Both the position numbers and the translations under genes were made by a program. From a virus (Duplodnaviria; Heunggongvirae; Uroviricota; Caudoviricetes), in the IMG/VR virus record IMGVR_UViG_3300045988_162656: 64,000 nucleotides of DNA, one strand, 5' to 3'. Positions 1 to 64,000 of the stretch are shown here, piece by piece. Numbering within the stretch: the first letter of the stretch is position 1; each line of letters starts with the position of its first letter. Below the pieces are notes generated by a model that was not told where the DNA came from, did no database searches, and saw only the letters and a list, made by a program, of their open reading frames with translations.

Positions 1-15
1 GTTAAAGTTGCCATA

Positions 16-537
16 TCACTCTCCTTTGATGCGAATGCCTGTTGCAATGCTGTTTATGATGCTGTCAGTGCATGGAGTAGAAAGCTGGGCATCTCCAGCA
101 ATTTTCATGACCTCAACATCCGCATATCGAATACCGAGGTGTATCAGACCGGCTATACCTGACTTAAGTCGAACATTTTCCATAAACAGATCTTTTTCCC
201 GCTGTTTAGCGGCTTCCAACTCCATCGACAATTTTTCCAACTGCTCTTTATGCTTCTTGTATTCCTGATACGCGTGCCAAGACTGACCTTTGCGCACACT
301 ATCAGTGATATCAGCAACCTGCTCCGGTGTTAGCGTGGTCAGTGGCTGTGCTGGAAAAATCATCACTTTCCCGGCATCCCAATCAAAACCCGCCTGAATT
401 GACTGAACCTCAACTGATGGTGTTGAACCGATGCGACCAGGCGAATGAACAACGATCGTTACATCCATATCGCGACGATGGCTGTGGTTGTTGGACAAAA
501 TACGATTCACCAACTCAGAAAATTTGGAAAATTTCAT
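16..537 (-). CDS. hypothetical protein; C-terminus ends GIRIKGE, the same tail as the gene at 859..1389
   Basis: ORF track 16..666 trimmed to ATG (cat 535-537) overlapping the upstream stop; last 24 nt identical to 858-881; no recognisable domain. Confidence 0.45.
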
Positions 538-857
538 GCTGATCCCTCTTTCTCTCCCCGGATAATTCTGTTGCACACATCCACACACTCGTCGCAGATG
601 AAAACGGCGTCCCCAGCAATTAACTTTTTGACGGCGTACTGGGATTTGTTGCAGAAGCTGCAACAAAGTGTTCGCCTGACTGATAAGGATGGAGCGCCAG
701 ATGTCAGCCGCTCCATATCGTTCTTGCGACGCAATATCACACGGCTGAACTCAACCAGTTTCTCCGGGGATATCTCCTCCTCCGTAGCAAGCGCCTCTAA
801 TCGTTCGAGTATGTGGAAGGCTTTTTTCTGGGTAATTGCAGAATGCGATGTGGTCAT
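534..857 (-). CDS. small zinc-ribbon protein resembling the ClpX N-terminal zinc-binding domain
   Basis: Motif CCSFCNKSQ...[17 protein letters not shown] matches the ClpX C4 zinc-binding domain pattern as I recall it; start ATG (cat 855-857) preceded by AAAGGAGAG; ORF track 534..899 trimmed. Confidence 0.5.
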
Positions 858-858
858 C

Positions 859-1389
859 TCACTCTCCTTTGATGCGAATGCCAGCGGCGCGGGAATCATT
901 CCATCGCTTTACTTCTTCACGAATTACGTCAATGCATTCTTTCGAATCCATTAGGTAATCTTCATCAAAAAGACGTTCCTGTTCGTTTTCTATCGCAACA
1001 ATGATTGCTTCAACTAACTTTTGTGCCTGAGAATCACTTTCTAACTCTGCTATGCGCTTACTTCCATCCGAGATAACGCCCTCGTAATACTCACGCTGCT
1101 CGTTGAGTTTTGATTTTGCCAACTCCAGTTGTTTTGTTAGTTCCGCAATACGGCAAACATCGTTGATACGCGTTTCCTCTAATGCGTTGATCTCATCCAG
1201 TAGTGCCAGCACGGTTTCTGGTCCGGCCAGAAATTTGAAGGCGTTGAGGGCATCAATATCAACACCGCTATCTTTAAGTTCCTGTTCACTTAACAAGTCA
1301 TCATCAGCTGGCAACATTAACAGGCGTTCCATTGCTGGAATTGCACGTTCCGCCACCTCACGCAGTGCCTGGTAATTAATTTCGCTCAC
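859..1389 (-). CDS. hypothetical coiled-coil protein
   Basis: ORF track; GTG start overlapping the upstream stop (GTGA), SD AAGGAGG 6 nt upstream; ends GIRIKGE. Confidence 0.5.
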
Positions 1390-1928
1390 TGGTTGCCTCC
1401 TTTGCGAAGCTGGGCAGCAAAGTCAACTAACCACTCAGTCATTTCAACCTTCCCTACCAGGTCTGAACCAGGGTGCATACAGCAATCACTCTGCGCCGCT
1501 TTGAAATCCTTATACTCATATTCTTGGGCCACCAGATTTTTTGCAGCTTCTATAGCAGCATCCACCCCCTGCGCACGTACTTCAGCCAGAAAAGCATCGG
1601 TGGCTGGAGTCTCCGTTAATTCGCTAACCCAATTATCTCCGTGTTCCTCGGCACACATCGCATCGAATGCTCGCTCAGATTCTTTCAGGGCTGCATTCTC
1701 CGCCGCTAATGCGTCTCTCTGCGCCCGCAACTTCTCAATTTCGGCAGCCATGTAGTAACCAACCATAGCGAAGACGGCAAAAGAGTTGTCTGCCTCATCA
1801 GGCGACACTGAGGCCATTAGCAGACCATCGTAATAATCGTGACTCCCATTGGTGATCGCCACCGCATAGGAGTCGTGGTTCTCACGCTTGTGAATGAGAA
1901 CTACGGGGTTTTCGATTTTGTTACTCAT
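1386..1928 (-). CDS. hypothetical protein
   Basis: ORF track; ATG preceded by the conserved initiation region GAAAAACACATG. Confidence 0.5.
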   Translation of the reverse strand: MSNKIENPVVLIHKRENHDSYAVAITNGSHDYYDGLLMASVSPDEADNSFAVFAMVGYYMAAEIEKLRAQRDALAAENAALKESERAFDAMCAEEHGDNWVSELTETPATDAFLAEVRAQGVDAAIEAAKNLVAQEYEYKDFKAAQSDCCMHPGSDLVGKVEMTEWLVDFAAQLRKGGNQ

Positions 1929-2066
1929 GTGTTTTTCTCTTCTTTGCTGTTACATAAGCACTACCAAGTGCTGGTTTATTTTCACAAATAAGAAAATGTA
2001 GAAAACAATTTATTTAAGGCCACAACTTATGGCCTTTATTTATTCATGCCGAAGGATTTGTAGCGT

Positions 2067-2447
2067 CTAATTGCCGTATAAAATGGGGTGAGGTGCTTGC
2101 CAGTAGGCTCCACCGGTCCATGTGAACCCCATGCGAATAAGAGTGTTTATTGCGGCTTTGGTAGACTCCGATTCGACACTGGCTTTACGAAACTCTTGAA
2201 CCTCTTTCGCCAACCTGTATGTAATTGTGCAGGGGACGATTGCAGCCCAGCCTTTCTCATGACTGTTAATGACCATCTGGATGTGACCATCCAGAATAGG
2301 TTGATTAGACATGTTATTGAAAATGTCTGCCTGTTTTTGAATGTGAAGAAAAAGCCTTGCCAGCTCCATTTGCTCACTACGAGACAAGGGATTATCAAGA
2401 GGGCTTTTTGCAAAAGCGGCTATACGCTGTGCGTCAATGCCAAACAT
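2067..2447 (-). CDS. hypothetical protein
   Basis: ORF track; start abuts the stop of the upstream gene. Confidence 0.45.
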   Translation of the reverse strand: MFGIDAQRIAAFAKSPLDNPLSRSEQMELARLFLHIQKQADIFNNMSNQPILDGHIQMVINSHEKGWAAIVPCTITYRLAKEVQEFRKASVESESTKAAINTLIRMGFTWTGGAYWQAPHPILYGN

Positions 2448-3151
2448 CAGCGCACCTCACCATCTTTATGGCTGGAGTTAACTTCCGCCATTAAATGTCT
2501 GACGTAATCGACAAGAGAGCCACCTGGTGGAATCTGGCATTCCTCAACTAACTGGAAGTAGATATCCGCAGCATTACGTGTATTGCTACCCGCGCATATT
2601 CTTTCTTCCCGAAGTGCATGAAGCTCGTTGATCAAACGGTCACACTCTCCGTTACGCTGATCCACAACAGCCTCAAGTTCTGCGACGCGTTCACCTGGCG
2701 TCTTACCTTCTTCGCGTTGGATGGTAACGACGAAATCGCCAATTGCAGGGACGTTGTAATCCAGCTCAAGGTAGTTTTTGGCACCGCTGCGGACGAACTC
2801 ACCCGCGAACATGGTGGCGAACATCTCAGAGGCCATTGTGCTGTTGAAAAGTGACTCCAGATCTAACGGAGTCCCGGCAGCCAGAGCCTCTTTTGCTGTA
2901 TCCATTGTATCCATGAACCGATCAAACTCATTAGCGCGCTTTTCCAGGTCTTTCCATTGCTCGCTCCAACGTTTGGCAATGAAGTCTATGAATGTTTTCG
3001 CGGATTCATCAAAATCCCCCTCAAACTTAACGATGCCTTTATCAATAATGATCTGGCCTACCGCATCCTCTGCATAACCTTTCAATGTAAACTTGAAAGG
3101 AAAATCAGAATGGCCTGTGACGTTAAAATGCTCTAACTGGAGGTTGTTCAT
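2447..3151 (-). CDS. hypothetical protein
   Basis: ORF track; ATG preceded by AAGAGAAAAACAT. Confidence 0.5.
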   Translation of the reverse strand: MNNLQLEHFNVTGHSDFPFKFTLKGYAEDAVGQIIIDKGIVKFEGDFDESAKTFIDFIAKRWSEQWKDLEKRANEFDRFMDTMDTAKEALAAGTPLDLESLFNSTMASEMFATMFAGEFVRSGAKNYLELDYNVPAIGDFVVTIQREEGKTPGERVAELEAVVDQRNGECDRLINELHALREERICAGSNTRNAADIYFQLVEECQIPPGGSLVDYVRHLMAEVNSSHKDGEVR

Positions 3152-3212
3152 ATGTTTTTCTCTTATCGTTTAGTTATTACATTCTTACACAAATTAAGTA
3201 AGTATTTACCTA

Positions 3213-4898
3213 TCATTTAACGCGTTTGAAAACGTATACGCTGACTGTGATCCCTGTGTCTTCAAACTCGTTGGTAAACGACTTCCCTCTGGCATAAACG
3301 TAATTATCCATCGTCATCCAGTCCAGTATTGGCGCAGTGCCCGGCAATACTGCTACAAGACGCCCGCCGACTTTCAGATGCCCCAGCGCAGCCAGCGTGT
3401 GCTCTCTATGACGACCAAGCGAGTACGGCGGGTTCATAACGATTTTGTCGAACTGATAACCTGCGTTGTCCTCAGACCACTTTATGAAGTCGCAGCAAAT
3501 CGTGTTCGTATACCCTTTTCCACGCAGGATATCAGCGAAGAGAGGTGCGATTTCTATGCAGGTAACATCTTCCAGATCGGCGTTAATATAGGCCAGAAGA
3601 TCCCCACGTCCGGCTTGAGGCTCCAACAGCTTCTCACCAGGCTTCAATTCAGTGGCTCTGGCAACGTACTCAGCAATCAAGCGTGGGGTAGGGTAGAACT
3701 GGTGTGATTTTGTATCCGGTATTAAACCGGTAGCCACAATCGTATTTAGCGTATGGCCGATCTCATACGGGAACTGCCAGTGCTTTTTCTCCTGCACGCC
3801 GCCAATGAAGCTCAGTGTGCGCTCAAGCTCTTCCACCTGCGACTTCTGGAGAGCTGAATCAGAGAAGTACCATACGCCTTTGTCTTTGCTCAATCGCCCG
3901 TCACGAAGCGCAGTGCGAACCGGCACGGAGATCGTCTTCTGGATTAACCCGAACTGCTTTGGTGCCCGTGTTTTTGGCGCAGTTCGGCATGGCGCGGGGA
4001 TTGCAGCAGGCATACTGTAAGCCAGCACCTCATTCAACTTCCAGGCCACGTCAGGATGTATTTCAAAGTGAACGTTGCCGTTCTTGAACATCTTCACGCG
4101 CATCAGATTTCCATCGACGTTCATCCAGTCACCGGTCTGGCAGTCGTTTGCCCGATACGCAGCTGATAGCACCTCAGCAGTGCGGTTGATGGTAATAAAT
4201 TCTTTGTGCGCGAAGAAATGAAGCAAGACACGCAGATCGTCGATGTAGTCCTCTTTGCGATAGTTCACGCTAACGCTGTCACGCCAGAAATCAGAAATGC
4301 AGTCAGCGATTATCAGACGCTCGCTGAAACCGTTTGTCTTATTTGTCTTGTGCGCAGGACTCAGCGCCTTAAACAAGCCATACACGCGCTCAGAGAGATA
4401 TTTGTGCCTGTCATTCAGCAAATTAAGCATCGTTGGTATGACCGTTTCTGCTTTGAACTCCGGTACACCAACGAACTCTTTAACCTTCATCTGATAGCCG
4501 GTTCTGTCAGTTTTGATGACTTCCTGCTTGCCCTCGATAAATAGCTCACGCCACTCGTCGCGACGGGAAGCTGGCATGATCAGCAGAACGTTAGTCATAT
4601 CCGTAACCTTCCTCCAGTACTCGGCCCAAATATTCTGTTTCACCCATTCCAGATCGACGTTATCCAGCCAGACTCGATTCAAACGTGAGCGATCTTCATC
4701 TGGTCGGTGGTTTAGTCGAAGCAGGCGATTAATCATGTTGTGGCGTTCATCGCCATAAACGAAGTCGTGTACCTGATACATGAAGGAGATCTCTTTCTCG
4801 CACTCGGCCACAATTTCGTGGATGACGTTCATTTCCTGTCGATAGTCGATAGCAGTGTTTGAGCTGGCATCGCCCATGATGGAAAGGGCTGTATTCAT
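3213..4898 (-). CDS. putative N6-adenine DNA methyltransferase with large N-terminal domain of unknown function
   Basis: C-terminal third carries LEPQAGRGDL (motif I-like) followed by NPPY (motif IV), the order seen in N6-adenine MTases; N-terminal ~350 aa unrecognised. Confidence 0.6.
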   Translation of the reverse strand: MNTALSIMGDASSNTAIDYRQEMNVIHEIVAECEKEISFMYQVHDFVYGDERHNMINRLLRLNHRPDEDRSRLNRVWLDNVDLEWVKQNIWAEYWRKVTDMTNVLLIMPASRRDEWRELFIEGKQEVIKTDRTGYQMKVKEFVGVPEFKAETVIPTMLNLLNDRHKYLSERVYGLFKALSPAHKTNKTNGFSERLIIADCISDFWRDSVSVNYRKEDYIDDLRVLLHFFAHKEFITINRTAEVLSAAYRANDCQTGDWMNVDGNLMRVKMFKNGNVHFEIHPDVAWKLNEVLAYSMPAAIPAPCRTAPKTRAPKQFGLIQKTISVPVRTALRDGRLSKDKGVWYFSDSALQKSQVEELERTLSFIGGVQEKKHWQFPYEIGHTLNTIVATGLIPDTKSHQFYPTPRLIAEYVARATELKPGEKLLEPQAGRGDLLAYINADLEDVTCIEIAPLFADILRGKGYTNTICCDFIKWSEDNAGYQFDKIVMNPPYSLGRHREHTLAALGHLKVGGRLVAVLPGTAPILDWMTMDNYVYARGKSFTNEFEDTGITVSVYVFKRVK

Positions 4899-5001
4899 AA
4901 TTGCACCATTAAGAAATGATTTGTTTAATGATGCAATTATTTCAAAAATAAAAAGGTGCTAAATAGAAATTAACAGGCAATACTTAAAATAAAGGCATTG
5001 A

Positions 5002-5676
5002 CTAATCATACTTGGATGTATTTATAACCAGGACTTTATTTGTATATAGTTTTTTTACATTCCATGTAACATTACTTGAATACCATTCACCATTATATAT
5101 TTGGTTTCCCGTTGCGCCTGTCATTGTTACGTATACAGGTCTGTCGTAAGGTGTTCGTCTATAGTTATATACTCCAACCATTGCAGGCATTATCGCACAC
5201 GGGTATCCCATATTTATGGTAAATTGAGGATTTGTAATAGTGATAATCTCTGCATCAAGGGGCATCATCTCACCGTGATATACCATTTTACCTGCGCTAT
5301 TATACATGGCAATACCATATCCTGAATGTGGTAACACCATATCAGAAAAAGCATAAACTGTTATCGTTCCGGGGTTTCCTCCAACCTGATTCAGTCTGAG
5401 AACATTATACCCATCTCTAAATTCATGAACGAACATCATATTCGCCTTATTACTGCTTTTTATAAAGAAAAAACATGATTTGTTCGACGGTATTGAAGTC
5501 TTAAAAACAGAACCTTTAGACGTGGACATTGTCCCCCTATTAATCAAATTTTGCGGTGTAAATTCTGGACTCATCCACACATTACCATTTGACTGAGTAA
5601 TTGACATCCCGAACATTATTGTTATCCCCAATATGTATATATATAAGATCCAAGTCCCTTGTATAAATTTGACCAA
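5002..5676 (-). CDS. hypothetical protein in AT-rich island (hydrophobic N-terminal segment)
   Basis: ORF track; region 4900-5950 is visibly AT-richer than its flanks; overlaps ORF 5622..5903 in another frame at a TA-repeat tract. Confidence 0.35.
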   Translation of the reverse strand: MVKFIQGTWILYIYILGITIMFGMSITQSNGNVWMSPEFTPQNLINRGTMSTSKGSVFKTSIPSNKSCFFFIKSSNKANMMFVHEFRDGYNVLRLNQVGGNPGTITVYAFSDMVLPHSGYGIAMYNSAGKMVYHGEMMPLDAEIITITNPQFTINMGYPCAIMPAMVGVYNYRRTPYDRPVYVTMTGATGNQIYNGEWYSSNVTWNVKKLYTNKVLVINTSKYD

Positions 5677-5903
5677 CTTACTGTATTGCCGTTAATAGTG
5701 ATAGTTGGTGTAGGTATATTTACATGGTTATCGTTATTTAAAGGCATCAATGAGCACACAGCATGTAATGATTTGCCAGGTGGTGGATTTGGGTAAGTCT
5801 TAGAGCCTGACGTGGTTGTAAATCGATCAAGAAAAAAAATAGGAGTAAGGAAGCCGGTAACGTTAACTCCCTTATTATTGTAGATCCCTGTACCGTATGC
5901 CAT
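5622..5903 (-). CDS. hypothetical protein in AT-rich island (possibly the N-terminal part of a frameshifted gene)
   Basis: ORF track; overlaps 5002..5676 by ~55 nt at a short TA repeat. Confidence 0.3.
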   Translation of the reverse strand: MAYGTGIYNNKGVNVTGFLTPIFFLDRFTTTSGSKTYPNPPPGKSLHAVCSLMPLNNDNHVNIPTPTITINGNTVSWSNLYKGLGSYIYTYWG

Positions 5904-5957
5904 TTTTCATCCTTGTTTTTATCAACATAATATGGCCGATCATGCGGCCATATCAGA

Positions 5958-6527
5958 TCAATTAGAGCTTTGAAAGGCTTTGTGTGGCTGTGTTGCGAGG
6001 TTATGTCGATGGCTTAACTCACGCATCATGTCTTCAAGGCGACTCTTTGTGTCGTCGAGTTGGTCAGCCATTGCTCCTAAAAGCTGACGAACTACCATCG
6101 GATCGTCGCTGTTTAGTGATGGCATTTTATAACCCGCCTGAGAAGACATCAGATTGAATGCTGACATCAACATCGTTAGAGAGGATTTAAGCCCGGCAAT
6201 TTCACGATCTTTGCTGGCAATAATCGTCTCACTTTTGTTACTGTCATGAGTTCCTTGAGTCTCGATCACCATATCCAAAGTCTCTTGCAACTTATCAGCT
6301 CTCTGTTTTTCAGCAAGATAATGAACACCGAAATGATGTGCTAAAGCTACAACCTGAGTTGGCTCTTCAAAGGTGGACTCAAAATTAAGTGCTGTAACCA
6401 CTCTCTCAAAAATGGAAACGTCTTCTATTCCTCGAAGAATGGCTAACATTTTGACAAGTTCATTAGCATCCATTTCTTCGAATAGGGCGTTTTGTTCATC
6501 AGCTATTGCTTTGCATTTCTCGCACAT
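5958..6527 (-). CDS. hypothetical protein
   Basis: ORF track; SD AAGGAAAACAT upstream, preceded by AAACAAGTTGTTTTC palindrome. Confidence 0.5.
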   Translation of the reverse strand: MCEKCKAIADEQNALFEEMDANELVKMLAILRGIEDVSIFERVVTALNFESTFEEPTQVVALAHHFGVHYLAEKQRADKLQETLDMVIETQGTHDSNKSETIIASKDREIAGLKSSLTMLMSAFNLMSSQAGYKMPSLNSDDPMVVRQLLGAMADQLDDTKSRLEDMMRELSHRHNLATQPHKAFQSSN

Positions 6528-6666
6528 ATGTTTTCCTTAATGCTTAAACAAGTTGTTTTCTTATTGGCTTTATTGTGATGTGGCATAAAAGGGGAGCAAG
6601 CTAAACGTAAAGGTGCAAACTCTCTATTTCGGTCAACGAAACACAATGGCCATTTGACCCTTGTCA

Positions 6667-6825
6667 TTAACACGTTGCTTTACGGACTAGCGGATAAGCG
6701 AAGTAGATCGCCAGACCAATGAGGACGCCATCAGAAATGACAGACATCATCTTTCCCGTAAAATCCACCAACACCGCCATCACCAGAAGAGCAATGACGG
6801 TCACAAGCCGGAATCTCTCAAGCAT
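6667..6825 (-). CDS. small hydrophobic protein (~52 aa), translationally coupled to the TerB-like gene
   Basis: Hand-translated (MLERFRLVTVIALLVMAVLVDFTG...); ATG overlaps upstream stop as TAATG; not in ORF track. Confidence 0.3.
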   Translation of the reverse strand: MLERFRLVTVIALLVMAVLVDFTGKMMSVISDGVLIGLAIYFAYPLVRKATC

Positions 6826-7250
6826 TAGAGATAAACATCCAGTGACAACTGAAGCGCCTGGGCGATCTTTTTCAGCGCCTGCTCTTCTGGTTCATCAATG
6901 CCGTCTTGGTCGGCAATATCAAGGCACAGACAAAGTACATCTACTGCATCATCAGTCCCGGCCACATCCGCCAGCTCACGTAAAGCCTGGGCATTAGCAC
7001 GGCGCGGTGAGGCTTCGTATTGAGCGCGGATATTGGCGCTCATCTGGGCAATCTCACCAGCAAAAGGAGAAAATGCAGGCAGAGCTGCAATTGTTTTCTC
7101 AAGAATGGAAATTTCTTTTGCATCGCATGTACCGTTGGCATAGGAGATCATGTACCCACCCCACACGGTGGCTTCAACCGCATCACGGTTCTCCATTTTT
7201 TTGACTTCGATAACTGCTTTACGAGTTTTCTTTTTGAAGAAACCTAACAT
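6825..7250 (-). CDS. TerB-like domain protein
   Basis: Overall resemblance to TerB-family proteins (helical, acidic C-terminal region DQDGIDEPEEQALKKIAQAL); conserved initiation region upstream. Confidence 0.5.
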   Translation of the reverse strand: MLGFFKKKTRKAVIEVKKMENRDAVEATVWGGYMISYANGTCDAKEISILEKTIAALPAFSPFAGEIAQMSANIRAQYEASPRRANAQALRELADVAGTDDAVDVLCLCLDIADQDGIDEPEEQALKKIAQALQLSLDVYL

Positions 7251-7293
7251 GTGTTTTCCTTTTGTTATTGGTCAAAACAAGTTGTTTTCTAGT

Positions 7294-7323
7294 TAAATAA
7301 ATTGCTTACGCAAAGACGGTCAA
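7294..7323 (-). promoter_or_regulatory. candidate sigma70 promoter for the TerB-like operon
   Basis: TTGACC, 17-18 bp spacer, TTATTT/TATTTA on minus strand, followed by AAACAACTTGTTTT palindrome near predicted +1. Confidence 0.35.
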
Positions 7324-7343
7324 TGCATATGCACTAACAACCG

Positions 7344-7532
7344 TCAGAAATAACCAAGTACCGAACCGACTGGAAAAATAAAAATCCCAACTACACGAGC
7401 CAAGGTCATGCCAGCCTGAAACTGGAGATCGCCAGAGCAAACAAGTTTTATAATGTTCGATACCCAACCGGCGGCCATGAGGGCAAGAATTGCCAGCCAA
7501 ATTTTTCCAAAGTGATTTGAAAACCAGTTCAT
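7344..7532 (-). CDS. small membrane protein
   Basis: 62 aa, two hydrophobic segments; SD AAGGCGG upstream. Confidence 0.45.
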   Translation of the reverse strand: MNWFSNHFGKIWLAILALMAAGWVSNIIKLVCSGDLQFQAGMTLARVVGIFIFPVGSVLGYF

Positions 7533-7747
7533 ACAACCGCCTTAGTCACAGCATGATCCTGAGTAACTGGATGAACTTGAGGTATCGCATCCACCGTCAT
7601 CCCATCCAGAGTGACAGGTCGCTCTACTGGAGTGGTGGTAATTGTCGTCGACGGAGGTGTGGTGATGGATGAATCCGGCATCAAAAGGCTCTGACCGGCT
7701 GGAACGGCTACCGTCGCCAGTGAAACTATAATGAGAACGTAGGCCAT
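7529..7747 (-). CDS. small secreted Thr/Pro-rich protein
   Basis: Signal-peptide-like N-terminus MAYVLIIVSLATVAVPAG; SD AAGAGG 9 nt upstream; conflicts with ORF 7542..8057 in another frame. Confidence 0.4.
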   Translation of the reverse strand: MAYVLIIVSLATVAVPAGQSLLMPDSSITTPPSTTITTTPVERPVTLDGMTVDAIPQVHPVTQDHAVTKAVV

Positions 7748-8034
7748 TGGTTTCAGCCTCTTTCTTTGAAAATTTTCCATTCGAACTGTCCTTGTTGTTT
7801 TTCTCCTTCACTAAAGGCCGTGCATTTTTCGCTTCGCGTGAAGAACCAGAGGCAACAATCGCCCACACGTTCGCAACAACTGACGCTTGATTATCTAAAC
7901 GTTCATTCAGCAACCGAACGGTAGTCTCTAGTTCATCAAGGCGTGACATAACACGACCGCTAAATAATTCGGCCAAAATTTGACGTAAAGAACGAGGACG
8001 TTTAGTTACAGAAGTGAAATAGGTTTGACGTGCC
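7542..8034 (-). CDS. hypothetical protein (uncertain; C-terminal part overlaps 7529..7747 and looks like wrong-frame translation)
   Basis: ORF track 7542..8057; N-terminal ~85 aa look protein-like (coiled coil), C-terminal region is low complexity. Confidence 0.25.
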
Positions 8035-8181
8035 ATGTGGACTCCATCCAGTGTCATAAAGAGTTGCGGCTGGCAATCGCCAGCCGCCTTTCTCGTTCCA
8101 TCCTGGAACTGTGTCTTACCGACACATTGTCATCCTGACGCCGATAAGATACATGATTTATAATGATAGGTAAACACTTAC

Positions 8182-8775
8182 TTACTGTTTGTTATAAACA
8201 AAACCAATATCTTTCTTGTGAGGCATATCTGCTGCTGAAAAAGCTGCGATCTTCGCGAGTCGATCACATATTTCATTTTCACGATGCCCGGCGTGACCTT
8301 TAACCCACTTCCAGCGAACATTATGTCGACTTGCGGCCTCATCCAGACGCTTCCACAGATCAACATTCTTTACCGGTTTTTTGTCAGAAGTCATCCATCC
8401 ATTGCGTTTCCACCATTTCATCCACTGTGTCATGCCGTTTTTCAGATACTGGCTATCAGAGTGCAAAATAACGTTGCATGGATATTTCAAACGCTCCAGC
8501 CCGATAAGTGCCCCCATCATCTCCATGCGGTTATTGGTGGTGCTATGAAAACCATCTGAGAACTCGCGTTCCTCGCCACGATACTGGAGAACGATACCGT
8601 AACCGCCCGGGCCACCCGGATTTTTAAGGCAAGAGCCATCACTAAAGATTTTCACGGTTTTAAGCTGGGGATTGAACTCTACGACAGGCGTTGTGGGATT
8701 GGTGCGGGGAGAATTTTTGTTTTTGTCTTTTTTGCGAGTTTTTGCTTGCGGTCGGGCTGGTGTCTTCGTTGTCAT
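8182..8775 (-). CDS. rnhA: ribonuclease H
   Basis: RNase HI-like blocks (IFSDGSC...[40 protein letters not shown]); start set at MTTKT with SD GGAG; ORF track 8182..8859 trimmed. Confidence 0.85.
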
Positions 8776-9356
8776 ATAAACTCCTGAATCAAGCGCCGCG
8801 CCGATTTTTCCTCGCGCGTGCGCACACGCGTGCGTGTTAATAATTATTAAAATAAACAAATTACTTCCCAGAACAGGTTTTTATAAACCTGAACTGAACG
8901 AACGAAGTGAGTGAAGTTCACCTCGAACGAAGTGAGAGGTTGTCTTTTCAGGTAATACTCTCCCAGGGAGGTGAGTATAAAATTCCTCACCAACCTGGTC
9001 GTTTCATAACCTGAAAAGCTATGGTCTAAGTCTACTGCCAGCTTAGACTTGGGAAGTTATGGATGACAGCACCCCAGAACCGAGATCTTCCCACACTTTA
9101 TGAAGGGGAGTACTGGATTCAACCTCTCGAAACACCCCAGACTCGACAATCATAAAGTGACCCTTGTCTCCGCTCACTTTGGTTCCCCCTTCCCCGACAC
9201 CTAAACGGCACCGGTTCTACGCTGGTAGTGAGCTTTTTTAAACCTGACGCCAGTGACGCTTACCCCCACCCATCAGGTCGAGTCTCCAGTCTACGACTGG
9301 AAACTATCAGATCTTAGCACTTACAATTCATCTTATGAATAGTTTGTACTTATCTA

Positions 9357-9587
9357 TCATTTCGATTGATTATTTTCTCGACCATGTAGTTGAACATTCA
9401 AGGCAAACACCTCGTTGATCAACTCACCTAAAAGCTGTTCAACAAGTTCGCGATGCTCCCCAAGATGCAAGCACTTAATTGCCCACTCGTACAAGTTGAA
9501 AGCCTGCTCACGATCTTTCATCATTTCACGAGCCTGGGCCAGAAAATCGCTGTCTACGAGCGCAACGACATTAGTCGGGTATGACAT
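9357..9587 (-). CDS. hypothetical protein
   Basis: ORF track 9357..9611 trimmed to ATG preceded by TAAGGAAACCAAC. Confidence 0.45.
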   Translation of the reverse strand: MSYPTNVVALVDSDFLAQAREMMKDREQAFNLYEWAIKCLHLGEHRELVEQLLGELINEVFALNVQLHGRENNQSK

Positions 9588-9774
9588 GTTGGTTTCCTTA
9601 AAGTGGTTCATAAAATCGATTTTAAAGCGTCTGGGAAGGGGGTCTAGTGGATTCTGTAGTGATGTTCAGGTCTGGAGTCTCTGATACAAAACAGCCTGCT
9701 TCCGTATATTAATAATTAATATGTAGTTATTTATATATATACAGAAGCAGGCTAATTACAGACGCCAGAACAAA

Positions 9775-10368
9775 CTAAGCAGCCTTCTTTGATGGTCTTT
9801 TTTTCCTGATCACATTCGCAGGATCATACCCTCCCAGACTTTTCATGACGTCCAAAGGGATCTTGCTTATAGAGTGCCCAGCGTCCTGACAGAATCCTCG
9901 AAAAACAACGAGCATACTGCCACCGGGGTTGATGTTTACTTCTACCTGACCCAAATTGACGTCAGGCTCGACAAACGCTACGCGGCCACCAGACAGAATA
10001 ATCGTCTCATTCGCATACTCTGTTGCACGCTCATACCACTTTGTATCGAGGGATTGAGGAATTAGCATCACTGTAGTAACTCCGCGAGCCTGCTCACGTA
10101 TAGCAGCATCAATCCAGGGGGAGATTTTGGAGTAGGGTGGATTGAGGAAGGCAATTGTACCTGGCTGTCCCCATTCAGATTTCAAAGCATCACGCTCAAT
10201 GCCTATGAAATTAGGCAGCTTTGCGTTGTCCTTGTTGCAGGCAACGTCAACATCAAATGTCACTCCAAGATAACGTTGAATGGCAGAAAACAGCCAATCA
10301 GGTGTTCTCCAGAGGTCACGAAGAGAGTTGTCGCGCTTTCGCTGTTTGATTTTTTCGGCTGCAATCAT
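9775..10368 (-). CDS. phage-type DNA N6-adenine methyltransferase (Dam-like)
   Basis: WRTPDWLF motif and FLNPPYS catalytic motif. Confidence 0.75.
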   Translation of the reverse strand: MIAAEKIKQRKRDNSLRDLWRTPDWLFSAIQRYLGVTFDVDVACNKDNAKLPNFIGIERDALKSEWGQPGTIAFLNPPYSKISPWIDAAIREQARGVTTVMLIPQSLDTKWYERATEYANETIILSGGRVAFVEPDVNLGQVEVNINPGGSMLVVFRGFCQDAGHSISKIPLDVMKSLGGYDPANVIRKKRPSKKAA

Positions 10369-10550
10369 CTTCTTTCTCGATAGGTAAGCAAATACCTATT
10401 TTTGCATTTGATTTTATGTATGGCAATCAAATAAAACGCGCCAGAAATGCGAACAAGAAGCTCTCTGGCGCGTTTTTTTGGTGCTGGGTATGGGTTATCT
10501 TACCCAGCACTATAAAGCTCTCTATGGGCTTTATTTTCAGTAGGGGAACG

Positions 10551-11360
10551 TCATCCAATAGTGTACTCCGCGACAAACTTCTTAACGATCGGTGATTCTT
10601 CGTTCAATGTTAGATTTCCACCGTCTCTAACGGCAATTCCTGTAGCTGGAAATACAGCCATCATTTGCCCAGCCTGAGTTGACGCAGTGTTAAGCGGATA
10701 CGGTTTTTCTGGATTGCTCATTAAAGCAATCTTAATACTATTACTTGTAGCCTTCTTTTCTGTAAGAAGGTGTCTCATGGAAATTACCGTGTAAACACTA
10801 ATATCTGGACCTCCGCTAAACCAATTAAGAAGGTTTAATATCTTATCCTTCGCTTTGACAGGCGCGTTTTCGTAAGCGTCTAAGAAAATATCTTTTTCTA
10901 AGCCTGCTTTATTGAAAAACGAATCATCTTTATCACTTAAAGTAAAACTAGGACCTCTTGCAGCACGAGTTTTTTTATTTGTATTGCTATCATTTGACTG
11001 TTGAACTTTTAATTCATCATTAACCTCAACACAATCTTCAACCTCAATGATCCCCAACTGTTCTGGCTCATTTTCGGCAGCTTCACCACTTTCAGCGTTA
11101 ATTACGTTTATAGGCTCATGCGCTAACTCCAACTCATTTAAAGCAGAGCTGAAATCACCTGCTTTTTCTTCATTGAACAGTTCTTCGGCAACATCATCAG
11201 AACTCATGGCTACGCCAGCATCGAGGCCGAGAAGCAGATCGTCAATATCATCAGTATTTTCAACCTGTGCAGCTTTTTTTACTGGTTCATCAAGTGATTG
11301 CAACATGGCTGTCAGCTCATCCAGATCATCATTTGTCATTACATTTTCAACCGAACTCAT
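10551..11360 (-). CDS. hypothetical protein with strongly acidic N-terminal half
   Basis: ORF track; N-terminal ~110 aa very rich in D/E; SD GAAGGAGA upstream. Confidence 0.55.
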   Translation of the reverse strand: MSSVENVMTNDDLDELTAMLQSLDEPVKKAAQVENTDDIDDLLLGLDAGVAMSSDDVAEELFNEEKAGDFSSALNELELAHEPINVINAESGEAAENEPEQLGIIEVEDCVEVNDELKVQQSNDSNTNKKTRAARGPSFTLSDKDDSFFNKAGLEKDIFLDAYENAPVKAKDKILNLLNWFSGGPDISVYTVISMRHLLTEKKATSNSIKIALMSNPEKPYPLNTASTQAGQMMAVFPATGIAVRDGGNLTLNEESPIVKKFVAEYTIG

Positions 11361-11471
11361 GTAAGTCTCCTTCTGTTTAGTTGCATTTGCGTTTCGATGG
11401 CTACATTTTGACTAAACCTATCAGGCGGAAAAGTATTAAATACAGGCAGGAAATGATTGAAAGGCGACTGT

Positions 11472-11516
11472 TCTTTAAAAGAAAGCCTGCTTCAAACTCT
11501 CTTTAAAGCAGGCTTT
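11472..11516 (-). terminator. rho-independent terminator after exonuclease gene
   Basis: 10-bp stem AAGCCTGCTT/AAGCAGGCTT followed on minus strand by TCTTTT. Confidence 0.6.
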
Positions 11517-11520
11517 TGTT

Positions 11521-12078
11521 TTACACAGTTTCAGAGGGTAATTTAAAAAATCCGTATTTATTACGTGCCTTAAAGAAGCATTGCATCATTAAGTTTGTGT
11601 CATATAAGGCACTATGTGCTTTGGCATGATCGTATATAAAGCCAAGAGAGAAGGCCAATTCTTCAAGGCGAGGACGTTTACCGTCTTCTGTGGCCCACAA
11701 TCCCGATAACATAGTATCTATAACGGGAACGTCTGGCAGTCTTACTCCATACCCTGAAAACTCGTGTCTAATAAATGGTATATCAAACGCTTCGCCGTTA
11801 TGAGCAACCCACGCACTACATGCCTCCATATAAGCGCCAATTTCGCTAGCATGATTTGACAACAAAGGTTCAGCTGCGAGCTGTTCTAATGAAATGCCAT
11901 GAACGGCTTGAGCTTTCGGATCTATGTTTCTGCGAGGGTTAAAACGCATCTCCAGACTATCAATATGTCTCTGTGTCTCCAGTTCATAGCGGGTAATTGC
12001 GATTTCAATAATTTTATGACCAGCAAGGAAATCCAGTCCCGTAGACTCGATATCGATGCCTGCAACAATCGTTGTCAT
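11521..12078 (-). CDS. DnaQ-like 3'-5' exonuclease (DEDDh family)
   Basis: Exo I motif GIDIESTGLD, C-terminal HSALYD motif; SD TAAGGAG. Confidence 0.7.
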   Translation of the reverse strand: MTTIVAGIDIESTGLDFLAGHKIIEIAITRYELETQRHIDSLEMRFNPRRNIDPKAQAVHGISLEQLAAEPLLSNHASEIGAYMEACSAWVAHNGEAFDIPFIRHEFSGYGVRLPDVPVIDTMLSGLWATEDGKRPRLEELAFSLGFIYDHAKAHSALYDTNLMMQCFFKARNKYGFFKLPSETV

Positions 12079-12087
12079 CAGAACTCC

Positions 12088-12507
12088 TTACAACTTCTTA
12101 GCGCCCTTAAGTAGTGCGCTACGTACAAATTGAGCCGCTTTTTTCAAAGTTTCTTCACTGGTTTCACAGACAATCGGATCTTTCCACTTACCTGACGCAG
12201 TGTTGAGAATATTGATTTGGTTGCTATCCAGACAAACAGAGATATAAAGCACCGTGCCACCAGCCAGCATCAAATGCATAGGAAACAGAGGCTTTTTACT
12301 GTCCTCACTGAACTGAGACATGGCGATGTTAATGGCTTCACCTACTTGTGCGCCAACAAGCCCCTGCGCAGTTTCGAATATGGCACGAATAGCCAGACGA
12401 GCCTCTCGATCGCTCATAAGCGACCGGGAATGTTCGTCCGCTACACGAATCAAAGCCTCTGTTGTTTTCCGATCCAGTTCATCTTCAAGCAACATTTCAC
12501 TAAACAT
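12088..12507 (-). CDS. hypothetical protein
   Basis: ORF track; SD TTAAGGATAAAAA upstream. Confidence 0.5.
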   Translation of the reverse strand: MFSEMLLEDELDRKTTEALIRVADEHSRSLMSDREARLAIRAIFETAQGLVGAQVGEAINIAMSQFSEDSKKPLFPMHLMLAGGTVLYISVCLDSNQINILNTASGKWKDPIVCETSEETLKKAAQFVRSALLKGAKKL

Positions 12508-12568
12508 TTTTTATCCTTAACCCATTTTGAGAGTTTTATTGTCGCAATGTCGAAGAGGCGAACAATTT

Positions 12569-13213
12569 CTAATGAACGGTCACTCGACCACAGAACCGGT
12601 TTTCTATCTTTTCTACAGCGTTATCTAGCATTCTCATCACTGATCTGGCTCTTGCTTCAACCGTGCGATATCGGTTGGAAACGACGAAGGTTTGCAGATC
12701 CCCCCTTTGCGGATGCAGGTGAATTTTTGTCAGTTCCCCGCACATCAACGCATCAATACGAGCGACATACAGACGGTCTAATGATGCTCGTTGTGATCGC
12801 AAGTAATCTCGCTCTGAGAGAGCGACTCCCGGGCGTAGGCCAGCAATGGCGTTAAAGTTTGAAATAGCAGTTTTGTGGCAAAACTTTTCGATATCGAGGG
12901 CTAACTCAATACATCGATCTTCATTGGTATGGCCGACCAAATCCAACGTGTAGGCCATAACATCAGCAGGTGTGCGATCGATAACAAAGCCTTCAACACC
13001 ACGCGTAAGTAGCTCTATATGCTTTGCGATTTCCATTTGAATCTGAAGCCGCTCATATAGAGGCATAGACTCACCTACTCGAACACCGAGTCGGCTCATC
13101 AAACTTCCGACACCAGCATCCACGTAAGGGATTCCGTAATGTTTGTCGATATATTTTGCCAGGGTTGTTTTCCCACTGCCCTGAGCACCAGTGATCCCAA
13201 TCCGGTAATCCAT
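12569..13213 (-). CDS. P-loop nucleotide kinase (possible dNMP kinase)
   Basis: Walker A GITGAQGSGKTTLAKY at N-terminus; sits in nucleotide-metabolism cluster. Confidence 0.6.
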   Translation of the reverse strand: MDYRIGITGAQGSGKTTLAKYIDKHYGIPYVDAGVGSLMSRLGVRVGESMPLYERLQIQMEIAKHIELLTRGVEGFVIDRTPADVMAYTLDLVGHTNEDRCIELALDIEKFCHKTAISNFNAIAGLRPGVALSERDYLRSQRASLDRLYVARIDALMCGELTKIHLHPQRGDLQTFVVSNRYRTVEARARSVMRMLDNAVEKIENRFCGRVTVH

Positions 13214-13689
13214 TACGACCTTCTGTATACGATCTGCGAAAAGCCAGGCTCTTCCTCGCTGGCTCGTTGGGTAAAAACTGTTTCAACAGGCACAAAGCCT
13301 AAATTACGCATCATGCTTGCCGGGAAGAATGCATCGGCGTTTGGCACATCAACGCCGATGTGGGAGAGCCAAATCTCTTCAACATGCGGCATGAATAGCG
13401 AGTAAATTTGTTCCCCGCCAATCACCCACACAAGCTCTGGTAATCGCAACACATCATCCACACCAGCAGGGTAGAATCCATTTGGTACAAAGCCATGAGA
13501 GCGCGTCAAAACGAGGTTATGACGCTCTGGAAGAGGGCGTTTGAGACTTTCCATCGTTTTACGCCCCATAACGACAGTGGCGTTTTTGGTGAGTCTCTTA
13601 AATAGCTTCAGATCGGTAGAACAACGCCAGGGCAGTTCGTTCGCTATGCCGATCTCATAGTTACGGCCAACAGCAGCTATCATCTTCAT
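13213..13689 (-). CDS. folA: dihydrofolate reductase
   Basis: 158 aa; MIAAVGRNYEIG...LPW...VVMGRKT pattern typical of DHFR; overlaps neighbours (ATGA / TAATG). Confidence 0.8.
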   Translation of the reverse strand: MKMIAAVGRNYEIGIANELPWRCSTDLKLFKRLTKNATVVMGRKTMESLKRPLPERHNLVLTRSHGFVPNGFYPAGVDDVLRLPELVWVIGGEQIYSLFMPHVEEIWLSHIGVDVPNADAFFPASMMRNLGFVPVETVFTQRASEEEPGFSQIVYRRS

Positions 13690-14087
13690 TTGCTCACCTC
13701 ATAGATGACCGGTCTATGATGAGAGTCAGCTAAAGCGGCACGGAGTCGAGGATCGTGCACCAGCGCAGCGATAAGCAGATCGCCTTTATGCTCCGCTAAT
13801 GTGCGCTTAATATGCTTCTCATAACTGGTGCCATTCGGTACGAGATGAAGCCAGTCGTAATCAACGCCAAAATCTTTCAGCCATCGTTTAGTGGGCGCTT
13901 CAAGAGTTTCAGAGCGGCTACTGATAAGCACCACTTCAGCCCCTGAGCGAGCAAAACCACGCAACATACGGCTGGTGGGGAAAATGAGTTCATCACCGGC
14001 AATGAGCTGGCCTGCATCCGTGTCAGGTACAGATTTACGATGGCTGGTATTTGCCAGCACACCTTCAATTTCGCATAAGACATACAT
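13686..14087 (-). CDS. hypothetical protein, possibly HAD-like phosphatase
   Basis: N-terminus MYVLCEIEGVL resembles HAD motif I but lacks the canonical DxD; start chosen for SD AAGAGG; alternative start at 14099. Confidence 0.35.
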   Translation of the reverse strand: MYVLCEIEGVLANTSHRKSVPDTDAGQLIAGDELIFPTSRMLRGFARSGAEVVLISSRSETLEAPTKRWLKDFGVDYDWLHLVPNGTSYEKHIKRTLAEHKGDLLIAALVHDPRLRAALADSHHRPVIYEVSK

Positions 14088-14100
14088 ACCTCTTGCCATA

Positions 14101-15204
14101 TCACACCGCCACTGGAACCTTGATCCACGGTAGAGGGTCATAGCCAAGAATCAGAATATCGTCCCATTTGAAATCATCCAGCTCAGACCATTCATGAGGG
14201 AAAATAACGACCGGATCTGAATGCTCTGGAGCCTGTCGTTTCATTAGCTCACACACACCTTCCATGTGGTTGTTGTACAAATGCACGTCAAAGCCAAAAT
14301 GCACAAATGCACCGGCCATGTGACCCGTAATCTTCGCGAGAAAATGAGTGAGAATGCCATAGCCAGCAATATTGAATGGCATACCAACAAAAGTGTCTAC
14401 GCTACGCTGTACGAGGCAGGAGTTGAGGATGCGTTTGGGGATTCCAAGTTCATCCAGTTCAGTTTCAGTAACACTGCCGTCCATCTCCAGATCGTATAGC
14501 ATCTTGGTGTAGATAGACTCATAACCGAAGCGACTGTGTTGAAGACCAATGTCAGTTGCCATCGTTAAACGGGTTTCAAAATCAAGCTCACGACTCCACA
14601 AAGAGAAGACAAAGTGGCAAGGTGGCAGTTTCATATCCTCAAGCTCGCCTACGTTCCATGCGTTAAGCATGATGCGACGATCGGTAGGGTTCGTGCGCAG
14701 TGTGTCGACAATACGCTGTAGCTGATCGATTTCACGGGACAGCACTACGCGATCTTCACTGATACCCAGGTATCCCTCGACTTTGTACCCGCGTTCACGG
14801 AAAGTAGCGATCTTGCTCAGATATTCACTATGGCTCACGATGCGGGTATCTTCCCATCGACGCCACTGCTTACCGTAAACCGGCCCCAAATCGCCATTCT
14901 CATCGGCCCATGCATCCCAAATCTTAACGCCGTTATCCTTAAGAAATTGGATGTTGCCCGTGCCTTTCAGATACCACTCAAGTTCGACAAGCAGTGGCTT
15001 AAGATTTACCGCCTTTCCAGAAATAAGCGGCACAGTCCCACCAGTAAGCATGTAGTAAGAGGGAACGTAGCAGGTGCTTAAAGTACCAGTGCCTGTGCGA
15101 TCATCAGTCTGCACGCCGCTTTTAAGCACCGTCTCAATAACTTTTGCATACGATGCGTTTGTTACCTGACCGTTCGTATGCTCACGATTCAAAAGGAGTG
15201 ACAT
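14101..15204 (-). CDS. thyA: thymidylate synthase (ThyA family, with two insertions)
   Basis: DRTGTGT, WDAWADENGDLGPVYGKQWR, active-site PCH, GMPFNIAGY blocks; 367 aa versus ~264 aa for E. coli ThyA. Confidence 0.85.
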   Translation of the reverse strand: MSLLLNREHTNGQVTNASYAKVIETVLKSGVQTDDRTGTGTLSTCYVPSYYMLTGGTVPLISGKAVNLKPLLVELEWYLKGTGNIQFLKDNGVKIWDAWADENGDLGPVYGKQWRRWEDTRIVSHSEYLSKIATFRERGYKVEGYLGISEDRVVLSREIDQLQRIVDTLRTNPTDRRIMLNAWNVGELEDMKLPPCHFVFSLWSRELDFETRLTMATDIGLQHSRFGYESIYTKMLYDLEMDGSVTETELDELGIPKRILNSCLVQRSVDTFVGMPFNIAGYGILTHFLAKITGHMAGAFVHFGFDVHLYNNHMEGVCELMKRQAPEHSDPVVIFPHEWSELDDFKWDDILILGYDPLPWIKVPVAV

Positions 15205-15275
15205 AAAACCTCACGAAGATAAGTAATCAATTATTTATCACGTGAGTTTACATTCATTGATAAAACAAGACCAGA

Positions 15276-15306
15276 TAGATAAAAAATGGTGGCCATAGGC
15301 CACCAA
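15276..15306 (-). terminator. rho-independent terminator (possibly bidirectional)
   Basis: Stem TGGTGGCC/GGCCACCA flanked by A/T runs on both sides. Confidence 0.6.
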
Positions 15307-15371
15307 AAAGAATAGTCGTTCCAGAGTTTTATACGCAAATCAAATATACATTAGTAGATAATCACCTACAA

Positions 15372-16241
15372 TTATTTTTTGATCATTCCGTACATTGCTG
15401 AGGCTTTAGCTTGCTCAACAAAGGAGGATAAATCGACATCACTATAGGTTGGAGACTTCAGAATCTTTCCATCGGAAATTCGAAAACCGATCATCTTATC
15501 GGTGCCATCAGCATGGCGAAATCCCAGGTCTGAAGAGTCGTATTTGCAGTTGGCCACAGCCTGGCGACGTTCCTCTACATCAGCAGGCCATAATTTTGTC
15601 ATGTTAGACCGATGAATTTCGCCAACCAGCTCGACTACATTGATACCGAGGAAATCAGCCAGTCGATAGGTCATCATGCACGCCACATAGATTTTGTTCA
15701 TGACACGGCGCAGTTCCTGAATCAGCTCAGAATCCTTAACAGTCTTGTTCTCAAGTTTATCTGCCAGCTCTTCGAGCATACATGACGCCTCACGAGCTTC
15801 CTGAAATGGCATTGCCATATCATCGAAAACAGTGTTACCGGGCACAAAAATTGTCTGCATAAAGCGATCAATGCTCTGTTCCTGCGTGTAATAGGTCATG
15901 CCGGTAGAAATACCACCTTTGATGGCGACCATCGTACCAACACCAACGTATAAAAAGTCGGCCATTGCATCCAGCAGTTGCTCAATATCCCCATTCATTG
16001 CAGCTGGAATACCTTCCACTACAGCTTCTTCATGAATCAGGCTTGCACGGAGACGAAGCAGCTCTGGTGTCGGCATAACGCGTCTCGGATGCTGGAAGAG
16101 TTCATGAAACTGATCGACCATCTTGTAAATACTTTCAGTAGCTACACCATGACCTTCATGCAACTCATATGGTTCTGGCTTAAATCCAATGAGACGATCG
16201 GTGGCAAGTTTCAGGTGGTCAGTCAGTTTGGTAAAGTTCAT
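15372..16241 (-). CDS. putative MazG-like nucleotide pyrophosphohydrolase
   Basis: Two helical EE..E/..D..F-type blocks (LIHEEAVVEG...DAMADFLYV; ELRRVMNKIYVACMMTYRLADFLG); start set at MNFTKL; ORF track 15372..16439 trimmed because it overlaps nrdB. Confidence 0.45.
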   Translation of the reverse strand: MNFTKLTDHLKLATDRLIGFKPEPYELHEGHGVATESIYKMVDQFHELFQHPRRVMPTPELLRLRASLIHEEAVVEGIPAAMNGDIEQLLDAMADFLYVGVGTMVAIKGGISTGMTYYTQEQSIDRFMQTIFVPGNTVFDDMAMPFQEAREASCMLEELADKLENKTVKDSELIQELRRVMNKIYVACMMTYRLADFLGINVVELVGEIHRSNMTKLWPADVEERRQAVANCKYDSSDLGFRHADGTDKMIGFRISDGKILKSPTYSDVDLSSFVEQAKASAMYGMIKK

Positions 16242-16318
16242 GCTAGTTTTGTTCCTTCTTAATTCTTGTGATCCATTGTGGCCCAGCGTTGCCAGGTCAC
16301 ATAATGCTTTGTATCGGT

Positions 16319-17461
16319 TCACAGGTCTGCAAACTGGCTTAGAGAAGCCTTGTCCACGGTAGAATCGATCTGACCTACCAGATATGTGCTTTGCTCTGCC
16401 TCTTGTGGTGCAATTTGCAGTGTGTCGGTTAACAACCACTTGTTCATCCAGACCAGCGGATCGGTGGTAACCTCTGGAAATAAAGCCTTCAGGCCAAGAC
16501 GATTCATAGCCAGATTGGTGCGGTATTTTACATAGGTCTTCAAAATATCCGCGTTTAAACCAATCATCGAACCGTCTTTGAAGAGATACTCGGCCCAGTT
16601 CATTTCTTGTTCGGCGACTGATTTCATGGTGTCGTAAATGACGTTTTCTTCATCAGCAGCAATCTCTTTCCACAATAAACCTTCGCGACCGGTACGCATG
16701 AAGCGGATCATGCGTTCAGTTCCTTCGCAATGCAGAGCTTCATCACGGGCAATAAAGCGCATAATTTTGGTGTTACCCTCAAGCAACTTCCGTTCGCCAA
16801 AGGCAAACGTACATGCAAAACTTACATAGAAACGGATCGCCTCAAGCGCATTAATGGACACCAACGTGCGGAAAAGCTGACGGTGCAAAGGATATGGCTC
16901 CCAGCCATATTCATTTACGTACAGACGCTCAAATTCCTTCTCGCCTAACGACTGGCGCTCGCAGGTCATCCCATAAAGCCTGTCATATTCAGCAGAGATA
17001 CTGATCGCTCGGTTGATGATTTCTTCATCCGTAACAATACCGTCAAAAACAATGCTCGGATCGTCCACCATGCCACGAATAATGTGGGTGTAGCTGCGGC
17101 TATGGATAGTCTCAGAGAAAGACCATGTTTCAACCCACGTTTCCAGTTCAGGAATAGAGATAAGCGGCAGCAGCGTTGCATTTGGGCTACGTCCCTGAAC
17201 TGAATCGAGTAACGTTTGATAACGGAGATTGCTCAGAAAAATGTGACGTTCGTGGTCCCGCAGCTTCGTGTTGAAGTCGATACGATCGCTCGAAATATCA
17301 ACTTCTTCCGGCCGCCAGAAGAAAGACAATTGACGTTCAATCAACTTTTCAAAATCACGGTATTTTTGCTGATCGTAACGTGCCACGTTGACAGATTGTC
17401 CGAGGAACATAGGCTCTTTGGTTGCATCATTAGCACCCAAACGGAACGTTGAATATGACAT
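16319..17461 (-). CDS. nrdB: ribonucleotide reductase class Ia beta subunit
   Basis: Colinear near-identity blocks to E. coli NrdB as recalled ([57 protein letters not shown]); start MSYSTF with conserved initiation region. Confidence 0.9.
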
Positions 17462-17527
17462 GTGTTTTTCCTTTTGCTTTTTGATGTGTTTAAACAAGTT
17501 GTTATCCTATTTGTTTAAACAAGGCTT

Positions 17528-17561
17528 ACAAATCAAAGAGAAGGTGGGGATACACCCCACC
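17528..17561 (-). terminator. terminator between nrdA and nrdB
   Basis: Stem GGTGGGG/CCCCACC followed on minus strand by TTCTCTTTGATTTG. Confidence 0.55.
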
Positions 17562-17566
17562 ATATG

Positions 17567-19882
17567 TCAGATTTTGCAGGCTCCGTCGCACTCATCTTCT
17601 GGCTCGACGGCTACAGCTTGCGTCAGTGGATTCTGCGGTTCGTCGTCATCACGCTTTCCTGCCCCATCTCTGGTGTTGTGGTAGTAAAGCGTTTTAACTC
17701 CCATCTTGTAGGCGAGAAGCAAATCTGACAGTAGCGTCATCATTGGGACTTTATCGCCTTCAAAGCGAGAAGGGTCATAGTTGGTATTGGCCGAAATAGC
17801 CTGGTCAAAGAACTTCTGGATGATCGCCACCTTTGTCAGATAGCCGCGGTTGTCCGGCATATCCCACAGGTATTCATACTGTTCCTTCAGTTTTTCAATC
17901 TCAGGCACGACCATCTTAACGATGCCGTCCTTAGAAGATTTCACCGACACCGGTCCACGAGGCGGTTCGATGCCGTTTGTGGAATTAGTGATCTGGCTGG
18001 AAGTCTCGCATGGCATTTGTGCCGTCAGTGTGGAGTTGCGAAGACCGTATTTTGCAATACGTTCACGCAGTTCTTCCCACGGCATCTTTAACTCAAAGTT
18101 GGTTTCGCCACTTTCGTCTAATGAAGAACGGTAATGGTCGATCGGCAACTGACCAATTGCGTACTTGGTCTGCTCAAACCAGTCACACTCACCTTTTGCT
18201 TCAGCAAGTTGGCAGCTGGCATCAAGAAGGTAATACTGGATAGCTTCGAACGTTTCATGCACCAGTTTATTACCAGCGGTATCAGAATAACGAATGCCAT
18301 TCTTTGCCAGGTAATAAGCAAAGTTGGTTACACCGATCCCCAGGCTACGACGAGCTTTGGCAGGCACTTCGGCTGCCTCCATCGGATAGTCTTGATAATC
18401 CAGTAACGAATCCAGTGCAGCAACGGCATAGAACGCCACCTCTTTAAGAGACTCCAGTGAACGGATGGCTCCGAGGTTAAAAGCGGATAAAGTGCATAGC
18501 GCGATCTCACCGTTCGGGTCGTCGGTAAATGCCAGTGGACGGGTAGGTAGGGTGATCTCCATACACAGGTTTGACTGGCGGACAGGTGCAAGAGCAGGAA
18601 TGAAAGCGCCATGCTCATTAATATGATCGACGTTCGCAATATAAATTCGGCCCGTGGACGCTCGTTCCTGCATCAGAGATGAGAACAGCTCAATGGCAGG
18701 TACTGACTTCTTGCGAATTGAATCATCGGCTTCGTATTTATGGTACAGCTTTTCAAACAGCTCCTGGTCTGTGAAGAAGGCTTCGTACATATCAGGCACA
18801 TCATGCGGGCTGAACAGAGTGATGTTCTCGCTTCTGACGAGTCGACGGTACATTAGACGGTTACTCATGACGCCGTAATCAAGATGGCGAACGCGGTTTT
18901 CATCAATACCACGGTTATTTTTCACCACCAGCAGACTTTCAACTTCAAGATGCCAGATCGGGTAAAACGCTGTTGCTGCGCCACCACGAACACCACCTTG
19001 CGAACAAGATTTAACAGCCGTCTGGAAATGCTTCAGGAATGGAATAACTCCGGTATGGGTGGCTTCACCATTGCGGATCTCGCTGCCCAGCGCACGGATA
19101 CGGCCAAAACCAATACCAATTCCAGCACGACGTGAAACGTAGTCGATAATTGCGGCTGAAGCTGCACTAATCCCTTTCAGACTATCGCCAGACTCAATCA
19201 GCACACAACTGGAGAACTGACGGGTTGGAGTACGGACGCCGGCCATGATTGGTGTGGGCAGAGACAGTTTGAACGTACTTGTAACGTCATAGAAACCTTT
19301 GACCATCTCCATACGTGTTTTGCCAGCGCAGTCGTCTTCCCAATTCTGGAACAGACACATGCCTACCAGCATATAGATATGTTGCGGCCCCTCATGAATC
19401 TCACCAGTAACACGGTTTTGAACGAGGTATTTGCTTTGCAACTGCACCGTAGCTGCATAGCCAAAAAGATCGTCACGTTTCGGCTTAATGTAATTACCGA
19501 GTTCTTCGATCTCTTCAAACGAATAATGTGTCAGCAAATCCTTGTCATAAACGCCCTTGTTAACGTTCTTGACAATGTGTTGGTAGAAGTTCGGATAGTC
19601 GTAACGACCGAAGGCATCTTTGCGGATTTTAAAAATGTTCAGGCGGGCAGCCACCTGTGAGTAATTTGGTGCTTCTGGTGAGATCAAATCAGCGGCAGAT
19701 TTAACCAAAGCCTCATGCAACTGGCTGGTGGTCATCCCATCAAAAATGCTGGCCGCAGCTCCCATTGCTACAGCGGATGCGCTTACACCACGAATGCCTT
19801 CTACGCCATACATTACGACGCGGTTGTATTTTTCTTCGGATAACGGCTCTGTTTGGCCGTTACGTTTTACGATGCTTATCAT
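17567..19882 (-). CDS. nrdA: ribonucleotide reductase class Ia alpha subunit
   Basis: 771 aa, colinear with E. coli NrdA across the whole length (PTPIMAGVRTPTRQFSSCVLIE, SCSQGGVRGGAAT, NLCMEITLPT, C-terminal CDGACKI). Confidence 0.95.
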   Translation of the reverse strand: MISIVKRNGQTEPLSEEKYNRVVMYGVEGIRGVSASAVAMGAAASIFDGMTTSQLHEALVKSAADLISPEAPNYSQVAARLNIFKIRKDAFGRYDYPNFYQHIVKNVNKGVYDKDLLTHYSFEEIEELGNYIKPKRDDLFGYAATVQLQSKYLVQNRVTGEIHEGPQHIYMLVGMCLFQNWEDDCAGKTRMEMVKGFYDVTSTFKLSLPTPIMAGVRTPTRQFSSCVLIESGDSLKGISAASAAIIDYVSRRAGIGIGFGRIRALGSEIRNGEATHTGVIPFLKHFQTAVKSCSQGGVRGGAATAFYPIWHLEVESLLVVKNNRGIDENRVRHLDYGVMSNRLMYRRLVRSENITLFSPHDVPDMYEAFFTDQELFEKLYHKYEADDSIRKKSVPAIELFSSLMQERASTGRIYIANVDHINEHGAFIPALAPVRQSNLCMEITLPTRPLAFTDDPNGEIALCTLSAFNLGAIRSLESLKEVAFYAVAALDSLLDYQDYPMEAAEVPAKARRSLGIGVTNFAYYLAKNGIRYSDTAGNKLVHETFEAIQYYLLDASCQLAEAKGECDWFEQTKYAIGQLPIDHYRSSLDESGETNFELKMPWEELRERIAKYGLRNSTLTAQMPCETSSQITNSTNGIEPPRGPVSVKSSKDGIVKMVVPEIEKLKEQYEYLWDMPDNRGYLTKVAIIQKFFDQAISANTNYDPSRFEGDKVPMMTLLSDLLLAYKMGVKTLYYHNTRDGAGKRDDDEPQNPLTQAVAVEPEDECDGACKI

Positions 19883-19887
19883 GTATC

Positions 19888-19921
19888 ACCAAATAAAGAG
19901 GGCCACTAAATATAGTGGCCC
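19888..19921 (-). terminator. hairpin with T-tract immediately upstream of nrdA start
   Basis: Stem GGGCCACTA/TAGTGGCCC then TCTTTATTT on minus strand; could be attenuator rather than terminator. Confidence 0.5.
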
Positions 19922-19955
19922 ATGTTAATAGATAAGCACTTACCTATCAATGAAA

Positions 19956-20525
19956 TCAAATGAGAGACTTAAGAACATCGCGCACCTGGCGGAACTGATC
20001 TGTTTGCATACCGGTATGGATGGCAGCCACCGCATCAGCCAAATGTTCGTTTTTGTTCACGAGAACATCCTGTCCAGATTGCTTACGACGCAGCCACGGT
20101 GCTTTAGAGTGTTTTTTCGTAGCCCACTGGATAATCTCTTCTTTCGATGTAGTAAGTTTATTGCCGACAAAATGCTTGATTTCGTTTGGAGTAACCTGGA
20201 TCAATGGCTTATCCACACACGCAAGTACACCGATACAAATACCGTAAGACGTCTGCGAACGAGAGTTTTGGCTCCCAACCGGTAGCTCACAAAAAACCAT
20301 ATTTGCCTTATCAATGATTGGCTTCGCAACACGCCATATTTCACTGGCTCGGCGCAGATCGTCACTGTTCACACGAACGGTCTTTTTGTTACTCCCCGCT
20401 TTAGTCTCAACAAGAGTAAGGTCGTGAATCTCAAGTTCGTCCGTTTCAAGGTCTAAAGTGCCCACAGCAAGCCCAAAGTTGCTCATTGAGGGATCAACAC
20501 CAACTACGCTGATTTTTTTACTCAT
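19956..20525 (-). CDS. putative RuvC-like Holliday junction resolvase
   Basis: N-terminal VVGVDPSMSNFGLAV and C-terminal HLADAVAAIHTG resemble RuvC-fold catalytic motifs; SD AAGGAGA. Confidence 0.55.
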   Translation of the reverse strand: MSKKISVVGVDPSMSNFGLAVGTLDLETDELEIHDLTLVETKAGSNKKTVRVNSDDLRRASEIWRVAKPIIDKANMVFCELPVGSQNSRSQTSYGICIGVLACVDKPLIQVTPNEIKHFVGNKLTTSKEEIIQWATKKHSKAPWLRRKQSGQDVLVNKNEHLADAVAAIHTGMQTDQFRQVRDVLKSLI

Positions 20526-20534
20526 ATAGTCTCC

Positions 20535-21278
20535 TTACCATGTTCCCCATATAGGGTTTTCCAATAATCTCGCCTCCAACGAATTGGTTACTATTGCCGT
20601 TTGCAACGTTGGTTGGGGAGAGTTTGCAAAGTCTGAATACTCATTTTCCTGCGTGACACGTTTATCTACGGCATGTTTAACGCCACTTGCTATGAAATGA
20701 CGCATGATGCCCAACAGCCTCCGACTGTCTGCACTATCGTTTGCTAAAACATGCGGGAGCTGAAGTTCGATTTCTACCATTTCTCCATACTTACCAACAA
20801 ACTGTAGTTTGTCCGCACTGTACTTTTTATCCCTCCTTTGGATAAGGAAACCAGTAAAAGCATCACCTGGCGATGCCAAACTATCCACCCGCTTATTGGC
20901 AAGTCGAATAAGGTTGGTGAAAGCCATACAGTGATGCGCACCCATTCCCCCAAAGAACCCTTCGCTATTAATGTTAAGATCTTCATTTTCATGGGATGCA
21001 ATAAACCCAGGCCCGACGTTGGGAAGATATCCCCCCTCAACAAAAGGATTAATCAGGATCGGCGCAATACATCCAGGTGGTAGTGATTTCAAACTTTGCA
21101 TCAATGGCGTCTCGGATATTAGACCAAGCAACGCGGCAAATTGTACTCCGTCAATATTGTTGCTGCCCCACAGAATACGTGGAGCCGCACCATTGGAAGT
21201 ATGCCCATTGATCAGTTTTATCGACTGCATCACTGCAAATACCTGCAAAAACTGCGAGCGGCTTAATTTAAACGACAT
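20535..21278 (-). CDS. hypothetical protein
   Basis: ORF track; SD AAAGAGGGG; overlaps the SbcC-like stop. Confidence 0.5.
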   Translation of the reverse strand: MSFKLSRSQFLQVFAVMQSIKLINGHTSNGAAPRILWGSNNIDGVQFAALLGLISETPLMQSLKSLPPGCIAPILINPFVEGGYLPNVGPGFIASHENEDLNINSEGFFGGMGAHHCMAFTNLIRLANKRVDSLASPGDAFTGFLIQRRDKKYSADKLQFVGKYGEMVEIELQLPHVLANDSADSRRLLGIMRHFIASGVKHAVDKRVTQENEYSDFANSPQPTLQTAIVTNSLEARLLENPIWGTW

Positions 21279-23184
21279 AGCTGCGCCCCTCTTTAACTTC
21301 CAGCGTAATAGTTTCCCGGAACCATGACTTCATCTCTTTATGGGAGATAATCAGCACAGTACCTCGCTCGCGAGCTTTGGACTCCAGAATACCCATGAGG
21401 CGTTCAAGACCGGCTGTATCGAGTGCATCGTCAATTTCGTCGCCGATAAACAAATCGATGTTTTTACTCGCCCGGTTACTAACCAGATCCTGCAATGCCA
21501 AAGAACACGCAATGCGAACCTTCCGCTTCTCACCACCAGAGAGGGTCTGGAACGACTTACTTGAACCTTTCTTCTGCACACTAATGTTGAATTTGTCGCG
21601 ATACTCACCTTTTTTGGTGACATCCATCGTCGACCACTCAGCAGTAATATTCCCGTCAGACAACGTATTGAGATACTCGGCAGTGCGTGTATTCAGGAAA
21701 GGCGTAACAGACGTCAAAATATGAGAACGCACCCCGGCAGGAGAGTAGACCTGACGAGCTTTTTCCAATAGCAACGTTTGTTCCTGAATAGCCTTCAACT
21801 CATCTTTTAAGGACTTGAAGGTAGACTTACTGGATACCAGGTTATCTTCGTGTCTGGCGATAAGAGCAATAAACGGATTAATCTCTTTTGATATACGATC
21901 GACCTCAGTACGAGCACGAGTCACAAGAGACTCAATAGCAACAATCTCCTTCTCACGATGACGCAAAGATGAGAGTTGTTTCGTAAGCTCTTCAATCCGG
22001 GCAATGATAGCCGTTACATCAGGTGTCGTTTTAACAAGGGCAGACTCAATGCTTAACGCTTTCTCAAGATTCGTTTTGTGTTTAGCCATTGCCTCTGCAA
22101 GTGTCTTCGCCTGACCAATTTCCTGACGTGCTTGTTCAATGAAATTCTCCTTCACCGTTGATAGATCTTCTTCGCAGTAGGCTTTGCCACAAGTAGGGCA
22201 TGGTGATCCCACTTTAGTACCAACCTCTTCTGCTTTGGTCTTAAAATTACGCGCGCGGTTCATTGCATCAGCCTGACTATTTTCTGTAGCTTTGATGCTT
22301 GCCCGAATATCAGTTATCGCACCACGAACTTTGAGCAACTTGGCGTCATGTTCTTCTTTTGAGGCTAACTTTTTGCGCTCACTTTCGATTGCCTTCTCGG
22401 TATCACGGATCTGTTCGGGAAGAGTGCGGATCTCAAGTTCAACTTCCGTTAACTCAACTTCGGCACTTGCCAGCCCAGCCAGGGCATCGTCATAACGTTT
22501 AGAACGCTCTTGTTCCCATGATTCAGAGGAGGCTTTCGCGGACTCAATTTCTGACTGTGTTGCCTCAATGGTCGAGATTGTCGACTCCAATTTGGTTTTA
22601 ACCACATCCATACGTGCGGCAGCTGCATTAGCTCGCTCACGAGCAATAGCGTAGGCGCGTGTCAGTCTGTCAACGCCAGCGGCTTCTTCTACGATGGTTT
22701 TGAGGTTTTTGTCGGACATTCCAGGTAAATCTGGCATAGCTTCTTGGCTCGCATAGATGGAAGCCATGAAAACCTCTTTAGATGCACCGATCAGACGCTC
22801 GACGAACTCTTGCGTCAGCGCATCTTTGCCTTTCGTCATATCGCCGTCTTCACCACGAACGATAAGCCGATTTTTGAACTCTTTGTGTTTACGGTGACGA
22901 ATGATCGCATATCTCTTGCCTTCATCCTCGATGGTTACTGCAACACGACAGTTCTTTTCATGGTCGGTAGACAACACATCGTCACCCTTCACACCATGAG
23001 CTGTTTCGCCATAAAGACACCACATCAGGCTATTCATTAGCGTTGACTTTCCAGAGCCATTACTTGATGCGGAACTATCATCACTATTAACACCCTGAAT
23101 GAGCACTAAACCACGCTGATCTAACTCGACCTCCGCGCTGGCGATAGCCATAAAATTCTCAACCTGGAGCTTTAAAAACTTCAT
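21268..23184 (-). CDS. SbcC/Rad50-like SMC ATPase
   Basis: N-terminal Walker A GSGKST, long coiled-coil middle, C-terminal LSGGEKRKV signature and LFIGDEIDDALD Walker B. Confidence 0.7.
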   Translation of the reverse strand: MKFLKLQVENFMAIASAEVELDQRGLVLIQGVNSDDSSASSNGSGKSTLMNSLMWCLYGETAHGVKGDDVLSTDHEKNCRVAVTIEDEGKRYAIIRHRKHKEFKNRLIVRGEDGDMTKGKDALTQEFVERLIGASKEVFMASIYASQEAMPDLPGMSDKNLKTIVEEAAGVDRLTRAYAIARERANAAAARMDVVKTKLESTISTIEATQSEIESAKASSESWEQERSKRYDDALAGLASAEVELTEVELEIRTLPEQIRDTEKAIESERKKLASKEEHDAKLLKVRGAITDIRASIKATENSQADAMNRARNFKTKAEEVGTKVGSPCPTCGKAYCEEDLSTVKENFIEQARQEIGQAKTLAEAMAKHKTNLEKALSIESALVKTTPDVTAIIARIEELTKQLSSLRHREKEIVAIESLVTRARTEVDRISKEINPFIALIARHEDNLVSSKSTFKSLKDELKAIQEQTLLLEKARQVYSPAGVRSHILTSVTPFLNTRTAEYLNTLSDGNITAEWSTMDVTKKGEYRDKFNISVQKKGSSKSFQTLSGGEKRKVRIACSLALQDLVSNRASKNIDLFIGDEIDDALDTAGLERLMGILESKARERGTVLIISHKEMKSWFRETITLEVKEGRSYVV

Positions 23185-23413
23185 ATAACACCTTTGATAC
23201 CGTGTGTTAGCTTTTGACCTTCTTTCAATCAGAACTCCGTATGCGCCGGGAAGGATCTGCGCCTCAATACGCCTTTTCTGGTTAACCTTCCAAGATAAAA
23301 CGCTACGGGATTTCCTTGTGGCGGGTAGGGCTTGTGAAACATCACCGTCTGGCCTCGTTCAAGTCTTTTCATCGTGATGGCAAAGTCTCGAAAGCTCCCA
23401 TAACGACTTTGTC

Positions 23414-24499
23414 TCACACAGCCTCCGAACTCTCCGCTTCGGTGAGGATTTCCTGACACAAAATATCCAACTTGCTCAGATCAAATCCGCCGTCAGTATC
23501 GTGGACAATCTTGCAATAAGCAGATACCGACTCTCCCAGGCTATCGATTTTGCTGGTTTCAGTTGTGCTGGCTGTCCCTTCCATCATTGATGACTTACGG
23601 ATGAAGTTGCACACGACACCTTTTGCGCCCATTGTTTTGAGGATGTTCTGGTACTTAATGCCTTCTTCATCGTTCTCAATTACGGCGCGGAAACGCACGT
23701 AGTTGCCGCGAATTTGGTCATCAGCAACATCATCTTCCAGGTTAATGAATTTAGGCGCACTGGTTTCGTAGTGACTGAAACTGCCGTCCGGGTTTACGAT
23801 CATGTAACCAGCCAGAGATCCAACATCTCCCCAATTTTGATGGGTCAGTGCACCGACACTGATAACTCCAGGAATGACCTCTTTGTGGTTGTGGTAATGC
23901 CCACTAAGCACGAGACGAAAGCCGATATCCTTTAACTCCTGCGCATCGATACCGACGTCAGGCATTGTTGGAATGGCTTTGTTAATGGATGTATGGATAA
24001 CAACGTCATGATTATCACCTTCTACGCTCTTACGTAATGCTTTCAGATCGCTGATAAGCTCCGCATGATTGTTACGCCAGCTAATCAGGTGGACAGTCAC
24101 ATCACCAATTTTTATTGAGTGTGGGCGTTTGCCACATACGATTACCACGCCGATAGAACTCAGCGATGCTGCTGCGTTGGCGCTATATACTGAATCGTTG
24201 GTTTCAAGATCGTGATTACCGGCCAGCATTACTACTGTCAGATCAAGCTCGTTGATAATCCACTTGTACGTTTCAGTTACGTAATGCAAAACAGAAGGGG
24301 ACACAGTTCCTCGGACGTGAAATGTATCACCGGCAACCAACATGTACTTACAACCGGCCTTCTTCATGGCGATGGCTGCTTCTTTCGTTGCTTCCAACTG
24401 TATTTCAAGTCTGGAGTTAAGCCCCTCTGCGTTCGTCGTGGAGAACGCATCCCATTTGTGGTAGTGGCAGTCAGAAATGACGCCGTATGGCAAAGTCAT
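23414..24499 (-). CDS. SbcD/Mre11-like nuclease (calcineurin-like phosphoesterase)
   Basis: Motifs DCHYH, AGDTFH, LAGNHD, GHYH; immediately downstream of SbcC-like gene; conserved initiation region. Confidence 0.75.
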   Translation of the reverse strand: MTLPYGVISDCHYHKWDAFSTTNAEGLNSRLEIQLEATKEAAIAMKKAGCKYMLVAGDTFHVRGTVSPSVLHYVTETYKWIINELDLTVVMLAGNHDLETNDSVYSANAAASLSSIGVVIVCGKRPHSIKIGDVTVHLISWRNNHAELISDLKALRKSVEGDNHDVVIHTSINKAIPTMPDVGIDAQELKDIGFRLVLSGHYHNHKEVIPGVISVGALTHQNWGDVGSLAGYMIVNPDGSFSHYETSAPKFINLEDDVADDQIRGNYVRFRAVIENDEEGIKYQNILKTMGAKGVVCNFIRKSSMMEGTASTTETSKIDSLGESVSAYCKIVHDTDGGFDLSKLDILCQEILTEAESSEAV

Positions 24500-24753
24500 G
24501 TGTTTTTCCTTTGTGGTTATTTTGATACAAATTTTAAGAGCAATGAGAAGGTAAACAACTATGCATAACGGTATGTTAGGAATGAAACGAGCGTCTTAAT
24601 ATACAAAATTTATAAGTAAGTATATACCTATTTATTGTGGCGCAACTTTGCTTGTCTGTATGACTAAAAATAAGACAGGATCACTGTAGAACGCTATGAG
24701 AGCTATTTTGAGGAGGCGTAGATTCTATCTACGCCAATATACGATCTGGAGGG

Positions 24754-25398
24754 TTACAGCGCGTCAGTGGGCTTTTTACGCGCTGCGTTTATGCTTATGA
24801 CGCCAGCTTTTGGACGTGGGTCAACAAGGTTAAGCTCTTCTTCGCTGTGGTATTCGAGGTCGAACTCACGTTTTACATGTCTGATGTAGATTGCGGTGAG
24901 CAGGCTATCTTTGGTCAGAAAGTGTCCGTAGGATTTGCGGATCACTTCTTCTACCTTCTCGATTTTCTCACCACCCATACAGAGATGATTAAACCGGCTG
25001 TGTTTCCGCAACATTTCGTCTACTGGGCCTGAGTAAACCTTGTCTACTTTCCCAAAACGGATGATTTTTCCTGTGTCTGCGGATACGAGGCAAATCAGCT
25101 TGTCTGGTGATAAACGATCTCGCCACGTCACACCTGAACGGAGTGTGTTGAAGTAGGGGGCATCCAATCCGATGATCGGTTTACGAAATGCGAGTAATGG
25201 AACGTACCTGATGCAACTGTTTAAATGAAAATTCACACCAGCCTTATCAAGTTTAATTCTGGTTTCGTAGATCTGGCACTTCGCCGCTATACCGCAGATG
25301 TCACAAAGCAACTTCTGCTTATTCAGGTTGGAATTTGATTCGATAGTGTAGGAGCCGTCTTCAAGACGACGAACCCAGCGCGTGCGTTTTAGATCCAT
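24754..25398 (-). CDS. hypothetical protein (divergent from repA)
   Basis: ORF track; no recognised domain. Confidence 0.45.
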   Translation of the reverse strand: MDLKRTRWVRRLEDGSYTIESNSNLNKQKLLCDICGIAAKCQIYETRIKLDKAGVNFHLNSCIRYVPLLAFRKPIIGLDAPYFNTLRSGVTWRDRLSPDKLICLVSADTGKIIRFGKVDKVYSGPVDEMLRKHSRFNHLCMGGEKIEKVEEVIRKSYGHFLTKDSLLTAIYIRHVKREFDLEYHSEEELNLVDPRPKAGVISINAARKKPTDAL

Positions 25399-25439
25399 AT
25401 GTCATTTTTCTGTGATTGTTAGCCGAGGCAACGATAACC

Positions 25440-25705
25440 CACCAGGTGCGCCGAAGGTAGTAAATGCCTGTTTTAATTATTCACATATCCACAGGATAGA
25501 TCCTAATAAAGAGATCCATAGATAGATCCTTATATAGATCAAATAAGATCCCCGATCGCTGTAAGCCGCGCCACGACTGGTCTGAAGTCATGTTCATGTA
25601 TGCTGTCAGCGGTAATTGATAGTCTGTCAGCGGTTCACCGTATGCTGCCAACTGTTTTTGGTATTCTGTCAGCGGCAAATCAAGTATGCTGTCAGCGGTT
25701 GAATG
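25440..25705. promoter_or_regulatory. plasmid-type replication origin: DnaA-box-like site, GATC cluster and upstream iterons
   Basis: ATATCCACA (one mismatch to TTATCCACA) near 25485; five or six GATC within ~70 bp (25490-25560); about 5 copies/partials of TATGCTGTCAGCGGT at 25598-25700. Confidence 0.6.
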
Positions 25706-25719
25706 ACAAAGGTGTCCAC

Positions 25720-26814
25720 ATGTCCACAAAAAATAAAAAAGGTAAAAATAACAAAGAAGTAGAAGATAACATCGACAACTTTGAAGAAGGTTCCCTTGAA
25801 TTGTACACAGGGGAACTTGTCCCTAATAGCAACAATACAGTCCAACCAATTGCGTTGATGCGACTGGGGTTGTTCGTCCCCACGCTTAAGGGAACAAAAT
25901 ACAGTAAACGTAACAAGCCAAATGAGATCGATGCTTCAAAGGAGCTTGTCCAGCTCGAAGTAGCCCGTTCTGAAGGCTATTCCGATATCAAGATAACCGG
26001 TCCTCGTCTCGACATGGATCATGATTTCAAAACGTGGGTGGGCGTTGTGCGTTCGCTGGCAGAATACGGCGAACCTAACGGTCGTGTCGAGTTAAGCATC
26101 ACGAAATTTGCTAAGTTTTGTGGCTATCCATCGTCACAGATCCGCAAAACACTCCGCGACCGGCTTACAAACAGTCTTTTGAAGATCATGCGTACAACTC
26201 TGTCTTTCCAGAGAACGTATGAAGAAAAGAACGTCGACGGCTCTAACAAGATCTCGCTTCTGATGGTGCACCTCATCAATAGCGTGGACTACAACGAGCA
26301 GAAAGATACGGTGGTGTTCTATGCAGAACCGAAGCTGGCCGAACTATATCGCTTTGACCATAAGGTTCTTTTGCAGTTAAAGGTTATCAATAAGCTACCA
26401 CGCAAAGAAACAGCACAGGCTCTGTACACCTTCATCGAAAGTCTTCCAACCAAGCCTGCGCCGGTATCGCTTGCTCGATTGCGTGCGCGACTCAATTTGA
26501 GTAGCAGGAATGTCAGCTCGCAGAATCAGACTATACGTAACGGCTTAAAAGCTCTCCAAGATTTGGGCTATCTCGAATACAGCGAGATTAAGCGTGGGCG
26601 GTCGATCTATATCCAGATTCACAGCCGCAATCCAAAACTCAAAGTCGCACCGCCAAAACCTGAAGACATCGAACCCAAAAAACCAGATGAGAAAGCTGGG
26701 GAAATTGATGCCAAACAGAACATTATCAACAAGATAACCGAACTTTCGCAGAATTTGACGCCTGAAAATATCAAGATGATTGAGATCCTTTCCAATAGTC
26801 TCAAACTGCTTTGA
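25720..26814 (+). CDS. repA: iteron-binding plasmid replication initiator (RepA-like)
   Basis: Flanked by iteron arrays; ORF track start 25600 lies inside an iteron, so start set at ATG 25720 (MSTKNKK) with SD AAAGGTG. Confidence 0.7.
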   Translation: MSTKNKKGKNNKEVEDNIDNFEEGSLELYTGELVPNSNNTVQPIALMRLGLFVPTLKGTKYSKRNKPNEIDASKELVQLEVARSEGYSDIKITGPRLDMDHDFKTWVGVVRSLAEYGEPNGRVELSITKFAKFCGYPSSQIRKTLRDRLTNSLLKIMRTTLSFQRTYEEKNVDGSNKISLLMVHLINSVDYNEQKDTVVFYAEPKLAELYRFDHKVLLQLKVINKLPRKETAQALYTFIESLPTKPAPVSLARLRARLNLSSRNVSSQNQTIRNGLKALQDLGYLEYSEIKRGRSIYIQIHSRNPKLKVAPPKPEDIEPKKPDEKAGEIDAKQNIINKITELSQNLTPENIKMIEILSNSLKLL

Positions 26815-26931
26815 TATGCTGTCAGCGGTGAAATGTATGCTATCAGCGGCTATTTTTCTGAAAAGTATGCTGTGAACGGTTAAAGATATGCTACCAGCGG
26901 TATAGTGAGATGAACGTATGCTGTGAGCGGT
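26814..26931. repeat. iteron array (5 copies) downstream of repA
   Basis: (G/A)TATGCT(G/A)(T/C)(C/G)A(G/A)CGG(T/C) at ~26814, 26835, 26865, 26886, 26916; spacing alternates 21/30 bp. Confidence 0.8.
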
Positions 26932-27090
26932 AAATCATCTATCACCACTCAATGCTCTGTCATACCTCCCCAGTGGTTACTAACCTCGAAGAGTGCATTC
27001 CATATAGGTTTGCGCTCACTAACATTCTATTGCTATTGCGCTGATTGCTTGTAGTGAAAGGCATTTATTGCCTGCTACTCCCTGATAGAA

Positions 27091-27346
27091 CGTATGCTGT
27101 CAGCGGTGTTTTATTGAGGAATTTTTGTTTGGATATGCTATCAGCGGTAATTAATGGCATATGTCAGACATTCGTATGCTGCCAGCGGTAATTTTGTTCT
27201 GGTTATACCCATACCGGTACACATTATTCATGCAATGTCTTAAGTATGCTGTCAGCGGTAAAAAATCGAGTAAAGTATGCTGTGAGCGGTGAGATAGACT
27301 CTCGATATGCTATCAGCGGTAGTTGATTGTGTATGCTGTCAGCGGT
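27091..27346. repeat. second iteron array (about 7 copies), incA-like
   Basis: Same 16-bp repeat at ~27091, 27132, 27174, 27244, 27275, 27305, 27331. Confidence 0.8.
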
Positions 27347-27393
27347 GACGACTATGAAATATGACTGCGGAACGTGCCGCAGTCAGTTTGCAT

Positions 27394-27606
27394 TTAGTGT
27401 ATTTTCTTTAACAGACCCCAAAGTGTTCCGGCTTTTGTAGTCAGTTTTCCTGTTTCTGGATCGTACATACGCCATTCACGCCGCTGGTGGACGATATACC
27501 CATCTTCACGTTCCAGACGCTCAAGAATGCCAGGCTGCTTGAAACCCTTAGCACGCCAGTAGCCGCTTGTTTTCTCGATTTCCAGACCTGCCAGTGTTAA
27601 TGCCAT
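27394..27606 (-). CDS. hypothetical protein
   Basis: ORF track; start overlaps upstream stop. Confidence 0.4.
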   Translation of the reverse strand: MALTLAGLEIEKTSGYWRAKGFKQPGILERLEREDGYIVHQRREWRMYDPETGKLTTKAGTLWGLLKKIH

Positions 27607-27941
27607 TACCCAACCTCCTTGCAGTCATCGAAAAGGTAGCTTTGCTGAGAAGCGTGAACGCCATAGAAGCCCTTGTATTTGTTGTATACGAAGTGGTCTT
27701 CTCCGACGCCGGTTAATTTGCCATTACGATTTGTGAGATATGGGGATGACAACACTCGATCGTCACGCACAACATAGAACTGGTCGCCGCTGTCTACGAC
27801 CATCGCTCCATATGGTGCTTTTATGACGTCGGTAAGAGCGCCATTCTTAACGTCGGCTACAGACATTTCACACTGATAAACAGTGGTGTCGGCCACAACG
27901 ATCGAAGAAAGAAACAACAGCGCGAATGGGATGGTCTTCAT
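27606..27941 (-). CDS. small secreted protein
   Basis: Signal-peptide-like MKTIPFALLFLSSIVVA; SD AAAGAGGTGG. Confidence 0.5.
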   Translation of the reverse strand: MKTIPFALLFLSSIVVADTTVYQCEMSVADVKNGALTDVIKAPYGAMVVDSGDQFYVVRDDRVLSSPYLTNRNGKLTGVGEDHFVYNKYKGFYGVHASQQSYLFDDCKEVG

Positions 27942-28156
27942 GCTGCCACCTCTTTGATTACATCAAATGCTGAATTAAATACGAGCACGATAGCCAAAGC
28001 GTTTATGACTACGTCGTGCACCGGGGAAAAGACTTTACGAATGACACCAGTGAAAATGCAGTCGATGACAAAAGCTATTGAAACGATGAGTAACAAGTAT
28101 TCAATAAAAATCTTCATGATAGGTAGATACTAACTTATATAAACTTTACTGTAAAC

Positions 28157-28432
28157 TCACTCAAAAGTGCTGATGCTTAAAATACGCTCAAGATGTTCAG
28201 CATCTTCATTACTGATTTGTTGAGTCTCTTCTACGTACCAACAGTTGCCGTTATGCCAACAAACACCATCATCATCAACCATCACTGAATCAGCGTCATG
28301 ACCTGTATATTCAACAAGAGTACGCTGGATCAGCGCGTCAGTTTCTTCATCGTTAAGGCCATCGACTTTGACCATAAAAAGCGGAAACACGTCATAGACA
28401 GTGCTGGTAACGATTCGAACTAAAACTCTCAT
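28157..28432 (-). CDS. hypothetical protein
   Basis: ORF track; conserved initiation region AAAGGAAAAACACATG. Confidence 0.5.
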   Translation of the reverse strand: MRVLVRIVTSTVYDVFPLFMVKVDGLNDEETDALIQRTLVEYTGHDADSVMVDDDGVCWHNGNCWYVEETQQISNEDAEHLERILSISTFE

Positions 28433-28487
28433 GTGTTTTTCCTTTTGTGGTTAGTGTTTACTTATTTTGTTAGTTATGAATAGGCGA

Positions 28488-28913
28488 TCAATCTTCTTGG
28501 TTAGGGAAAAACTGTTCAATAACTCTGTCAACGGCTGTGTCTATATGGAGTAGATGCCACACAACCATATCTTTGCTTCCCATGCCTTGTGTGAATATCA
28601 CGTCATACTTACGCCATGCGCAGTGGAACCAATATGCTGAGTCATCAATTGGTAAATCCTCTCCCGCCTCTTTGAAGTATTTCAGCAGCATTGCCTGCTC
28701 TGCCGTTGGCGTTGGACCTATTTCCTGAGCGTACATACGGATGAATCGCTGCCAGTCTGTCTCGTCGGGGGTTGGATCTGGTGGGGTCATTTCTGCGATA
28801 GCGTTTCGTAGCTGATGCGCCCAATCAGGTTCAGGAAAGCCTTTTGCTACTTCATCATCAATAACATCCAGAGCCACGTTTGCGGCATCGTAGAGTTTCT
28901 TAATTGCTGCCAT
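28488..28913 (-). CDS. hypothetical protein
   Basis: ORF track; SD AAGGAGAAG. Confidence 0.5.
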   Translation of the reverse strand: MAAIKKLYDAANVALDVIDDEVAKGFPEPDWAHQLRNAIAEMTPPDPTPDETDWQRFIRMYAQEIGPTPTAEQAMLLKYFKEAGEDLPIDDSAYWFHCAWRKYDVIFTQGMGSKDMVVWHLLHIDTAVDRVIEQFFPNQED

Positions 28914-28974
28914 GTTTACTTCTCCTTATAAATAGGAAAATAATCACCTTTGAAAAAATAAAGCAAAGATATAT

Positions 28975-29364
28975 TCACTCCGATACAAGACGTTTATATG
29001 CTTCGATGTCTCGACGTGCTTCACCGAGTTTTCTTCTTAGGTCCATATTTTCTGATTCAAGTTTTTCAATGTTTTTTTGGTATCGGCCACGATGTTCTTC
29101 CCAGGCATCCTGATATGCCTTCATATATGTCGTATTAGCCTTTCTTTTTGCCTGACGAACCGCGTGGTGATTTTCTACAAACCAGTCAGGGTCGTTAAAT
29201 GCTGCTCTTGCGCATTTATACCAATAATCGGTTGACTCTCTGTTTAACCAATGAATGGTGATAAATGGTAATCGAATAGACAGAATTTTTCGTTTGGAAT
29301 CTCGCTCACCAAACATATGCCCTTTTTTTATCTTTAAACCGAACCCAGGTTGAATTAAAAGCAT
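28975..29364 (-). CDS. hypothetical protein
   Basis: ORF track; SD TGAGGTA. Confidence 0.45.
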   Translation of the reverse strand: MLLIQPGFGLKIKKGHMFGERDSKRKILSIRLPFITIHWLNRESTDYWYKCARAAFNDPDWFVENHHAVRQAKRKANTTYMKAYQDAWEEHRGRYQKNIEKLESENMDLRRKLGEARRDIEAYKRLVSE

Positions 29365-29384
29365 TGTCAGTACCTCAGATGCAT

Positions 29385-30125
29385 TTATGGCAGTAATTCT
29401 TTACCGCTTTCCATTTTGGTGATAGAGACAGTAGGATCATCGTTAATGCATGATTCTGTGCCTAATGCTGCTAACCCTTTACGCATAACCGTGCCCGCAA
29501 CATACGCCTCAATCTCCGCCTTTCCAGATGAGACAATTTCATCCATTTGTTCCTGCATTAATTCGGTAGCAAAGCACAGATTTTCAGGAAGGTTAGCTAC
29601 AGCAGATGCTAGTTTTCTATATAGTTCTTCAAGGTCACGTTTTCCAGCTCTTCCTTTTTTCACAAGTTCACCTAGCTCTGAAACTTGCTGATTAAGTCGA
29701 TCAATCTCACTATTCGTAGCGGCCTTTATTTGATCGTTGAATTTTTGCCGAATACTTTTTTGCTCGGCAATATCATGAACTCTAATTGAGTCTCCAATGG
29801 TTTTATATGAAATAGTGCATGGCACACCTTCGCCCACTCCAAAACTGCTAACCATAGCAGCCCATTGTGCCTGGCTAAGTCTAATTTCAACTAAAGGCCG
29901 TCTATTGCAACTTCTTTGTGGGCGGGTTCGTTCATTGTCTAAGGACAGTTCCGCCTCGTAAACGCCTATTTCAATATAGTCTCTATGTTCCAGTTCTGAA
30001 TCAAATAGGCGAATGCCAGTTGTGCTAACACGGCTTGTTTTCACAAGACCGAACGCTGGATGTGTTTGAATTTTTTCCCCATGTTTATTAAGGGTCGTTT
30101 TTGGTTCTTCAATTTTTCTTTTCAT
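29385..30125 (-). CDS. hypothetical protein
   Basis: ORF track; SD AGAGGT. Confidence 0.5.
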   Translation of the reverse strand: MKRKIEEPKTTLNKHGEKIQTHPAFGLVKTSRVSTTGIRLFDSELEHRDYIEIGVYEAELSLDNERTRPQRSCNRRPLVEIRLSQAQWAAMVSSFGVGEGVPCTISYKTIGDSIRVHDIAEQKSIRQKFNDQIKAATNSEIDRLNQQVSELGELVKKGRAGKRDLEELYRKLASAVANLPENLCFATELMQEQMDEIVSSGKAEIEAYVAGTVMRKGLAALGTESCINDDPTVSITKMESGKELLP

Positions 30126-30172
30126 CTTATTAACCTCTATGCTTCATGCGTAAAGCTAAATGACAATTTTTT

Positions 30173-30997
30173 TTAATATCCGGCGTATTCGTATTCTTCA
30201 TTTAGACCGTATTCTTGTGGAGTGATACCAGGACAACATAACTCAAAGGCGAACTTGCGCCATTTGATTTTTTCTTCTGACGATTGTTTGTTATTCGCCG
30301 GTGCAATGTAGTCATATTCCCATTTGCCGTTGCGAAGTAAAATGAATCCGCAGTTATTGCCGAAGTCTTCGTCTGCATAACGTATTACAAACTCAAGGTG
30401 CGGGAACTTTCTAGCCATCGCTTGATAAATTGGTTTTGGCATAGACCAGGCTGTTTCAAAGCGAATCACCAACTCACCACCAGTTGCGGCATGTCTTGCA
30501 AGACGTTTTTTATAGATTCGTTTTGCATATGCTCGAACGTGTGTATGGCGGAAATTATGGCCGTACTTAATACGTGTAGGGATACGTTTTACGGGCATTT
30601 CGATGTTGTAGGCATTCCATTTTGTTCCCCAATTAGCTCGCGACCAGTCAAACCATGAGTAATAGCCATAGCGACGATAATTCTCAAGCCGCATAAGAGC
30701 CTGCTCTTTGATTTTGCGAATTTCCTTGCGTGTCATTCCTGATTCACGCATAGCTAATTCGACCTGTTCTGGAGTCTTTAATTCACCGAACATGTGGTCG
30801 TAAACTGTTTCGCCCGCCATTGCAGAGGCCATGCGCCTGATATGATTGTTTTCTTCCATTTCTATACTTTTCGGACGTCTGCAAATGGTATTAAAGTCAA
30901 TTAGACCTTTTTTGTTAGTTATGGCACGTATGAAATCTAAGCGTTGTTTATTTGTACCACCTATGACTCGGATTTCGTTTGTAATGTGGTTGGGCAT
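30173..30997 (-). CDS. hypothetical protein
   Basis: ORF track; AAACAATTTGTT palindrome plus SD upstream; contains WFDWSRANWGTKWN block that I cannot place. Confidence 0.5.
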   Translation of the reverse strand: MPNHITNEIRVIGGTNKQRLDFIRAITNKKGLIDFNTICRRPKSIEMEENNHIRRMASAMAGETVYDHMFGELKTPEQVELAMRESGMTRKEIRKIKEQALMRLENYRRYGYYSWFDWSRANWGTKWNAYNIEMPVKRIPTRIKYGHNFRHTHVRAYAKRIYKKRLARHAATGGELVIRFETAWSMPKPIYQAMARKFPHLEFVIRYADEDFGNNCGFILLRNGKWEYDYIAPANNKQSSEEKIKWRKFAFELCCPGITPQEYGLNEEYEYAGY

Positions 30998-31044
30998 AAT
31001 TAACTTAACCTTTTAACAAATTGTTTTCTTGTGTGTGATAATAA

Positions 31045-31074
31045 CGAGAATAAAACGGCGTCCAACTGGACGCC
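31045..31074 (-). terminator. rho-independent terminator after SPFH gene
   Basis: Stem GGCGTCC/GGACGCC then GTTTTATT on minus strand. Confidence 0.65.
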
Positions 31075-31092
31075 TGATCTTCTTAATGAGAG

Positions 31093-31923
31093 TTATTTCA
31101 CTGTAATGAAAGGAGTGTTAGCCCCTTGAGTCATGTACTGCGGTAACTGGCCATTCCATTTATTGATGGCTTCCAGTTCCATAACGTTCGGGTTTTGACG
31201 CAGAGCTTCACCGCGCAGACGAATGGCGTCTGCTTCTGCTTGCGCACGAGCACGGATAGCATCAGCTTCACCATTAGCCTGTTCACGTAGCATATTCGCC
31301 TCAGCTTTACGTTGTTCAACTTCCTGCTGACGTTGCAGAGTACGCTGGTTAGCCGTTACTTTGGCGTTGATAGATTCAATGACGGTTTTTGGGTAATCAG
31401 GCTTTCCAACCCATGACAGGCTCAGTACCTCAATACCAACCGGAGACATCTCTTTCTGAATATCTTTCAGTGCGTTGTCCAGCAATTGCGCCTTACCACC
31501 GTCGATAAATGAGTCAGTGGTCATACGGCTGGCCAAACGGTTTAGAGAGTCGGCAATTTTCTGACGCAGATCTGATTCGGTGATATCGTCTACGCCTTTG
31601 CGATAGGTCTGGAACACCGTCGTTACCTTGTCACGATTAACCAGATACGCAACGCCAATTTTGTGACCAATAGCAGTACCGTCACTCATCTGGAATGTGA
31701 ACGGTTCGTCGTAGGTCTTCATTTGTTTGAAGGTCGGGAATACGTAAAGTTCGGTGTTAAGACCTGTCCATTGGCGACCAACGCCAACCACTTCACCGAT
31801 CCCTTTGTCTTCACCTAATTTGTTTACTTTGATGCCAACGTATCCAGGCTCCACGCGATCACAGCCAGTAAGACCCATTGTGCAAATAGCCGCCAGAGCA
31901 ACTGCAAGTAAACCTTTCTTCAT
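31093..31923 (-). CDS. SPFH/band-7 domain lipoprotein
   Basis: Lipobox MGLTGC after signal peptide; SPFH-like core; C-terminal A/E/R-rich coiled coil. Confidence 0.7.
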   Translation of the reverse strand: MKKGLLAVALAAICTMGLTGCDRVEPGYVGIKVNKLGEDKGIGEVVGVGRQWTGLNTELYVFPTFKQMKTYDEPFTFQMSDGTAIGHKIGVAYLVNRDKVTTVFQTYRKGVDDITESDLRQKIADSLNRLASRMTTDSFIDGGKAQLLDNALKDIQKEMSPVGIEVLSLSWVGKPDYPKTVIESINAKVTANQRTLQRQQEVEQRKAEANMLREQANGEADAIRARAQAEADAIRLRGEALRQNPNVMELEAINKWNGQLPQYMTQGANTPFITVK

Positions 31924-31926
31924 TAC

Positions 31927-32127
31927 TTATTTCCCCTTTGCTTTGATTAATGAGTTGATAAACTTACGACCAGCAATAAGACCGATTACAGGAGCACCAA
32001 AACCAACGATAACTCCAAACATGACGGCTAAATCACTCTTGGTAGAAATCAGCGACGGAACCAGTAAACTGTAGATGAGAGCCACTGAAACGCCTGTGGC
32101 TACTGCCAATAGATAGATTTTGATCAT
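31927..32127 (-). CDS. small membrane protein (partner of SPFH protein)
   Basis: 66 aa, two hydrophobic helices; conserved initiation region. Confidence 0.5.
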   Translation of the reverse strand: MIKIYLLAVATGVSVALIYSLLVPSLISTKSDLAVMFGVIVGFGAPVIGLIAGRKFINSLIKAKGK

Positions 32128-32129
32128 GT

Positions 32130-32185
32130 GTTTTCCTATGTGGTTGTTATGCGAAAATAATAAGTAAGTACTTATATATTTTCAA
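32130..32185 (-). promoter_or_regulatory. candidate sigma70 promoter overlapping a dyad motif
   Basis: Minus strand TTGAAA - 17 bp (ATATATAAGTACTTACT) - TATTAT, then conserved initiation region. Confidence 0.4.
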
Positions 32186-32215
32186 GAGATAAAAAAGGCG
32201 TCCTGTGGACGCCTT
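32186..32215 (-). terminator. rho-independent terminator after RecA-like gene
   Basis: Stem AAGGCGTCC/GGACGCCTT then TTTTTTAT on minus strand. Confidence 0.75.
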
Positions 32216-32219
32216 GTGT

Positions 32220-33293
32220 TTACTCTTCTACTGACTCGGTGGGGTTGTCTTTTGCTCTTCGGTCGTCGATTGCCTGCAAAGCCGCAATGATTTCAGCCAG
32301 TGGCTTCTCCCGATACATCTCGACGATCTGCGATTTGGTGTATTTCTTGTCACCAATTTCAACTCGCCCGCTGGCGTTCTTTGGCAGGTATCCTTCTTCC
32401 AGCATGTACTCGACGAGCGATTCGATAACGTCGAGGCCACGAGTAGGATCGAAGTAGAATTTCCAGGTGCATTTGCCATACGGTGGTGCAACTTTGTTTT
32501 TGATGCATTCTGCGCCTACGTCCTGGCCGATCTTCTCTTTACCATCCTTCATCACCGATGCACCAAGACGGATACGTACAGAAGCGTAGAACTTCGGTGA
32601 ATCTCCACCTGGAGACGTAGTAGGGTCGCCAAACATTACACCGATTTTTGTGCGAACCTGATTCAAGAAGATGATGCAGGCGTTGTATTTGCGTGCCCAC
32701 AAAGCCAGAGTAGGGAAGTTCGCACTTGTCGCACGAGCCAGTGCCGTATTGTCGTTCATGTTTAGCTGATCTTTGTCTTTGGCAGTGCCTTCAGCCATCT
32801 TTTCGAACTTCTCGGCTTTGGAGTTCGGAACCATAGACGCAAGTGAGTCAGCCACGATACAGATAGGTGCTGATTCAGGAATAAGCTCTTCATCACGTAC
32901 CAATTTAAGAATTGTGCCGATCAACTCTACAGAGTCTTCGAAGGTATCAGGCTGCTTGTATACCCACTGACCGTCATCCTCATCTGCATTCAAACCATTG
33001 GCTACAGCCAGGCCAACGTCAAAACTGTTCTCATGATCGAGGAATACCGCCAGACCATCTTGTTTCTGTGCGGAGATCATTGCTGCCGTTGCCAAAAAGG
33101 TTTTCCCCGCGCTTGGTGGCCCGAATACTTCTACGATACGACCACATGGGAAACCGCCATCGTAACGACCGGAAATCGCTTTGTTTAACGGAGGAAAGCC
33201 TGTGTCAATCCAATGAGTTACTTTCTGAATTTCGTCGTTGCTACCGATTTTCTTTTTCAGAGCAAGTGCCAGTGCGGATTTTCCTTTTGCCAT
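32220..33293 (-). CDS. RecA-family recombinase
   Basis: Walker A GPPSAGKT; block FLNQVRTKIGVMFGDPTTSPGG parallels RecA [22 protein letters not shown]. Confidence 0.8.
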   Translation of the reverse strand: MAKGKSALALALKKKIGSNDEIQKVTHWIDTGFPPLNKAISGRYDGGFPCGRIVEVFGPPSAGKTFLATAAMISAQKQDGLAVFLDHENSFDVGLAVANGLNADEDDGQWVYKQPDTFEDSVELIGTILKLVRDEELIPESAPICIVADSLASMVPNSKAEKFEKMAEGTAKDKDQLNMNDNTALARATSANFPTLALWARKYNACIIFLNQVRTKIGVMFGDPTTSPGGDSPKFYASVRIRLGASVMKDGKEKIGQDVGAECIKNKVAPPYGKCTWKFYFDPTRGLDVIESLVEYMLEEGYLPKNASGRVEIGDKKYTKSQIVEMYREKPLAEIIAALQAIDDRRAKDNPTESVEE

Positions 33294-33295
33294 GA

Positions 33296-33568
33296 TCAGG
33301 CTCCTTTTGTTTCGTTGATTCGTTTTAAAGCGGCGGATTCGTCGAATACAATCGCATCGTGGTTAAGGAGTCTGGATACACGAGCGAGGATTTTTACGAC
33401 CTGCTCGCTGACTAATCCAAACTCGCGATCTGTCGCTTTCATTCCGGCAGCGCCTAGAATTGACGGCAGTGCGATGACAGCGTACTCACCGTGATAAAAG
33501 ACAATCTCTTTTGCCAGTTGGGTAGGGGTGGTTGTAGCGCCATTAATAATCGATTTAAGCATTAGCAA
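33296..33568 (-). CDS. hypothetical protein
   Basis: ORF track; overlaps flap endonuclease stop. Confidence 0.4.
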   Translation of the reverse strand: MLMLKSIINGATTTPTQLAKEIVFYHGEYAVIALPSILGAAGMKATDREFGLVSEQVVKILARVSRLLNHDAIVFDESAALKRINETKGA

Positions 33569-34506
33569 TACCTTTCGAATGGAAGAACAAACACTTCAAG
33601 GTCTTCAAGGAACGAACGGAAATTCAGCTCGTAGCACAGTTGCTCGAATGCTTTCACGTCACGATTGCCTTTGATTGTTTCGATTTCGGTAGGCGGAAAC
33701 TTCGTCTCAATCAGGTTCATTAGCGTGATGTTTCTCTTGAACGCTTCGAGCATTCGACAGCCTGTTTTCTCGTTGAAGGCATTCTTCGCTAGTTTGTTGA
33801 AGGCGGTCTTATGGCGTCCTTTGTCAACCACGATTGAGCCGTCGTTGATGCCGCGTACCATCGTTGCGACACTTCCCCATTCATGCAGCAGCTCTTTCGC
33901 ACCGCCAGCACCAATGCCACCAACACCGCTAATGTTGTCCGATTTATCGCCTTGTAATGCTTTTGCTTCCAAAAATGCGCGAGGAGTAGCGAATCCTGTC
34001 AGCTCCGCAAATTGCTCAAAATTAACCTGCTTGTTTTTGGCGTCTTCGCGCAGGCTTACCCAGCTTACGTTTTCGCGAACTAACTGAAGCCAGTCGCTAT
34101 CGCCTGTTAACAGATAGATGTGTTCAACAATTGGCTGCGGTGCAATGCTGGCTACCAGCAGCCCGGCCAGATCATCCGCTTCTGCATCTTTTGCAATGAG
34201 TTGGGTAACTCCAAGCGCGGTCATCATTTTGAGGATGTATGGCTTCTGGATAGCAAAGCCTTCCTTCATCTTTTTCATATCAGGATCGTCGTCGCGATTT
34301 GCTTTGTAGTCCGGGTAAAAGTCGCGACGCTTGTCACTAAATCCATCCCAAAGAATCATAGGTCGGGCATGGAGGATGGAGGCATAACGACGGACGTTCT
34401 TAACAAAGCCGAAAGCAGCCTGTACTTCCATTTCGCCGTTGTGCAATTTGTCAGATTGTTGGTGGTAATAACCCAGGCTATTGCCATCTACGAAGAGATA
34501 ATTCAC
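33562..34506 (-). CDS. flap endonuclease / 5'-3' exonuclease
   Basis: N-terminal LFVDGNSLGYY, acidic clusters and H3TH region; ORF track start (34557) lies inside a terminator hairpin, so start reset to GTG 34506 with SD GGAAGGAA. Confidence 0.75.
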   Translation of the reverse strand: MNYLFVDGNSLGYYHQQSDKLHNGEMEVQAAFGFVKNVRRYASILHARPMILWDGFSDKRRDFYPDYKANRDDDPDMKKMKEGFAIQKPYILKMMTALGVTQLIAKDAEADDLAGLLVASIAPQPIVEHIYLLTGDSDWLQLVRENVSWVSLREDAKNKQVNFEQFAELTGFATPRAFLEAKALQGDKSDNISGVGGIGAGGAKELLHEWGSVATMVRGINDGSIVVDKGRHKTAFNKLAKNAFNEKTGCRMLEAFKRNITLMNLIETKFPPTEIETIKGNRDVKAFEQLCYELNFRSFLEDLEVFVLPFERYC

Positions 34507-34518
34507 CGGTACATTCCT

Positions 34519-34550
34519 TCCAAAAAGTAAGGCGTCCGTAGACGCCTTAC
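34519..34550 (-). terminator. rho-independent terminator after SSB-like gene
   Basis: Stem GTAAGGCGTC/GACGCCTTAC then TTTTTG on minus strand. Confidence 0.65.
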
Positions 34551-34566
34551 TGGTCACGTAATGGGA

Positions 34567-35595
34567 TTACAGAGAGTCCAGCTCTCTCAGTAGGTCATCC
34601 AGACCTTCATCTTCCGTCGCAGATGCGGCTGCTACAGATGTCGCTGCGACTGCTTCAGACTCTTTGACTGATACTGCAACGGCAGCGGAACTTGCTTCTG
34701 GTTTAAATTCAGTTTCAACGGCACGGAGGATTTCTTCATCAACCAGACTGGTTGGTTCAGAAGCTGGGGTGTGAGCGGTAGCTACAGCAGTCGCACCCTC
34801 CGTATGACCAGTGACAGAGCCAAATCCAGGCAGTGCCGCGGCCGATGTTTTCGCGGTAGAGGAAATTGCTGGTGCCGATGCAGAGGCAGTTGGTGCTGCG
34901 ATGCCAATCAGACGACCCATAGTGCGAACTGTCGAGAGAAGACGAGTTTCATCAGCCTGATTTGCGTATGCGATCAGATCATGCTGGGTATTCCAGAATT
35001 TATCTTCGATATCGCCTTTGTAGACTTTACGCTTAGGCGAGACGTCATATTTGGTATCGCGACCAGAGCCAGTACGTTTAATCAGGAATGCGTAGCCTTC
35101 CTCTTTGCTCAGTGGATTGCCGATATCATCAGCGATGTCTTCGGTGATTGCTTTGCAGATATCATCGAATACAGTAGACGGCAGCTCGATTAACTGGCAT
35201 TTCTCAGCATCTGCGAAATCCTCACGAGCAGAAAGAATGCCGTTGACCAGATAGCGAGGAGTGGCACGCATTTGACCGATGCGTTCTTCCATTGCTTTGT
35301 TACCCTTGTGACGAGCGCGACCTTCCATCACCATTTCGCATAGCTGACAAGCGCGACCGTGAGTATGTTGCTCACAAATATAAGCGTTGGTTGCTTCTTT
35401 ACCTTCCTCGTTCTGATACTTAACGTAGTGCATACCGAAAGTCTGGAAGAACTTACCGTTTGGGTCGTCTTTATTCGGGAAGATGCGGATATAGTTGACG
35501 CCGTCTTTTAAGCGAGTCAGATCAACGTTGTTACCACGTTTGGCGGCAATGTCTTCACGAGTTTTGTTAAGCAAATCAAGTAATGTCTTAGACAT
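34567..35595 (-). CDS. putative single-stranded DNA-binding protein (gp32-like)
   Basis: Cys/His cluster CEQHTHGRACQLCEM and acidic C-terminal tail DEGLDDLLRELDSL; position beside replication genes. Confidence 0.5.
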   Translation of the reverse strand: MSKTLLDLLNKTREDIAAKRGNNVDLTRLKDGVNYIRIFPNKDDPNGKFFQTFGMHYVKYQNEEGKEATNAYICEQHTHGRACQLCEMVMEGRARHKGNKAMEERIGQMRATPRYLVNGILSAREDFADAEKCQLIELPSTVFDDICKAITEDIADDIGNPLSKEEGYAFLIKRTGSGRDTKYDVSPKRKVYKGDIEDKFWNTQHDLIAYANQADETRLLSTVRTMGRLIGIAAPTASASAPAISSTAKTSAAALPGFGSVTGHTEGATAVATAHTPASEPTSLVDEEILRAVETEFKPEASSAAVAVSVKESEAVAATSVAAASATEDEGLDDLLRELDSL

Positions 35596-35712
35596 GTGTT
35601 TCTCCTTGTTGTGATTTGGCCGATGGCGCTATGCGCGTTGGGCTTTCGTTCATTCGTGGCTCTTTCGAGCTGTTAAATGATAGATCAGTACTTACTTATT
35701 ATCTATCAAAAA

Positions 35713-36144
35713 TCAACGGGGAGTAATAAAGCGTTCAGAGCCTAATCGCTCTAATTCAACGATGGCCATCTTTGACGCCTGAACGATCATGTCTCGGCGA
35801 TGCGAAAAGGCGGCGACAGCATGTTTGTATATGTCTGCGATGTGCCGTGCTTCATCCAACTTCTGCCGTTTAGACAGATACTGTGGGTTTGTTTTAACCT
35901 TAGCGTCCAGTACAGACTCGTTGAACTTAATGCCGTTCATACTCAAGTTCTTACGCTCTGTGTCGTATAGCTTTGCTTCAACAGCTTCAAGGTTAAGTTT
36001 TGCCTCTGCGACACTTCTTTCTGCATGAGCGAGTTTTGAGCCATACTCCATTAAAAGGCGGGGTTGTCTACGCCAGACTTCCTCCAGATTGTCTCGGTCA
36101 AACTCGAGATCAGACATTATTTTCTCGTAAATATCGGTGATCAT
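35713..36144 (-). CDS. hypothetical protein
   Basis: ORF track; conserved initiation region. Confidence 0.5.
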   Translation of the reverse strand: MITDIYEKIMSDLEFDRDNLEEVWRRQPRLLMEYGSKLAHAERSVAEAKLNLEAVEAKLYDTERKNLSMNGIKFNESVLDAKVKTNPQYLSKRQKLDEARHIADIYKHAVAAFSHRRDMIVQASKMAIVELERLGSERFITPR

Positions 36145-36227
36145 GTGCTTTCCTTTTTACTTATCATTTTATATTGATTATATCATTGTGATGATAAGGC
36201 AAGGAGTTCGAGGATAGGGGATATGAG

Positions 36228-36263
36228 GGGATAAGGGAAAACATGGCCATAGAGGCCATGTTT
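36228..36263 (-). terminator. rho-independent terminator after dnaE
   Basis: Stem AACATGGCC/GGCCATGTT then TTTTCCC on minus strand. Confidence 0.6.
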
Positions 36264-36269
36264 ATGGGA

Positions 36270-39200
36270 TCACGTCTTAATGGTTTCTGCTACGTCGGCT
36301 AATATCGCTTCTAGTCGTTCTCCCTCTTCAGGTCTGAAGTAAAGAATGTTGGGGTTAAACCCGTAAAAGACAGTAACGTCAAGGTCTGGAAGGTACTCCT
36401 TCCTGCCGACCAAATCGGATGGCTTGTTTTTGTTGTTAAACAATGCCGTTGCCCGGCTGCCACACGTCAGCACATAGGTCGGACGCACCAGATTGATCTC
36501 TTCACGTATAAAGTCGGTGAACTGGCCGATCTCGTCTTTGGTGTAGTCTTTTTCTTTGTCTTTAACCTTCTTGCAAACGCCTGTGACATAGAGATCGCCC
36601 ATGCGTAAATCTCCAGCCGTCAATAGCTTGGCCTTAAAGTCGTCGTATCCGTTCTCCATAAAGTAACCGGTTCGAGCATCATTGCCGTTCGCATTGTCCA
36701 GAATGATCATGATTTTCGGCTTAATGCCAATGCTAGGGCGGATTAGTTCATCACCTAATCCCATTTCAGCCGCCATCCGTGTCATGAGCACGTTAATCTC
36801 AGCCGAACGTTTGGGGTTCATCTCAAACGGACGTGAGGCTTTAACTGCGTCTATGACAAGGTTTCCCATCAATTCAGCCTGGTCGCGGAGACGCTCTGGA
36901 TCAGTTGCTGGCAGACTACCTGGCTCGATGGATGCAAACGCACCTACTTTTTGCAGTGATTCGCGCACTCGACTATTACAGGCACGTTTCTCGACAGCTT
37001 CTTCGAATTGCGCCAGTGACTCGAATTTGCCGCCAACTTTTTCTCGCGCTCTCATGATGGCTTGGCAGCCATTCTCAGAACACCCTTTCACAGCAGAGAA
37101 GGGCGCATACAGCACCTGGCTGCCATCTTCAAGCGTGCGGATCTCGATTCGGTTAGATGACACGTTAACGTCTGGTGGCAATACGCGAATACCATAGGTC
37201 AGCGCATCTTTAACCAGCCCCTGGTGTTTATCTTCGCCAAGAATAGTGAGAGCAGCAGCGAAGAACTCCGCGGGATAATGAGTTTTCAACCACATAGATT
37301 GATAACTGATTAAGGAGTAAGCAACAGAGTGTGATTTGTTGAACTGGTAGGCACCATTCTTTTCGAATGCGGTCCAGATCTCCTTCGCTTTCATCTCTGA
37401 TAGCCCTGGATGTGACGCTGTAACGCGTACTGCGTTTATAGGTAGTTTTGCGCCGTACTCAAGTGCCTCTTCGACAGTTTTCAGAGTTCCGTCTTCGCAT
37501 TTAAAATGTTCCGCACGGTGAATGCGCTGTGTAGTGCCATCTTCCAGCTCAACGTCTATCCAGCCAGCTTGAGCCTGAACGATGAACTTCTCGCCCATGC
37601 TCTTCATTTTTTCCATGTCTTTTTTGCCGATCGCTTTACGAACGCCGTCAGCTTCAGCCATTGTGAAGCCAGCAAGCAATCGAGTCGCGTTCATCGTCTG
37701 TTCCTGATAGAGAATCACGCCATTTGTTTCTGCGGTAAGTTCATCAAGAACGGGGTGTAATGATTCCGGCGTCATAAAGCCTTTGGCTACAGAAACATAG
37801 TCATCCAACATGCCTGACTGAATTGGCCCCGGCCGGAAGAGCGCAGTCGTAGCAACAACCGTTTTAAAGCTCATTGGCTCAATTCCACCACCTAAATCTT
37901 TAAGCAGCTTGCGCATTGGGCCTGATTCAAGCTGGAAAACACCTTGAGTGTACCCAGCAGCAAAACCATCCAGCACCTTGCGATCTTCAAGAGAAATGGC
38001 ATCAAGATTGATATCTTCACCTGTGTTCTCTTTTATGTAGCGTTTTGCACTATCGAGCAAATCGAGAGTTGCCAGACCAAGTACGTCCAGCTTAATTAGG
38101 CCCATAGCCTCGCAGTAACGCTTGTCAAATGCGATACAACGCGCGTCACCACGGCGTTCAACCGGTGTACGTTCTGTCAGAGGAACACCTGCTACGATCA
38201 TCCCTGCCGCATGTCTACCAAAGCCACGCATAAGACTTTGTAACTTGCAGGCAGCATTGAATGCATCAGGGTATTTTGTCGCGTATTTGTCGAGACTTGC
38301 CAGTTGTTCGCGCAGCTCCTCCAATGGAAGGCTATCATCCTCGACGTTCTTCAGCTCTTTTGATACCGCCATATCTGCGGACTCCACACCATAAATACGA
38401 GCGGTATCACGTAGTGCTGAGGCTGCGCCCAGGTAGGTGAAGTTCGGAATGCCTGCAACGTAATCTTCGCCGTAGCGTTCATTCAGATACTCGATCACCT
38501 CATGGCGACGTGCCTGGCTGAAGTCCAAGTCCGCATCCGGCAAGTCGAGACGCTCAGGGTTGATGAAACGCTCAAACAGAAGACCGTGACGGATTGGGTC
38601 GACGTTGGTTATGCCTATGCACCACGCCACCAGAGAACCGGCAGAGGAACCACGACCAGGCCCGACAGGAATGCCAGTTTCACGGCTGTGATTCATCAGA
38701 TCGCGTACCATCAGGAAGTAACCACAAAATCCCAGGCGAGTCAGCGTGTCCATTTCGTACTTTAGCCGCTCAACATAAACCCTGTTCTCAGAAGCAGGTG
38801 GTGTGTAGCCAAACTCTTTTGTGGTAAGACGTTTACGCAGCCCTGCAACAGCCAGTTTCATAAGCGTTGCAGGCTCGTCGTCTGCCATCTTTGGCAGTGC
38901 TGGTGGCAATTCATGCCAGCGCCATGTGCAGGCATCGATAATGGTATCCTGCGTTGTTGAGGCCATTGCAGCTGTTACCGGCACATCCATGCGAACGGAG
39001 AAGGTTTTCAGCGCCTCAAGGAGATGGCGGCGACCATTGACGGCGTTATCTCGCTGGTGGGGGATACGCAGACGATGCGGCTGGTCGATTTTGATGTTGT
39101 TCGTAACCATGTGCGCAATGTCTTTAATGTCTGCATCGTCGATCGATTCGTAATAAGCGGGATAGAACGCCACTGGCTCTATTTTCAATGCGCTGGCGAC

Positions 39201-39788
39201 TTTCATCGCCCGGACGTTAATCTGGTCGTAGAATGGGGTAGGGTGCGGATAAACCACACTATAGAAGTTGTCTTTTCCACCCGCTGTAATCAGTGTGCTT
39301 ATGATTTTTGCAAAATCGTTGCGTTGGAACACGCTACCGATGTCGGAAGTGAGCAGGATGATGTTGCCTTTGGCATATGTAGAAACCAACTGTTCGAGCG
39401 AGAGACGCGGTACAAAGTAGAACTGTTCTCGTGTGTTGGCCACCGTCATTAGTTCGCAGATGTCGCGATATCCTTGCTCATTTTTAATTAGAGCGGTAAA
39501 CGAGTAGTTACGTCCTCGCTCTAATGATTCCATACATCCCTTAGACTCTTTAGCAATTTTAGCCCGGTACTCGTATGTGGGATCATCAACAATGTTTAGT
39601 TTCACACCACAAATAACCGCCATGTCGTCACCAGCGGCACGTTGTAGTGGAATAACACTCGCAATATTCATGCTATCTGCCGAAATTACAGCGGTGTAGC
39701 CAGCTTCTCTGGCAATCTTCACCGCGTTTTCTGCTTTTAGAGCCGACTCCCCAAGAGAGAAGTCAGTTCGAACCATCAGAGCCTTCAT
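36270..39788 (-). CDS. dnaE: DnaE-type DNA polymerase III alpha-like replicative polymerase
   Basis: 1172 aa; block GFCGYFLMVRDLMNHSRETGIPVGPGRGSSAGSLVAWCIGITNVDP typical of DnaE family. Confidence 0.9.
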   Translation of the reverse strand: MKALMVRTDFSLGESALKAENAVKIAREAGYTAVISADSMNIASVIPLQRAAGDDMAVICGVKLNIVDDPTYEYRAKIAKESKGCMESLERGRNYSFTALIKNEQGYRDICELMTVANTREQFYFVPRLSLEQLVSTYAKGNIILLTSDIGSVFQRNDFAKIISTLITAGGKDNFYSVVYPHPTPFYDQINVRAMKVASALKIEPVAFYPAYYESIDDADIKDIAHMVTNNIKIDQPHRLRIPHQRDNAVNGRRHLLEALKTFSVRMDVPVTAAMASTTQDTIIDACTWRWHELPPALPKMADDEPATLMKLAVAGLRKRLTTKEFGYTPPASENRVYVERLKYEMDTLTRLGFCGYFLMVRDLMNHSRETGIPVGPGRGSSAGSLVAWCIGITNVDPIRHGLLFERFINPERLDLPDADLDFSQARRHEVIEYLNERYGEDYVAGIPNFTYLGAASALRDTARIYGVESADMAVSKELKNVEDDSLPLEELREQLASLDKYATKYPDAFNAACKLQSLMRGFGRHAAGMIVAGVPLTERTPVERRGDARCIAFDKRYCEAMGLIKLDVLGLATLDLLDSAKRYIKENTGEDINLDAISLEDRKVLDGFAAGYTQGVFQLESGPMRKLLKDLGGGIEPMSFKTVVATTALFRPGPIQSGMLDDYVSVAKGFMTPESLHPVLDELTAETNGVILYQEQTMNATRLLAGFTMAEADGVRKAIGKKDMEKMKSMGEKFIVQAQAGWIDVELEDGTTQRIHRAEHFKCEDGTLKTVEEALEYGAKLPINAVRVTASHPGLSEMKAKEIWTAFEKNGAYQFNKSHSVAYSLISYQSMWLKTHYPAEFFAAALTILGEDKHQGLVKDALTYGIRVLPPDVNVSSNRIEIRTLEDGSQVLYAPFSAVKGCSENGCQAIMRAREKVGGKFESLAQFEEAVEKRACNSRVRESLQKVGAFASIEPGSLPATDPERLRDQAELMGNLVIDAVKASRPFEMNPKRSAEINVLMTRMAAEMGLGDELIRPSIGIKPKIMIILDNANGNDARTGYFMENGYDDFKAKLLTAGDLRMGDLYVTGVCKKVKDKEKDYTKDEIGQFTDFIREEINLVRPTYVLTCGSRATALFNNKNKPSDLVGRKEYLPDLDVTVFYGFNPNILYFRPEEGERLEAILADVAETIKT

Positions 39789-39968
39789 GTGTTTTTACCT
39801 TTCTGGTTTTTTTGATTTTGTCATTGGGGAAGCCTACGAACTTCCCATACATCGAAATCGCAACTTCTTTTGCTGATTGGTGACAATCGGGCTTGTCTGG
39901 ACACACCAGGCAAGCCTTGCCAGTTTCAGAAGCAGCGATAAGAGAGCCGAAACATCCTTTACGCACGA

Positions 39969-41204
39969 TTAACCAAATATTTTTTGAACAACTTCACGTG
40001 CCGCTTGCGCAGAAGCTGAAGGGAGTTTGTTAATGAAAGAACGCTCAATACCTGTCACAAAGTCGCCTCGCATCATTCCAATCTTGGCCGACAACAAAAG
40101 TTCACGAGGGCCAATCGGCTGACTGATCAGGTGTTCTTCGTATCCATCGCGAACGATACCGGCAAACTTAACCATCTTTTCAGCGTATTCATCCACGATG
40201 CCAGCATTTATCAACATGCTGATCTCTGCCTCTTTGCTCATGTATTTCACATTCGAAACGATGCCAAAACGCGAAAAGTTAGCGGCGTTCTGGATGTTTG
40301 TACCCTGGTACAAGCCGGTTTCATCACCAGATCCGTTCGTGTTGCCAGTGCCAATGAAAGCAAACCGTTCATGCGGAGTAATGCGACGCCATTCTGGAGT
40401 CGCCTCTTTGATGACCAACGCTTCACCTTCCAGCACTGGCTGATACACGCCAAGAATCTGTGGAAACGCAAAGTCGTATTCATCCGCGAGGTAAACCCAG
40501 CCATGCTTCATTGCGAGCGCAAGCAAGCCAGGCTCGAAATACGTAGAGCCATCACGCGCCAGAATTTGTCCCGTAACATGAGCCTCTTCCATTGATGCTG
40601 TATGTTGGGCACGGATTAACGGACGATTGAGCAAAGCACATAGTTGTGTAGGCAATGAAGATTTGCCTGTTCCTGCATGACCCCACAAATAGCCTGGTAT
40701 GCCAAGTTCAAGCATCATGAAAATGTCTTTGATCAGTTCGAAGTCGCCATATACGTATCCCTTCTTCACTTCTGGAACGAACTCTGGAAACGGCGTATTG
40801 ACGTTGACGCTAACCATGAGCGGCGTCCCACGTTTTGTTCCGAGTTCTTCCACCGTTACGTTTAGCAGTTCGTGAGCTGCGACCAGATCTGTCTTGTACT
40901 CAACTGTGCCTGTGTAGCCAGGGCTACTGGTCAAGCCAGAAGATTTGGCCATTTCGCTTTTTTGCTCGGCACGTTTAGCTTGAATTGCATCAAGTGCCTT
41001 TTTCGATAGCGTTGGTTCATCTGGAAACTGCGTTGTGTACATTTTCAGTACGGTGTCAGGATCGGCATCTTTTACTGACTCAGGAATGCCCTCGCAATTA
41101 CCATTGGCTACATGGGACTTAAAATAGTGAAATGATTTGCCGCACCACTTGCAAACAAGGTAATCAGAAGGATTTTTTTCATTTTGCAGTGCAGTAGTCG
41201 TCAT
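39969..41204 (-). CDS. CobS/MoxR-like AAA+ ATPase
   Basis: Walker A GHAGTGKSS; size and layout like phage CobS-like proteins. Confidence 0.7.
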   Translation of the reverse strand: MTTTALQNEKNPSDYLVCKWCGKSFHYFKSHVANGNCEGIPESVKDADPDTVLKMYTTQFPDEPTLSKKALDAIQAKRAEQKSEMAKSSGLTSSPGYTGTVEYKTDLVAAHELLNVTVEELGTKRGTPLMVSVNVNTPFPEFVPEVKKGYVYGDFELIKDIFMMLELGIPGYLWGHAGTGKSSLPTQLCALLNRPLIRAQHTASMEEAHVTGQILARDGSTYFEPGLLALAMKHGWVYLADEYDFAFPQILGVYQPVLEGEALVIKEATPEWRRITPHERFAFIGTGNTNGSGDETGLYQGTNIQNAANFSRFGIVSNVKYMSKEAEISMLINAGIVDEYAEKMVKFAGIVRDGYEEHLISQPIGPRELLLSAKIGMMRGDFVTGIERSFINKLPSASAQAAREVVQKIFG

Positions 41205-41299
41205 GCGTTTTTCCTTTGTTCTCTAATGAGCGTTCAACTTCTTATATAAATATACCATTAACTATCGTAAGTGGTTACTTATCATTAAGGCTGTTTTAT

Positions 41300-43408
41300 T
41301 CACTTCAAAATGATACGAGATAGTTCAGTAACTACAGATGAACCAAGACTATCAACGCTCGTTACCAGGGCATGATTTGAGTAAAATCTCTCCGGTGCGT
41401 CAGTCATGATGCCAATTGCCATCAAATCAATGTCAGTCTGCGTTTCAATTTGCTTCGCAACCGAACGCAAATGAGCGTCAAAATCTCTCCCAACAGCCCA
41501 CGGCGCGCCATCGCTCAGAACAAGCATGATCTTCCTGTCCTCCAAGCGACCGGAAAATAACGATGCAAGGCTGGCTATGCTTTCACCATCCACGTTATTA
41601 AGAAGTGGGAATGTGTAGCCTACGCACCCCATACGTGAGCGAACTTCGCGAGAATTTACCTTTTCATTCCAATTTTTGATGATAGGTAGCATTAAAGATT
41701 CAAAGCGAGAGAACTCATACTTGACAGCCTTAAGTTCTCCTGCCGCCATATGACTACCAAATGTAGTGAAGCCGGTGATAATGTTGGGAACATTTATTCG
41801 ATCAAGAGCATCGGCGATGGTATATGCACTTGCAAGAGCCAATTGTATCGTTATACCACTCATTGAACCTGATAAATCAATAACTTGTTGAACACAGGCG
41901 TTAACGGCTTTAGATTCTTCTTTTTTACGAAACACGCGATCATCATTCATTGCTAATCTGTAGATACTAGAACCATGAATGCGCCCCCGACGCTGGCCCG
42001 GTATAAACTGAACTCTGTTTCTGCTTGCTATTGCTCGCTCCAGGTCTTTTGCCAGCGTCGACGAAACACCTGACGAAAGATGCTTTTCAATATATTTGTC
42101 GAAGAGCTGGTTGCCTTCAGGAACGATGCGATAGCGGCTGATTGGATATCCTCCTAAATCAATATCGGAGAATGTTTTAATAAGCCGTTTGATATGGGCT
42201 TCTGCCTGATCAATCGAGCCGATGAAGTCGTATGAGCGATTGTATGGCCTGTATTCGCTTTTCGAGCTTTCTGTTAACTCGCTTTTAATCGTTTCGGATA
42301 GAGCATCTTCTGTCATGCCTCCGACTTCATCTTCTATGCTATCCAGCTCCTCTAAAGCCTCTTCCAGACTTATTTTTGACGGAGTTGGAATATCTGAAGA
42401 GCCGTCTTCTGTCGTTTTTCTTTTTTCGTGGTCAGCGGTTAATGATTCTGACGCCGCGTTATCAGAAGCATCAGAATCTGATACCTCTTTATCATTTTCT
42501 GTATCATCGAATATTGTTTCTGATGATTCAGAATTATCTGAATCATCACTGTCGTTAATATCATGTTTGTGCTTACTGTGTGATTCAGATTTGATAGATT
42601 TGTGGCTATCTAACGCTTCGGGTGTCTCATGATCTCCGTTGTCTTCATTGTTTTCTCCAGAGGCATCCGTCTGGTCAGCGTCTGAAGGATCGGGTGTTTT
42701 TCCCGGAGCTGACTCCTTACCTTTGCTTTCACTTTCAGTGTCTTTGAGGATCTTAGCTATGGTCGCAGCCACCTTTACACAATCCTCGGTGCAGGACATG
42801 TTACGCACGGCCACATCGATACCATGTTCTTTTAATAATGAAATTGGTTTCTCAATGACAGGCCAGTATTCATCCATGAAATCTACGAACGGTGCTTGGC
42901 CATCCCAGGCTCTTACAACCGGACAGAGAAAGAAGTTTAGAAAAAGCGCGCGCTGATCTTTGCCACAATAAGCAATAGCCTCTGAAGCCTTTGGTTTAAA
43001 GACTTTTTCGATTATAAGGCGCTGAGTTGCCATCAGATTACGTCTCGTTCCGTTAAAGACCTGCCCCATTTTTCGCTCGATGAACACGTCTTCTAATGCA
43101 TTCCATAGTGACCGGGAAGGAACGCGTCCTTTTTCTCTCATTTTGTTGGACACACGAATATCGGTAAACAAAATGTGAGCAACCTCATGATCGAGAAATC
43201 CGCGCACAGCATTCATCAATGCCGGTGTTGCGTTATCCGGAATTGATGGGATGTTTACGAGAATTGGCTCTCCATCATCGTTATAGCGTACATAAGCGTC
43301 GTCTCCTCGTTCTGCAACAGGGATGTTTTTACCTGAAAGGAGAGCGACTACTCGTTTTACACTGTCACGGAAGTCCTGAACCTCTTTGATGGAACGTTTT
43401 TTAGACAT
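41300..43408 (-). CDS. von Willebrand factor A domain protein (CobT-like) with acidic Ser/Asp-rich central region
   Basis: MIDAS motif DLSGSMSG in C-terminal region; adjacent to AAA+ ATPase. Confidence 0.65.
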   Translation of the reverse strand: MSKKRSIKEVQDFRDSVKRVVALLSGKNIPVAERGDDAYVRYNDDGEPILVNIPSIPDNATPALMNAVRGFLDHEVAHILFTDIRVSNKMREKGRVPSRSLWNALEDVFIERKMGQVFNGTRRNLMATQRLIIEKVFKPKASEAIAYCGKDQRALFLNFFLCPVVRAWDGQAPFVDFMDEYWPVIEKPISLLKEHGIDVAVRNMSCTEDCVKVAATIAKILKDTESESKGKESAPGKTPDPSDADQTDASGENNEDNGDHETPEALDSHKSIKSESHSKHKHDINDSDDSDNSESSETIFDDTENDKEVSDSDASDNAASESLTADHEKRKTTEDGSSDIPTPSKISLEEALEELDSIEDEVGGMTEDALSETIKSELTESSKSEYRPYNRSYDFIGSIDQAEAHIKRLIKTFSDIDLGGYPISRYRIVPEGNQLFDKYIEKHLSSGVSSTLAKDLERAIASRNRVQFIPGQRRGRIHGSSIYRLAMNDDRVFRKKEESKAVNACVQQVIDLSGSMSGITIQLALASAYTIADALDRINVPNIITGFTTFGSHMAAGELKAVKYEFSRFESLMLPIIKNWNEKVNSREVRSRMGCVGYTFPLLNNVDGESIASLASLFSGRLEDRKIMLVLSDGAPWAVGRDFDAHLRSVAKQIETQTDIDLMAIGIMTDAPERFYSNHALVTSVDSLGSSVVTELSRIILK

Positions 43409-43508
43409 GGCTAATCCTTTGTTATGAAAACAAATTATTTACTAGTGTGTTTAATGTAGCACTGCGCGAACAGGGAACTAAGCCATTCGCGCAGGTAGCA
43501 GAGAGGGG

Positions 43509-43721
43509 TTAACAGGTTCTGACGGCTAAAGAGCCAGAGCCGGTATTGATAAGCGTGAAGCGTTTGTTATTAAGTAGGAATATAAAGGCTGTTGCGTCAT
43601 GCATACCAACCTGAATCTGCTCATTTGGTAATTCGGTGAGAATGTCAGCTACACATTCATCAGCTAATTTTTCAACGTGTCCGATCTCAAGAGTGATTAG
43701 GCTGGAAATAGTTGTTTTCAT
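43509..43721 (-). CDS. hypothetical protein
   Basis: ORF track; weak SD. Confidence 0.35.
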   Translation of the reverse strand: MKTTISSLITLEIGHVEKLADECVADILTELPNEQIQVGMHDATAFIFLLNNKRFTLINTGSGSLAVRTC

Positions 43722-43968
43722 TCAATCAATCCATTCTAACTTAAAGTATGGTAGGGAGTACTATTAAATCTTATATCATAATTGAACTTATCTATATCAT
43801 ATCTGAGTTAGTTTTGTTACATGTTATTAGTCGTTTTTCTCCATTAATGAATGCTGATTGGTTAATATTTGTGCCTGTAGAAAAAATGATTATATCTTTA
43901 CAACCCTAACCTTTGATGTAATATCGGTAAGCACTTACCAGAGAGTTTAACGCGCAAAGGTCGCAATA

Positions 43969-44355
43969 ATGTCTGACAAAAACATTGAATTTATAGAAAG
44001 TCGCTATGCTGCTTTTATCGCAGGGCTGATTGAATCCTCACCTATGAGTCAGGCCCAAATAGCCAGACTTATTGGTTATAAAAATGCCAACAACCTTTCT
44101 TTAATTAAAAGTGGTAAAATTCCTTTGCCTATCGATAAGGTTCGTCCGCTGGCGTTGGCGCTGGGTATTGAGCCAAGTCGTCTTATGATGATGGTGCTGG
44201 AAGAACGCCAACCTGAACTCGCAGCATTTTTATACAAAGAAGGCACCGCTCCTCTTAACGAGGACGAAAAACAGGTTCTTGCTGCATATAACGAGCGATT
44301 CGGTAAAGAGAAAGGCGCATCACAAAAGGTTGTTGAGGCCATAAAGTCTCTATGA
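43969..44355 (+). CDS. helix-turn-helix DNA-binding protein
   Basis: HTH-like segment SQAQIARLIGYKNANNLSLIKSGK; perfect palindrome GGTAAGCACTTACC ~30 bp upstream of the start. Confidence 0.6.
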   Translation: MSDKNIEFIESRYAAFIAGLIESSPMSQAQIARLIGYKNANNLSLIKSGKIPLPIDKVRPLALALGIEPSRLMMMVLEERQPELAAFLYKEGTAPLNEDEKQVLAAYNERFGKEKGASQKVVEAIKSL

Positions 44356-45453
44356 AAAATTTAGACGAATAAGCTCTGTTGATAGACGATCTCCCTTGAA
44401 TTTGTGGTCAATTTCGTCTAAATCCGGTTGCTCTACGATTGATGCGATGTACGTTGAGAAACTTTCTAAGGCGTCTCGCATCTCGTCCATATAATCGTGC
44501 CGGTCGTAGACCCGATCTATCCCCTCAAGACTGTGGTTCATTATTTTGCGTGATACCTCCTGGCTTATACCTAATGCTGGGAAGTAACTACGCGCAGTAC
44601 GACGCAAATCTCGAGGTGTAAATGGCGCAAGCTCCATCAGTTCTGGTCGTTCCAGAATACGACGTAATGCCTGGGCTATTGCCACTTTAGACATAGGAAG
44701 GTCTTTCCCGATTTTTTTATTCGAAGGCACGAGCCACTGGCTGTCTTTACCGTATTCGAACAACTCTTCAATGCATGTGCGCATTAATGTGCTTAAAGGC
44801 AGCGAATGCTCACGTGCTGACTTGTTTCTCTTGCCTTGATTCCAAACTCCACGCTTAAGATTGAACTCACTTTTTTTAGCCCTCAGTACTTCGTCAGGTC
44901 GTCTTGCTGATACAAGACACAGCCTGGCCGCCCATTTTGTACCAGCGCACACATTGAAGTAGTCCCATATATTCCAGAACACCCATACCTCTGCGTCGGT
45001 CAGCTTCCGCTCGCGAGGTGTGGGCTTTGCGCCACCGGCAACTTTGTTTAGTGACATATCGTTTAACGGTGACACGTCTATCATCCCCTGGAAGGCGCAC
45101 CAGCTAAGGAACTGCTTCATCAGAGAGAAAACGCGGCGGCCCATAACAATTTTGCCATCCAATATTAGAGGGTTGACCAGTTGGTTAACCATGAACCTAT
45201 TAATGTCACTTACTTTTACATCAGCAATGTGCGGCAAAACATGTATCAAAATACAATGAACAGCGATCTCTGGCCGACGTCTGGTTATCAGCAGAGATAA
45301 GCGAGTGAATAACATGAATGCGTCCGAGAATATCATGTTATTGTTGATCTGTGAGATCATAATGGCCTGCATTTGAGATGCTCTTTCGAGATACTCAATT
45401 GCCTCTTTTGAGGTGTTTTCTGCTGCGCGTGCTCTGTCAAAGCTATTTTTCAT
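44350..45453 (-). CDS. int: tyrosine recombinase / integrase
   Basis: Catalytic-region motifs ARRPDEVLRAK, FTPRDLRRTARSY, MNHS...IDRVYDRHDY (C-terminal tyrosine). Confidence 0.75.
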   Translation of the reverse strand: MKNSFDRARAAENTSKEAIEYLERASQMQAIMISQINNNMIFSDAFMLFTRLSLLITRRRPEIAVHCILIHVLPHIADVKVSDINRFMVNQLVNPLILDGKIVMGRRVFSLMKQFLSWCAFQGMIDVSPLNDMSLNKVAGGAKPTPRERKLTDAEVWVFWNIWDYFNVCAGTKWAARLCLVSARRPDEVLRAKKSEFNLKRGVWNQGKRNKSAREHSLPLSTLMRTCIEELFEYGKDSQWLVPSNKKIGKDLPMSKVAIAQALRRILERPELMELAPFTPRDLRRTARSYFPALGISQEVSRKIMNHSLEGIDRVYDRHDYMDEMRDALESFSTYIASIVEQPDLDEIDHKFKGDRLSTELIRLNFS

Positions 45454-45549
45454 TTATTGGCATTCACCTAGTTACGCTGATCACCTGTATAAGTAACCAG
45501 TATATTAGGCATTGATTCTTTTGGAATCAAGCTAAAATCTTTCATGCGG

Positions 45550-45586
45550 AAAATGATTCCATACCTAAAGAGTATGGAATCATTTT
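45550..45586. terminator. long hairpin, possible bidirectional terminator after esterase gene
   Basis: 14-bp stem AAAATGATTCCATA/TATGGAATCATTTT with T-run on plus side. Confidence 0.5.
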
Positions 45587-45660
45587 TTTCTGTAGAGCTA
45601 GTTTTAAATATTTGATTCGATATGAAGCCAGGCAATTTCATGCCTGGCTGTTACTTTGTG

Positions 45661-47574
45661 TTAGGTTGGGTTGTTGATGCTAATGGTAAGTGTTTCGATA
45701 GCAAGATCATGAGTTTGGTTGTTTGTTATATCTGTTAAAACAAAAGCCTCATCACCAAGAGCAATATTGTCTTTAACCAGCTTGAATTTACTCCCCGCCT
45801 TGCCATCGAGAACGGGAATTACAGTTCCTGTGCCTTTCTCATATTGCAACTCAAGAGTGTGCCAATTGTTGTCGTAGTCACCATATGAGTCTATCTGAAC
45901 ATTTCGATTATTGCCTGTCCTGTGCATCATAATGTTCAACTTGCCTCCAATTGTTTGAAGGAAGAAGTTAGCCAGAAACAGGCTCCCAGTACCGTCGAAT
46001 GATATATCGTCAGCAACAGGTTTACTGGTTTTGTAATATATACCAAAGCCAAACTTAGCTTTTTTTGGATCAGGGTTTCCAGATAATTTAAACTTACAAA
46101 GTAATTTACCTCCATTCTCAAGAAGAGTCTGTGCTATGTCAGTAGCTTTACTGATCGTCCAAGTTTCGTTGGAAACCGCTTTAGTTAAAGCAATTGCTTT
46201 TCCGTTTTCAACTGACTGAATATTTGCACCAGTTACAGTCCATCCTTGTTCAGTAGCGACATCACCACCAGCTCCAGTTAAGGAAATAACCGTTCGCGGG
46301 GTTGGAGTTGTGACAATGTTGTCATTTTTAGGTTGAGTAGGTTGTTCTTGTTTAATAATCTCACCTGTAACGCCATTCACAAAAGCAGATGATTTCGCTG
46401 AATGTGCAAGCAGCGCAGTTGCGAGACGATCAGATATTATTCCGCGTCGCTGCCATGAACCAAAATGACTCTCTCTACTCTCGGAAGTCCATGTTTTATT
46501 ATCCTTGCGATGACCGGAACCATAATAGCCAATAGATGTGATGTCTGGATCATCTGTAGGGCTATTGGTTAATACGTTATTATCATTCTCATCTTTCATG
46601 AATGGAACGAAATAAATTGCTTGTGAGGTTTTTCCCTTATAACCACCATAAACAATTTCGTACTGTTTTGGATATTTGTTTTTCCACCAGTGGGTCGTAT
46701 CGCCACAAATCCAGGGTACATTTGCAGCACTTCCGAAAACACATTGTGCGTCGTATTGAGATAGCTCTTTTCTGAAACCTTCGACCATCTTGAGGAACAG
46801 TTCGTTATGCTGCGAGTACTTGCCAGTTGCCAAATCAGCTTCGCCTTGCATCCAGACAACACCAAGAAATACATTCTTTTTGTTTTTACTTAAGGCCGCT
46901 TTTGTTCTGGCTACAATATCCTTATACAAAGGAGTATTTAATCCCCATTTTAAAGATGATTCGATTGCACCTGACTCTTCATAATATTGGCCTTCAGAGC
47001 CTGTAACAGTGAAACCAGAACCACCTCTTCCGCAAGGAACGAGCAAAATACCTGCGTTTGCTGGAATGAATGGTAATAGTTTTTTGCCAATGTGTAGTCC
47101 CTGACCAACACATCCATATTCAGAGTCGTTTGCTTTTGGATGCTTGAATTTAGTCATGTCTTGTACATCATGAAGACAGTGATCAGCGGGAATTATTTCA
47201 TTGTACTTACAGGCAAAACCACCAGGTTTAATATTGCTGCGTCGAGCTAACTGTTTTACGCGAGGATGTGGCCGATCAAAAGTTTTTGGCATAGGCAGTC
47301 CTTCGCCGTATGACATTGAGTTGGATTGACCTGCGATAGTAACTACATAATAATAGTCAGGCTCTTCATCTTCATTTGATACCGGTGTGGGCAATTGTGA
47401 TAAATCACCAGATCGCACAATTGCTTGATTGTACGCATTTGGTCCGCCCTTACTTGGTTCAACAATGTTTGGTGACTCGAAAGGTTGCCAACCCTCTGCG
47501 ATTTTCTTCGCAAGTTTTTCTCTAAGCTCTTTGCTTGATGATGCTGACAAAATATCATAGTCAATGAATGACAT
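45661..47574 (-). CDS. SGNH-type carbohydrate esterase (sialate O-acetylesterase-like) with C-terminal beta-rich domain
   Basis: Motif YYVVTIAGQSNSMSYG resembles the GQSN block of SGNH/O-acetylesterases; SD AAAGGAG. Confidence 0.6.
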   Translation of the reverse strand: MSFIDYDILSASSSKELREKLAKKIAEGWQPFESPNIVEPSKGGPNAYNQAIVRSGDLSQLPTPVSNEDEEPDYYYVVTIAGQSNSMSYGEGLPMPKTFDRPHPRVKQLARRSNIKPGGFACKYNEIIPADHCLHDVQDMTKFKHPKANDSEYGCVGQGLHIGKKLLPFIPANAGILLVPCGRGGSGFTVTGSEGQYYEESGAIESSLKWGLNTPLYKDIVARTKAALSKNKKNVFLGVVWMQGEADLATGKYSQHNELFLKMVEGFRKELSQYDAQCVFGSAANVPWICGDTTHWWKNKYPKQYEIVYGGYKGKTSQAIYFVPFMKDENDNNVLTNSPTDDPDITSIGYYGSGHRKDNKTWTSESRESHFGSWQRRGIISDRLATALLAHSAKSSAFVNGVTGEIIKQEQPTQPKNDNIVTTPTPRTVISLTGAGGDVATEQGWTVTGANIQSVENGKAIALTKAVSNETWTISKATDIAQTLLENGGKLLCKFKLSGNPDPKKAKFGFGIYYKTSKPVADDISFDGTGSLFLANFFLQTIGGKLNIMMHRTGNNRNVQIDSYGDYDNNWHTLELQYEKGTGTVIPVLDGKAGSKFKLVKDNIALGDEAFVLTDITNNQTHDLAIETLTISINNPT

Positions 47575-47799
47575 AATCGTTACTCCTTTAACGATAAACT
47601 TTAGCTAAAATCGATACGATTTTAGCAGTTAAAAAACGACAATAAAATATAAGAGTAATGTATGAAAGAACAATAAAAATTGCGTAAATGGATATGTGTA
47701 AAATATGTGGAATTTCACACACAGCGTTGAGCGGTCTGGTTTATGTTAGCGGAGTCTTAATCGAGTTGATTAAAAGGCCAAACCGCTCAACGCTGTGTC

Positions 47800-47886
47800 T
47801 GGCGGAGAGTAATGGAATCGAACCATCATCGCTTGCGCAATGGGACGGTTTTCAAGACCGCTTGAGCACCATGCTCCCTACTCTCC
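47800..47886 (-). tRNA. tRNA-Ser (anticodon UGA), type II
   Basis: Hand-folded: acceptor GGAGAGT/ACTCTCC, anticodon arm GCGGT-CTTGAAA-ACCGT, long variable arm, T-loop TTCGATT, encoded CCA; D-arm atypical. Confidence 0.7.
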
Positions 47887-48110
47887 GGCCGTTGTGGTGG
47901 CCGGTACTGAATCTCCGGCATACGGTGCAGCCAATTAGGACTACGGACGATCACCGCTCGCGAAAGGGAAGATTTGCGGCCGCATTTCCCTAACATCCAA
48001 GAAAGCTATCGCATTAGTCTGCGAATCCACCACAACGGTAAGATCACTACCTTTCGACCAGTCATTGTGCACATGAACGACGATTAACCGTAATGATCTT
48101 ATCGTTGTAT

Positions 48111-48186
48111 TGGTGCCGGTTAGCGGACTCGAACCGCTGACATCCTGCTTACAAGGCAGGCGCTCTACCAACTGAGCTAAACCGGC
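48111..48186 (-). tRNA. tRNA-Thr (anticodon UGU)
   Basis: Hand-folded cloverleaf: acceptor GCCGGTT/AACCGGC, D-arm GCTC-AGTTGGTA-GAGC, anticodon loop CTTGTAA, T-loop TTCGAGT, CCA. Confidence 0.85.
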
Positions 48187-48190
48187 AATT

Positions 48191-48277
48191 TGGTGGGGAG
48201 TGATGGAGTCGAACCACCCGAGTTGCAATGACAGTAGATTTACAGTCTACCCAGCTGCCCCTACGGACTAACTCCCC
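48191..48277 (-). tRNA. tRNA-Tyr (anticodon GUA), type II
   Basis: Acceptor GGGGAGT/ACTCCCC, anticodon arm GTAGA-CTGTAAA-TCTAC, long variable arm, T-loop TTCGACT, CCA. Confidence 0.8.
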
Positions 48278-48282
48278 TAAAT

Positions 48283-48357
48283 TGGCGATGGTGGGTGGAT
48301 TCGAACCACCGACCAGTTGGTTAACAGCCAACTGCTCTACCGCTGAGCTACACCATC
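48283..48357 (-). tRNA. tRNA-Asn (anticodon GUU)
   Basis: Acceptor GATGGTG/CACCATC, D-arm GCTC-AGCGGTA-GAGC, anticodon arm GTTGG-CTGTTAA-CCAAC, T-loop TTCGAAT, CCA. Confidence 0.85.
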
Positions 48358-49117
48358 AATTCAGCACTGCCAGTATTTATTACTCAACAGTGCCAATCGC
48401 GGCGGTGTTAGTTTCTGCCAGGAAACGCACCGCTACTTGCACTTTTTCGTTAGTGTCAGACGCTTTCGACTTCTCTCAATAGAAGGCAAAATCTTTAAGT
48501 AGATGATGTTTCTGAGGACAGCACCTACTTTGTAATTTATACAATGTGATGTATGGAATCATTTGTTGTGGAAAAGTGGTTAAACCTACACAACAATCCT
48601 GTCTTCACAACGTTGAGGCCACTACTCCGATTGAATGTTTGCCCAACATGTTACATATCAACGCTCGCCGGTATCTCTGTGAATAGAACCTTAGAATTGA
48701 TAAAAATGTAATGGCCTCAACGTTGTGTGCTGGCTAACCATACCAGCCGGGCTACGTCGCCGCTTTTTAACCCAGTATAAACGACATAATTGAACAAAAT
48801 GACGTAACAGAATGGGCGGTCAGTGGCTAAGAATCCGGGAGTCATATGGAGTTGAAAATATACCGACCGCCCATTCTGTTACTTCATCGGAGGGAACATG
48901 AGTGTTCCCTCCTGCGTTCTGCAATCACACTCGCTCAGTGTGTCCCATTTCGGTAACGAGGCTGGAAACTGACCTCGCTGGTGTTTGGCTTATTAGGCTA
49001 CTGCCAGATAGACTTCTTCGTTTGCACTTGTATTTAAGTTCAAACAGTCGCATCTCAACGAAAACAAAGTCATCTTATACACAAAGGATAAGTAAGTAAA
49101 TACTTATCGATATGTTT

Positions 49118-49408
49118 TTATTCGGTTGTGACTTTTTTGATCAAGGCCACTCTACGACTAGGTGTTCTTGTGATGGTGGCAGTGAATCGTTTCGCTTGGA
49201 TAGTAATGGTTTCGTTCTCCTTAAGTTGCCCGTAGCGAGTTTCCACCAGGGTGCCAAGACGCCACAGACCATCATCGATACGTTTATGACTAGCAAATTT
49301 AATCAGCAACAGTTTTACGACTAACTGACCTACGTAAAAGGCGAATGCGACTCCGACCGCTAAGAAATAGGTGGCCAACCACCAGTCCCAAGAAGTTAAA
49401 TTGCTCAT
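49118..49408 (-). CDS. membrane protein
   Basis: N-terminal hydrophobic helix WWLATYFLAVGVAFAFYV; SD AAAGG. Confidence 0.5.
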   Translation of the reverse strand: MSNLTSWDWWLATYFLAVGVAFAFYVGQLVVKLLLIKFASHKRIDDGLWRLGTLVETRYGQLKENETITIQAKRFTATITRTPSRRVALIKKVTTE

Positions 49409-49553
49409 TTTCTAACCTTTGTTTCATGAACTACCCGATACACACGCTTTCCGATGCACAGTGTTTTGGTTTTAAGTTCCTGCTTAATTAAATCACGACA
49501 GATGCCGAAGCCGATAAGGAAGCCACCAATAAAAGCTAATGAGATGTATGGAA
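49405..49553 (-). CDS. small membrane protein (~49 aa)
   Basis: Hand-translated MIPYISLAFIGGFLIGFGIC...; SD AGGAG 8 nt upstream; stop overlaps next start; not in ORF track. Confidence 0.35.
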
Positions 49554-49769
49554 TCATTTTAACACTCCTGATTCTACTAATTGCTGTAGCAATACTTTCC
49601 CTTTATCAGTTAACTGGTAGTTGGCTGAGCACCACGTTTCCGAAATGTTTGCAACCAACCCTAAACGCTCTAAATTAGCTCGCGTTTTAGGCTTCCAGTA
49701 CTGAGGGAACTCCGGCCACTTACTTATTTCATGAAGCGTTTCTTTCTCCCGTTTACTTAATACGATCAT
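49554..49769 (-). CDS. hypothetical protein
   Basis: ORF track; start overlaps ligase stop. Confidence 0.45.
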   Translation of the reverse strand: MIVLSKREKETLHEISKWPEFPQYWKPKTRANLERLGLVANISETWCSANYQLTDKGKVLLQQLVESGVLK

Positions 49770-51088
49770 TCTTTATCTCCGATTCGATCTTCGGTATCGC
49801 GTAAGCAACGCGGCCATTTCAGTCGTGGGTGGCGTAAGCTGCCATCAGGTGTTTTCTCGTGACAATGAACCTCGACAATACGACCACGGTACTTCTCTTT
49901 GTTGTTCCAGATCTCGTCCAGATATTTATGCTTAATGCCGCTCGCACGAACGATGACGCCGTTTTCAAGACGAATAACTATTTTTCCAAGCGTGTTGGCA
50001 AAACCAGAGTCCGGGTCGCCCGGCTCAAAATCGATAATTTCACCATCTTCTGAATCTTCGTCTTTTAACTTCCACCAGCTGCGGGTACGTTTAAACTCGT
50101 AAACAGAGTTCGGATCTTTGCCCATCTCCCCTTCTTCGTTATCGTCCAGGCGTTTCATGAAGCGTTCGATGAAGTCTTCGTGGCTATGGATGATATAGAA
50201 CGGATGCAGGTGAATGTCTTGTGTGTAGCCTTCACTGCGATCGTTTTTAAACAACGCCACCAGCATAGCCAGGCGCTCTTTCAGCTTCATACCTGTCTTT
50301 GCATACTCTTTGGATTTAGCCTGTGCTCGCCATTCCGGTAGGAAGAAGTCGAAAACATGATAAATAGCGCCAATTGCCTGCACGTTCTTTTTGCGCAATG
50401 CAGATACGGACTGGTTAAATGAACCGGCAGTTCCTTCACCATCGAAGAAGATGTGTTTGTGGCCTGAAAGTTTGCCTAATTCTAGCATTGCTGGCTTTAG
50501 GTGATCGAGAGACGTGATTGGATTACCAGTACGAGAAAGGAAGTTAACCTCTTCCTCGTCAACAATAACCTCGCAAATTACTCGCAAACCATCGAGCTTA
50601 AGACTGCCAATCATCGGCCATTTTGCTTTAGGATTTGGCTTGAAGGGGTATTTGTCGCCTTTTTCTTTATACGGTGACGCCAGCTGCACCTCGAATTTCG
50701 GAATGGGATTTTCAAAAACCTTGTTGCATAGGCTAATCCCAACACCTGCTTTCGGGTCTTTTAAGAGGAAACGACGGAACACGTCCTGCCCATCGGCGCA
50801 CATTGACGCCACGATAGACTCAACAGCTGCTATTGCTGCGTTCCCCGTTAGCTCGCGAGAGGCCAGCTTATTCAGTACATCAATGGCTTTTTCGTCACTT
50901 GGGATGGACTCACTAAGCGGCTCTGCCACTTTGTATTTCTTTACCCCAAAACGGATGAAAGGGTTGAGCATCAATGAAACCATGCTTTGCTCGAAGTCAT
51001 CCATGTTGGCCAATGCCTCTTTTTTTGCATTGGTTCCCATAGCTTTCATTTCGTCCAGCTTATGCTTAAGTGCGATCAACTTTTTCAT
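49766..51088 (-). CDS. ATP-dependent DNA ligase
   Basis: Adenylation motif I KLDG (SLKLDGLRV) and overall size; SD GGAGG. Confidence 0.75.
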   Translation of the reverse strand: MKKLIALKHKLDEMKAMGTNAKKEALANMDDFEQSMVSLMLNPFIRFGVKKYKVAEPLSESIPSDEKAIDVLNKLASRELTGNAAIAAVESIVASMCADGQDVFRRFLLKDPKAGVGISLCNKVFENPIPKFEVQLASPYKEKGDKYPFKPNPKAKWPMIGSLKLDGLRVICEVIVDEEEVNFLSRTGNPITSLDHLKPAMLELGKLSGHKHIFFDGEGTAGSFNQSVSALRKKNVQAIGAIYHVFDFFLPEWRAQAKSKEYAKTGMKLKERLAMLVALFKNDRSEGYTQDIHLHPFYIIHSHEDFIERFMKRLDDNEEGEMGKDPNSVYEFKRTRSWWKLKDEDSEDGEIIDFEPGDPDSGFANTLGKIVIRLENGVIVRASGIKHKYLDEIWNNKEKYRGRIVEVHCHEKTPDGSLRHPRLKWPRCLRDTEDRIGDKE

Positions 51089-51567
51089 TGTTGTTTTACC
51101 TCCATATGTTGATCGATTTGCTCATGTGTTTCTTTTGTTGTTTCTTCAAGCAACGCCGCATACACGTCAGTGATCGCTGTTTGTGATGTGGTGCTCTTCT
51201 TAACCATGCTATTAATCGTTACACTGTCACGTTTTCGTTTTAAAGTTCTGGCTTGTTTATTCCGTTCTTCAACCTCCTTAATGAGCGCGGTCATATCTTC
51301 GAAATACAGAGATTCTCCTTTACGAATCTCTTCAACCATCATTTTTAACGCCTTGCATTTGCCTGCTTTGATAGCGGTTGCGCACGACTGGAATGAAGTT
51401 CGAGGAAGACGGTTTTCTTTGAAGGCAAGAATGGTGTGCTGGCAAACGGAGTAGCTGCAATATGCCGACTCACCGTTTATCTTTACTTCCTCACAACGAA
51501 GTGAATAACCATTATTTCCTGAAATAGAGGGGATTTTTGACAAATCAGCTTTCACAACTACCGCCAT
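51085..51567 (-). CDS. hypothetical Cys-rich protein (possible zinc-binding)
   Basis: Cys cluster C..C...C......C; start uncertain (no SD). Confidence 0.45.
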   Translation of the reverse strand: MAVVVKADLSKIPSISGNNGYSLRCEEVKINGESAYCSYSVCQHTILAFKENRLPRTSFQSCATAIKAGKCKALKMMVEEIRKGESLYFEDMTALIKEVEERNKQARTLKRKRDSVTINSMVKKSTTSQTAITDVYAALLEETTKETHEQIDQHMEVKQQ

Positions 51568-51622
51568 AAATAATCTTGTACTTACCTATCGTTATTTGCG
51601 TAAAAAACGACGCGCGGAGAGA

Positions 51623-52399
51623 TTACCAACTTCCCCAGCTAATCATCTTGCGCTGATTGCTTTCTAAGCGATAGGGGGCAAGAAGCTCTGTGACATGATT
51701 GGTGGCGTATGATTTAGCCTCTTGCTCTATCATCGGTAATTCGTTAGCAATCCTGACCACCTTCCAAGCAAATTCCGCCATTACGCCATCACATGCCTTC
51801 CCAGCATCAATAACGATATGCACCAGATCCAACTGGCTTTTGCACATGTCGCAAAGAGACGCATACTCACTCTCTCTGATTACATTTACGGCATCATTAG
51901 CCCCTTTATTAAGCAAGACTTCCAACAGATTTTTCGGGGTAACGAAATCTGCTTTCAGAGATAATGTCTTTTCACCACTTATCGAACGCAAGTACTCTTC
52001 GTAGTTATTCTTCATCAAACCGCTGCTGCGCATTGCTAGAACTGCTTCTTGAATGGCCGCTTCAATAGTTTCGTCGTTTGAAAGACAAAAAACGGTATTT
52101 GTGTAGATCACTCTGCCATCAAGCCATGCTCCAACCTGCACTTTAAGACTGAGCGGGTTTTCTTTGCTAATAAAAACAACTAATGCAGAACGTCGTGCAC
52201 AAGAAGGTTCACCCCATACGTGTAACTTAACCTTCAGATAAGGTAGCCCCGGTAGCGGGATCTCGACCAAACGAGTGGCGATATGATCCATTGCTGTTTT
52301 TACCGCTTTTTCAATGATGTCTAGTCGATTGCTCTCGCTGATTTCTAAACCAGTTTTATCAATGATGTCGCAGGCTAATTTCTGAATTTCGTCTTTCAT
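51623..52399 (-). CDS. hypothetical protein
   Basis: ORF track; SD AGGAG. Confidence 0.5.
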   Translation of the reverse strand: MKDEIQKLACDIIDKTGLEISESNRLDIIEKAVKTAMDHIATRLVEIPLPGLPYLKVKLHVWGEPSCARRSALVVFISKENPLSLKVQVGAWLDGRVIYTNTVFCLSNDETIEAAIQEAVLAMRSSGLMKNNYEEYLRSISGEKTLSLKADFVTPKNLLEVLLNKGANDAVNVIRESEYASLCDMCKSQLDLVHIVIDAGKACDGVMAEFAWKVVRIANELPMIEQEAKSYATNHVTELLAPYRLESNQRKMISWGSW

Positions 52400-52474
52400 A
52401 CCAACTCCTAGCTAACAGATGAAAGTATTCTCACAGAAAGATAAGTAATCATCTACTTATTTTAAAGGTGATTG

Positions 52475-53656
52475 TTATGATAGAGCCTTAATGCCCAAAA
52501 CCTTGCTTTGCAACTCCAACTGTTTGGTATACGGTTTTGCCCGATAATAGGCTTTGATAATTTGTTCTGGCGTTGCACCGCCCGGGTCGAGTCCTTCCTC
52601 ACCCAAACACGCAACTTTGACATTAAGACCGATACTGGTCAGTCGCCTGGCTGCGGCCATCGTGTTGCGTATAGCTTGCTTTTCACTATCCCACATCATG
52701 ATCACATTACGTAATCCACGCGCCTTGAGCGTCAGGAACGCGCCCAACTGATCTTCTGCATCCTGAGTGGTGTTGCCAGATAGATGCATCCCGAACGTTC
52801 CTATTGGCTCCACGTAATCACGTAATGTTTCTTCGTCGAAAATAGCTCGTTTGACCCCCATAACATCGAACGCACCCTCACAGACAACTACAGTCTGTTT
52901 GCCGACTGCATTATGGCCGTTGTAGAGAAATTTACCTGAAGCTGGAAGCTGCATAGGAAAGAGGTAGCGGCGTTCTGCTGTACCGGTAATGTCTCGTCCC
53001 TGAAATGTCTTCATTACCCCATCCAGATCGTAAACCGGTATCAGTATTCGCATATCGAATATCTGCCCTTTTACCTGATCTGTATACGGATCTACATAAG
53101 CGTGCTTGCCTTCGACGCAGTATCGTAGGTCAAAATACTTTGCCATTTCAGGTGATATGTTTCGTTCAACCAGATAATCTGGAAGACGGCCATCTATAGG
53201 AAGCTCGTAATGACGAGGGAGTGCAACTGGCCCCTCTAACTCGACTGTGCTTGCAAGCACTAGCTCTTCTTTCTTTGGTGCCCACCCCTGGGAAAGAAGA
53301 GCGTTCTGCACATATTCCTCGAACTGTCGTCGTGATTTACCGCTGTAGTGCTTGAGGAAGACCAGCTTATTGAACTGAATCTCTTCGGGATGATCACCAG
53401 CGAAGCATTTGCCGACGCCACTGGTCAGATTGAAATATACCTTCCAGTTGGAGCTGCCGCATACCGGACACTCCTTGATATTCACTTCACGACCGCGAGT
53501 ACTCACGCCTCCACGTCGATAAACGATACCTTCAGTATCCAACCATTGTTCAAAATCTAATTCGGCAATTAGCTCTTTCAGCTCGCTCACGATAATTCCA
53601 CTTTTAACAGGCAATATTGTGACCAATCTAAATGTTGATATAACATAAAGGCTCAT
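52475..53656 (-). CDS. DNA primase (zinc-ribbon + TOPRIM)
   Basis: Zinc ribbon CPVCGSS...KCFAGDH and TOPRIM-like VVVCEGAFDVMGV; start set at MSLYV with conserved initiation region; ORF track 52475..53728 trimmed. Confidence 0.8.
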   Translation of the reverse strand: MSLYVISTFRLVTILPVKSGIIVSELKELIAELDFEQWLDTEGIVYRRGGVSTRGREVNIKECPVCGSSNWKVYFNLTSGVGKCFAGDHPEEIQFNKLVFLKHYSGKSRRQFEEYVQNALLSQGWAPKKEELVLASTVELEGPVALPRHYELPIDGRLPDYLVERNISPEMAKYFDLRYCVEGKHAYVDPYTDQVKGQIFDMRILIPVYDLDGVMKTFQGRDITGTAERRYLFPMQLPASGKFLYNGHNAVGKQTVVVCEGAFDVMGVKRAIFDEETLRDYVEPIGTFGMHLSGNTTQDAEDQLGAFLTLKARGLRNVIMMWDSEKQAIRNTMAAARRLTSIGLNVKVACLGEEGLDPGGATPEQIIKAYYRAKPYTKQLELQSKVLGIKALS

Positions 53657-53737
53657 GTGTTTTTCTTTTGTGGTTTGGCAAAAGAAAAGTTGTTTCACCA
53701 ATGAATCAAGCGTGGAGGTGTTCTCCACGCTTATTTT

Positions 53738-55078
53738 TTAGGTAACGTCTAAGATTCGCTCAATGAAGCGCATTTGTTCGAGGTTTTGTTTAACGCGAAT
53801 GCTGATCCCTCCCTGCTGGTTACGTGAACCAGCAAAGTAGAGACGAGCCTCTCCTTTCGCTTCTTCTTCTTCGGTTTTGTTGATCGTTATTACCAGGTCA
53901 GCAATACGTACTTTTTCGATGTTGTCGGCAGCGTGCATCATTGTGGCAACTTCTGACGCGCCACCTTCACGGTTTGTCTGCGATGCCGTGATCCCAGCAA
54001 CGTTATGCTTGTCATAAAGAGCACGTAAATCGGTGTAGATACTACGAATGTTGGCGCGATCATCACGAAGGTCATAACTGGCACGCATCAAATCTGCGTA
54101 GTCGACAACAACCATGTCAGGCACCATGCCGTTGGCTTTCATGCTGTTAAGCATACGGTCCAGATCTGCCGGTGACATACTTCCTGACGGACGCTCAACC
54201 ACCCACAAACTACCAATCCCCTTCGTGGCTCCCAACTCTGCCAACTTACGATGAACCTCATCGCGCCGTTCCACCAGCTTGGACATTTCTGTCTCCGACA
54301 ATCTTGCATCAAAACGGTCGGATAAAATGGTGGTGTGAACCTCCAGCGAGAGATACAGAACATTGTAGCCAGCAAGCGTTGCGTTTATGGAAAACTCACC
54401 CATTGCGGTCGATTTACCGGATTTAGCGAACCCCATGAAGAGCACCATTTCACGCTTCGCCCAGCCTTTTTGGTACAGCAACCTATCGAGCAGAGGGAGT
54501 CCAGTTGTAATGCTGTTTGGCACATACTCCTCTGAAGCCTCATATTCACGCGCTTTCAATCGCTCACTTGCGGAGGTGTAGTAGTCATAGATTCCGGTCG
54601 CTTCGTTCGATCCAATCTGCTGAACCTTAGCCATGATTGCCATCGCTCCCTGAAAGTCGCCTTTCTCTTTCAGTTCAGCAGCCTTAATCAGAGCATCATC
54701 AAACGCTACACTTTTTGCGAAGGTTGATACCTGGTCAACCATGTACGAGGTATCGGACAATTTTTCTGCAAGAATGCGCTTAAACGCAGCAACAACATCG
54801 GCGAATAGTTCCTCACGGATAGTCTTATCGCGTTTCGCACGCTTAAGCATATCCAGAATTGCAGATGAAGAGGGCGCGCTCTTGTACATACGGTAATAGC
54901 CCGAAACCATATTAACCAATATGGCATTGGCCGCATTGGCAAATTGGCTAGGCACAACCAGATCTCCCGCACGAGTAAGAAACTCGTGATCACGACAAAA
55001 ATATGCCGTCAGTCTGTTCTGGAAATCTTCATCAAACTCTTCGGACAGCCCGCGTCCTGTATGGCAAAGTTCTGTCAT
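53738..55078 (-). CDS. DnaB-like replicative helicase
   Basis: Walker A GFAKSGKST and downstream RecA-fold blocks; conserved initiation region. Confidence 0.8.
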   Translation of the reverse strand: MTELCHTGRGLSEEFDEDFQNRLTAYFCRDHEFLTRAGDLVVPSQFANAANAILVNMVSGYYRMYKSAPSSSAILDMLKRAKRDKTIREELFADVVAAFKRILAEKLSDTSYMVDQVSTFAKSVAFDDALIKAAELKEKGDFQGAMAIMAKVQQIGSNEATGIYDYYTSASERLKAREYEASEEYVPNSITTGLPLLDRLLYQKGWAKREMVLFMGFAKSGKSTAMGEFSINATLAGYNVLYLSLEVHTTILSDRFDARLSETEMSKLVERRDEVHRKLAELGATKGIGSLWVVERPSGSMSPADLDRMLNSMKANGMVPDMVVVDYADLMRASYDLRDDRANIRSIYTDLRALYDKHNVAGITASQTNREGGASEVATMMHAADNIEKVRIADLVITINKTEEEEAKGEARLYFAGSRNQQGGISIRVKQNLEQMRFIERILDVT

Positions 55079-55121
55079 GTGCTTTCCTTTGTTTTTTAAA
55101 CAAATTGTTTTCTAGTATTAG

Positions 55122-55862
55122 TTAATTAGATAGGGGATCAATAAACCGCCGTGCTTCTTCCAGTTCTTCTGGAAAGTGGGCGGAAATAAGGCGCTCTGGA
55201 ACGATTTCCATTAGCCAGATAGCGGAGAAAATTGCGCGTATGCGCTTGCTGCGAGGGATGGTGCGCAAACACTCCAGAATCCACTCAAAATAGCTTTCCT
55301 GAATCGGGTTGAACTGCATGTCTCCCATATGCTTAAAGCTAACAAGAGAGTCATCCAGACGGGTTGTTGCGCGTCTGGCTAATTTCTCTTCGAATATCTC
55401 AACCAGCTCTGGCTGCCACAAATGCTGTGGGCGCGGCAGCTTGTCCCACAGCCGTCGTGCAGCTGCGGAAAGAACGGTGGAGATAAAGTAGTCGTATGAG
55501 CAGCAATAGCGGTCAGCAAACTGGCGTGCTTTCCATAGAGACGTTTTATTGGCAGTCGACAACTCCTGATAAGGCAGGCGTTTTAACCCGGTGGTGAACG
55601 GAGCTGTTTCAAAGTGTTCGCGACCGTGCGTCAGCATGATATTTGAGTACTGACGTTTGTATGCCTCCGTAAACAGACAGGTGGCCATAAGAGGATGCAT
55701 GTCTCGGTAATCAAACCACTTCGTCTCGAAGAGTTCAGCCTCGTCTTTACAGCGCGACAAACCAATGTTTTCAGCGACCCACTTGTCCATAACAGCGGTA
55801 TTCCACTCTGTCATGAAGTCGTACTGGTCGTTGTCGATGGTATCGAAAAAGATTTGGCTCAT
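55122..55862 (-). CDS. hypothetical protein (possible helicase-associated replication factor)
   Basis: ORF track; GTG at 55871 rejected in favour of ATG 55862 with SD AGGTGA. Confidence 0.5.
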   Translation of the reverse strand: MSQIFFDTIDNDQYDFMTEWNTAVMDKWVAENIGLSRCKDEAELFETKWFDYRDMHPLMATCLFTEAYKRQYSNIMLTHGREHFETAPFTTGLKRLPYQELSTANKTSLWKARQFADRYCCSYDYFISTVLSAAARRLWDKLPRPQHLWQPELVEIFEEKLARRATTRLDDSLVSFKHMGDMQFNPIQESYFEWILECLRTIPRSKRIRAIFSAIWLMEIVPERLISAHFPEELEEARRFIDPLSN

Positions 55863-56136
55863 GTGGCTCACCTGGTAGGTAGTTACTTACTTATCACAAT
55901 GGACGGATGATAGCGACTGGTGTCAGTTTTTGGAAGTGAAAACGGAAGGGAGTTGTTCTGGTGGTGTCTTTTAAAAGACCTGCTTCCGTATATATTTAAT
56001 AAGTTACTTATTATTTATATACAGAAACAGGCTCCTAATGGATACCAAGAACAACATAATTTGACTCCAACTCCAGATGCTATGTCATTGACAGATTTAT
56101 CAAGGGAGATCATGTTAGAATTAGTGTTTTAGCCTC

Positions 56137-57210
56137 GTGGATATTGTCACCATGCGCATGAATAGACTTCCAGGATATGGCCTTCCCGAACTGGCTTTTT
56201 GGCCTCAGCCTAAATATGAACGGAATAAATGGTCGATGTTCTGTCTGAAACTCCGTAATGATGGAACCCTTGCTTGGTATCGGCGATATGTTGATCGTGG
56301 TATGCCAAACCACGCTGTTGATGACGACTACGATAACTATCCTGAAGCAAGAAAAGCGGCATTAGAGCTGAATAAAAACGTGAGCTTTGACATTGAAAAA
56401 CTTCCTCTATCTATGTTTCAAAAGAAGTCATTGCGTTTGAAAGTTGACAAAGCACTCAAAGCCAAATCACGTCTCATGGATGAAGAGTATATAATGCTCA
56501 ACGAAGCAATTAAGGCACACGCCAACGATCCGCGAGTGACATTAAATGAGTTAATAATTAACCCAGATTACGAAACTTTGCGTCAACCCCTTTTTGACGT
56601 GCTAAGCGAGATGCCTTACTTACATTTTGTTTTTCTTCCCAAATTCCAAGTTTCACTTCAACTCGTTGCTCCTAACACTTGGGAATGTTCATATAACAAC
56701 AAAGCTAAGACAGCGAAGATCTGCTACCAAGAACGCATAGCCAGAGGTTTTGGTTTATCAGGTGCTGCACATTGGGGAAAAACAAAAGCGACTATTCGCT
56801 CAATGCTTCTGCCGCGTGCTAACCGGTTACTGCAACTCGCCAGCGTAAAAAGAATGCTGGATGAAGCTCTCAGGAATGGGCAAAAGGTACTGGTTGTTGG
56901 CAACTTTGTTTTCTGGTTTGAGGACAAAAATCAGGTAGGTTGGAGTGTTAAAGTTGCTAGCGAAAGCGAAACCACCTCAAGAGGCAATACGCTCTGGAAA
57001 GAAGGAACTATCATTTCAAAAAATCACGGTCGAATTGTCGTGCTGCCGTATACAAAAGAAAACGGTAAACATGTAAAAGGTTATACCAAGAATGCCCCTA
57101 ACGACGGCAATGCAATTCCGAGACATAAGGATGAGTATGTTGAGTTGCCCTTTGAAATTTTGGATGGTGACTTGATGTTCAGTCTGTTCGGTGAGCTTAA
57201 CTACGAATAG
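56137..57210 (+). CDS. hypothetical protein (plus-strand, opposite to surrounding operons)
   Basis: ORF track; start ambiguous (GTG 56137 or ATG 56152/56158); preceded by a 6-codon ORF with strong SD. Confidence 0.45.
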   Translation: MDIVTMRMNRLPGYGLPELAFWPQPKYERNKWSMFCLKLRNDGTLAWYRRYVDRGMPNHAVDDDYDNYPEARKAALELNKNVSFDIEKLPLSMFQKKSLRLKVDKALKAKSRLMDEEYIMLNEAIKAHANDPRVTLNELIINPDYETLRQPLFDVLSEMPYLHFVFLPKFQVSLQLVAPNTWECSYNNKAKTAKICYQERIARGFGLSGAAHWGKTKATIRSMLLPRANRLLQLASVKRMLDEALRNGQKVLVVGNFVFWFEDKNQVGWSVKVASESETTSRGNTLWKEGTIISKNHGRIVVLPYTKENGKHVKGYTKNAPNDGNAIPRHKDEYVELPFEILDGDLMFSLFGELNYE

Positions 57211-57270
57211 CTTTCATAGAACGAAATATTTCTAAGGCTGTCCAATGCAGACCAGCCTTAGAGATTTATA

Positions 57271-57630
57271 TCAACCTTTCTTCATTAACTCGCGTTTAAT
57301 TTCATCGGTACGCATCGTGACATCGGCAGCAGTGATCGCCTCGTTAAGCTTCACGATGTCCTCGATTTCCTGCGGTGACTTCTCTGCCAGATGGAAAATA
57401 GCAGCACGAATCACATCAGAGCGGGTGAATTTCTCGAAGCGAGGGATGAACTTCATCATCTCCAGCAGTTCGAAGTATTCGTCCTCCAGTGACATTGTGC
57501 GGCTTTTAATTTTCTCTTTGCCACGAGTCGGGCGTCCCTGTGGTCTGACTGGTTGGCGCAAAGGAGTTGTGTTCTTAGCCGGTGCATCAGACTCTTTGCG
57601 CTTTGCTAGGTCACCCATTTTCATGGACAT
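57271..57630 (-). CDS. ribbon-helix-helix partition protein (ParG/ParB-like)
   Basis: C-terminal RHH-like segment FTRSDVIRAAIFHL; immediately downstream of parA, TAATG overlap. Confidence 0.5.
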   Translation of the reverse strand: MSMKMGDLAKRKESDAPAKNTTPLRQPVRPQGRPTRGKEKIKSRTMSLEDEYFELLEMMKFIPRFEKFTRSDVIRAAIFHLAEKSPQEIEDIVKLNEAITAADVTMRTDEIKRELMKKG

Positions 57631-58298
57631 TATTCTTCTTCCTCCAGACTCAACAGATAATCTACAAATTCTTCAAACTCGGCTTCCGCCTTTTTGTCGC
57701 GCTCGCTACCGGTCATTTCAAAGATAGAACGACCAGACTCTTCCGCATCATCATAGACGTTGCGGTTATATAGATTGACTGGCGCAGACTCGATGCCAAA
57801 CGTCTCAACAATCTCTTTAGCCGCCAGAATGCGAGACACTTGTGATGGCAAAGCCGGGCACTGGTTCATGACCGCGCGGACCTTCACTTTATCGTTTACA
57901 TTGCGAACATTGTCGATAATAGGATCGATGTCACGTAAAGATTTCAAATCACGACGCTTAGGACGCAGCGGGATAATGATAACGTCAGCCATCAGCATCG
58001 CTTGTCGCTGAATTTCGGAGTCGAAGCCACCAGCATCTACCACTACAAACTCAGCTCTACCCTGAAGCGATTTTAGGTGCTTAATGATGTCATCCTGAAC
58101 GTATGCAAAAGGAATCAGCTCAAGGTCTTCGTTCTGTCGACGGTCTTCACACCAGCTCGTTGTCGTGCGCTGAATATCTATATCGGTAATATAAACCTTC
58201 TTCTTCTTTTTGACTTTCAGGCAAACGGCAATTTGCTGGGCAACGGTGGATTTGCCAGGCCCGCCCTTTGTGCCGCCAACCACAAAGATCTTGGTCAT
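57630..58298 (-). CDS. parA: ParA-family partition ATPase (small, type Ib)
   Basis: Deviant Walker A GGTKGGPGKST; 222 aa. Confidence 0.8.
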   Translation of the reverse strand: MTKIFVVGGTKGGPGKSTVAQQIAVCLKVKKKKKVYITDIDIQRTTTSWCEDRRQNEDLELIPFAYVQDDIIKHLKSLQGRAEFVVVDAGGFDSEIQRQAMLMADVIIIPLRPKRRDLKSLRDIDPIIDNVRNVNDKVKVRAVMNQCPALPSQVSRILAAKEIVETFGIESAPVNLYNRNVYDDAEESGRSIFEMTGSERDKKAEAEFEEFVDYLLSLEEEE

Positions 58299-58424
58299 TG
58301 GAGAGTTTCCTTTGCGTCTATTATTATTGTCTGAAACAACTTGTTTTCTTATATGTGATATAGCCTAAATGCCTACGGCTGCTGTGTAAAGGTTTAATGA
58401 TAGGTACATAGATTTGGTAAGGAC

Positions 58425-58456
58425 TTAATAACAAAAAACCCGCCGTAGCGGGTTTA
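58425..58456 (-). terminator. rho-independent terminator upstream of the par operon
   Basis: Stem AAACCCGC/GCGGGTTT then TTTGTTATT on minus strand. Confidence 0.75.
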
Positions 58457-58460
58457 GGAA

Positions 58461-59237
58461 TTAGTGGTTGGTAGACCTGGCATCAAATGTTGTAACGCCC
58501 ACTTCAATGTGGCGGTCTTCTTTGGAGATGATGGTGAGAATCTGACTAGATGGGTCTATGCTGACAGCCATAGGGTTCCAGTGACGTAACTGAGCCTCGC
58601 TGTTCAATAGCAGCGCATCCCACGGTTTGACGCCATTCTGCCCAATACCACCTTCAACAAGGACATCTATAAATTCTTTATTTAAATTGTCATAGATTTG
58701 GACACGACCGACCAAAAGCATACCTACAGCCCAAATTCTGGCACCGTAAACCGTCTGATGGTCATCACATACTACATGGTCATGCCAATTGAGAAGAAAA
58801 TTGTAAACTCTTCTAGCAAGTCCCTTTTGTTCCTTTGAAGGGGTTACAAATGCCCCTTTAATCTGGACCCCAAGGTGAGAGCCTTTTTGTGAGCGAAACT
58901 GGAATCGTTTGTAGACGAACCTGGCGATCTGAATGCCGTCATCATCTTCTTGCTCATCACCAACTAATTCACGAACACTATGAACTATCTCTTCTTCTGA
59001 ATGCCCCTGCTCGTCAAGATCCATTGCATGTTCTTGAAGCCAATCTGCATCAGGGTCGCCTACAAATGACACTGTCAAACAGTAATCATAATTAGACCCG
59101 ATCAAGGACCACTCTGTGAGCCGTAAAACAGAAAAATCAGAGTTAACCATGTAGCCAACTCTGATTTTCTCTCTTGCTTCACATTCAGGGAAATCAGACA
59201 GTACTTTTGAATACTCTGCTATGAATGATGGTGACAT
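58461..59237 (-). CDS. hypothetical protein
   Basis: ORF track; followed by a strong terminator. Confidence 0.5.
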   Translation of the reverse strand: MSPSFIAEYSKVLSDFPECEAREKIRVGYMVNSDFSVLRLTEWSLIGSNYDYCLTVSFVGDPDADWLQEHAMDLDEQGHSEEEIVHSVRELVGDEQEDDDGIQIARFVYKRFQFRSQKGSHLGVQIKGAFVTPSKEQKGLARRVYNFLLNWHDHVVCDDHQTVYGARIWAVGMLLVGRVQIYDNLNKEFIDVLVEGGIGQNGVKPWDALLLNSEAQLRHWNPMAVSIDPSSQILTIISKEDRHIEVGVTTFDARSTNH

Positions 59238-59636
59238 TTAGTTAGCAAGCCGCATATCCGTAGATGAATCCAGTTTCGCTATTTTAACATCTACGCGGTA
59301 TTTATCTTTGATAAATTTAGCTATTTTGCTTTCAATCTCATAGAAAGCATCCTGTTCACAACGCACAACATCGGGAAACTGTTTTTCTGGCTTAACAAGA
59401 AAACGTAACCGATTGTTGAGCACCATCATTTCTGCAAACAATTTGATGGTAAACTTGCCTTCTTCAACGTCACTTTTAAGGTTAACGATGAAACGCTGAT
59501 CCTTAAGCATACCCGGTTTGTTCATTTCACGAATTTGGAGCGAGTCATTCCAATGCCGCAACGGAACCGATGCGATCATCTTGGTACAGTCTCTTATCGT
59601 CTGAATAGAACGAGATGCGTTAAGCGCAGTATGCAT
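59238..59636 (-). CDS. hypothetical protein
   Basis: ORF track; SD AAGGTGGAAAC. Confidence 0.5.
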   Translation of the reverse strand: MHTALNASRSIQTIRDCTKMIASVPLRHWNDSLQIREMNKPGMLKDQRFIVNLKSDVEEGKFTIKLFAEMMVLNNRLRFLVKPEKQFPDVVRCEQDAFYEIESKIAKFIKDKYRVDVKIAKLDSSTDMRLAN

Positions 59637-59810
59637 GTTTCCACCTTAGCCGGTAATAACTTTATGTCATAGCGGCGACCTTGTCGGTTTAGAGGCTACG
59701 AGTATGCGTCGATTTATTAAAACAAGGTATGATTTACTTGACATCCATGCTTCAAATCTACCTTGTGCTCTAATAATATGCAAATTTTATGTTAGAAAAT
59801 TCCGCTTTTA

Positions 59811-60041
59811 TTATGGCACTTTTCTGCCCCATCCACACAATCGCTCCCCTATCATATTGTGAAAAAGTACTTCCCTTTCAGTCTCTTCGGTCATGAGATC
59901 ATCACGGCTGATGTATAGCGGTGTAGCCGCATCGCAGAAAAGCACACCAGAGGATTGAGGCTTAATCACGCAACCACTTATTGTGCAACTCATGATGAAC
60001 AGTAGAAGCATCTTTGCGCCGTAACTCATCAAGTGTTTCAT
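59811..60041 (-). CDS. Rz1-like outer-membrane spanin lipoprotein
   Basis: Signal peptide plus lipobox LLLFIMSCTISGC in a frame overlapping the 3' end of the Rz-like gene; exact start uncertain. Confidence 0.45.
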   Translation of the reverse strand: MKHLMSYGAKMLLLFIMSCTISGCVIKPQSSGVLFCDAATPLYISRDDLMTEETEREVLFHNMIGERLCGWGRKVP

Positions 60042-60213
60042 TTTTGACATCCACTGTGCTTTGAAGTCGTTTCCTGTCTTCCTGTTTTGCCTTCTCTTCC
60101 ATTGCTCGTCGCGCCGCATTTCCGCCCATCGTGTAAGCGCCGACAAGAACGAAAAGTACGGCAGCCAGCGTAATCAAAGCAACTTTTAGCTTTGTCATCA
60201 GGCTGCCTAGCAT
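59962..60213 (-). CDS. Rz-like inner-membrane spanin
   Basis: N-terminal TM helix then charged coiled coil; SD AAAGGGATGG; overlapped by Rz1-like frame. Confidence 0.55.
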   Translation of the reverse strand: MLGSLMTKLKVALITLAAVLFVLVGAYTMGGNAARRAMEEKAKQEDRKRLQSTVDVKNETLDELRRKDASTVHHELHNKWLRD

Positions 60214-60214
60214 A

Positions 60215-60907
60215 TTAGACCATCCCTTTCTGGTGTTTTCTTACCTGCGACCAGGCAATGAATCCTGCCACAACAATAGTGGCAATACCGAAGATGATGC
60301 GTACTGTATCCCCACTAGAGATATGACCTTGTGCTTTATCCATAGCAGCGGAAACCTGCGGCATAACATCGGCCAGCTGCGCCAGACCAATACCTGCTGT
60401 AACAGTTGCGCCTGCTGTTTCTTTAGTTACAGGAACAGCCTTCACGGTTTTCACCGGCTTAACGACGCCAGCTCGACGCAGACCTTCCTCAATAACTTCT
60501 GCCGCATACCAGGTGTTCAGCGTTTTTAGCGGACCTCGCCCATTCTCATGGCGAATGATTGCCTCAACCAAAGGTCGAAGAATGTCGTAATCATGCAGAT
60601 CGATAATCATGTCTGCGGTCACACCAACGGCTTTAGACACCTCATTAATGTAGGCGTCAGTGTTGTTTTCATTCGGCGGTGCCCAACGTTCAATAACTTC
60701 ACGAATGGTATCGATACTTGAGCCGTCTTTTGCGCGACGTTTGTCGTGGTAGGTAATTAGAGTCACCGCCAGCGCACGAATCCCCCAAACAGGGTCTTTA
60801 AACGTACAAAAGCGCGGTTCGTCTGGATTCGCAACCAGACCTTGCCACGGTGATCCTTTATCAAGATTACCGGGGTTATTATTACGAATGCCTCTCGGAG
60901 TCTTCAT
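60215..60907 (-). CDS. putative cell-wall hydrolase (endolysin candidate) with C-terminal membrane anchor
   Basis: Sits directly upstream of the Rz/Rz1 pair; N-terminal GIRNNNPGNL block; C-terminal hydrophobic helix IIFGIATIVVAGFIAW; function inferred from context only. Confidence 0.4.
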   Translation of the reverse strand: MKTPRGIRNNNPGNLDKGSPWQGLVANPDEPRFCTFKDPVWGIRALAVTLITYHDKRRAKDGSSIDTIREVIERWAPPNENNTDAYINEVSKAVGVTADMIIDLHDYDILRPLVEAIIRHENGRGPLKTLNTWYAAEVIEEGLRRAGVVKPVKTVKAVPVTKETAGATVTAGIGLAQLADVMPQVSAAMDKAQGHISSGDTVRIIFGIATIVVAGFIAWSQVRKHQKGMV

Positions 60908-60920
60908 CCTCAATCTCCTG

Positions 60921-61244
60921 TTATTGCAGTCCATTTTTTACGCCATACGCGGCTAACCCCAAAAGCAGTGCGGTAATAATGAACGACGTTATTTTAGAAA
61001 CAATGCCGCCAAAGAACCCACTGGAGATGGAATCTAACCGGTTAAGGAGTTTGTCAAGGTTGGAGTGTTGAATACTATGTTGCGCCGGGGTCATATCACC
61101 AAAGTAGGTTTTCAGCTGATCATTGACCTCCTGGCCAATTTCTTCACGTATCTCTTTACCTAATTTGCCAACAACCTCCCTAGCAACGATCGCGGCAATA
61201 CGCTCAACATGCTCTGTTGTAACGCCCGCCATCTCGTTCGACAT
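60921..61244 (-). CDS. small membrane protein (holin or lysis-regulator candidate)
   Basis: C-terminal TM helix; SD GGAGGAAAC; start set at MSNEM; ORF track 60921..61265 trimmed. Confidence 0.4.
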   Translation of the reverse strand: MSNEMAGVTTEHVERIAAIVAREVVGKLGKEIREEIGQEVNDQLKTYFGDMTPAQHSIQHSNLDKLLNRLDSISSGFFGGIVSKITSFIITALLLGLAAYGVKNGLQ

Positions 61245-61376
61245 GTTTCCTCCGTGAAAAGTCAAATCGGGATGGCGTGTTTATATCATATTTTAACCAT
61301 TTGTAGTAGGTGTGTACCTACCTAGCATATATCTTGCAAACTAATCGTTGTTAATAATGCAGATATAATCTGCCCC

Positions 61377-61958
61377 TTACTCTGCTGGTATTGTTGGCCA
61401 CTCAATATCAGGTGCAGTTGATGTATCAACACGGTTCAGCAACACCCGATACTTTTTCCAGGCTTCCAGCAATGAGGTTTCTTCCTCCGTTGCAATTTCC
61501 AGATCTGCAGCATCCTGAAGCGGCGCAATATGCTCACTGGCTACCTGCATCAGGTTGTTTTTTGTTTCTTCCGCCTCCCGGATCCGGAACAGTTTTTCTG
61601 CTTCCGTATCCTTCACCCAGGCTGTGCCGTTCCACTTCTGAAACTCCCCTTCCGGCGATAACCAGGTAACATTTTCCGGTAACGGACCGAGTTCAGAAAT
61701 AAATAACTCGTCCCCTGACGCTACGTCATAAACCGTTTTACCCCGATGGTCTTCAACGAGATGCCACGATGCCTCATCACTGTTGAAAACAGCCACAAAG
61801 CCAGCCGGAATATCTGGCGGTGCAATATCGGTACTGTTTGCTGGCAGACCTGTATGAGGCGGAATATATGCGTCACCTTCACCAATAAATTCATTAGTTC
61901 CGGCCAGCAGATTATAAATTTTTATGGTCCGTGGTTGTTCACTCATTCTGAATGCCAT
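61377..61958 (-). CDS. tfa: tail fibre assembly protein (lambda Tfa-like)
   Basis: N-terminus [20 protein letters not shown] and C-terminal [21 protein letters not shown] match my recollection of lambda-family Tfa proteins. Confidence 0.85.
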
Positions 61959-64000
61959 TATGCAAGCCTCACAATATAGTTAAATGCGATGTTTTTGACG
62001 GTGTTTTCCGCGTTACCAGCAGCGTTAACGGTGATGGTGTGTCCGTGTGAGCCAATCGCAACGGAGTGCGTATGAGCACCAATACCGACAGTATGTGCAT
62101 GTGCGCCTGCGCTTGCAGCAGTGCCGGACAGCGAGTGGGTATGAGCACCATCTGATGATGTCTTCCCTGCATTACGAGTCTGGCCACTACCGCTTGTTGT
62201 GCTCATAATCCCCGCGCTTAGATTTGAAATCGCGGTATAACCATTAGGGAAAATGCTCGTGTTCGTGCCACCAAATGCACCGGAACTCTTGTGTTGGTGC
62301 GCACCGGCACTATTTGCAGTCCCGCTAATACTATGGGTATGCGCCCCGGTGTTATTCGTGGATTTGGTTCCGTAATCAAACGACGATGTGTTTTTCGTCC
62401 CCAAATCCGTACTGGATGCGCTGGCGCTGTGGGTGTGCGATTTAATGCCGTCCTGTTCCTGAGACAATACGGCACGACCACTGGCGGGTTTGCCCTTAAT
62501 CGTCCAGCCACGCATATCAGGGATCACGCCTGACGGATAAGCCGCTGCAAGTTTCGGGTATGCAGATTTGTCAAAAGTCTGCCCCTGCATCAGGGCATAA
62601 CCAGACGGAACGGTATCTGATGGCCACGGGATTGGTGCACCGACTGGGTAGCTTTCTGGTGGAAGATTTTTCGAGGTATAAACTTCTGCCCAGTCTTCCT
62701 CAAAACCATAACCGTCTCTTGAAGAACGGTAGAACAGACCACCATTTCTGTAATGCGCCTTCATCTGCAGGGTCCGGCAACTTCCGACTCCGGTATAGAA
62801 GTTAACCAGAATATAGCTGTCGCCAGAGCGGGTGACTTTGTAAGCGCCTGATTCGGCATTCCAGGGAACGGCTCCATCCGAATCCGCATAAGCCCCCGTC
62901 GAACGTCGGGCAAATGCACCAATATTTTCCGGCGTGAGGTTAATATCCGCCGAGCCATCAAACTTAACACCGTTAATTTTTGGGGCTGCCGCAAGTTTCG
63001 TCGCGGTATCGGCGTTCCCCTTCAGTGCCCCGGTGATCCCATCAGTAACAGACAACGGACCTGAAATAGTCCCTCCAGTCGTTGGCAGCGCTCCAATATC
63101 TGATGGTGTAGGTTTCTGATGTGAGCTATACATCGTATAAACAACACCATAGGTAACGCTGGAAGGCTTACTCGCTGAATATGTTGGCGAGGTATAAACA
63201 GAAACTGACGCATTTGCAGTACAATCCCAATGGATATTTACACTCGTCGCATAATTGCCAATCTCAACGTAAATATCATATGTATCGCCGGATGTGTTGA
63301 TCCAGGCGAAATTCGTTAATCCGACGGCTGTACGCTTCCACAAAGCCCCGGTAATTCCTTTGGGGTTTCCATTGCCTGCTCGTAGAACCAGTTCTGAAAT
63401 GCCTGCCTGATGTGGGGAACCGACGTTGTAACCAGCGCCACCAATCAATGCGATGTAAACGATGGAACTCGCTTGTGGCATGGTAACCGTAGCCAGTTTG
63501 AACCACCCAGCCCCGCCAGAGAAAGACATCGTTACTGAATTTAAAGTACCAATATCTTTCGGCGTTAATGTTATATCCGCAGTCAATGCTTTTCCGTTAA
63601 CTTTTCGGTTAGATGGCACCCTGCTATTCGCATTGTCATTGGCTGCTTTAACTGCTTTTGGCGTTGCGGCCAGCGATTCACTGGTGCTATCAACAGCACT
63701 GCTAAGTTTCACAACACCTTTAGTTGTAAGGCTTGCGTCTTCCATCGCAACTGCACCGGCAATCTCTTCAGCACGATCAGCAGCAGCTTCCGCACGGGTC
63801 GCAGCGGATTCAGCAGTAGTTTTGCTCTGAGATGCTGCCGTCGCACTGCCTGCCGCCTCTGTTGCCTTCGTGGATGCTGTCGTGGCGCTGCCCTTCGCTG
63901 CGGACGCTTGTCTGGTCGCCTCATCTTTTGAAGCTGACGCCGATGATGCCGATGACGCCGCCGAACTGGCGGACGATGCGGCAGGCGGTTCCGCAGCCAG
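61958..64000 (-). CDS. stf: side tail fibre protein (lambda Stf-like), 5' end outside window
   Basis: Frame stays open to the window edge (ORF track starts at an internal Met, 63745); conserved [31 protein letters not shown] block; Gly/Ser/Thr-rich repeats with SAGAH..H motifs. Confidence 0.85.

What the first reader, a model, noticed from the sequence alone, without database searches (positions are those of the whole stretch)
39969..43408. CobS-like AAA+ ATPase paired with a vWA protein in the replication module
This MoxR/CobS-like ATPase plus vWA (MIDAS DLSGSMSG) pair sits between dnaE and the HTH gene. The vWA protein has an unusually long acidic Ser/Asp-rich middle region. The role of such pairs in phages is not established.
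Basis: partly seen in the sequence, partly recalled or inferred. Interest (0 to 1): 0.5.

Follow-up and report, generated by a model that had tools for sequence, protein, structure and literature searches.

The report
Phage CobS/CobT-like ATPase–protease adaptor pair
This is the well-known phage "cobS/cobT" gene pair, here in an E. coli phage-plasmid. It almost certainly does not make vitamin B12: the vWA partner keeps an intact zinc-protease motif that true CobT has lost, and no CobN partner is encoded on the phage.

Summary
Both ORFs are real and lie at the stated coordinates. The window is 100% identical to Escherichia phage CMS-2020a, an SSU5-type phage-plasmid.

The 411-aa protein is a CobS-like MoxR-class AAA+ ATPase with every catalytic motif intact. 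The 702-aa protein is CobT-like: an N-domain, an acidic disordered linker, a "shaft" segment and a vWA domain with MIDAS DLSGS.

The "unusually long" linker claim fails. At 143 aa it is shorter than in 77% of family representatives, and true bacterial CobT has an acidic linker too.

The pair is already described in phage literature as a cobalt-chelatase auxiliary gene. That reading does not fit here:
- Both proteins score far below the NCBIfam equivalog cut-offs.
- The near-identical relative Cyrano encodes no CobN and no B12-dependent enzyme.
- E. coli lacks the aerobic B12 pathway.

The N-domain models confidently as an M48-like zincin. It keeps HExxH plus downstream glutamates, as do 119 of 126 diverse relatives. 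All five authentic bacterial CobTs examined have lost the motif.

Best reading: an ATP-driven motor–adaptor that remodels, and probably cleaves, an unknown protein client. It is encoded in line with the phage DnaE replicase. The function is untested. As a gene pair it is already known.

The parts
41300..43408 (-). CobT-like gene (702 aa): zincin-like N-domain, acidic linker, shaft, vWA-MIDAS domain
   Evidence: ORF. Pfam CobT_C 2.1e-81 and CobT 7.6e-28. phrog_1576 7e-298. TIGR01651 scores only 70.4 bits against a cut-off of 759. PDB 9uka_G 1.9e-16.
42776..43408 (-). CobT-like N-domain (aa 1-211), M48-like zincin fold
43175..43189 (-). HEVAH (H74-E75-x-x-H78), zincin metal-binding and catalytic motif
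   Evidence: Present in 7 of 8 phage lineages and in 119 of 126 representatives retrieved with the C-domain alone. Absent from all 5 authentic bacterial CobTs.
43076..43102 (-). NALEDVFIE (N103...E106...E111), candidate third zinc ligand on the following helix
   Evidence: E106 and E111 are invariant in the 71-sequence alignment A3. An E-x3-hydrophobic-E motif follows HExxH in 117 of 119 cases. It lies in predicted helix 96-117.
42347..42775 (-). Acidic, Ser/Asp/Glu-rich disordered linker (aa 212-354, net charge -26)
   Evidence: Only 35% identical to SSU5, against 76-77% for the flanking domains. No DNA tandem repeats. The Brucella CobT linker is disordered.
41915..42043 (-). Predicted 'shaft' segment (aa 456-498, LERAIAS...RKKEE), aligned to Brucella CobT Q373-R413, which inserts into the CobS ring
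   Evidence: Alignment. Described in the structure paper. Many nearly invariant columns in A3.
41855..41878 (-). MIDAS DxSxS motif, DLSGSMSG (D511, S513, S515)
   Evidence: Corresponds to Brucella D422/S424/S426.
41501..41599 (-). Remaining MIDAS residues: N605 within NNVDGES, and D633 within LSDGAP
   Evidence: Correspond to Brucella N518 and D546.
39969..41204 (-). CobS-like MoxR-class AAA+ ATPase gene (411 aa)
   Evidence: ORF. AAA_5 2.2e-15. phrog_249 9e-106. TIGR01650 scores 83.5 bits against a cut-off of 558.55. PDB CobS 9ujv 8e-25, ahead of midasin, CbbQ and NorQ.
41112..41153 (-). C18-x2-C21-x4-H26-x4-H31 zinc-finger-like motif (plus C37) in the ~140-aa N-terminal extension that bacterial CobS lacks
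   Evidence: Conserved in all 49 distinct full-length SSU5-type CobS-like sequences from fetched loci, down to 67% identity, and in nickie. No Pfam match for the extension.
40659..40682 (-). Walker A, GHAGTGKS (K181)
   Evidence: Invariant in A4.
40473..40487 (-). Walker B, ADEYD (D241, E242)
   Evidence: Brucella D141/E142.
40101..40349 (-). Sensor-1 N288 (TGNT), arginine finger R312 (FSRFG) and sensor-2 R367 (GPRE)
   Evidence: Brucella N186, R210 and R271.
39763..39966 (-). orf67: small Cys-rich protein between cobS-like and dnaE. It starts 2 nt after the cobS stop and overlaps the dnaE start by 26 nt. Operon context; function unknown.
   Evidence: phrog_6337 4e-47. Same arrangement in SSU5.
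36270..39788 (-). dnaE (Pol III alpha-type replicase), immediately downstream on the same strand. Context, not part of the pair.
   Evidence: Pfam PHP, DNA_pol3_alpha, finger and HHH_6 domains. The order cobT-cobS-small ORF(s)-dnaE is conserved in SSU5, RHEph10 and nickie.

Best explanation
The two genes encode the mobile-element version of the CobS/CobT motor-adaptor pair. They are not a cobalt chelatase.

Shown:
- The CobS-like protein has a complete AAA+ catalytic set.
- The CobT-like protein has the same parts as structurally solved CobT: an N-domain, an acidic disordered linker, a conserved segment aligned to the 'shaft', and a vWA-MIDAS domain.
- Unlike true CobT, its M48-like N-domain keeps an intact HExxH...E zincin site.
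- No CobN and no B12-dependent enzyme is annotated in the close relative Cyrano, and the window holds no CobN-sized ORF other than DnaE. E. coli lacks CobN and the substrate.
- The genes lie in one co-directional block with the phage DnaE replicase.

Inferred:
- Six CobS-like subunits form an ATP-driven ring that grips the CobT-like shaft.
- The CobT N-domain docks on the ATPase small subdomain through conserved polar contacts.
- The MIDAS face and the N-domain together hold a protein client, where CobN sits in the chelatase.
- ATP hydrolysis remodels that client, and the tethered zincin cleaves it.

The client is unknown. The location suggests action early or mid-infection, or during plasmid replication, on a phage or host protein linked to DNA replication or to establishment of the element.
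For: Homology and motifs.

Architecture matches the solved Brucella CobST:
- The shaft region aligns and is highly conserved.
- The MIDAS residues are all present.
- The interface residues of Brucella CobT (R76, D80, N130) correspond to window R69, D73 and N124. D73 is invariant and N124 nearly invariant in A3.
- Brucella CobS E308, Q311 and R312 correspond to window E404, Q407 and K408.

Zincin site:
- HExxH plus downstream Glu occurs in 7 of 8 phage lineages.
- It occurs in 119 of 126 representatives retrieved by the vWA domain only, so the search was not biased toward the motif.
- It is absent from 5 of 5 authentic bacterial CobTs, which form one clade in a neighbour-joining tree.

Not a chelatase:
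- Scores are 83.5 vs 558.55 and 70.4 vs 759 against the NCBIfam equivalogs.
- There is no CobS_N domain and no counterpart of the C-terminal helix alpha10.
- No CobN or B12-dependent enzyme is annotated in the near-identical phage Cyrano; its ribonucleotide reductase is the class I alpha/beta type.
- E. coli needs about 30 heterologous genes, including cobNST, to make B12.

Context in DNA-metabolism modules of unrelated mobile elements:
- SSU5, RHEph10 and nickie: next to dnaE.
- ICP2: next to primase, helicase and PolA.
- S-PM2: between gp46/47 and gp45/44/62/43.
- Marinobacter MOBH conjugative plasmid: next to RecT, lambda exonuclease and a toprim gene.

A MoxR plus metallopeptidase-vWA reading was proposed independently for T4-like jumbo phages.
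Against: - No experiment exists for any phage member.
- Protease activity is inferred from motif and fold only. I could not inspect zinc-site geometry in the model.
- A few family members, including phage nickie, have lost HExxH yet keep the pair. Proteolysis is therefore not indispensable everywhere.
- Co-location with replication genes is weak evidence of a functional link. In CRP-810 and Gordonia phage Woes the neighbours are uninformative.
- The phage CobS lacks helix alpha10, which contributes to CobT_N docking in Brucella. The assembly may differ.
- No client candidate was identified.
Confidence: 0.5

Rival explanations
1. Genuine cobaltochelatase subunits carried as an auxiliary metabolic gene. 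Viral CobST would hijack host CobN to raise cobalamin supply during infection. This is the usual reading in the literature.
For: Clear homology to CobS and CobT, with solved CobS and CobT as the best PDB matches. Proposed by Seed 2011, Liu 2021 and the cyanophage literature.
Against: No CobN is annotated in the near-identical relative Cyrano, and the window holds no CobN-sized ORF other than DnaE. E. coli lacks CobN and the hydrogenobyrinic acid a,c-diamide substrate (plus general knowledge). Scores are far below the equivalog cut-offs. The phage ribonucleotide reductase is class I, so B12-independent. The conserved zincin site is unexplained by a chelatase role and is lost in real CobT. The pair also occurs in phages of V. 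cholerae and in conjugative plasmids.
Confidence: 0.03
2. A non-proteolytic MoxR-type metallochaperone. The ATPase-vWA pair would insert or mature a metal centre in a phage replication enzyme, such as the DnaE PHP domain or the class I ribonucleotide reductase. The HExxH site would hold or deliver the metal rather than cut peptide bonds.
For: Characterised relatives act in metal insertion or complex maturation: CobSTN, NorQD, CoxDE, CbbQO. The pair is adjacent to DnaE with its PHP domain. Ribonucleotide reductase genes are in the genome.
Against: The catalytic Glu of HExxH (E75) is as conserved as the two His ligands. That is expected for hydrolysis, not for simple metal binding. The pair also occurs in phages with unrelated polymerases, PolA in ICP2 and gp43 in S-PM2. 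No direct evidence either way.
Confidence: 0.2
3. A virion-assembly chaperone and protease. The pair would fold and process structural proteins, as proposed for T4-like jumbo phages and by analogy with the MoxR-vWA pair of Acidianus two-tailed virus.
For: Proposed by Iyer et al. 2021. The metallopeptidase-vWA plus MoxR architecture is the same.
Against: Here the genes lie in line with the replicase, far from the structural module, which occupies about 0-28 kb in Cyrano. In S-PM2 they lie among early and middle replication genes. A homologous zincin-vWA plus AAA cluster sits on a conjugative plasmid that makes no virions.
Confidence: 0.1
4. A host-takeover or anti-defence effector. The client would be a host protein, such as a defence factor or a replisome component, that is captured, unfolded and cleaved to let the incoming element establish itself.
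Against: No match to known defence models. The ArdC, CapP and AcrIIA26 similarities are generic or marginal. No host target is known.
Confidence: 0.15

Closest known systems
Aerobic cobaltochelatase CobS/CobT of the CobNST enzyme (Brucella melitensis structures 9ujv and 9uka; Sinorhizobium, Cereibacter and Pandoraea loci)
   Same: - AAA+ ATPase with Walker A/B, sensor-1, arginine finger and sensor-2.
- CobT with an N-domain of M48-like fold, an acidic disordered linker, a shaft segment and a vWA-MIDAS domain.
- Conserved polar residues at the CobS small-subdomain / CobT_N interface.
- The genes are adjacent.
   Different: - 27% identity or less to S. meliloti CobT in any region, and far below the equivalog cut-offs.
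- The phage CobT keeps HExxH...E; true CobT has D-[SA]-x-A-L-[RQ] at that position.
- The phage CobS lacks CobS_N and the C-terminal helix alpha10. It has a 140-aa N-extension with a Cys2-His2-like motif.
- Gene order is T then S, not S then T.
- There is no CobN partner.
Phage 'cobST' cluster (SSU5, pHCM2/pMT1-type plasmids, ICP2, CRP-810, haloarchaeal tailed viruses, T4-like cyanophage cobS plus 'peptidase')
   Same: This is that cluster. The window is 100% identical to phage CMS-2020a and 98% to Cyrano and PhiR41_1. Its CobT-like protein covers 85% of SSU5's over two aligned pieces at 72% identity. Domain structure and gene order match those in SSU5, RHEph10, nickie, ICP2 and S-PM2.
   Different: Nothing substantive. 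The linker is shorter than in SSU5 (143 vs 207 aa).
MoxR AAA+ / vWA chaperone pairs (NorQ-NorD, CbbQ-CbbO, RavA-ViaA, CoxD-CoxE) and the MoxR plus metallopeptidase-vWA pair noted in jumbo phages
   Same: A motor-adaptor design with a MIDAS-bearing vWA adaptor encoded next to a MoxR-class ATPase. Iyer et al. 2021 reported an N-terminal metallopeptidase on the vWA partner.
   Different: Sequence-wise the ATPase is closest to CobS, not to NorQ, CbbQ or RavA. The client is unknown. Here the context is replication, not structural genes.
M48/M56 and minigluzincin metallopeptidases (Ste24/ZMPSTE24, BepA, BlaR1, jannalysin)
   Same: The N-domain has a zincin fold, an HExxH on the active-site helix, and conserved Glu residues 28-33 residues downstream.

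Membership tests
Cobaltochelatase subunit CobS (NCBIfam TIGR01650 equivalog) | AAA+ catalytic residues: Walker A Lys, Walker B Asp-Glu, sensor-1 Asn, arginine finger, sensor-2 Arg | tested here: met
   K181, D241/E242, N288, R312 and R367 align with Brucella G71-S78, D141/E142, N186, R210 and R271.
Cobaltochelatase subunit CobS (NCBIfam TIGR01650 equivalog) | Whole-protein score at or above the curated equivalog cut-off | tested here: not met
   83.5 bits against a cut-off of 558.55.
Cobaltochelatase subunit CobS (NCBIfam TIGR01650 equivalog) | CobS_N N-terminal segment (PF12556) and C-terminal helix alpha10, which docks CobT_N | tested here: not met
   No PF12556 hit in the window protein, whereas S. 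meliloti and Caballeronia CobS have it. The phage protein ends at the position of Brucella G315, so E317, A322, A323, I325 and V326 have no counterpart.
Cobaltochelatase subunit CobT (NCBIfam TIGR01651 equivalog) | CobT_C vWA domain with a complete MIDAS, and the CobT N-domain | tested here: met
   PF11775 273 bits and PF06213 98 bits, both above cut-off. D511, S513, S515, N605 and D633 are present.
Cobaltochelatase subunit CobT (NCBIfam TIGR01651 equivalog) | Whole-protein score at or above the curated equivalog cut-off | tested here: not met
   70.4 bits against a cut-off of 759.05.
Cobaltochelatase subunit CobT (NCBIfam TIGR01651 equivalog) | Acidic disordered linker and a shaft segment preceding the vWA domain | tested here: met
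   Linker aa 212-354, net charge -26. Shaft aa 456-498 aligns to Brucella Q373-R413 and is conserved across the family.
CobNST cobaltochelatase holoenzyme (EC 6.6.1.2) | A CobN subunit and the substrate hydrogenobyrinic acid a,c-diamide available in the same cell | tested here: not met
   The window has no CobN-sized ORF other than DnaE, and none is annotated in the complete relative Cyrano. The absence of CobN and the aerobic pathway from E. coli rests on established knowledge; I did not search E. coli genomes here.
CobNST cobaltochelatase holoenzyme (EC 6.6.1.2) | ATP-dependent cobalt insertion activity | not testable with these tools
   Needs biochemistry or complementation.
MoxR-class AAA+ / vWA motor-adaptor pairs | A MoxR-class (AAA_5) ATPase encoded next to a vWA protein with an intact MIDAS | tested here: met
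   The genes are adjacent and co-directional, 95 nt apart. AAA_5 and MIDAS are present.
Zincin (gluzincin, M48-like) metallopeptidases | HExxH on a helix plus a downstream Glu ligand, conserved across relatives | tested here: met
   H74, E75, H78, E106 and E111. Present in 119 of 126 representatives.
Zincin (gluzincin, M48-like) metallopeptidases | Zincin fold | tested here: met
Zincin (gluzincin, M48-like) metallopeptidases | Zinc binding and peptide-bond hydrolysis | not testable with these tools
   I could not inspect the model coordinates, and no biochemistry is available.
Known anti-phage defence systems (PADLOC-DB) | Significant match to a defence-system protein model | tested here: not met
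   Only a 14.9-bit DrmE hit (E 0.0018) over the low-complexity linker.

The most novel reading that the evidence does not exclude
The mobile-element 'CobST' family would be a split, ATP-driven, vWA-targeted metalloprotease or remodeller, not a vitamin-B12 auxiliary gene. It includes the cobS that is core to marine cyanomyoviruses and is routinely counted as a cobalamin gene in viromics. The true chelatase CobT would then be a derived branch that lost the protease site when it was recruited to CobN. An E. coli K-12 phage-plasmid would be the first genetically easy system in which to find the client.
Probability: 0.35. Interest if true: 0.65.

Novelty: already known. Interest (0 to 1): 0.38.

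Why it matters
Viral cobS/cobT is one of the most often cited auxiliary metabolic genes. It is core in T4-like cyanophages and widespread in pelagiphages, roseophages and archaeal viruses. It is interpreted as boosting host B12 synthesis, yet no one has tested it.

The same pair is carried by over a thousand enterobacterial and Acinetobacter phage-plasmid records, including Yersinia pestis plasmids. Their hosts cannot use a CobN-dependent chelatase.

A conserved zinc-protease site separates the mobile-element form from real CobT. That gives a concrete alternative that point mutants can test in a tractable E. coli system. It also warns against counting these genes as cobalamin biosynthesis in metagenomic surveys.

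The gene pair itself is ordinary and already catalogued.

Tried and rejected
- A profile of phage N-domains did not reach Brucella CobT_N by sequence. The only marginal hit was AcrIIA26, E 0.015. The single-sequence search gave chance HLA and SOD hits.
- The genome-contig scan with alignment A1 failed because no stretch was conserved enough.
- The IMG/VR scan with A3 returned only close SSU5-type loci, which added no diversity.
- Contigs for divergent representatives were 2-4 kb. They showed only that the AAA gene follows the CobT-like gene.
The extension has no Pfam match.
- PADLOC gave no meaningful defence match.
- The linker has no DNA tandem repeats, so repeat slippage does not explain its length variation.
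- The promoter and terminator scan found no more sites than shuffled sequence: 5 against 9.0 expected, and 4 against 4.4.
- Literature searches found no knockout, expression-timing or biochemical data for any phage cobST.
- I considered a DNA-mimic role for the acidic linker and set it aside, because true CobT has the same kind of linker.


Full report
**1. What is there**

The window holds two adjacent minus-strand ORFs at exactly the stated coordinates: 39969-41204 (411 aa) and 41300-43408 (702 aa), 95 nt apart. The region is 100% identical to Escherichia phage CMS-2020a (CP054387) and 98% identical to phages Cyrano and PhiR41_1. All are about 108-kb elements carrying RepA, ParA and ParB, so they are SSU5-type phage-plasmids.

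The 411-aa protein matches AAA_5, PD_CobS and phrog_249. Its best solved relatives are Brucella CobS (8e-25), then midasin, CbbQ and NorQ. The 702-aa protein matches both Pfam CobT families (CobT_C 2e-81, CobT N-domain 8e-28), phrog_1576 and Brucella CobT. DLSGSMSG is at aa 511-518.

The pair lies between dnaE and the HTH gene. A small conserved ORF sits on each side (orf67, orf70). A gp32-like SSB, a UvsY-like protein and a 5'-3' exonuclease lie downstream, and ligase, primase and helicase lie upstream.

**2. The linker claim**

The acidic S/D/E-rich middle region is real: about aa 212-354, net charge -26. It is not unusual.
- True bacterial CobTs have acidic linkers of 98-112 aa. The structure paper describes about 90 disordered residues in Brucella CobT.
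- SSU5 has 207 aa and RHEph10 has 294 aa.
- Among 126 full-length 50%-identity representatives the median is 176.5 aa. 77% are longer than this one, and 99% are net negative.
- The linker evolves fast. It is 35% identical to SSU5, against 76-77% for the folded domains. It contains no DNA tandem repeats.

**3. How common it is**

- The closest 90%-identity cluster holds 3307 member sequences.
- At least 362 IMG/VR loci encode a close relative.
- A divergent CobT-like query (roseophage CRP-810) matches 1031 plasmid records. These are mostly about 100-115-kb replicons of Klebsiella, Escherichia, Acinetobacter, Enterobacter, Yersinia and Salmonella.
- Among isolated phages, CobT-like genes occur in SSU5-type phages, Rhizobium RHEph10-type phages, Pseudomonas nickie-type phages, Stenotrophomonas ANB28, roseophage CRP-810, Vibrio ICP2 and Gordonia/Tsukamurella phages. 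CobS-like genes occur in 701 records, dominated by T4-like cyanophages.
- The literature treats the pair as cobalt-chelatase auxiliary genes. It proposes that viral CobST hijacks host CobN, and concedes that the function is uncertain.

**4. Comparison with the solved chelatase**

A 2026 preprint (10.64898/2026.07.21.739949) describes the Brucella enzyme:
- CobS forms a hexameric ring.
- CobT consists of an M48C-peptidase-like N-domain, a disordered linker, a shaft that enters the ring on nucleotide binding, and a vWA domain whose MIDAS faces CobN.
- CobN is clamped between the two CobT domains.

The window proteins carry almost all of this.
- All AAA+ catalytic residues are present.
- The shaft segment aligns and is among the best conserved parts of the family.
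- All five MIDAS residues are present.
- The polar contacts between CobT_N and the CobS small subdomain have counterparts. Brucella CobT R76, D80 and N130 correspond to window R69, D73 and N124. Brucella CobS E308, Q311 and R312 correspond to window E404, Q407 and K408.

Four things differ.
- The phage CobS lacks CobS_N and the C-terminal helix alpha10.
- It carries a 140-aa N-extension with a C-x2-C-x4-H-x4-H motif. The motif is conserved in every SSU5-type relative I hold, down to 67% identity.
- Gene order is T then S in five of the seven comparison phage lineages. It is S then T in the five annotated bacterial loci.
- Both proteins score far below the NCBIfam equivalog cut-offs: 83.5 vs 558.55 and 70.4 vs 759.05.

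**5. The zincin site**

The phage N-domain contains HEVAH (aa 74-78), followed by NALEDVFIE (aa 103-111).
- Seven of eight phage lineages keep HExxH. Phage nickie has SEISK instead.
- To avoid bias I searched 1.84 billion representative proteins with the C-terminal vWA domain only. There were 4295 hits at E≤1e-3.
- Of the top 150 hits, 126 are full length. 119 of these have HExxH in the first 260 residues, and 117 also have the downstream Glu motif. Five show a degraded motif at the same position, and two lack the N-terminus.
- In a 71-sequence alignment, D73, H74, E75, H78, E106 and E111 are invariant. H74, E75 and H78 are invariant partly by my selection of sequences; E106 and E111 are not.
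- All five authentic bacterial CobTs lack the motif. They are from Sinorhizobium, Cereibacter, Pandoraea and Sphingomonas, plus a Caballeronia gene next to a CobS_N-type ATPase and a CobW GTPase. They read D-[SA]-x-A-L-[RQ] at that position.
- In a rough neighbour-joining tree of C-domains these five form one clade among HExxH-bearing mobile-element lineages. I place little weight on the tree beyond that grouping.
- An AlphaFold2 model of aa 1-226 is confident (pLDDT 92.3, pTM 0.88). It has the helix, three-strand sheet and helical bundle reported for Brucella CobT_N.
- Iyer et al. 2021 independently noted a MoxR plus metallopeptidase-vWA pair in T4-like jumbo phages and suggested a virion-assembly role. 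The protease reading is therefore not new in itself.

**6. Why not a chelatase here**

- The window has no CobN-sized ORF apart from DnaE.
- The complete annotated relative Cyrano encodes no CobN and no B12-dependent enzyme. Its ribonucleotide reductase is the class I alpha/beta type.
- E. coli needs about 30 heterologous genes, including cobN, cobS and cobT, to make B12. Its lack of the aerobic pathway is also established knowledge.
- The pair also occurs in V. cholerae phage ICP2.
- A zincin-vWA homolog (HESAH, NLIEDIRIE) lies on a Marinobacter MOBH conjugative plasmid. An AAA ATPase and a DUF3150 protein are in the same cluster, next to RecT, a lambda-type exonuclease and a toprim gene. pAQU1 lists a similar pair.

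**7. Context**

- The order cobT, cobS, small ORF(s), dnaE is kept in SSU5, RHEph10 and nickie, although the proteins are only about 30-38% identical.
- ICP2 places the pair just upstream of primase, helicase and PolA.
- S-PM2 places a 'Peptidase' (the CobT-like gene) plus CobS between gp46/47 and gp45/44/62/43.
- In CRP-810 and Gordonia phage Woes the neighbours are uninformative.
- This points to early or middle expression alongside DNA metabolism. It does not prove a functional link.

**8. Verdict**

The most likely mechanism is a CobST-like ring-and-shaft motor. Its adaptor uses the MIDAS face and a catalytically competent zincin to hold, remodel and probably cut an unidentified protein client. 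I give this about 0.5. A true chelatase role gets about 0.03, a non-proteolytic metallochaperone 0.2, a virion-assembly role 0.1, and a specifically anti-defence or host-takeover client 0.15.

As a gene pair it is already known and very common. The useful outcome is a sharp, testable distinction from real CobT in a tractable host.

Noticed in passing
L001 11999-15438 (Cyrano CYRAN_47 and CYRAN_48): Cyrano labels the CobT-like gene 'dimethylbenzimidazole phosphoribosyltransferase' and the CobS-like gene 'cobalamin synthetase'. Those are the unrelated Salmonella-nomenclature CobT and CobS enzymes, so this is a name-collision error. The CRP-810 paper makes the same mix-up in its text.
   Followed up: partly
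window 39763-39966 (-): A 67-aa Cys-rich ORF (phrog_6337) starts 2 nt after the cobS-like stop codon and overlaps the dnaE start by 26 nt. SSU5 has the same arrangement. Its function is unknown; it may be a replicase accessory factor.
   Followed up: partly
window 43462-43494 and 43509-43721 (-): A conserved 70-aa ORF (phrog_2627) lies upstream of the CobT-like gene. Between the two is a 9-bp inverted repeat with a 15-nt loop (CTGCGCGAA...TTCGCGCAG) and no following T-run. It could be a regulatory hairpin or an operator.
   Followed up: no
window 45661-47574 (-): A 637-aa ORF with DUF1737, a SASA-type carbohydrate acetylesterase domain and DUF6645 lies between the integrase and the tRNA cluster. 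Cyrano has different small genes at this position, so this looks like a variable cargo gene, possibly one that modifies a surface polysaccharide.
   Followed up: partly
window 47800-48357 (-): A cluster of four tRNA genes (Ser-TGA, Thr-TGT, Tyr-GTA, Asn-GTT). Cyrano has only Asn, Thr and Ser annotated, so tRNA-Tyr appears to be extra here.
   Followed up: no
window 36270-39788 (-), aa 1054-1122 of DnaE: The phage DnaE has a weak uracil-DNA-glycosylase-like match at its C-terminus (E 0.016). The RHEph10 polymerase annotation mentions the same feature.
   Followed up: no
L001 6615-7463 compared with window 36145-36269: Cyrano carries a HicA/HicB toxin-antitoxin pair between dnaE and the UvsY-like gene. 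The window has only a 125-nt gap there.
   Followed up: no
L101 3284-7734 (Marinobacter pMAQU02, MOBH conjugative plasmid): A cluster of an AAA ATPase (with CbbQ_C), a hypothetical gene, DUF3150 and a CobT-like zincin-vWA protein (HESAH) sits between RecT/lambda-exonuclease and a toprim gene. The HExxH form of the pair is therefore also present on conjugative elements. pAQU1 lists similar genes.
   Followed up: partly
profile A2 (phage CobT N-domains) against PDB 9zq6_B: A marginal profile match (E 0.015, 50 residues) links the N-x2-ED-x-FIE helix region to the anti-CRISPR AcrIIA26. It may be chance.
   Followed up: no
L009 5704-7679 (Staphylococcus phage Team1) and Listeria A511-type phages: The roughly 25%-identical AAA ATPases of Kayvirus and Listeria myoviruses are sometimes annotated as CobS or porphyrin biosynthesis. 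In Team1 the gene is followed by a DUF7192 protein, not a CobT-like vWA protein, so that annotation looks unfounded.
   Followed up: partly

Follow-up and report, generated by a model that had tools for sequence, protein, structure and literature searches.

The Cre/loxP system of P1 serves plasmid multimer resolution (PMC7969092). Both Cre/loxP and Dre/rox of D6 rely on a phage-plasmid tyrosine recombinase that lacks an arm-binding domain, and loxP, a single simple site that adjoins the recombinase gene, has a short asymmetric spacer of 8 bp between two inverted arms of 13 bp each. Dimer resolution at a simple palindromic site is also the task of XerH/difH, XerS/difSL and ResD/rfsF of F, and in all three the recombinase gene adjoins its site. 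In TnpI/IRS of Tn4430 the resolution site of a tyrosine recombinase pairs an inverted-repeat core with further copies of its binding motif; these serve as accessory sites and lie within ~116 bp on one side of the core. The overlap region of lambda is 7 bp, and LexA control is known for integron integrases.

Here we analysed a window (the whole 64,000-nt stretch, from virus IMGVR_UViG_3300045988_162656) in which the gene of a tyrosine recombinase, Int, is adjoined by a perfect palindrome. We put at roughly 0.6 the probability that the two work as a recombinase-site module of the Cre/loxP kind, whose most likely use is the resolution of plasmid multimers. As in Cre/loxP, a single simple site, made up of two inverted 13-bp arms and a short asymmetric spacer, lies next to the gene, and Int would act on it. 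However, Int is no sequence relative of Cre, its spacer measures 7 bp rather than 8 bp, R281 stands for the first catalytic His, the promoter carries a LexA box and oriented single-arm copies flank the site.

Phage-plasmid context

The window is an SSU5/pHCM2-type phage-plasmid, and the first-pass annotation was correct in placing it in a phage-plasmid context. It is ~99% identical to p09EL50 of E. coli O104:H4 (98-99.5% identity including Shigella sonnei plasmids) and has Cyrano and PhiR41_1 as phage relatives. Membership of the SSU5 supergroup (pSLy3/pHCM2-like) is borne out by a plasmid of ~105-115 kb with siphovirus structural genes, RepB/ParB, dnaE, cobS/cobT, ligase and nrdAB. The persistent genes of this supergroup include tyrosine recombinases (PMC7969092). 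The features of the locus are as follows.

43509-43721, minus strand: conserved 70-aa ORF (phrog_2627 at 3e-39)
43969-44355, plus strand: HTH protein, 128 aa, with weak Pfam HTH_19 and HTH_37 matches
44350-45453, minus strand: Int, tyrosine recombinase, 367 aa (Pfam PF00589 and PF22022)
45483-45530, minus strand: putative int promoter, read from sequence
45552-45584, unstranded: perfect palindrome, proposed recombination core site of Int
~45587-47717, minus strand: variable cargo cassette with the esterase gene, delimited by a homology break in relatives
45661-47574, minus strand: NanS-p-type sialate 9-O-acetylesterase, 637 aa (Pfam DUF1737, SASA, DUF6645)
47716-47801, unstranded: long hairpin (inverted repeat, stem ~20-24 bp, loop 38 nt), right border of the cargo slot
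47800-48357, minus strand: tRNA array Ser(TGA), Thr(TGT), Tyr(GTA), Asn(GTT) (ARAGORN and Rfam)
47800-47886, minus strand: tRNA-Ser (ARAGORN)

All genes and tRNAs of the first-pass annotation were present where it had placed them. The int and HTH ORFs do converge, lying tail-to-tail with a 6-bp overlap that is kept in relatives; the 5′ end of int is ~2.35 kb from the 3′ end of tRNA-Ser (given as 2.3 kb), and the 637-aa esterase gene lies in between.

The 70-aa ORF, int and the HTH gene convergent with it belong to the syntenic core; they were found in 252 of 5,426 complete E. coli genomes, and there on plasmids only. All 255 places of the int module across these genomes are plasmid-borne, and none of the genomes holds a chromosomal copy of the module or of the 33-bp site. 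Beside cobT/cobS/dnaE, the order 70-aa ORF-HTH-int is kept in E. coli, Klebsiella, Kluyvera, Citrobacter, Buttiauxella and a Y. pestis contig, with the 70-aa ORF annotated at the same position in every relative examined. Most int homologues are carried by contigs of ~100-120 kb and a few by contigs of 0.3-0.9 Mb.

The HTH protein matches a phrog_8 transcriptional regulator at 7e-12, is kept at protein level in a second int clade and is probably the prophage repressor. Its Cyrano homologue, CYRAN_45 ('putative repressor'), is transcribed 10-fold over background in the lysogen (PMC9928086).

Int and the adjoining palindrome

Int matches Phage_integrase at 1.1e-9 and Phage_int_M at 9.5e-5 in Pfam, with a PF00589 score of 38.7 bits against a cut-off of 27.1, and consists of a core-binding and a catalytic domain without an arm-binding domain. 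In a profile alignment with lambda Int, the catalytic residues come out as R185, K211, R281-x-x-R284, H307 and Y316, of which R185, K211, R284, H307 and Y316 correspond to lambda R212, K235, R311, H333 and Y342, while Arg (R281) replaces the first catalytic His. Both these residues and the two-domain fold are those of the tyrosine recombinase superfamily. The AF2 model (pLDDT 86, N-terminus all-helical) has lambda Int 75-356, Tn1549 Int and XerH as its top Foldseek matches; the probability is 1.0 for these three and for IntI and Cre, and the core-binding domain matches PDB 2kj5 at 3e-15.

By sequence Int does not belong to the Cre family: phmmer against PDB returned no match at E <= 0.01, a profile search found lambda Int, XerD and XerH with Cre not among them, and the Foldseek match to Cre has E ~1e-2 at ~11% identity. 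Nor is it an integron integrase, IntI being a distant structural match only (E ~4e-4, 13% identity).

The closest proteins in sequence and in the fold of the core-binding and catalytic domains are lambda Int, CP4-57 IntA and PRK09692, and this closeness to lambda/P4-type enzymes makes an integrative ancestry clear. Members of the Int clade carry PF00589 with or without PF22022, and Pfam gave no match to the arm-binding PF13356 in Int or its clade members. The next tier of relatives (<=33% identity) has PF13356. Int looks like a simple-site enzyme because this arm-binding domain of its nearest integrase relatives is missing. It differs from lambda/P4-type integrases further in having no arm-type sites, no tRNA-derived att site and no integration into E. 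coli chromosomes, and in that its site is a perfect palindrome. A heterobivalent integrase of the lambda/P4 type is therefore not what we find, PF13356, chromosomal copies and tRNA direct repeats all being absent.

The palindrome, AATGATTCCATAC-CTAAAGA-GTATGGAATCATT, has a 13-7-13 structure that extends to 15-7-15 over 45550-45586 and lies 99 bp upstream of int. It is the sole such site in the 109-kb plasmid, with one per plasmid. Only ~0.002 chance occurrences of the exact 13-mer arm are expected in the window, and perfect inverted repeats of the same class number 4 in the 109-kb plasmid against 0.13 expected.

Palindrome and int are strictly coupled, both physically and in evolution. When viral contigs were found by the palindrome alone, 76 of 80 had an Int homologue (47-100% identity) 39-99 bp away, always in the same orientation with the int 5′ end facing the site; in the remaining 4 the palindrome is at or near the end of the stored DNA. 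Rahnella, Pantoea (two) and Erwinia have replicons or contigs of 437-723 kb with a solitary int homologue. The genes around these four homologues are unrelated and not of phage type, and the HTH partner is missing, yet the palindrome is retained 17-142 bp upstream in every case. Judging by their size, these 0.44-0.72 Mb replicons or contigs are presumably plasmids. Moreover, arm variants track the Int clade symmetrically, from ATGATTCCATAC to TGTGATTCCATAC...GTATGGAATCACA to TGTGACTCCAGAC...GTCTGGAGTCACA, and because the arms co-vary with the Int clade we infer that Int binds, and probably recombines, the palindrome. The spacer is 7 bp in every clade, inside the 6-8 bp range usual for tyrosine recombinases. 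With two inverted arms of ~11-13 bp, a 6-8 bp spacer and no accessory arm sites needed, the site has the make-up of a Cre/loxP-type site.

Isolated arms were also found at a distance from the palindrome.

48551-48563, minus strand: single arm copy (AATGATTCCATAC, then ATC), ~195 bp upstream of the tRNA array
49546-49558, minus strand: single arm copy that overlaps the start codon of an ORF for a 50-aa membrane protein (MIPYI...)
39523-39535, plus strand: single arm copy within the dnaE ORF, on its antisense strand; the sense strand codes for CMESL
44835-44847, plus strand: degenerate arm copy CTTGATTCCAAAC within the int ORF

The first of these keeps its position in E. coli relatives and Klebsiella, and the dnaE copy is kept in Klebsiella, Kluyvera, the Y. 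pestis contig and a second E. coli clade. Many relatives with Int of 56-86% identity have an intact version (TGATTCCATAC) of the int-internal copy, which lies at ~+721 to +735 relative to the palindrome and encodes VWNQ, including the invariant W204. The copies at 48551, 49546 and 39523 are all oriented toward the palindrome. Unlike the accessory motifs of TnpI/IRS, the single arms of the window lie 0.7-7 kb off and on both sides, and they are wholly missing in the distant clade. Such oriented copies have no role in a simple Cre/lox model, which counts against one here.

Between the palindrome and int we read a putative promoter with a -35 of TTGATT (45530-45525), a 17-nt spacer and a -10 of TAATAT (45507-45502); it agrees with the consensus at 8 of 12 positions, under the threshold of the scan tool, and was therefore not listed by the scan. 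A LexA-box-like CTG-N10-CAG follows the -10 at 45485-45500, its first half-site being CTGG and not CTGT in the window. In close relatives the CTG-N10-CAG box, mostly TACTGT-N8-ACAGTA, likewise sits between palindrome and int, and a box of this type is present in 62/62 contigs with Int of at least 78% identity, in 4/10 at 55-62% and in 0/4 below 50%. On these grounds int in close SSU5-like relatives is predicted to be transcribed from a LexA-box promoter.

The palindrome is just upstream of this promoter and overlaps it in more distant relatives, and it forms a stable hairpin (z ~ -7) with A and T runs flanking it in the window. One alternative is that it serves not as a crossover site but as an operator, bound by Int, the HTH repressor or some other protein, or else as a terminator or insulator that separates cargo from int; the dispersed single arms, too, resemble operators of a monomer-binding repressor. 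However, the arm is invariant and shows no compensatory changes, its low GC makes a poor terminator, the T-run is missing in most relatives, and the palindrome is kept where the HTH gene is missing. Its constant partner is a recombinase that appears catalytically intact, and a role as Int operator would not conflict with crossover and is common among recombination sites. We regard a purely regulatory element as quite unlikely.

Possible roles in multimer resolution, integration or induction

If the palindrome is the site of Int, two monomers would bind its two inverted arms, and two Int-occupied sites would synapse and exchange strands across the 7-bp spacer. The main job of such a reaction in a plasmid prophage would be to return the dimers and multimers formed by homologous recombination to monomers, which would secure faithful segregation of a low-copy replicon. 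Through the LexA box, int expression would go up along with recombination and prophage induction, and autorepression by Int is possible, given the position of the palindrome just upstream of or over the int promoter.

The first-pass annotation had listed a dimer-resolution recombinase among its options without seeing the lox-like site adjoining int; with the site in hand this option is favoured, the role itself being one we assign by inference. On p09EL50 no recombinase besides Int is annotated and no cer/dif-like Xer site was found; the lack of an obvious alternative resolution system favours Int as the resolvase. Compared with the Xer modules, Int is of a different sequence family and plasmid- or phage-borne rather than chromosomal, there is no sign of FtsK dependence, and the polar elements are arm copies and not KOPS. 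Against this reading, LexA repression is odd for a housekeeping resolvase, the box is missing in the distant clade, and Int resembles lambda/P4-type integrases more than Cre in both sequence and fold.

Two further options had been an integrative island nested in the phage-plasmid and a tRNA-targeting integration module, in which Int would insert the phage-plasmid or the island into the chromosome or a tRNA gene with the palindrome as attP. Int does come from the lambda/P4 integrase lineage, the tRNA array is close to int, and a few Int homologues are on very large contigs. However, a search for the tRNA-Ser 3′ end around the supposed island, proposed as a check, gave no direct repeats of this or any other tRNA 3′ end; the sole significant tRNA-Ser match is the inverted partner in the adjacent hairpin. 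The palindrome itself is symmetric and unrelated to any tRNA, Int has no arm-binding domain, and no Xis-like partner is evident. Comparison with relatives, also proposed, did reveal a variable segment (~45587-47717, the esterase cassette), but int is outside it, a core gene at the same position and without att-like repeats. Neither int (0/255 copies) nor the 33-bp site is chromosomal in the 5,426 E. coli genomes. The large-contig copies appear to share the neighbours of the plasmid copies within 10 kb on each side, and any fusion junction would therefore not be at the palindrome. We reject both the nested island and tRNA integration because of core synteny, plasmid-only distribution and the absence of tRNA-derived att repeats, and hold an integrative function to be very unlikely, although Int might conceivably have some integrative ability outside E. 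coli.

The LexA box also bears on a role in the lytic cycle, in which SOS-induced int transcription would mainly serve induction, with plasmid maintenance secondary, either by antisense read-through of the repressor gene into 70-aa ORF-cobT-cobS-dnaE or by Int cyclising or processing phage DNA. The box is conserved, as is the int-HTH tail-to-tail overlap, and no peptidase domain was detected in the HTH protein with Pfam or phrog. Cyrano, moreover, is induced 39-fold by ciprofloxacin (PMC9928086). However, int and palindrome occur on large replicons without LexA box, HTH gene or phage genes, and the palindrome is distant from the packaging genes; it is ~41 kb from the terminase genes, and P1-like cyclising of infecting DNA is therefore unsupported by its position. 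A mainly lytic role thus seems improbable to us, and multimer resolution remains the preferred reading.

Cargo slot and esterase

On its other side the palindrome borders a hypervariable slot that ends at the hairpin beside tRNA-Ser. Homology to most relatives ends at ~45585 and restarts at 47718, and the 76 contigs show 31 distinct cargo-side flanks, starting 0-30 nt from the outer arm, with the int side conserved. Across the window and its relatives the slot holds NanS-p, GrxA, AbiGi, YafO, PhoH, Ail/Lom, an ars operon and what looks like a fimbrial operon. The hairpin abuts the tRNA-Ser 3′ end; across E. coli and Klebsiella its loop is variable but its stems do not change. The tRNA content differs as well: among relatives it runs from Ser-Thr-Tyr-Asn through Asn only to no tRNA in the stretch fetched.

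These flanks, the great diversity of cargo and the LexA box controlling int would suit SOS-controlled cargo exchange, in which Int recombines the palindrome with sites or pseudo-sites elsewhere and captures adjacent genes in the manner of integron attI. However, none of the cargo is flanked by another full site or by a hybrid one, and the outer arm is always intact, placing the junctions outside the site and not in the spacer. Cargo lies in both orientations, with its own promoters and multi-gene operons, and IS elements account for some of the insertions. The other border is equally sharp at the conserved hairpin/terminator, as expected if cargo is replaced through homologous recombination within conserved flanks. 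Cargo exchange by Int is accordingly unlikely in our judgement. No repeated hairpin sites bounding cargo in integron style were found, and the resemblance to integrons is limited to LexA control and a variable region adjoining the site.

The esterase is optional cargo in this slot, outside the recombination machinery. Its cassette, in which the ORF is preceded by an AGGAG ribosome-binding site and followed by a GC hairpin (45626-45649), occurs in 4 of the 5,426 complete E. coli genomes, in each case on a plasmid.

The first-pass label of SGNH esterase holds at superfamily level; the specific family is SASA/NanS. SASA (PF03629) reaches 43.6 bits (cut-off 24.8), and PF08410 and PF20350 are matched as well. 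Residues 67-389 match E. coli NanS (PDB 3pt5, E = 6e-116) with the GQSN block conserved, residues 441-634 match a NanS-p C-domain (PDB 6yp6, E = 5e-26), and phrog_143 is matched at 2e-270. From this sequence evidence the protein is a divergent NanS-p-type sialate O-acetylesterase, with the SASA domain, GQSN block and three-domain architecture of NanS/NanS-p: a DUF1737 N-domain of the capsid-binding type, a SASA catalytic domain and a lectin-like DUF6645 C-domain. The same full-length architecture is found in NanS-p of 933W and phi24B gp84, and in phi24B the DUF1737 domain decorates the capsid (bioRxiv 10.64898/2026.04.10.717836; PMC10462455). The NanS-p family removes 9-O-acetyl groups from sialic acids. 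Action on O-antigen, as had been suggested, is unlikely for a full-length NanS-p homologue whose catalytic domain matches E. coli NanS.

The esterase shares 45-50% identity over residues 1-635 with NanS-p of 933W, VT2-Sakai and other Stx phages but forms a separate branch, and tblastn found 341 phage records covering at least 80% of it. It makes up its own 90% cluster, with one relative at 88% identity. Whereas the Stx-phage genes lie downstream of stx in a late operon, this one sits next to int in the cargo slot of a siphovirus-type phage-plasmid.

Setting and conservation of the integrase locus

The DNA is that of an SSU5/pHCM2-type phage-plasmid. Between 43400 and 48400 it shares 98-99.5% identity with p09EL50, the 109-kb phage-plasmid of E. 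coli O104:H4 2009EL-2050, and with Shigella sonnei plasmids, and phages Cyrano and PhiR41_1 are also relatives. The positions of ORFs and tRNAs in the first-pass annotation were all borne out:

43509-43721, minus strand: hyp70, a 70-aa ORF
43969-44355, plus strand: HTH ORF
44350-45453, minus strand: tyrosine recombinase Int (Pfam Phage_integrase, 1.1e-9, and a weaker Phage_int_M match)
45661-47574, minus strand: esterase of 637 aa (DUF1737, SASA and DUF6645 domains)
47800-48357, minus strand: tRNA-Ser, Thr, Tyr and Asn

The module is flanked by cobT-like and cobS-like AAA/VWA genes, dnaE and an ATP-dependent ligase gene. The int and HTH genes always overlap tail to tail, and the HTH homologue in Cyrano is a 'putative repressor' that is expressed in the lysogen.

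It had been suggested that int belongs to an integrative island nested within the phage-plasmid, to a tRNA-targeting integration module or to a dimer-resolution system. The genes dnaE, cobS, cobT, hyp70, HTH and int keep the same order in elements of E. coli, Klebsiella, Kluyvera, Citrobacter and Buttiauxella, and also on a Y. pestis contig; the scan of genome contigs returned 5 loci and no more. Of 5,426 complete E. coli genomes, 252 carry the hyp70-HTH-int segment, at 255 places that are all plasmid-borne (255/255, 0 chromosomal), whereas the esterase segment occurs in only 4 genomes. Searches of E. coli chromosomes with the int module, the esterase or the bare palindrome described below found 0 copies. 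Homology to other relatives breaks off at ~45585 and picks up again at 47718. By these sequence comparisons int is a core gene and the esterase optional cargo, which refutes the nested island: int is syntenic across relatives and, in E. coli, confined to plasmids, and only the esterase segment varies. The idea of tRNA-targeted integration fails as well, since a search to both sides of int and the esterase found no direct repeats of the 3' ends of tRNA-Ser or of the tRNA array. The sole significant match related to tRNA-Ser is the inverted partner of a hairpin directly adjoining that gene. Dimer resolution is the best supported of the three suggestions. Overall the locus is mostly ordinary: the recombinase is a core gene of the phage-plasmid, the cargo gene is optional and there is no island.

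An exact 15-nt direct repeat, GACCAGTTGGTTAAC, does occur at 45175-45189 and in tRNA-Asn at 48311-48325 (~0.01 expected here). One copy lies inside the int coding region and the repeat therefore cannot be the att site of an island; it is probably due to chance.

A lox-like palindrome coupled to int

A perfect inverted repeat, AATGATTCCATAC-N7-GTATGGAATCATT, lies at 45552-45584, 99 bp upstream of the int start codon. When int-upstream regions are aligned, homology stops exactly at its outer edge. Even in Klebsiella, with flanks of ~73% identity, the arms are unchanged, and the 7-bp spacer varies by lineage. It is the single such site in the 109-kb plasmid, in which perfect inverted repeats of its class number 4 against 0.13 expected. 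Two other perfect inverted repeats of p09EL50, at 77487-77514 and 93176-93204, have 11-bp arms (TGATGATTCAG-N6-CTGAATCATCA, within cobT, and TATATTGGGCG-N7-CGCCCAATATA).

Scanning viral contigs with a degenerate version of the palindrome alone retrieved 80 loci with a single site apiece. At 76 of these an Int homologue (47-100% identity) begins 39-99 bp away with its 5' end facing the palindrome, and in the remaining 4 the palindrome lies at or near the end of the stored DNA. Moreover, the arms change symmetrically as Int diverges, while the spacer stays at 7 bp throughout, in at least 17 sequence variants.

Palindrome arms by identity of Int to that of the window
At least 78%: (A/T)ATGATTCCATAC
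56-60%: mostly TGTGATTCCATAC...GTATGGAATCACA
47-49%: TGTGACTCCAGAC...GTCTGGAGTCACA

Four further int homologues (~45-49% identity) stand alone among unrelated metabolic, transport and regulatory genes, with neither phage genes nor an HTH partner. They are found on complete records of Rahnella victoriana (723 kb) and Pantoea vagans (508 kb) and on 437-kb contigs of Erwinia and Pantoea allii, and in all four cases (4/4) a 13-7-13 palindrome precedes the gene by 17-142 bp. What is conserved is therefore the site together with int, which argues against the HTH protein as the binder of the palindrome and against a mere terminator. A second int clade was considered as a natural HTH knock-out and set aside because its HTH is homologous at the protein level; the solitary copies served instead. 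A Ter-like fork trap was rejected, as there is no GC-skew switch at the palindrome and it does not lie opposite repB. A protelomerase target was also discarded, given the asymmetric spacer, the circular records and a protein that fits neither in size nor in family. Taken together, these data suggest that Int acts on the palindrome, with a probability that we put at roughly 0.8.

The spacer (45565-45571) occurs in both orientations relative to int in 4 separate lineage pairs (among loci L002-L011, L024-L103 and L145-L146), as the exact reverse complements CTACTAT/ATAGTAG, CTATTAA/TTAATAG, TCTATAG/CTATAGA and TTATATA/TATATAA. Such pairs point to repeated inversion of a short hairpin loop, probably by hairpin-mediated template switching. 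Since the spacer has flipped repeatedly, the polarity of the site relative to int appears unconstrained, which is compatible with a resolution site.

The exact 13-mer arm has three further copies in the window besides the palindrome, and a degenerate copy lies within int:

39523-39535, plus strand: single arm, antisense, inside dnaE
44835-44847: degenerate arm copy, inside int
48551-48563, minus strand: single arm, upstream of the tRNA array
49546-49558, minus strand: single arm, spanning the start codon of a 50-aa ORF

No more copies were found elsewhere in the plasmid. The positions of single arms are conserved among relatives, and both in the window and in the 80 viral contigs they flank the palindrome on both sides at distances of 0.7-7 kb. 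All 94 single arms in the viral contigs (94/94) face the palindrome, 41/41 from one side and 53/53 from the other; they fall into only ~4-5 positional classes, so that shared polarity would arise by chance about once in 8 to 16. None was found in the TGACTCCAGAC clade, solitary modules included, and no degenerate second arm beside the single copies is conserved by eye. The single arms may be accessory Int-binding sites. With five copies in 109 kb, all within ~6 kb of int, the 13-mer is no genome-wide operator or late-promoter box. We also dismissed '-10-like' hexamers after the single arms, which are inconsistent and partly due to a coding sequence (MIPYI-stop).

Int and its proposed role in multimer resolution

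The Int clade is compact, reaching down to ~43-44% identity across Enterobacterales, mostly on contigs of ~100-120 kb; a few homologues, close ones included, sit on far larger contigs of 0.3-0.9 Mb. Its members carry PF00589 with or without PF22022 and lack the arm-binding domain PF13356 that marks the next tier (at most 33% identity), the P4-type integrases. In a PDB profile search Int aligns with lambda Int, giving R185, K211, R281-x-x-R284, H307 and Y316, with the first catalytic His replaced by Arg. The AF2 model (pLDDT 86) has an all-helical N-terminus and matches lambda Int (75-356), Tn1549 Int, XerH, XerA and IntI; Cre, in contrast, matches it at an E of only about 1e-2. Int is therefore of integrase-lineage descent, yet has the build of a simple-site recombinase.

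We propose that Int and the palindrome would act like Cre/loxP of P1, with Int binding both arms and exchanging strands across the 7-bp spacer. Its main role would be to resolve multimers of the plasmid prophage and, likewise, of the large replicons on which the module stands alone. We judge multimer resolution to be the probable main function, if by a smaller margin of confidence than action on the site itself. This reading draws on the plasmid-only distribution, on Int being the sole recombinase annotated on p09EL50, where a search for a cer/dif-like Xer site found none, on the persistence of tyrosine recombinase genes in the SSU5 supergroup and on the multimer-resolution role stated for P1 Cre (PMC7969092). 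Cyclisation of infecting DNA is given less weight, because ~41 kb separate the palindrome from the terminase genes.

Between the palindrome and int, a putative promoter (TTGATT-17-TAATAT) was read by eye; it matches at 8/12 positions and falls under the threshold of the scan tool. It is followed at 45485-45500 by a LexA-box-like CTG-N10-CAG, of which one half-site is weakened in the window (CTGG).

LexA-like box by Int identity
At least 78%: 62/62 contigs, mostly TACTGT-N8-ACAGTA
55-62%: 4/10 contigs
Below 50%: 0/4 contigs

SOS control would supply more Int as RecA-driven multimerisation and prophage induction rise; Cyrano is induced 39-fold by ciprofloxacin (PMC9928086). Given the tail overlap of int with a gene whose homologue is a putative repressor, SOS-driven int transcription might even disturb the repressor gene, although this is speculation.

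The system belongs with known simple tyrosine recombinase/site systems. We found nothing relevant in the searchable literature on the motif or on a recombination site of SSU5, pHCM2 or pMT1; on that basis, what is new here is the 33-bp lox-like site cognate to Int, its coupling with Int throughout the family, the SOS box and the oriented copies of the arm. SSU5-like phage-plasmids are common in Enterobacterales and carry resistance, defence and virulence cargo, and the job of their conserved 'integrase' has so far been undefined. A precise 33-bp site offers a testable model of how such low-copy elements stay monomeric and would explain why a non-integrating phage retains an integrase. With its natural spacer variants and two arm specificities, the family is also a candidate orthogonal recombinase/site system for genome engineering.

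The cargo slot and its esterase

The variable segment beside the palindrome is the main cargo hotspot, and the site is its exact border, which helps to predict where accessory genes arise. In relatives the slot holds GrxA with a gene of unknown function, GrxA with AbiGi, a YafO toxin, PhoH with Ail/Lom, an ars operon, or an AraC-type regulator with large genes resembling a fimbrial operon. In the 152-kb pB379_2 it contains a complete arsRDABC operon with IS26 and Tn3 fragments, indicating that IS-mediated insertions also load the slot. CYRAN_43 of Cyrano (L005, 5324-5878), which adjoins the palindrome, is transcribed 723-fold above background in the lysogen and is by far the most transcribed Cyrano gene there (PMC9928086), which fits a moron slot.

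On the left the hotspot ends at the outer arm of the palindrome. Cargo-side flanks are of 31 distinct kinds among the 76 contigs. Across the viral loci (L024-L103) they have nothing in common but a degenerate A-tract motif (agaaTTTcAAAAAAtcg), ~10-30 nt beyond the arm, which may belong to the site as a bend or as an element for an accessory factor; the window is atypical here (45587-45615). The right border is a hairpin (47716-47801; stem of 20-24 bp, loop of 38 nt) that abuts the 3' end of tRNA-Ser. Its stems are invariant from E. coli to Klebsiella and its loop is variable, and it might be a terminator or processing signal. Most E. coli relatives share ~100 bp more at this border, a stretch that contains a GC-rich hairpin resembling a terminator. 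That both borders are sharp and coincide with functional elements fits replacement via recombination in conserved flanks; taken alone, it falls short of demonstrating Int-mediated capture. A bolder reading is that Int and the palindrome form an SOS-triggered platform that would recombine with other replicons and load cargo (NanS-p, defence systems, toxins, ars, fimbriae) beside the site. The oriented single arms would then be polar accessory or steering sites converging on the crossover point, as KOPS do on dif. If true, the lox-like site would be the basis of a gene-capture system akin to an integron; we regard this reading as improbable.

From residue 1 to residue 635 the esterase is 45-50% identical to the NanS-p proteins of Stx and other lambdoid prophages, and thus homologous to them over its full length; coverage of at least 80% is reached in 341 phage records. 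E. coli NanS (PDB 3pt5) aligns with residues 67-389 at E = 6e-116, the GQSN block being conserved, and the lectin-like C-domain of phi24B NanS-p (PDB 6yp6) aligns with residues 441-634 at E = 5e-26. It forms a separate branch, with a 90% cluster of 127 sequences, one 88% relative and then nothing above 63%; the 88% relative occupies the same slot in another SSU5-like element, whose junction and spacer differ from those seen here. NanS-p enzymes remove acetyl groups from the 9-O-acetylated sialic acids of mucin (PMC10462455). Therefore, modification of O-antigen is unlikely. By homology, mucin-sialic-acid esterases of the type known from Stx prophages would also ride a plasmid prophage in O104:H4 and Shigella sonnei. 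In phi24B the capsid is decorated by the DUF1737 domain (bioRxiv 10.64898/2026.04.10.717836).

Lastly, several minor features lie outside the slot. An Rfam beta_tmRNA match at 48942-49044 (17 bits against a gathering score of 84, E = 0.029) is almost certainly noise. In p09EL50, chromosomal-type metG (methionyl-tRNA synthetase) and apbC adjoin an S24 peptidase gene (28005-31296). The tRNA cluster (47800-48357) is ~93% identical to those of the P1-like phage-plasmids P7 and D6 and ~78% identical to N4-like phage clusters. SSU5-like relatives differ in tRNA content, from four down to one or none, and p09EL50 differs from the window by an insertion of 266 bp between tRNA-Ser and tRNA-Thr.

Follow-up and report, generated by a model that had tools for sequence, protein, structure and literature searches.

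A candidate lox-like core site and dispersed single arms around the tyrosine recombinase gene of an SSU5-like phage-plasmid

Introduction

As in the Cre/loxP system of P1, with which FLP/FRT, Dre/rox and VCre/VloxP can be grouped, the locus described here combines a tyrosine recombinase encoded by a phage-plasmid with a short palindromic site next to its gene. Like loxP, this site consists of two 13-bp inverted arms separated by a short asymmetric spacer (33 bp in total, 34 bp in loxP); like Cre, the enzyme has no arm-binding domain, and multimer resolution or circularisation would be expected of it. In contrast to the Cre system, the spacer is 7 bp rather than 8 bp, an accessory stretch adjoins the core, extra single arms are spread over 10 kb, and activity is predicted. 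In addition, we detected neither sequence similarity to Cre nor any sequence match in the PDB, and the fold is nearer that of λ Int.

The core sites of λ Int (COC’ and BOB’) and the P4-type integrases provide a second comparison. The overlap region of COC’ is 7 bp, as is the spacer here, and λ Int bound to COC’ is the best structural match to the model of our enzyme. Unlike these systems, however, the locus has no N-terminal PF13356 domain or arm-type sites, its arms are perfect inverted repeats, and we found no evidence of attB integration. XerCD at cer and psi and TnpI at the IRS of Tn4430 and Tn5401 resemble the locus in combining a core inverted repeat with adjoining accessory DNA on plasmids, where resolution is expected, whereas here the accessory region is short (~25 bp), and dispersed copies lie kilobases away within genes or at gene starts. 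In Tn5401, the TnpI recognition sequence has further copies at a distance from the core; these lie in the ends of the transposon and serve in regulation.

Two further systems bear on the single copies. The Rci-dependent sfx shufflon sites of IncI plasmids have one conserved arm and a 7-bp spacer, and the single copies here also have one good arm; shufflon sites recombine and invert segments, however, while we saw no inversions in >80 genomes and the spacer-equivalents differ. A precedent for single copies that match one arm and are dispersed around a full site is given by the XDS, XerD-only half-sites around dif in Bacillus subtilis that are reported to be used for SMC unloading (Karaboja et al. 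2021). The XDS are chromosomal and act on SMC, whereas the three single copies here lie on a 109-kb plasmid, two of them overlap coding sequence, and they are predicted to bind the recombinase.

Results

Five exact copies of a 13-mer surround the recombinase gene

The window, a 64,000-nucleotide stretch of viral DNA (IMG/VR record IMGVR_UViG_3300045988_162656) analysed as a whole, belongs to an SSU5-like phage-plasmid of E. coli/Shigella with a genome of ~109 kb. Together with the remainder of a 97%-identical complete plasmid, it contains five exact copies of the 13-nt core GTATGGAATCATT, all inside the 10 kb surrounding the integrase gene.

45552-45564, minus strand: left arm of the inverted pair
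45572-45584, plus strand: right arm of the inverted pair
48551-48563, plus strand: single copy (48.5-kb or leader copy)
49546-49558, plus strand: single copy (49.5-kb or peptide-start copy)
39523-39535, minus strand: single copy in the PolIII-alpha ORF (36270..39788)

The preliminary description, made from the letters alone, had placed this repeat at three loci with four copies. All three places are real, but the last was put at 49538-49555, ~5 nt too low for the 16-mer at 49544-49559, and the PolIII copy was missed. In the same combined sequence, there are no copies with 1-2 mismatches, and 3-mismatch matches occur at background level only. Chance matches do not explain the repeat: five 16-mer matches at ≤2 mismatches were observed against 0.13 expected, and by our own estimate an exact 13-mer would be expected ~0.002 times in 128 kb of two-stranded sequence. 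We found no mention of the motif in the searchable literature. We propose that the 13-bp AATGATTCCATAC / GTATGGAATCATT is probably the binding arm of the element’s own tyrosine recombinase, present in a lox-like core and in extra half-sites.

The inverted pair is a proposed full site linked to the integrase

The inverted pair and the features next to it are as follows.

45552..45584, no strand: full site, AATGATTCCATAC - CTAAAGA - GTATGGAATCATT, 13-bp inverted arms with a 7-bp spacer, the proposed recombination core for the neighbouring recombinase
44350..45453, minus strand: tyrosine recombinase (integrase) gene, 367 aa, from Pfam PF00589, conserved catalytic residues and an AF2 model
45502..45530, minus strand: possible integrase promoter TTGATT - 17 nt - TAATAT, read from the sequence, between the site and the start codon
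45585..45620, no strand: accessory region on the cargo side, a T-run and then a AAATCTGAG-like box, loosely conserved, extent in the window approximate
43969..44355, plus strand: HTH gene, putative lysogeny repressor

The arms reach 15 bp when the flanking A/T pairs at 45550-45586 are included, and the site sits 99 bp upstream of the integrase gene, with the candidate promoter in between (8/12 consensus positions, under the scanner threshold). The integrase matches PF00589 with 38.7 bits (cut-off 27.1) and looks active, as R185, K211, R284, H307 and Y316 are kept across 56 homologues; its family has Arg in place of the first catalytic His in the HxxR motif. The AF2 model (pLDDT 86.7) resembles the core-binding and catalytic domains of λ Int and also Tn1549 Int, Xer, IntI and Cre. 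The nearest sequence relatives are P4-type integrases (26-33% identity), which have the PF13356 arm-binding domain that this enzyme lacks.

The linkage between the gene and the site is nearly complete. In a set of 96 other loci from 7 other species and 80 viral contigs, with integrase homologues of 56-100% identity, 95 have the exact 13-7-13 site 44-100 bp upstream of the integrase homologue. Across these loci, the full-site arms do not vary and the spacer has a constant length of 7 bp, with 12 alleles that include exact reverse-complement flips in an otherwise identical context (L053 vs L010). Homology to the window is limited to the integrase and the site in Chimaeribacter, Pantoea, Rahnella and Erwinia, where the HTH regulator is missing, and the gene-plus-site module also stands alone on unrelated plasmids and megaplasmids. 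Arm and enzyme also covary. At integrases of 44-50% identity (Xenorhabdus, Providencia, Pantoea, Rahnella, Erwinia), the site is GTGACTCCAGAC-N7-GTCTGGAGTCAC; these distant clades show two symmetric changes at identical positions in both arms (TGACTCCAGAC), and the residue following the invariant W204 is N in GGAATCA-arm clades and R in GGAGTCA-arm clades. On the cargo side, 42 distinct right flanks with unrelated cargo share a fixed-register consensus at +10 to +25 (T-run, RAAW, TCTGAG), and the accessory box is shifted in the present window (GTTTTAAATATTTGATTCG).

This covariation bears on whether the motif could instead be the operator of another DNA-binding protein such as the HTH putative repressor, with the inverted pair controlling the integrase/cargo promoter and the single copies controlling lytic genes. 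The HTH gene is tied to the integrase in all SSU5-like clades, distant ones included, its homologue in Cyrano is expressed in lysogens and listed as a putative repressor, and, as we read the sequence, the leader copy lies at a possible −35 of a minus-strand promoter with TATAAA 9 nt downstream. However, the site stays with the integrase alone where the HTH homologue is absent, and the arms follow the integrase clade and an integrase residue. Half-site centres 20 bp apart are a better match for a recombinase core than for an HTH dimer, two of the single copies lie within coding sequence or on a start codon and not in promoters, and another palindrome, ATAAGTA..TACTTAT, which recurs in intergenic regions, is a better operator candidate. 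We therefore regard the operator explanation as highly improbable.

Under the recombinase explanation that we favour, two monomers would bind the inverted arms and exchange strands over the 7 bp between them, in the manner of loxP, FRT, dif and the λ COC’ core. In our reading, the full site is a lox-like core that has not been characterised before and that probably serves multimer resolution: the lack of an arm-binding domain, the standalone gene-plus-site module and the accessory stretch at the core make plasmid multimer resolution its most likely job, possibly with circularisation of phage DNA, as for Cre/lox in P1. Integration into the chromosome is less likely. An attP-type core for integration there or into another replicon would fit the integrase annotation, the P4-type relatives, the λ Int-like fold and the presence of some homologues on 0.3-0.9 Mb contigs, but is unlikely given the missing arm-binding domain and given perfectly symmetric arms with a freely drifting spacer, which are hard to square with a fixed attB overlap. 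In addition, the carriers are nearly all plasmids or megaplasmids of ~100-110 kb, or contigs of that size, and attL/attR-like split sites were not seen. Deletion or inversion junctions between any two 13-mer copies were likewise not seen in ~170 loci, so that natural recombination at the site is a prediction.

The full site lies at the edge of the main cargo hotspot

In BLAST comparisons, homology from the integrase side reaches 45584-45586 in every relative and stops there, where the right arm has its outer end. Beyond it the relatives carry unrelated cargo (esterase, GrxA, YafO, AbiGi, Gp49 and others). The full site is at the edge of the element’s main cargo hotspot, and its arms stand out as a conserved island at the point where the homology stops. 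The cargo gene in the window is the following.

45661..47574, minus strand: sialate O-acetylesterase-like protein (DUF1737 + SASA + DUF6645, from Pfam), replaced by other cargo in relatives

The variable segment ends on the right at ~47620-47720, with a terminator and a large hairpin, and other breakpoints in relatives are at 47720, 47886/48105, 48218/48281, 49765-49780, ~50100 and 51060; in the E. coli group, none falls on the 48.5-kb or the 49.5-kb copy. The earlier view that the repeats mark module boundaries and bracket the esterase/tRNA segment therefore holds at the inverted pair, the left edge of that segment, and is not supported for the right-hand copies, where the alignment with relatives places no segment edge. 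Whole clades do vary beside these copies, with tRNAs or a 203-aa ORF next to the 48.5-kb copy, while at the 49.5-kb copy some clades have p71 and a 58-aa ORF and others do not; because of this variation, a loose “module edge” reading may still apply to them.

In the present lineage, the left flank of the inverted pair is also diverged (79% over 100 bp), and therefore the esterase cargo is not the product of a simple swap at the site. Given this divergence, cargo turnover may reflect ordinary homologous or illegitimate recombination beside a constrained element.

Single copies are conserved at the nucleotide level

The three single copies lie in different sequence contexts.

39523..39535, minus strand: in the PolIII-alpha gene, codons 85-89 (CMESL), exact in all 80 PolIII loci and a distant clade
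48551..48563, plus strand: leader copy, non-coding, between a structured leader element and a tRNA cluster
49546..49558, plus strand: over the start codon of a 50-aa membrane peptide gene, at an ATGA overlap with the stop of a 71-aa ORF
49405..49557, minus strand: the 50-aa peptide gene (MIPYISLAFIGGFLIGFGICRDLIKQ...), one hydrophobic helix and a basic tail, phrog_6302 (E = 5e-36)

In 63 unique 750-nt PolIII sequences, in which just 12% of third codon positions are invariant, no unvarying stretch is longer than TGTATGGAATCATT (14 nt, the runner-up being 8), which spans synonymous sites; both the motif and the CMESL loop are absent from more distant relatives. The leader copy, GAT+GTATGGAATCA, is a conserved island amid unalignable flanks in E. 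coli, Kluyvera-type, Klebsiella, SSU5 and distant clades, and is kept even in tRNA-less clades. At the peptide gene, ATGATTCCATACATC encodes the MIPYI start of the 50-aa ORF, whose codons ATG ATT CCA TAC ATC are fixed across SSU5-like clades; the small membrane protein noticed previously belongs to a real phage family. In the Klebsiella pKpn-type clade, the peptide start is retained with a decayed DNA motif (TTGATCCCATACATT), and the outer bases of the leader copy (CA) are those of the clade’s own inverted-pair arms. The single copies persist across clades with ~45% divergence in integrase and CobT, and SSU5 and the viral contig L154, which have no integrase, keep them with 0-2 mismatches. Within a genome, they have a common GAT extension and similar 7-nt flanks, both of which the full-site arms lack. 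No single copies were found in relatives with the other arm type (100 kb covered of a 103-kb Moellerella plasmid; ±6 kb at four other loci), and therefore they are not a general feature of the recombinase family.

The preliminary description took the copies as marks of past recombination, that is, as scars of module shuffling or duplication, with the 48.5-kb copy as the remnant of a duplicated peptide-gene start. Such an origin would accord with the inverted pair as the point where homology stops and cargo varies, with the clade differences beside the right-hand copies, and with the 22 nt, one mismatch among them, that 48543-48564 and 49538-49559 have in common. Similarity ends with these 22 nt, however, and in our own reading of the sequence neither copy shows remains of a second arm at a distance of 7 bp. 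The spacer-equivalents differ from the full-site spacer. The breakpoints and absent junctions described above do not support the scar origin, and exact copies fixed across such divergence, one of them held at synonymous sites, largely refute it; we judge it very unlikely. The supposed gene remnant is the following.

48476..48562, minus strand: 28-codon ORF that starts within the leader copy, probably no gene

There is no Shine-Dalgarno sequence or ribosome-binding site upstream of this ORF, SSU5/Kluyvera-type relatives have a stop in it after 6 codons, and conservation there is limited to the 14-15-nt motif; the 48.5-kb copy is a conserved non-coding motif and no remnant of a gene duplication. 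Since the single copies are ancient and fixed in all SSU5-like clades, one of them within coding sequence, their pattern indicates that selection keeps them for a function. They probably act as extra half-sites of the identical recognition sequence, each facing outward from the full site, and would bind recombinase monomers for a non-recombination purpose, regulatory or architectural, by analogy with the XerD-only XDS.

We also considered an RNA function, with the inverted pair as a terminator or regulatory hairpin and the single copies engaged in mRNA-mRNA pairing. Because the genes are all on the minus strand, 15-20 nt of the PolIII copy are complementary to each of the other two, and the PolIII mRNA segment GAUGUAUGGAAUCAU could pair with the translation start of the hydrophobic peptide, AUGAUUCCAUACAUC, with the leader copy as a mimic. 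The flanks covary (20-nt complementarity in the Cyrano lineage), all substitutions seen are wobble-compatible transitions, and the PolIII and peptide-start copies are jointly present or jointly absent or decayed across clades. The peptide, moreover, is in our view like type I toxins in size and shape. Yet the integrase dictates the arm sequence even on plasmids without the PolIII and peptide genes, the arms are conserved in sequence beyond mere pairing ability, the T-run behind the hairpin is limited to the present lineage, and a GC-rich terminator already lies 3’ of the esterase gene at 45626-45649. Taken together, an RNA function for the copies seems quite unlikely, although the single copies, with their complementarity and their own GAT extension and flanks, may have a role at the RNA level.

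The leader copy lies between the following two features; on the minus strand, it is downstream of the first and upstream of the second.

48700..49110, minus strand: structured non-coding element, conserved (72-79% nucleotide identity across clades)
47800..48357, minus strand: tRNA cluster Ser(tga), Thr(tgt), Tyr(gta), Asn(gtt), from ARAGORN and Rfam

The number of tRNAs differs among relatives. The former element, previously called an ORF-free leader, matches no Rfam family; its 60 predicted pairs show 98% pairing, compared with 27-43% for slid controls, and nine of them have compensatory changes.

A 13-nt repeat clustered around the integrase gene

The window matches SSU5-like phage-plasmids, namely Escherichia phage CMS-2020a and Cyrano, together with E. 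coli and Shigella sonnei plasmids of ~108-110 kb that are 97-99% identical to this region. SSU5-like phage-plasmids are frequent among Enterobacteriaceae, and their maintenance functions have hardly been studied. The group takes in E. coli, Shigella, Klebsiella and Salmonella plasmids with CTX-M and other cargo, as well as Yersinia pestis plasmids of ~100 kb, which we take to be pMT1. The minus strand carries, in order, DNA ligase, a 71-aa ORF, a 50-aa peptide, a 96-aa ORF, a non-coding leader, four tRNAs, an esterase and the integrase and, past a plus-strand HTH regulator, a 70-aa ORF, CobT, CobS and DNA polymerase III alpha (PolIII). SSU5, Cyrano and several plasmids have a further 58-aa ORF between the 71-aa ORF and the ligase gene, which is absent from the window. 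The motif GTATGGAATCATT occurs exactly five times, at 39523 (-), 45552 (-), 45572 (+), 48551 (+) and 49546 (+), two of the copies forming an inverted pair:

39523-39535 (-), single motif copy in the PolIII gene (PolIII copy)
44350-45453 (-), integrase gene, a tyrosine recombinase of 367 aa
45552-45584, inverted pair of motif copies (full site)
48551-48563 (+), single motif copy upstream of the tRNA block (leader copy)
49546-49558 (+), single motif copy on the start codon of the 50-aa peptide (peptide-start copy)

All five copies are confined to 10 kb of the 109-kb genome. Copies with one or two mismatches were absent from the window and from the 47 kb of a 97%-identical plasmid that lie outside it, only a three-mismatch background being seen, and these counts rule out a chance origin. 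The repeat reported in the preliminary description is thus real, and its description was otherwise correct, but the PolIII copy had been missed and the last copy placed ~5 nt too low. By eye, the motif is a poor fit to CRP, IHF, LexA, DnaA-box and sigma-70 promoter sequences, and a promoter scan made no call at any copy. In the literature that we searched, neither the motif nor an SSU5/pMT1 integrase site is described. Among relatives, a copy inside the integrase coding sequence of the Kluyvera, Yersinia and Klebsiella types (codons V-W-N-Q) was treated as coincidental because it largely follows codon constraints and is not kept in E. coli, and a relic copy in phage PhiR41_1 (L010, position 13162) has flanks without informative homology.

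The inverted pair resembles a tyrosine recombinase core site

The full site has a 13-7-13 arrangement, and 99 bp separate it from the start of the integrase gene downstream. Sites of the lox, FRT and dif type have inverted arms of 11-14 bp around a spacer of 6-8 bp; the full site falls within these limits, and its spacer measured 7 bp at all loci inspected. A search for the pattern arm-N7-arm matched seven further species, those named being Kluyvera, Yersinia pestis, Buttiauxella and three Chimaeribacter, and 80 viral contigs. An integrase homologue (56-100% identity) is encoded 44-100 bp downstream of the site in 95 of the 96 loci, the single exception having its site at the extreme edge of the stored DNA, and in Chimaeribacter the integrase is the sole homology to the window.

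The arms are invariant, save for the outermost base in one Klebsiella lineage, while the spacer of constant length has 12 alleles, mostly CTAnnWW when read in one orientation. In two cases, alleles whose contexts are otherwise identical are exact reverse complements of each other, ATAGTAG (locus L053) versus CTACTAT (PhiR41_1) and TTAATAG versus CTATTAA. Among 42 distinct right flanks, a loose box stands in fixed register beside the arms, with a T-run at +10 to +15 followed by RAAW TCTGAG up to +25, and therefore the functional site would be longer than 33 bp.

The integrase matches the Phage_integrase family PF00589 (38.7 bits, cut-off 27.1) and PHROG 1, integrase (E = 5e-46), and a PDB sequence search gave no match. 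Residues R185, K211, R284, H307 and Y316 are invariant or nearly so among 56 homologues, and the first His of the HxxR motif is replaced by Arg (R281) throughout the family. An alignment-based AF2 model (pLDDT 86.7) has the two-domain fold, core-binding plus catalytic, with the N-terminus modelled as short helices; its best Foldseek match is lambda Int bound to COC' (E = 7e-7), followed by Tn1549 Int, XerA/XerH, IntI and Cre.

The site and the enzyme change together. Members of the integrase family at 44-61% identity occur in Klebsiella, Serratia, Xenorhabdus, Photorhabdus, Providencia, Rahnella, Pantoea and Erwinia, carried mostly on contigs of ~100-110 kb, plasmids or megaplasmids, and an inverted repeat lies upstream of seven of the eight distant integrase genes inspected; for the Photorhabdus homologue (L240), none was found within 300 bp at the search parameters as set. 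Klebsiella and Serratia retain the core TGATTCCATAC. Xenorhabdus, Providencia, Pantoea, Rahnella and Erwinia instead have GTGACTCCAGAC-N7-GTCTGGAGTCAC, in which the architecture is unchanged and two positions are altered alike in both arms, so that in the clades of 44-50% integrase identity both arms change symmetrically along with the linked recombinase. In Pantoea, Rahnella and Erwinia, the integrase gene and the site stand alone amid unrelated genes. Residue 205 (~44839-44841 in the window), which follows the invariant Trp204 in the β-hairpin bearing the catalytic Lys, is Asn in clades with GGAATCA arms and Arg in clades with GGAGTCA arms (loci L231-L242), and may be a specificity determinant. 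This covariation is the strongest evidence in our analysis for recognition of the arms by the integrase.

Our best explanation for the repeat, which is real and functional, is that it serves as the recognition arm in a predicted lox-like tyrosine recombinase system of SSU5-like phage-plasmids, the inverted pair probably being the core site. Its role is harder to assign, and we lean slightly towards multimer resolution, which is favoured over chromosomal integration because a simple enzyme, a symmetric site with a freely drifting spacer and plasmid carriage occur together. Identification of the predicted cognate site makes such a multimer-resolution system testable, and the two natural specificity classes, TGATTCCATAC with Asn and TGACTCCAGAC with Arg, may offer a basis for new lox-like tools.

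Other classes of element were compared with the same locus. An intrinsic terminator would have a stable hairpin with a conserved U-run behind it; next to the right arm, the window lineage alone has a T-run, GAGG, TAGA, ACTG and so on standing at this place elsewhere, and a terminator scanner made no call at the inverted pair. A lambda-type attP would come with an N-terminal arm-binding domain and arm-type sites. Relatives at 26-33% identity are P4-type integrases and carry the arm-binding domain PF13356; the window integrase family does not have it, and no separate repeated arm-type motif was seen beside the core. An integron would have an array of cassettes beside the integrase, each bounded by a site; the right end of the cargo (~47620-47720) has no motif copy, nor were any copies found inside multi-gene cargo. 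A shufflon or other invertible segment is at odds with the order and orientation of the copies, which are the same in 80 PolIII-anchored loci and in a distant clade.

The full site borders the main cargo hotspot

BLAST homology from the integrase side stops at 45584-45586 in all relatives and restarts past the cargo at 47720, or further right in PhiR41_1. The segment between encodes the esterase in the window lineage, or GrxA, YafO, AbiGi, Gp49 and others. The 100 bp left of the site are just 79-91% identical between the window lineage and the Cyrano type. With the flanks diverging on both sides, the arms are a conserved island within a fast-evolving stretch, and the site anchors the main cargo hotspot of the element. 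The right end of the cargo is a shared terminator with a large hairpin and not a motif copy, and these data do not let us ascribe the exchange of cargo to a crossover in the spacer. In the Cyrano study, the HTH gene neighbouring the integrase is described as a putative lysogeny repressor, and the cargo gene adjoining the site as strongly expressed in lysogens.

Two related long hairpins, at 47716-47801 and 48606-48727, both contain CA[AG]CGTTGAG and flank the tRNA cluster and the leader copy. The former, where homology to relatives restarts after the cargo, is 76% conserved in a distant clade without tRNAs.

The single copies are conserved putative half-sites

All three single copies are present in every SSU5-like clade examined, including a distant clade that has no tRNAs and whose integrase, CobT and HTH regulator are only 50-57% identical. 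They are exact arms at -6.0, +3.0 and +4.0 kb from the full site, all facing outward, a dispersal like that of XDS. Two observations call for caution: SSU5 and the viral contig L154 keep them although the integrase module is missing, and in a Moellerella relative with arms of the other class, 100 of 103 kb contain no single copy.

We compared 63 unique 750-nt sequences from the 5' end of PolIII, with a minimum identity of 78%. Of their third codon positions only 12% are invariant, and the longest invariant run is TGTATGGAATCATT, 14 nt, the next longest being 8. Its codons specify CMESL, which is constant while the adjoining amino acids vary, and the motif and the CMESL loop are both absent from more distant PolIII relatives (Xenorhabdus, Providencia, Klebsiella pKpn-type). 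Such retention of predicted half-sites at synonymous positions in a polymerase gene would represent an unusual DNA signal overriding codon drift. The leader copy is a 14-15-nt island (GAT+GTATGGAATCA) amid otherwise unalignable non-coding DNA, and in the pKpn-type clade its outer bases agree with the clade's own arms. The peptide-start copy fixes the codons ATG ATT CCA TAC ATC; the pKpn-type clade retains the peptide start, but its DNA motif there has decayed.

These data change the initial interpretation of the repeat as a mark of recombination. The leader copy had been read as a truncated remnant of the peptide reading frame, but its 28-codon ORF lacks a ribosome-binding site and shows no conservation as a reading frame; the likeness of the two right-hand copies, proposed to be a duplicated gene start, is limited to 22 nt. 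Breakpoint comparison among close relatives did not bear out the view that the copies bracket variably present segments. As a module boundary, the inverted pair does mark an indel edge, but no other copy does. Across clades, the DNA adjoining the two right-hand copies differs, so a loose "module edge" reading survives for these, although the main signal is conservation and not scarring.

We also rejected three recombination models for the single copies. No deletion or inversion junctions between copies were found in ~170 loci. Against integration of a circle at the full site that left hybrid sites, the 13 nt at 7-bp spacing from the single copies match the arm at 0-4 of 13 positions and the spacers differ from that of the full site. 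Insertion of the integrase module between direct repeats disagrees with the SSU5 deletion, whose ends (43507 and 48282) are not at copies. An invertible PolIII switch would, when the junctions are worked through, split PolIII, and more than 80 loci contain no inverted arrangement. The SSU5 deletion (8527-8692 in L009, the Salmonella phage SSU5 locus) removes the 70-aa ORF (hyp70), the HTH putative repressor, the integrase, the site, the cargo and three tRNAs, which fits with loss of the lysogeny module in that isolate.

Besides the full site, the predicted lox-like system would have three conserved putative half-sites. That the recombinase binds them is a tentative suggestion, for which XerD and XDS give a precedent of recombinase half-sites with a role other than recombination, the half-sites here being predicted from sequence. 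Alternatively, the single copies may serve mRNA-mRNA pairing: in RNA from the minus strand, the PolIII copy and the peptide translation start are complementary, and the single copies have a common GAT extension and, within a genome, partly matching 7-nt flanks, the PolIII and peptide-start copies of the Cyrano lineage being identical over 20 nt, all of which cautions against the half-site view. With modest confidence, we rank non-recombination half-sites above mRNA pairing. It is rather unlikely, on present evidence, that the copies are parts of a network tying the recombinase site to lytic replication genes. In its half-site version, arms within PolIII, ahead of the tRNA block and over the start codon of the toxin-like 50-aa peptide would be regulatory or architectural; in its RNA version, the PolIII mRNA would pair with the peptide mRNA through the same 15-20 nt. 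Either version, if true, would mean that a recombinase recognition sequence is written into polymerase coding sequence and held there by selection.

A structured leader element and other repeats

48700-49110 (-), leader element between the 96-aa ORF and the tRNAs

The leader element is as conserved as the coding genes, its identity being 79% with the SSU5 type and 72% with the distant clade. Its predicted multi-helix fold has 60 pairs, 98% of which are paired versus 27-43% in slid controls, and many G-U pairs on the minus strand. In a small covariation sample of nine sequences from three clades, nine pairs have compensatory changes, and one hairpin retains its pairing with its sequence replaced. 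Single-stranded blocks such as CTGGCAGTAGCCTAA..AGCCAAACACCAGC are invariant. An Rfam search of 45300-50000 returned tRNAs only and no family for the element, which we regard as a candidate for a new RNA in SSU5-like phage-plasmids.

A palindromic box, ATAAGTA(N5-7)TACTTAT, occurs in more than 10 copies, mostly between operons (3195, 8164, 24613, 32161, 35678, 49085-49107, 55873 and others), one of them directly upstream of the leader element, and is likely a phage-plasmid operator or promoter element. A second dispersed motif, TTTAAACAAGTTGTTTTCT, at 6543, 7250, 17489, 31011, 55095 and 58331, is often near conserved ribosome-binding contexts (CATGTGTTTTTCCTTTTGT on the plus strand, corresponding to ACAAAAGGAAAAACACATG at gene starts) and looks like a common promoter or leader of minus-strand operons. 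At 25594-27353, at least 14 copies of the iteron-like repeat GTATGCTGTCAGCGGT, grouped in two clusters, presumably form the origin of plasmid replication around repA. An ISEcp1-blaCTX-M-15 unit has inserted within the ligase gene region of several E. coli relatives (7806-10199 in L006, NZ_CP101923.1; ~50100 in the window), a few hundred bases from the peptide-start copy and not at a motif copy. A 16-bp direct repeat at 49765-49780 coincides with a 148-bp indel.
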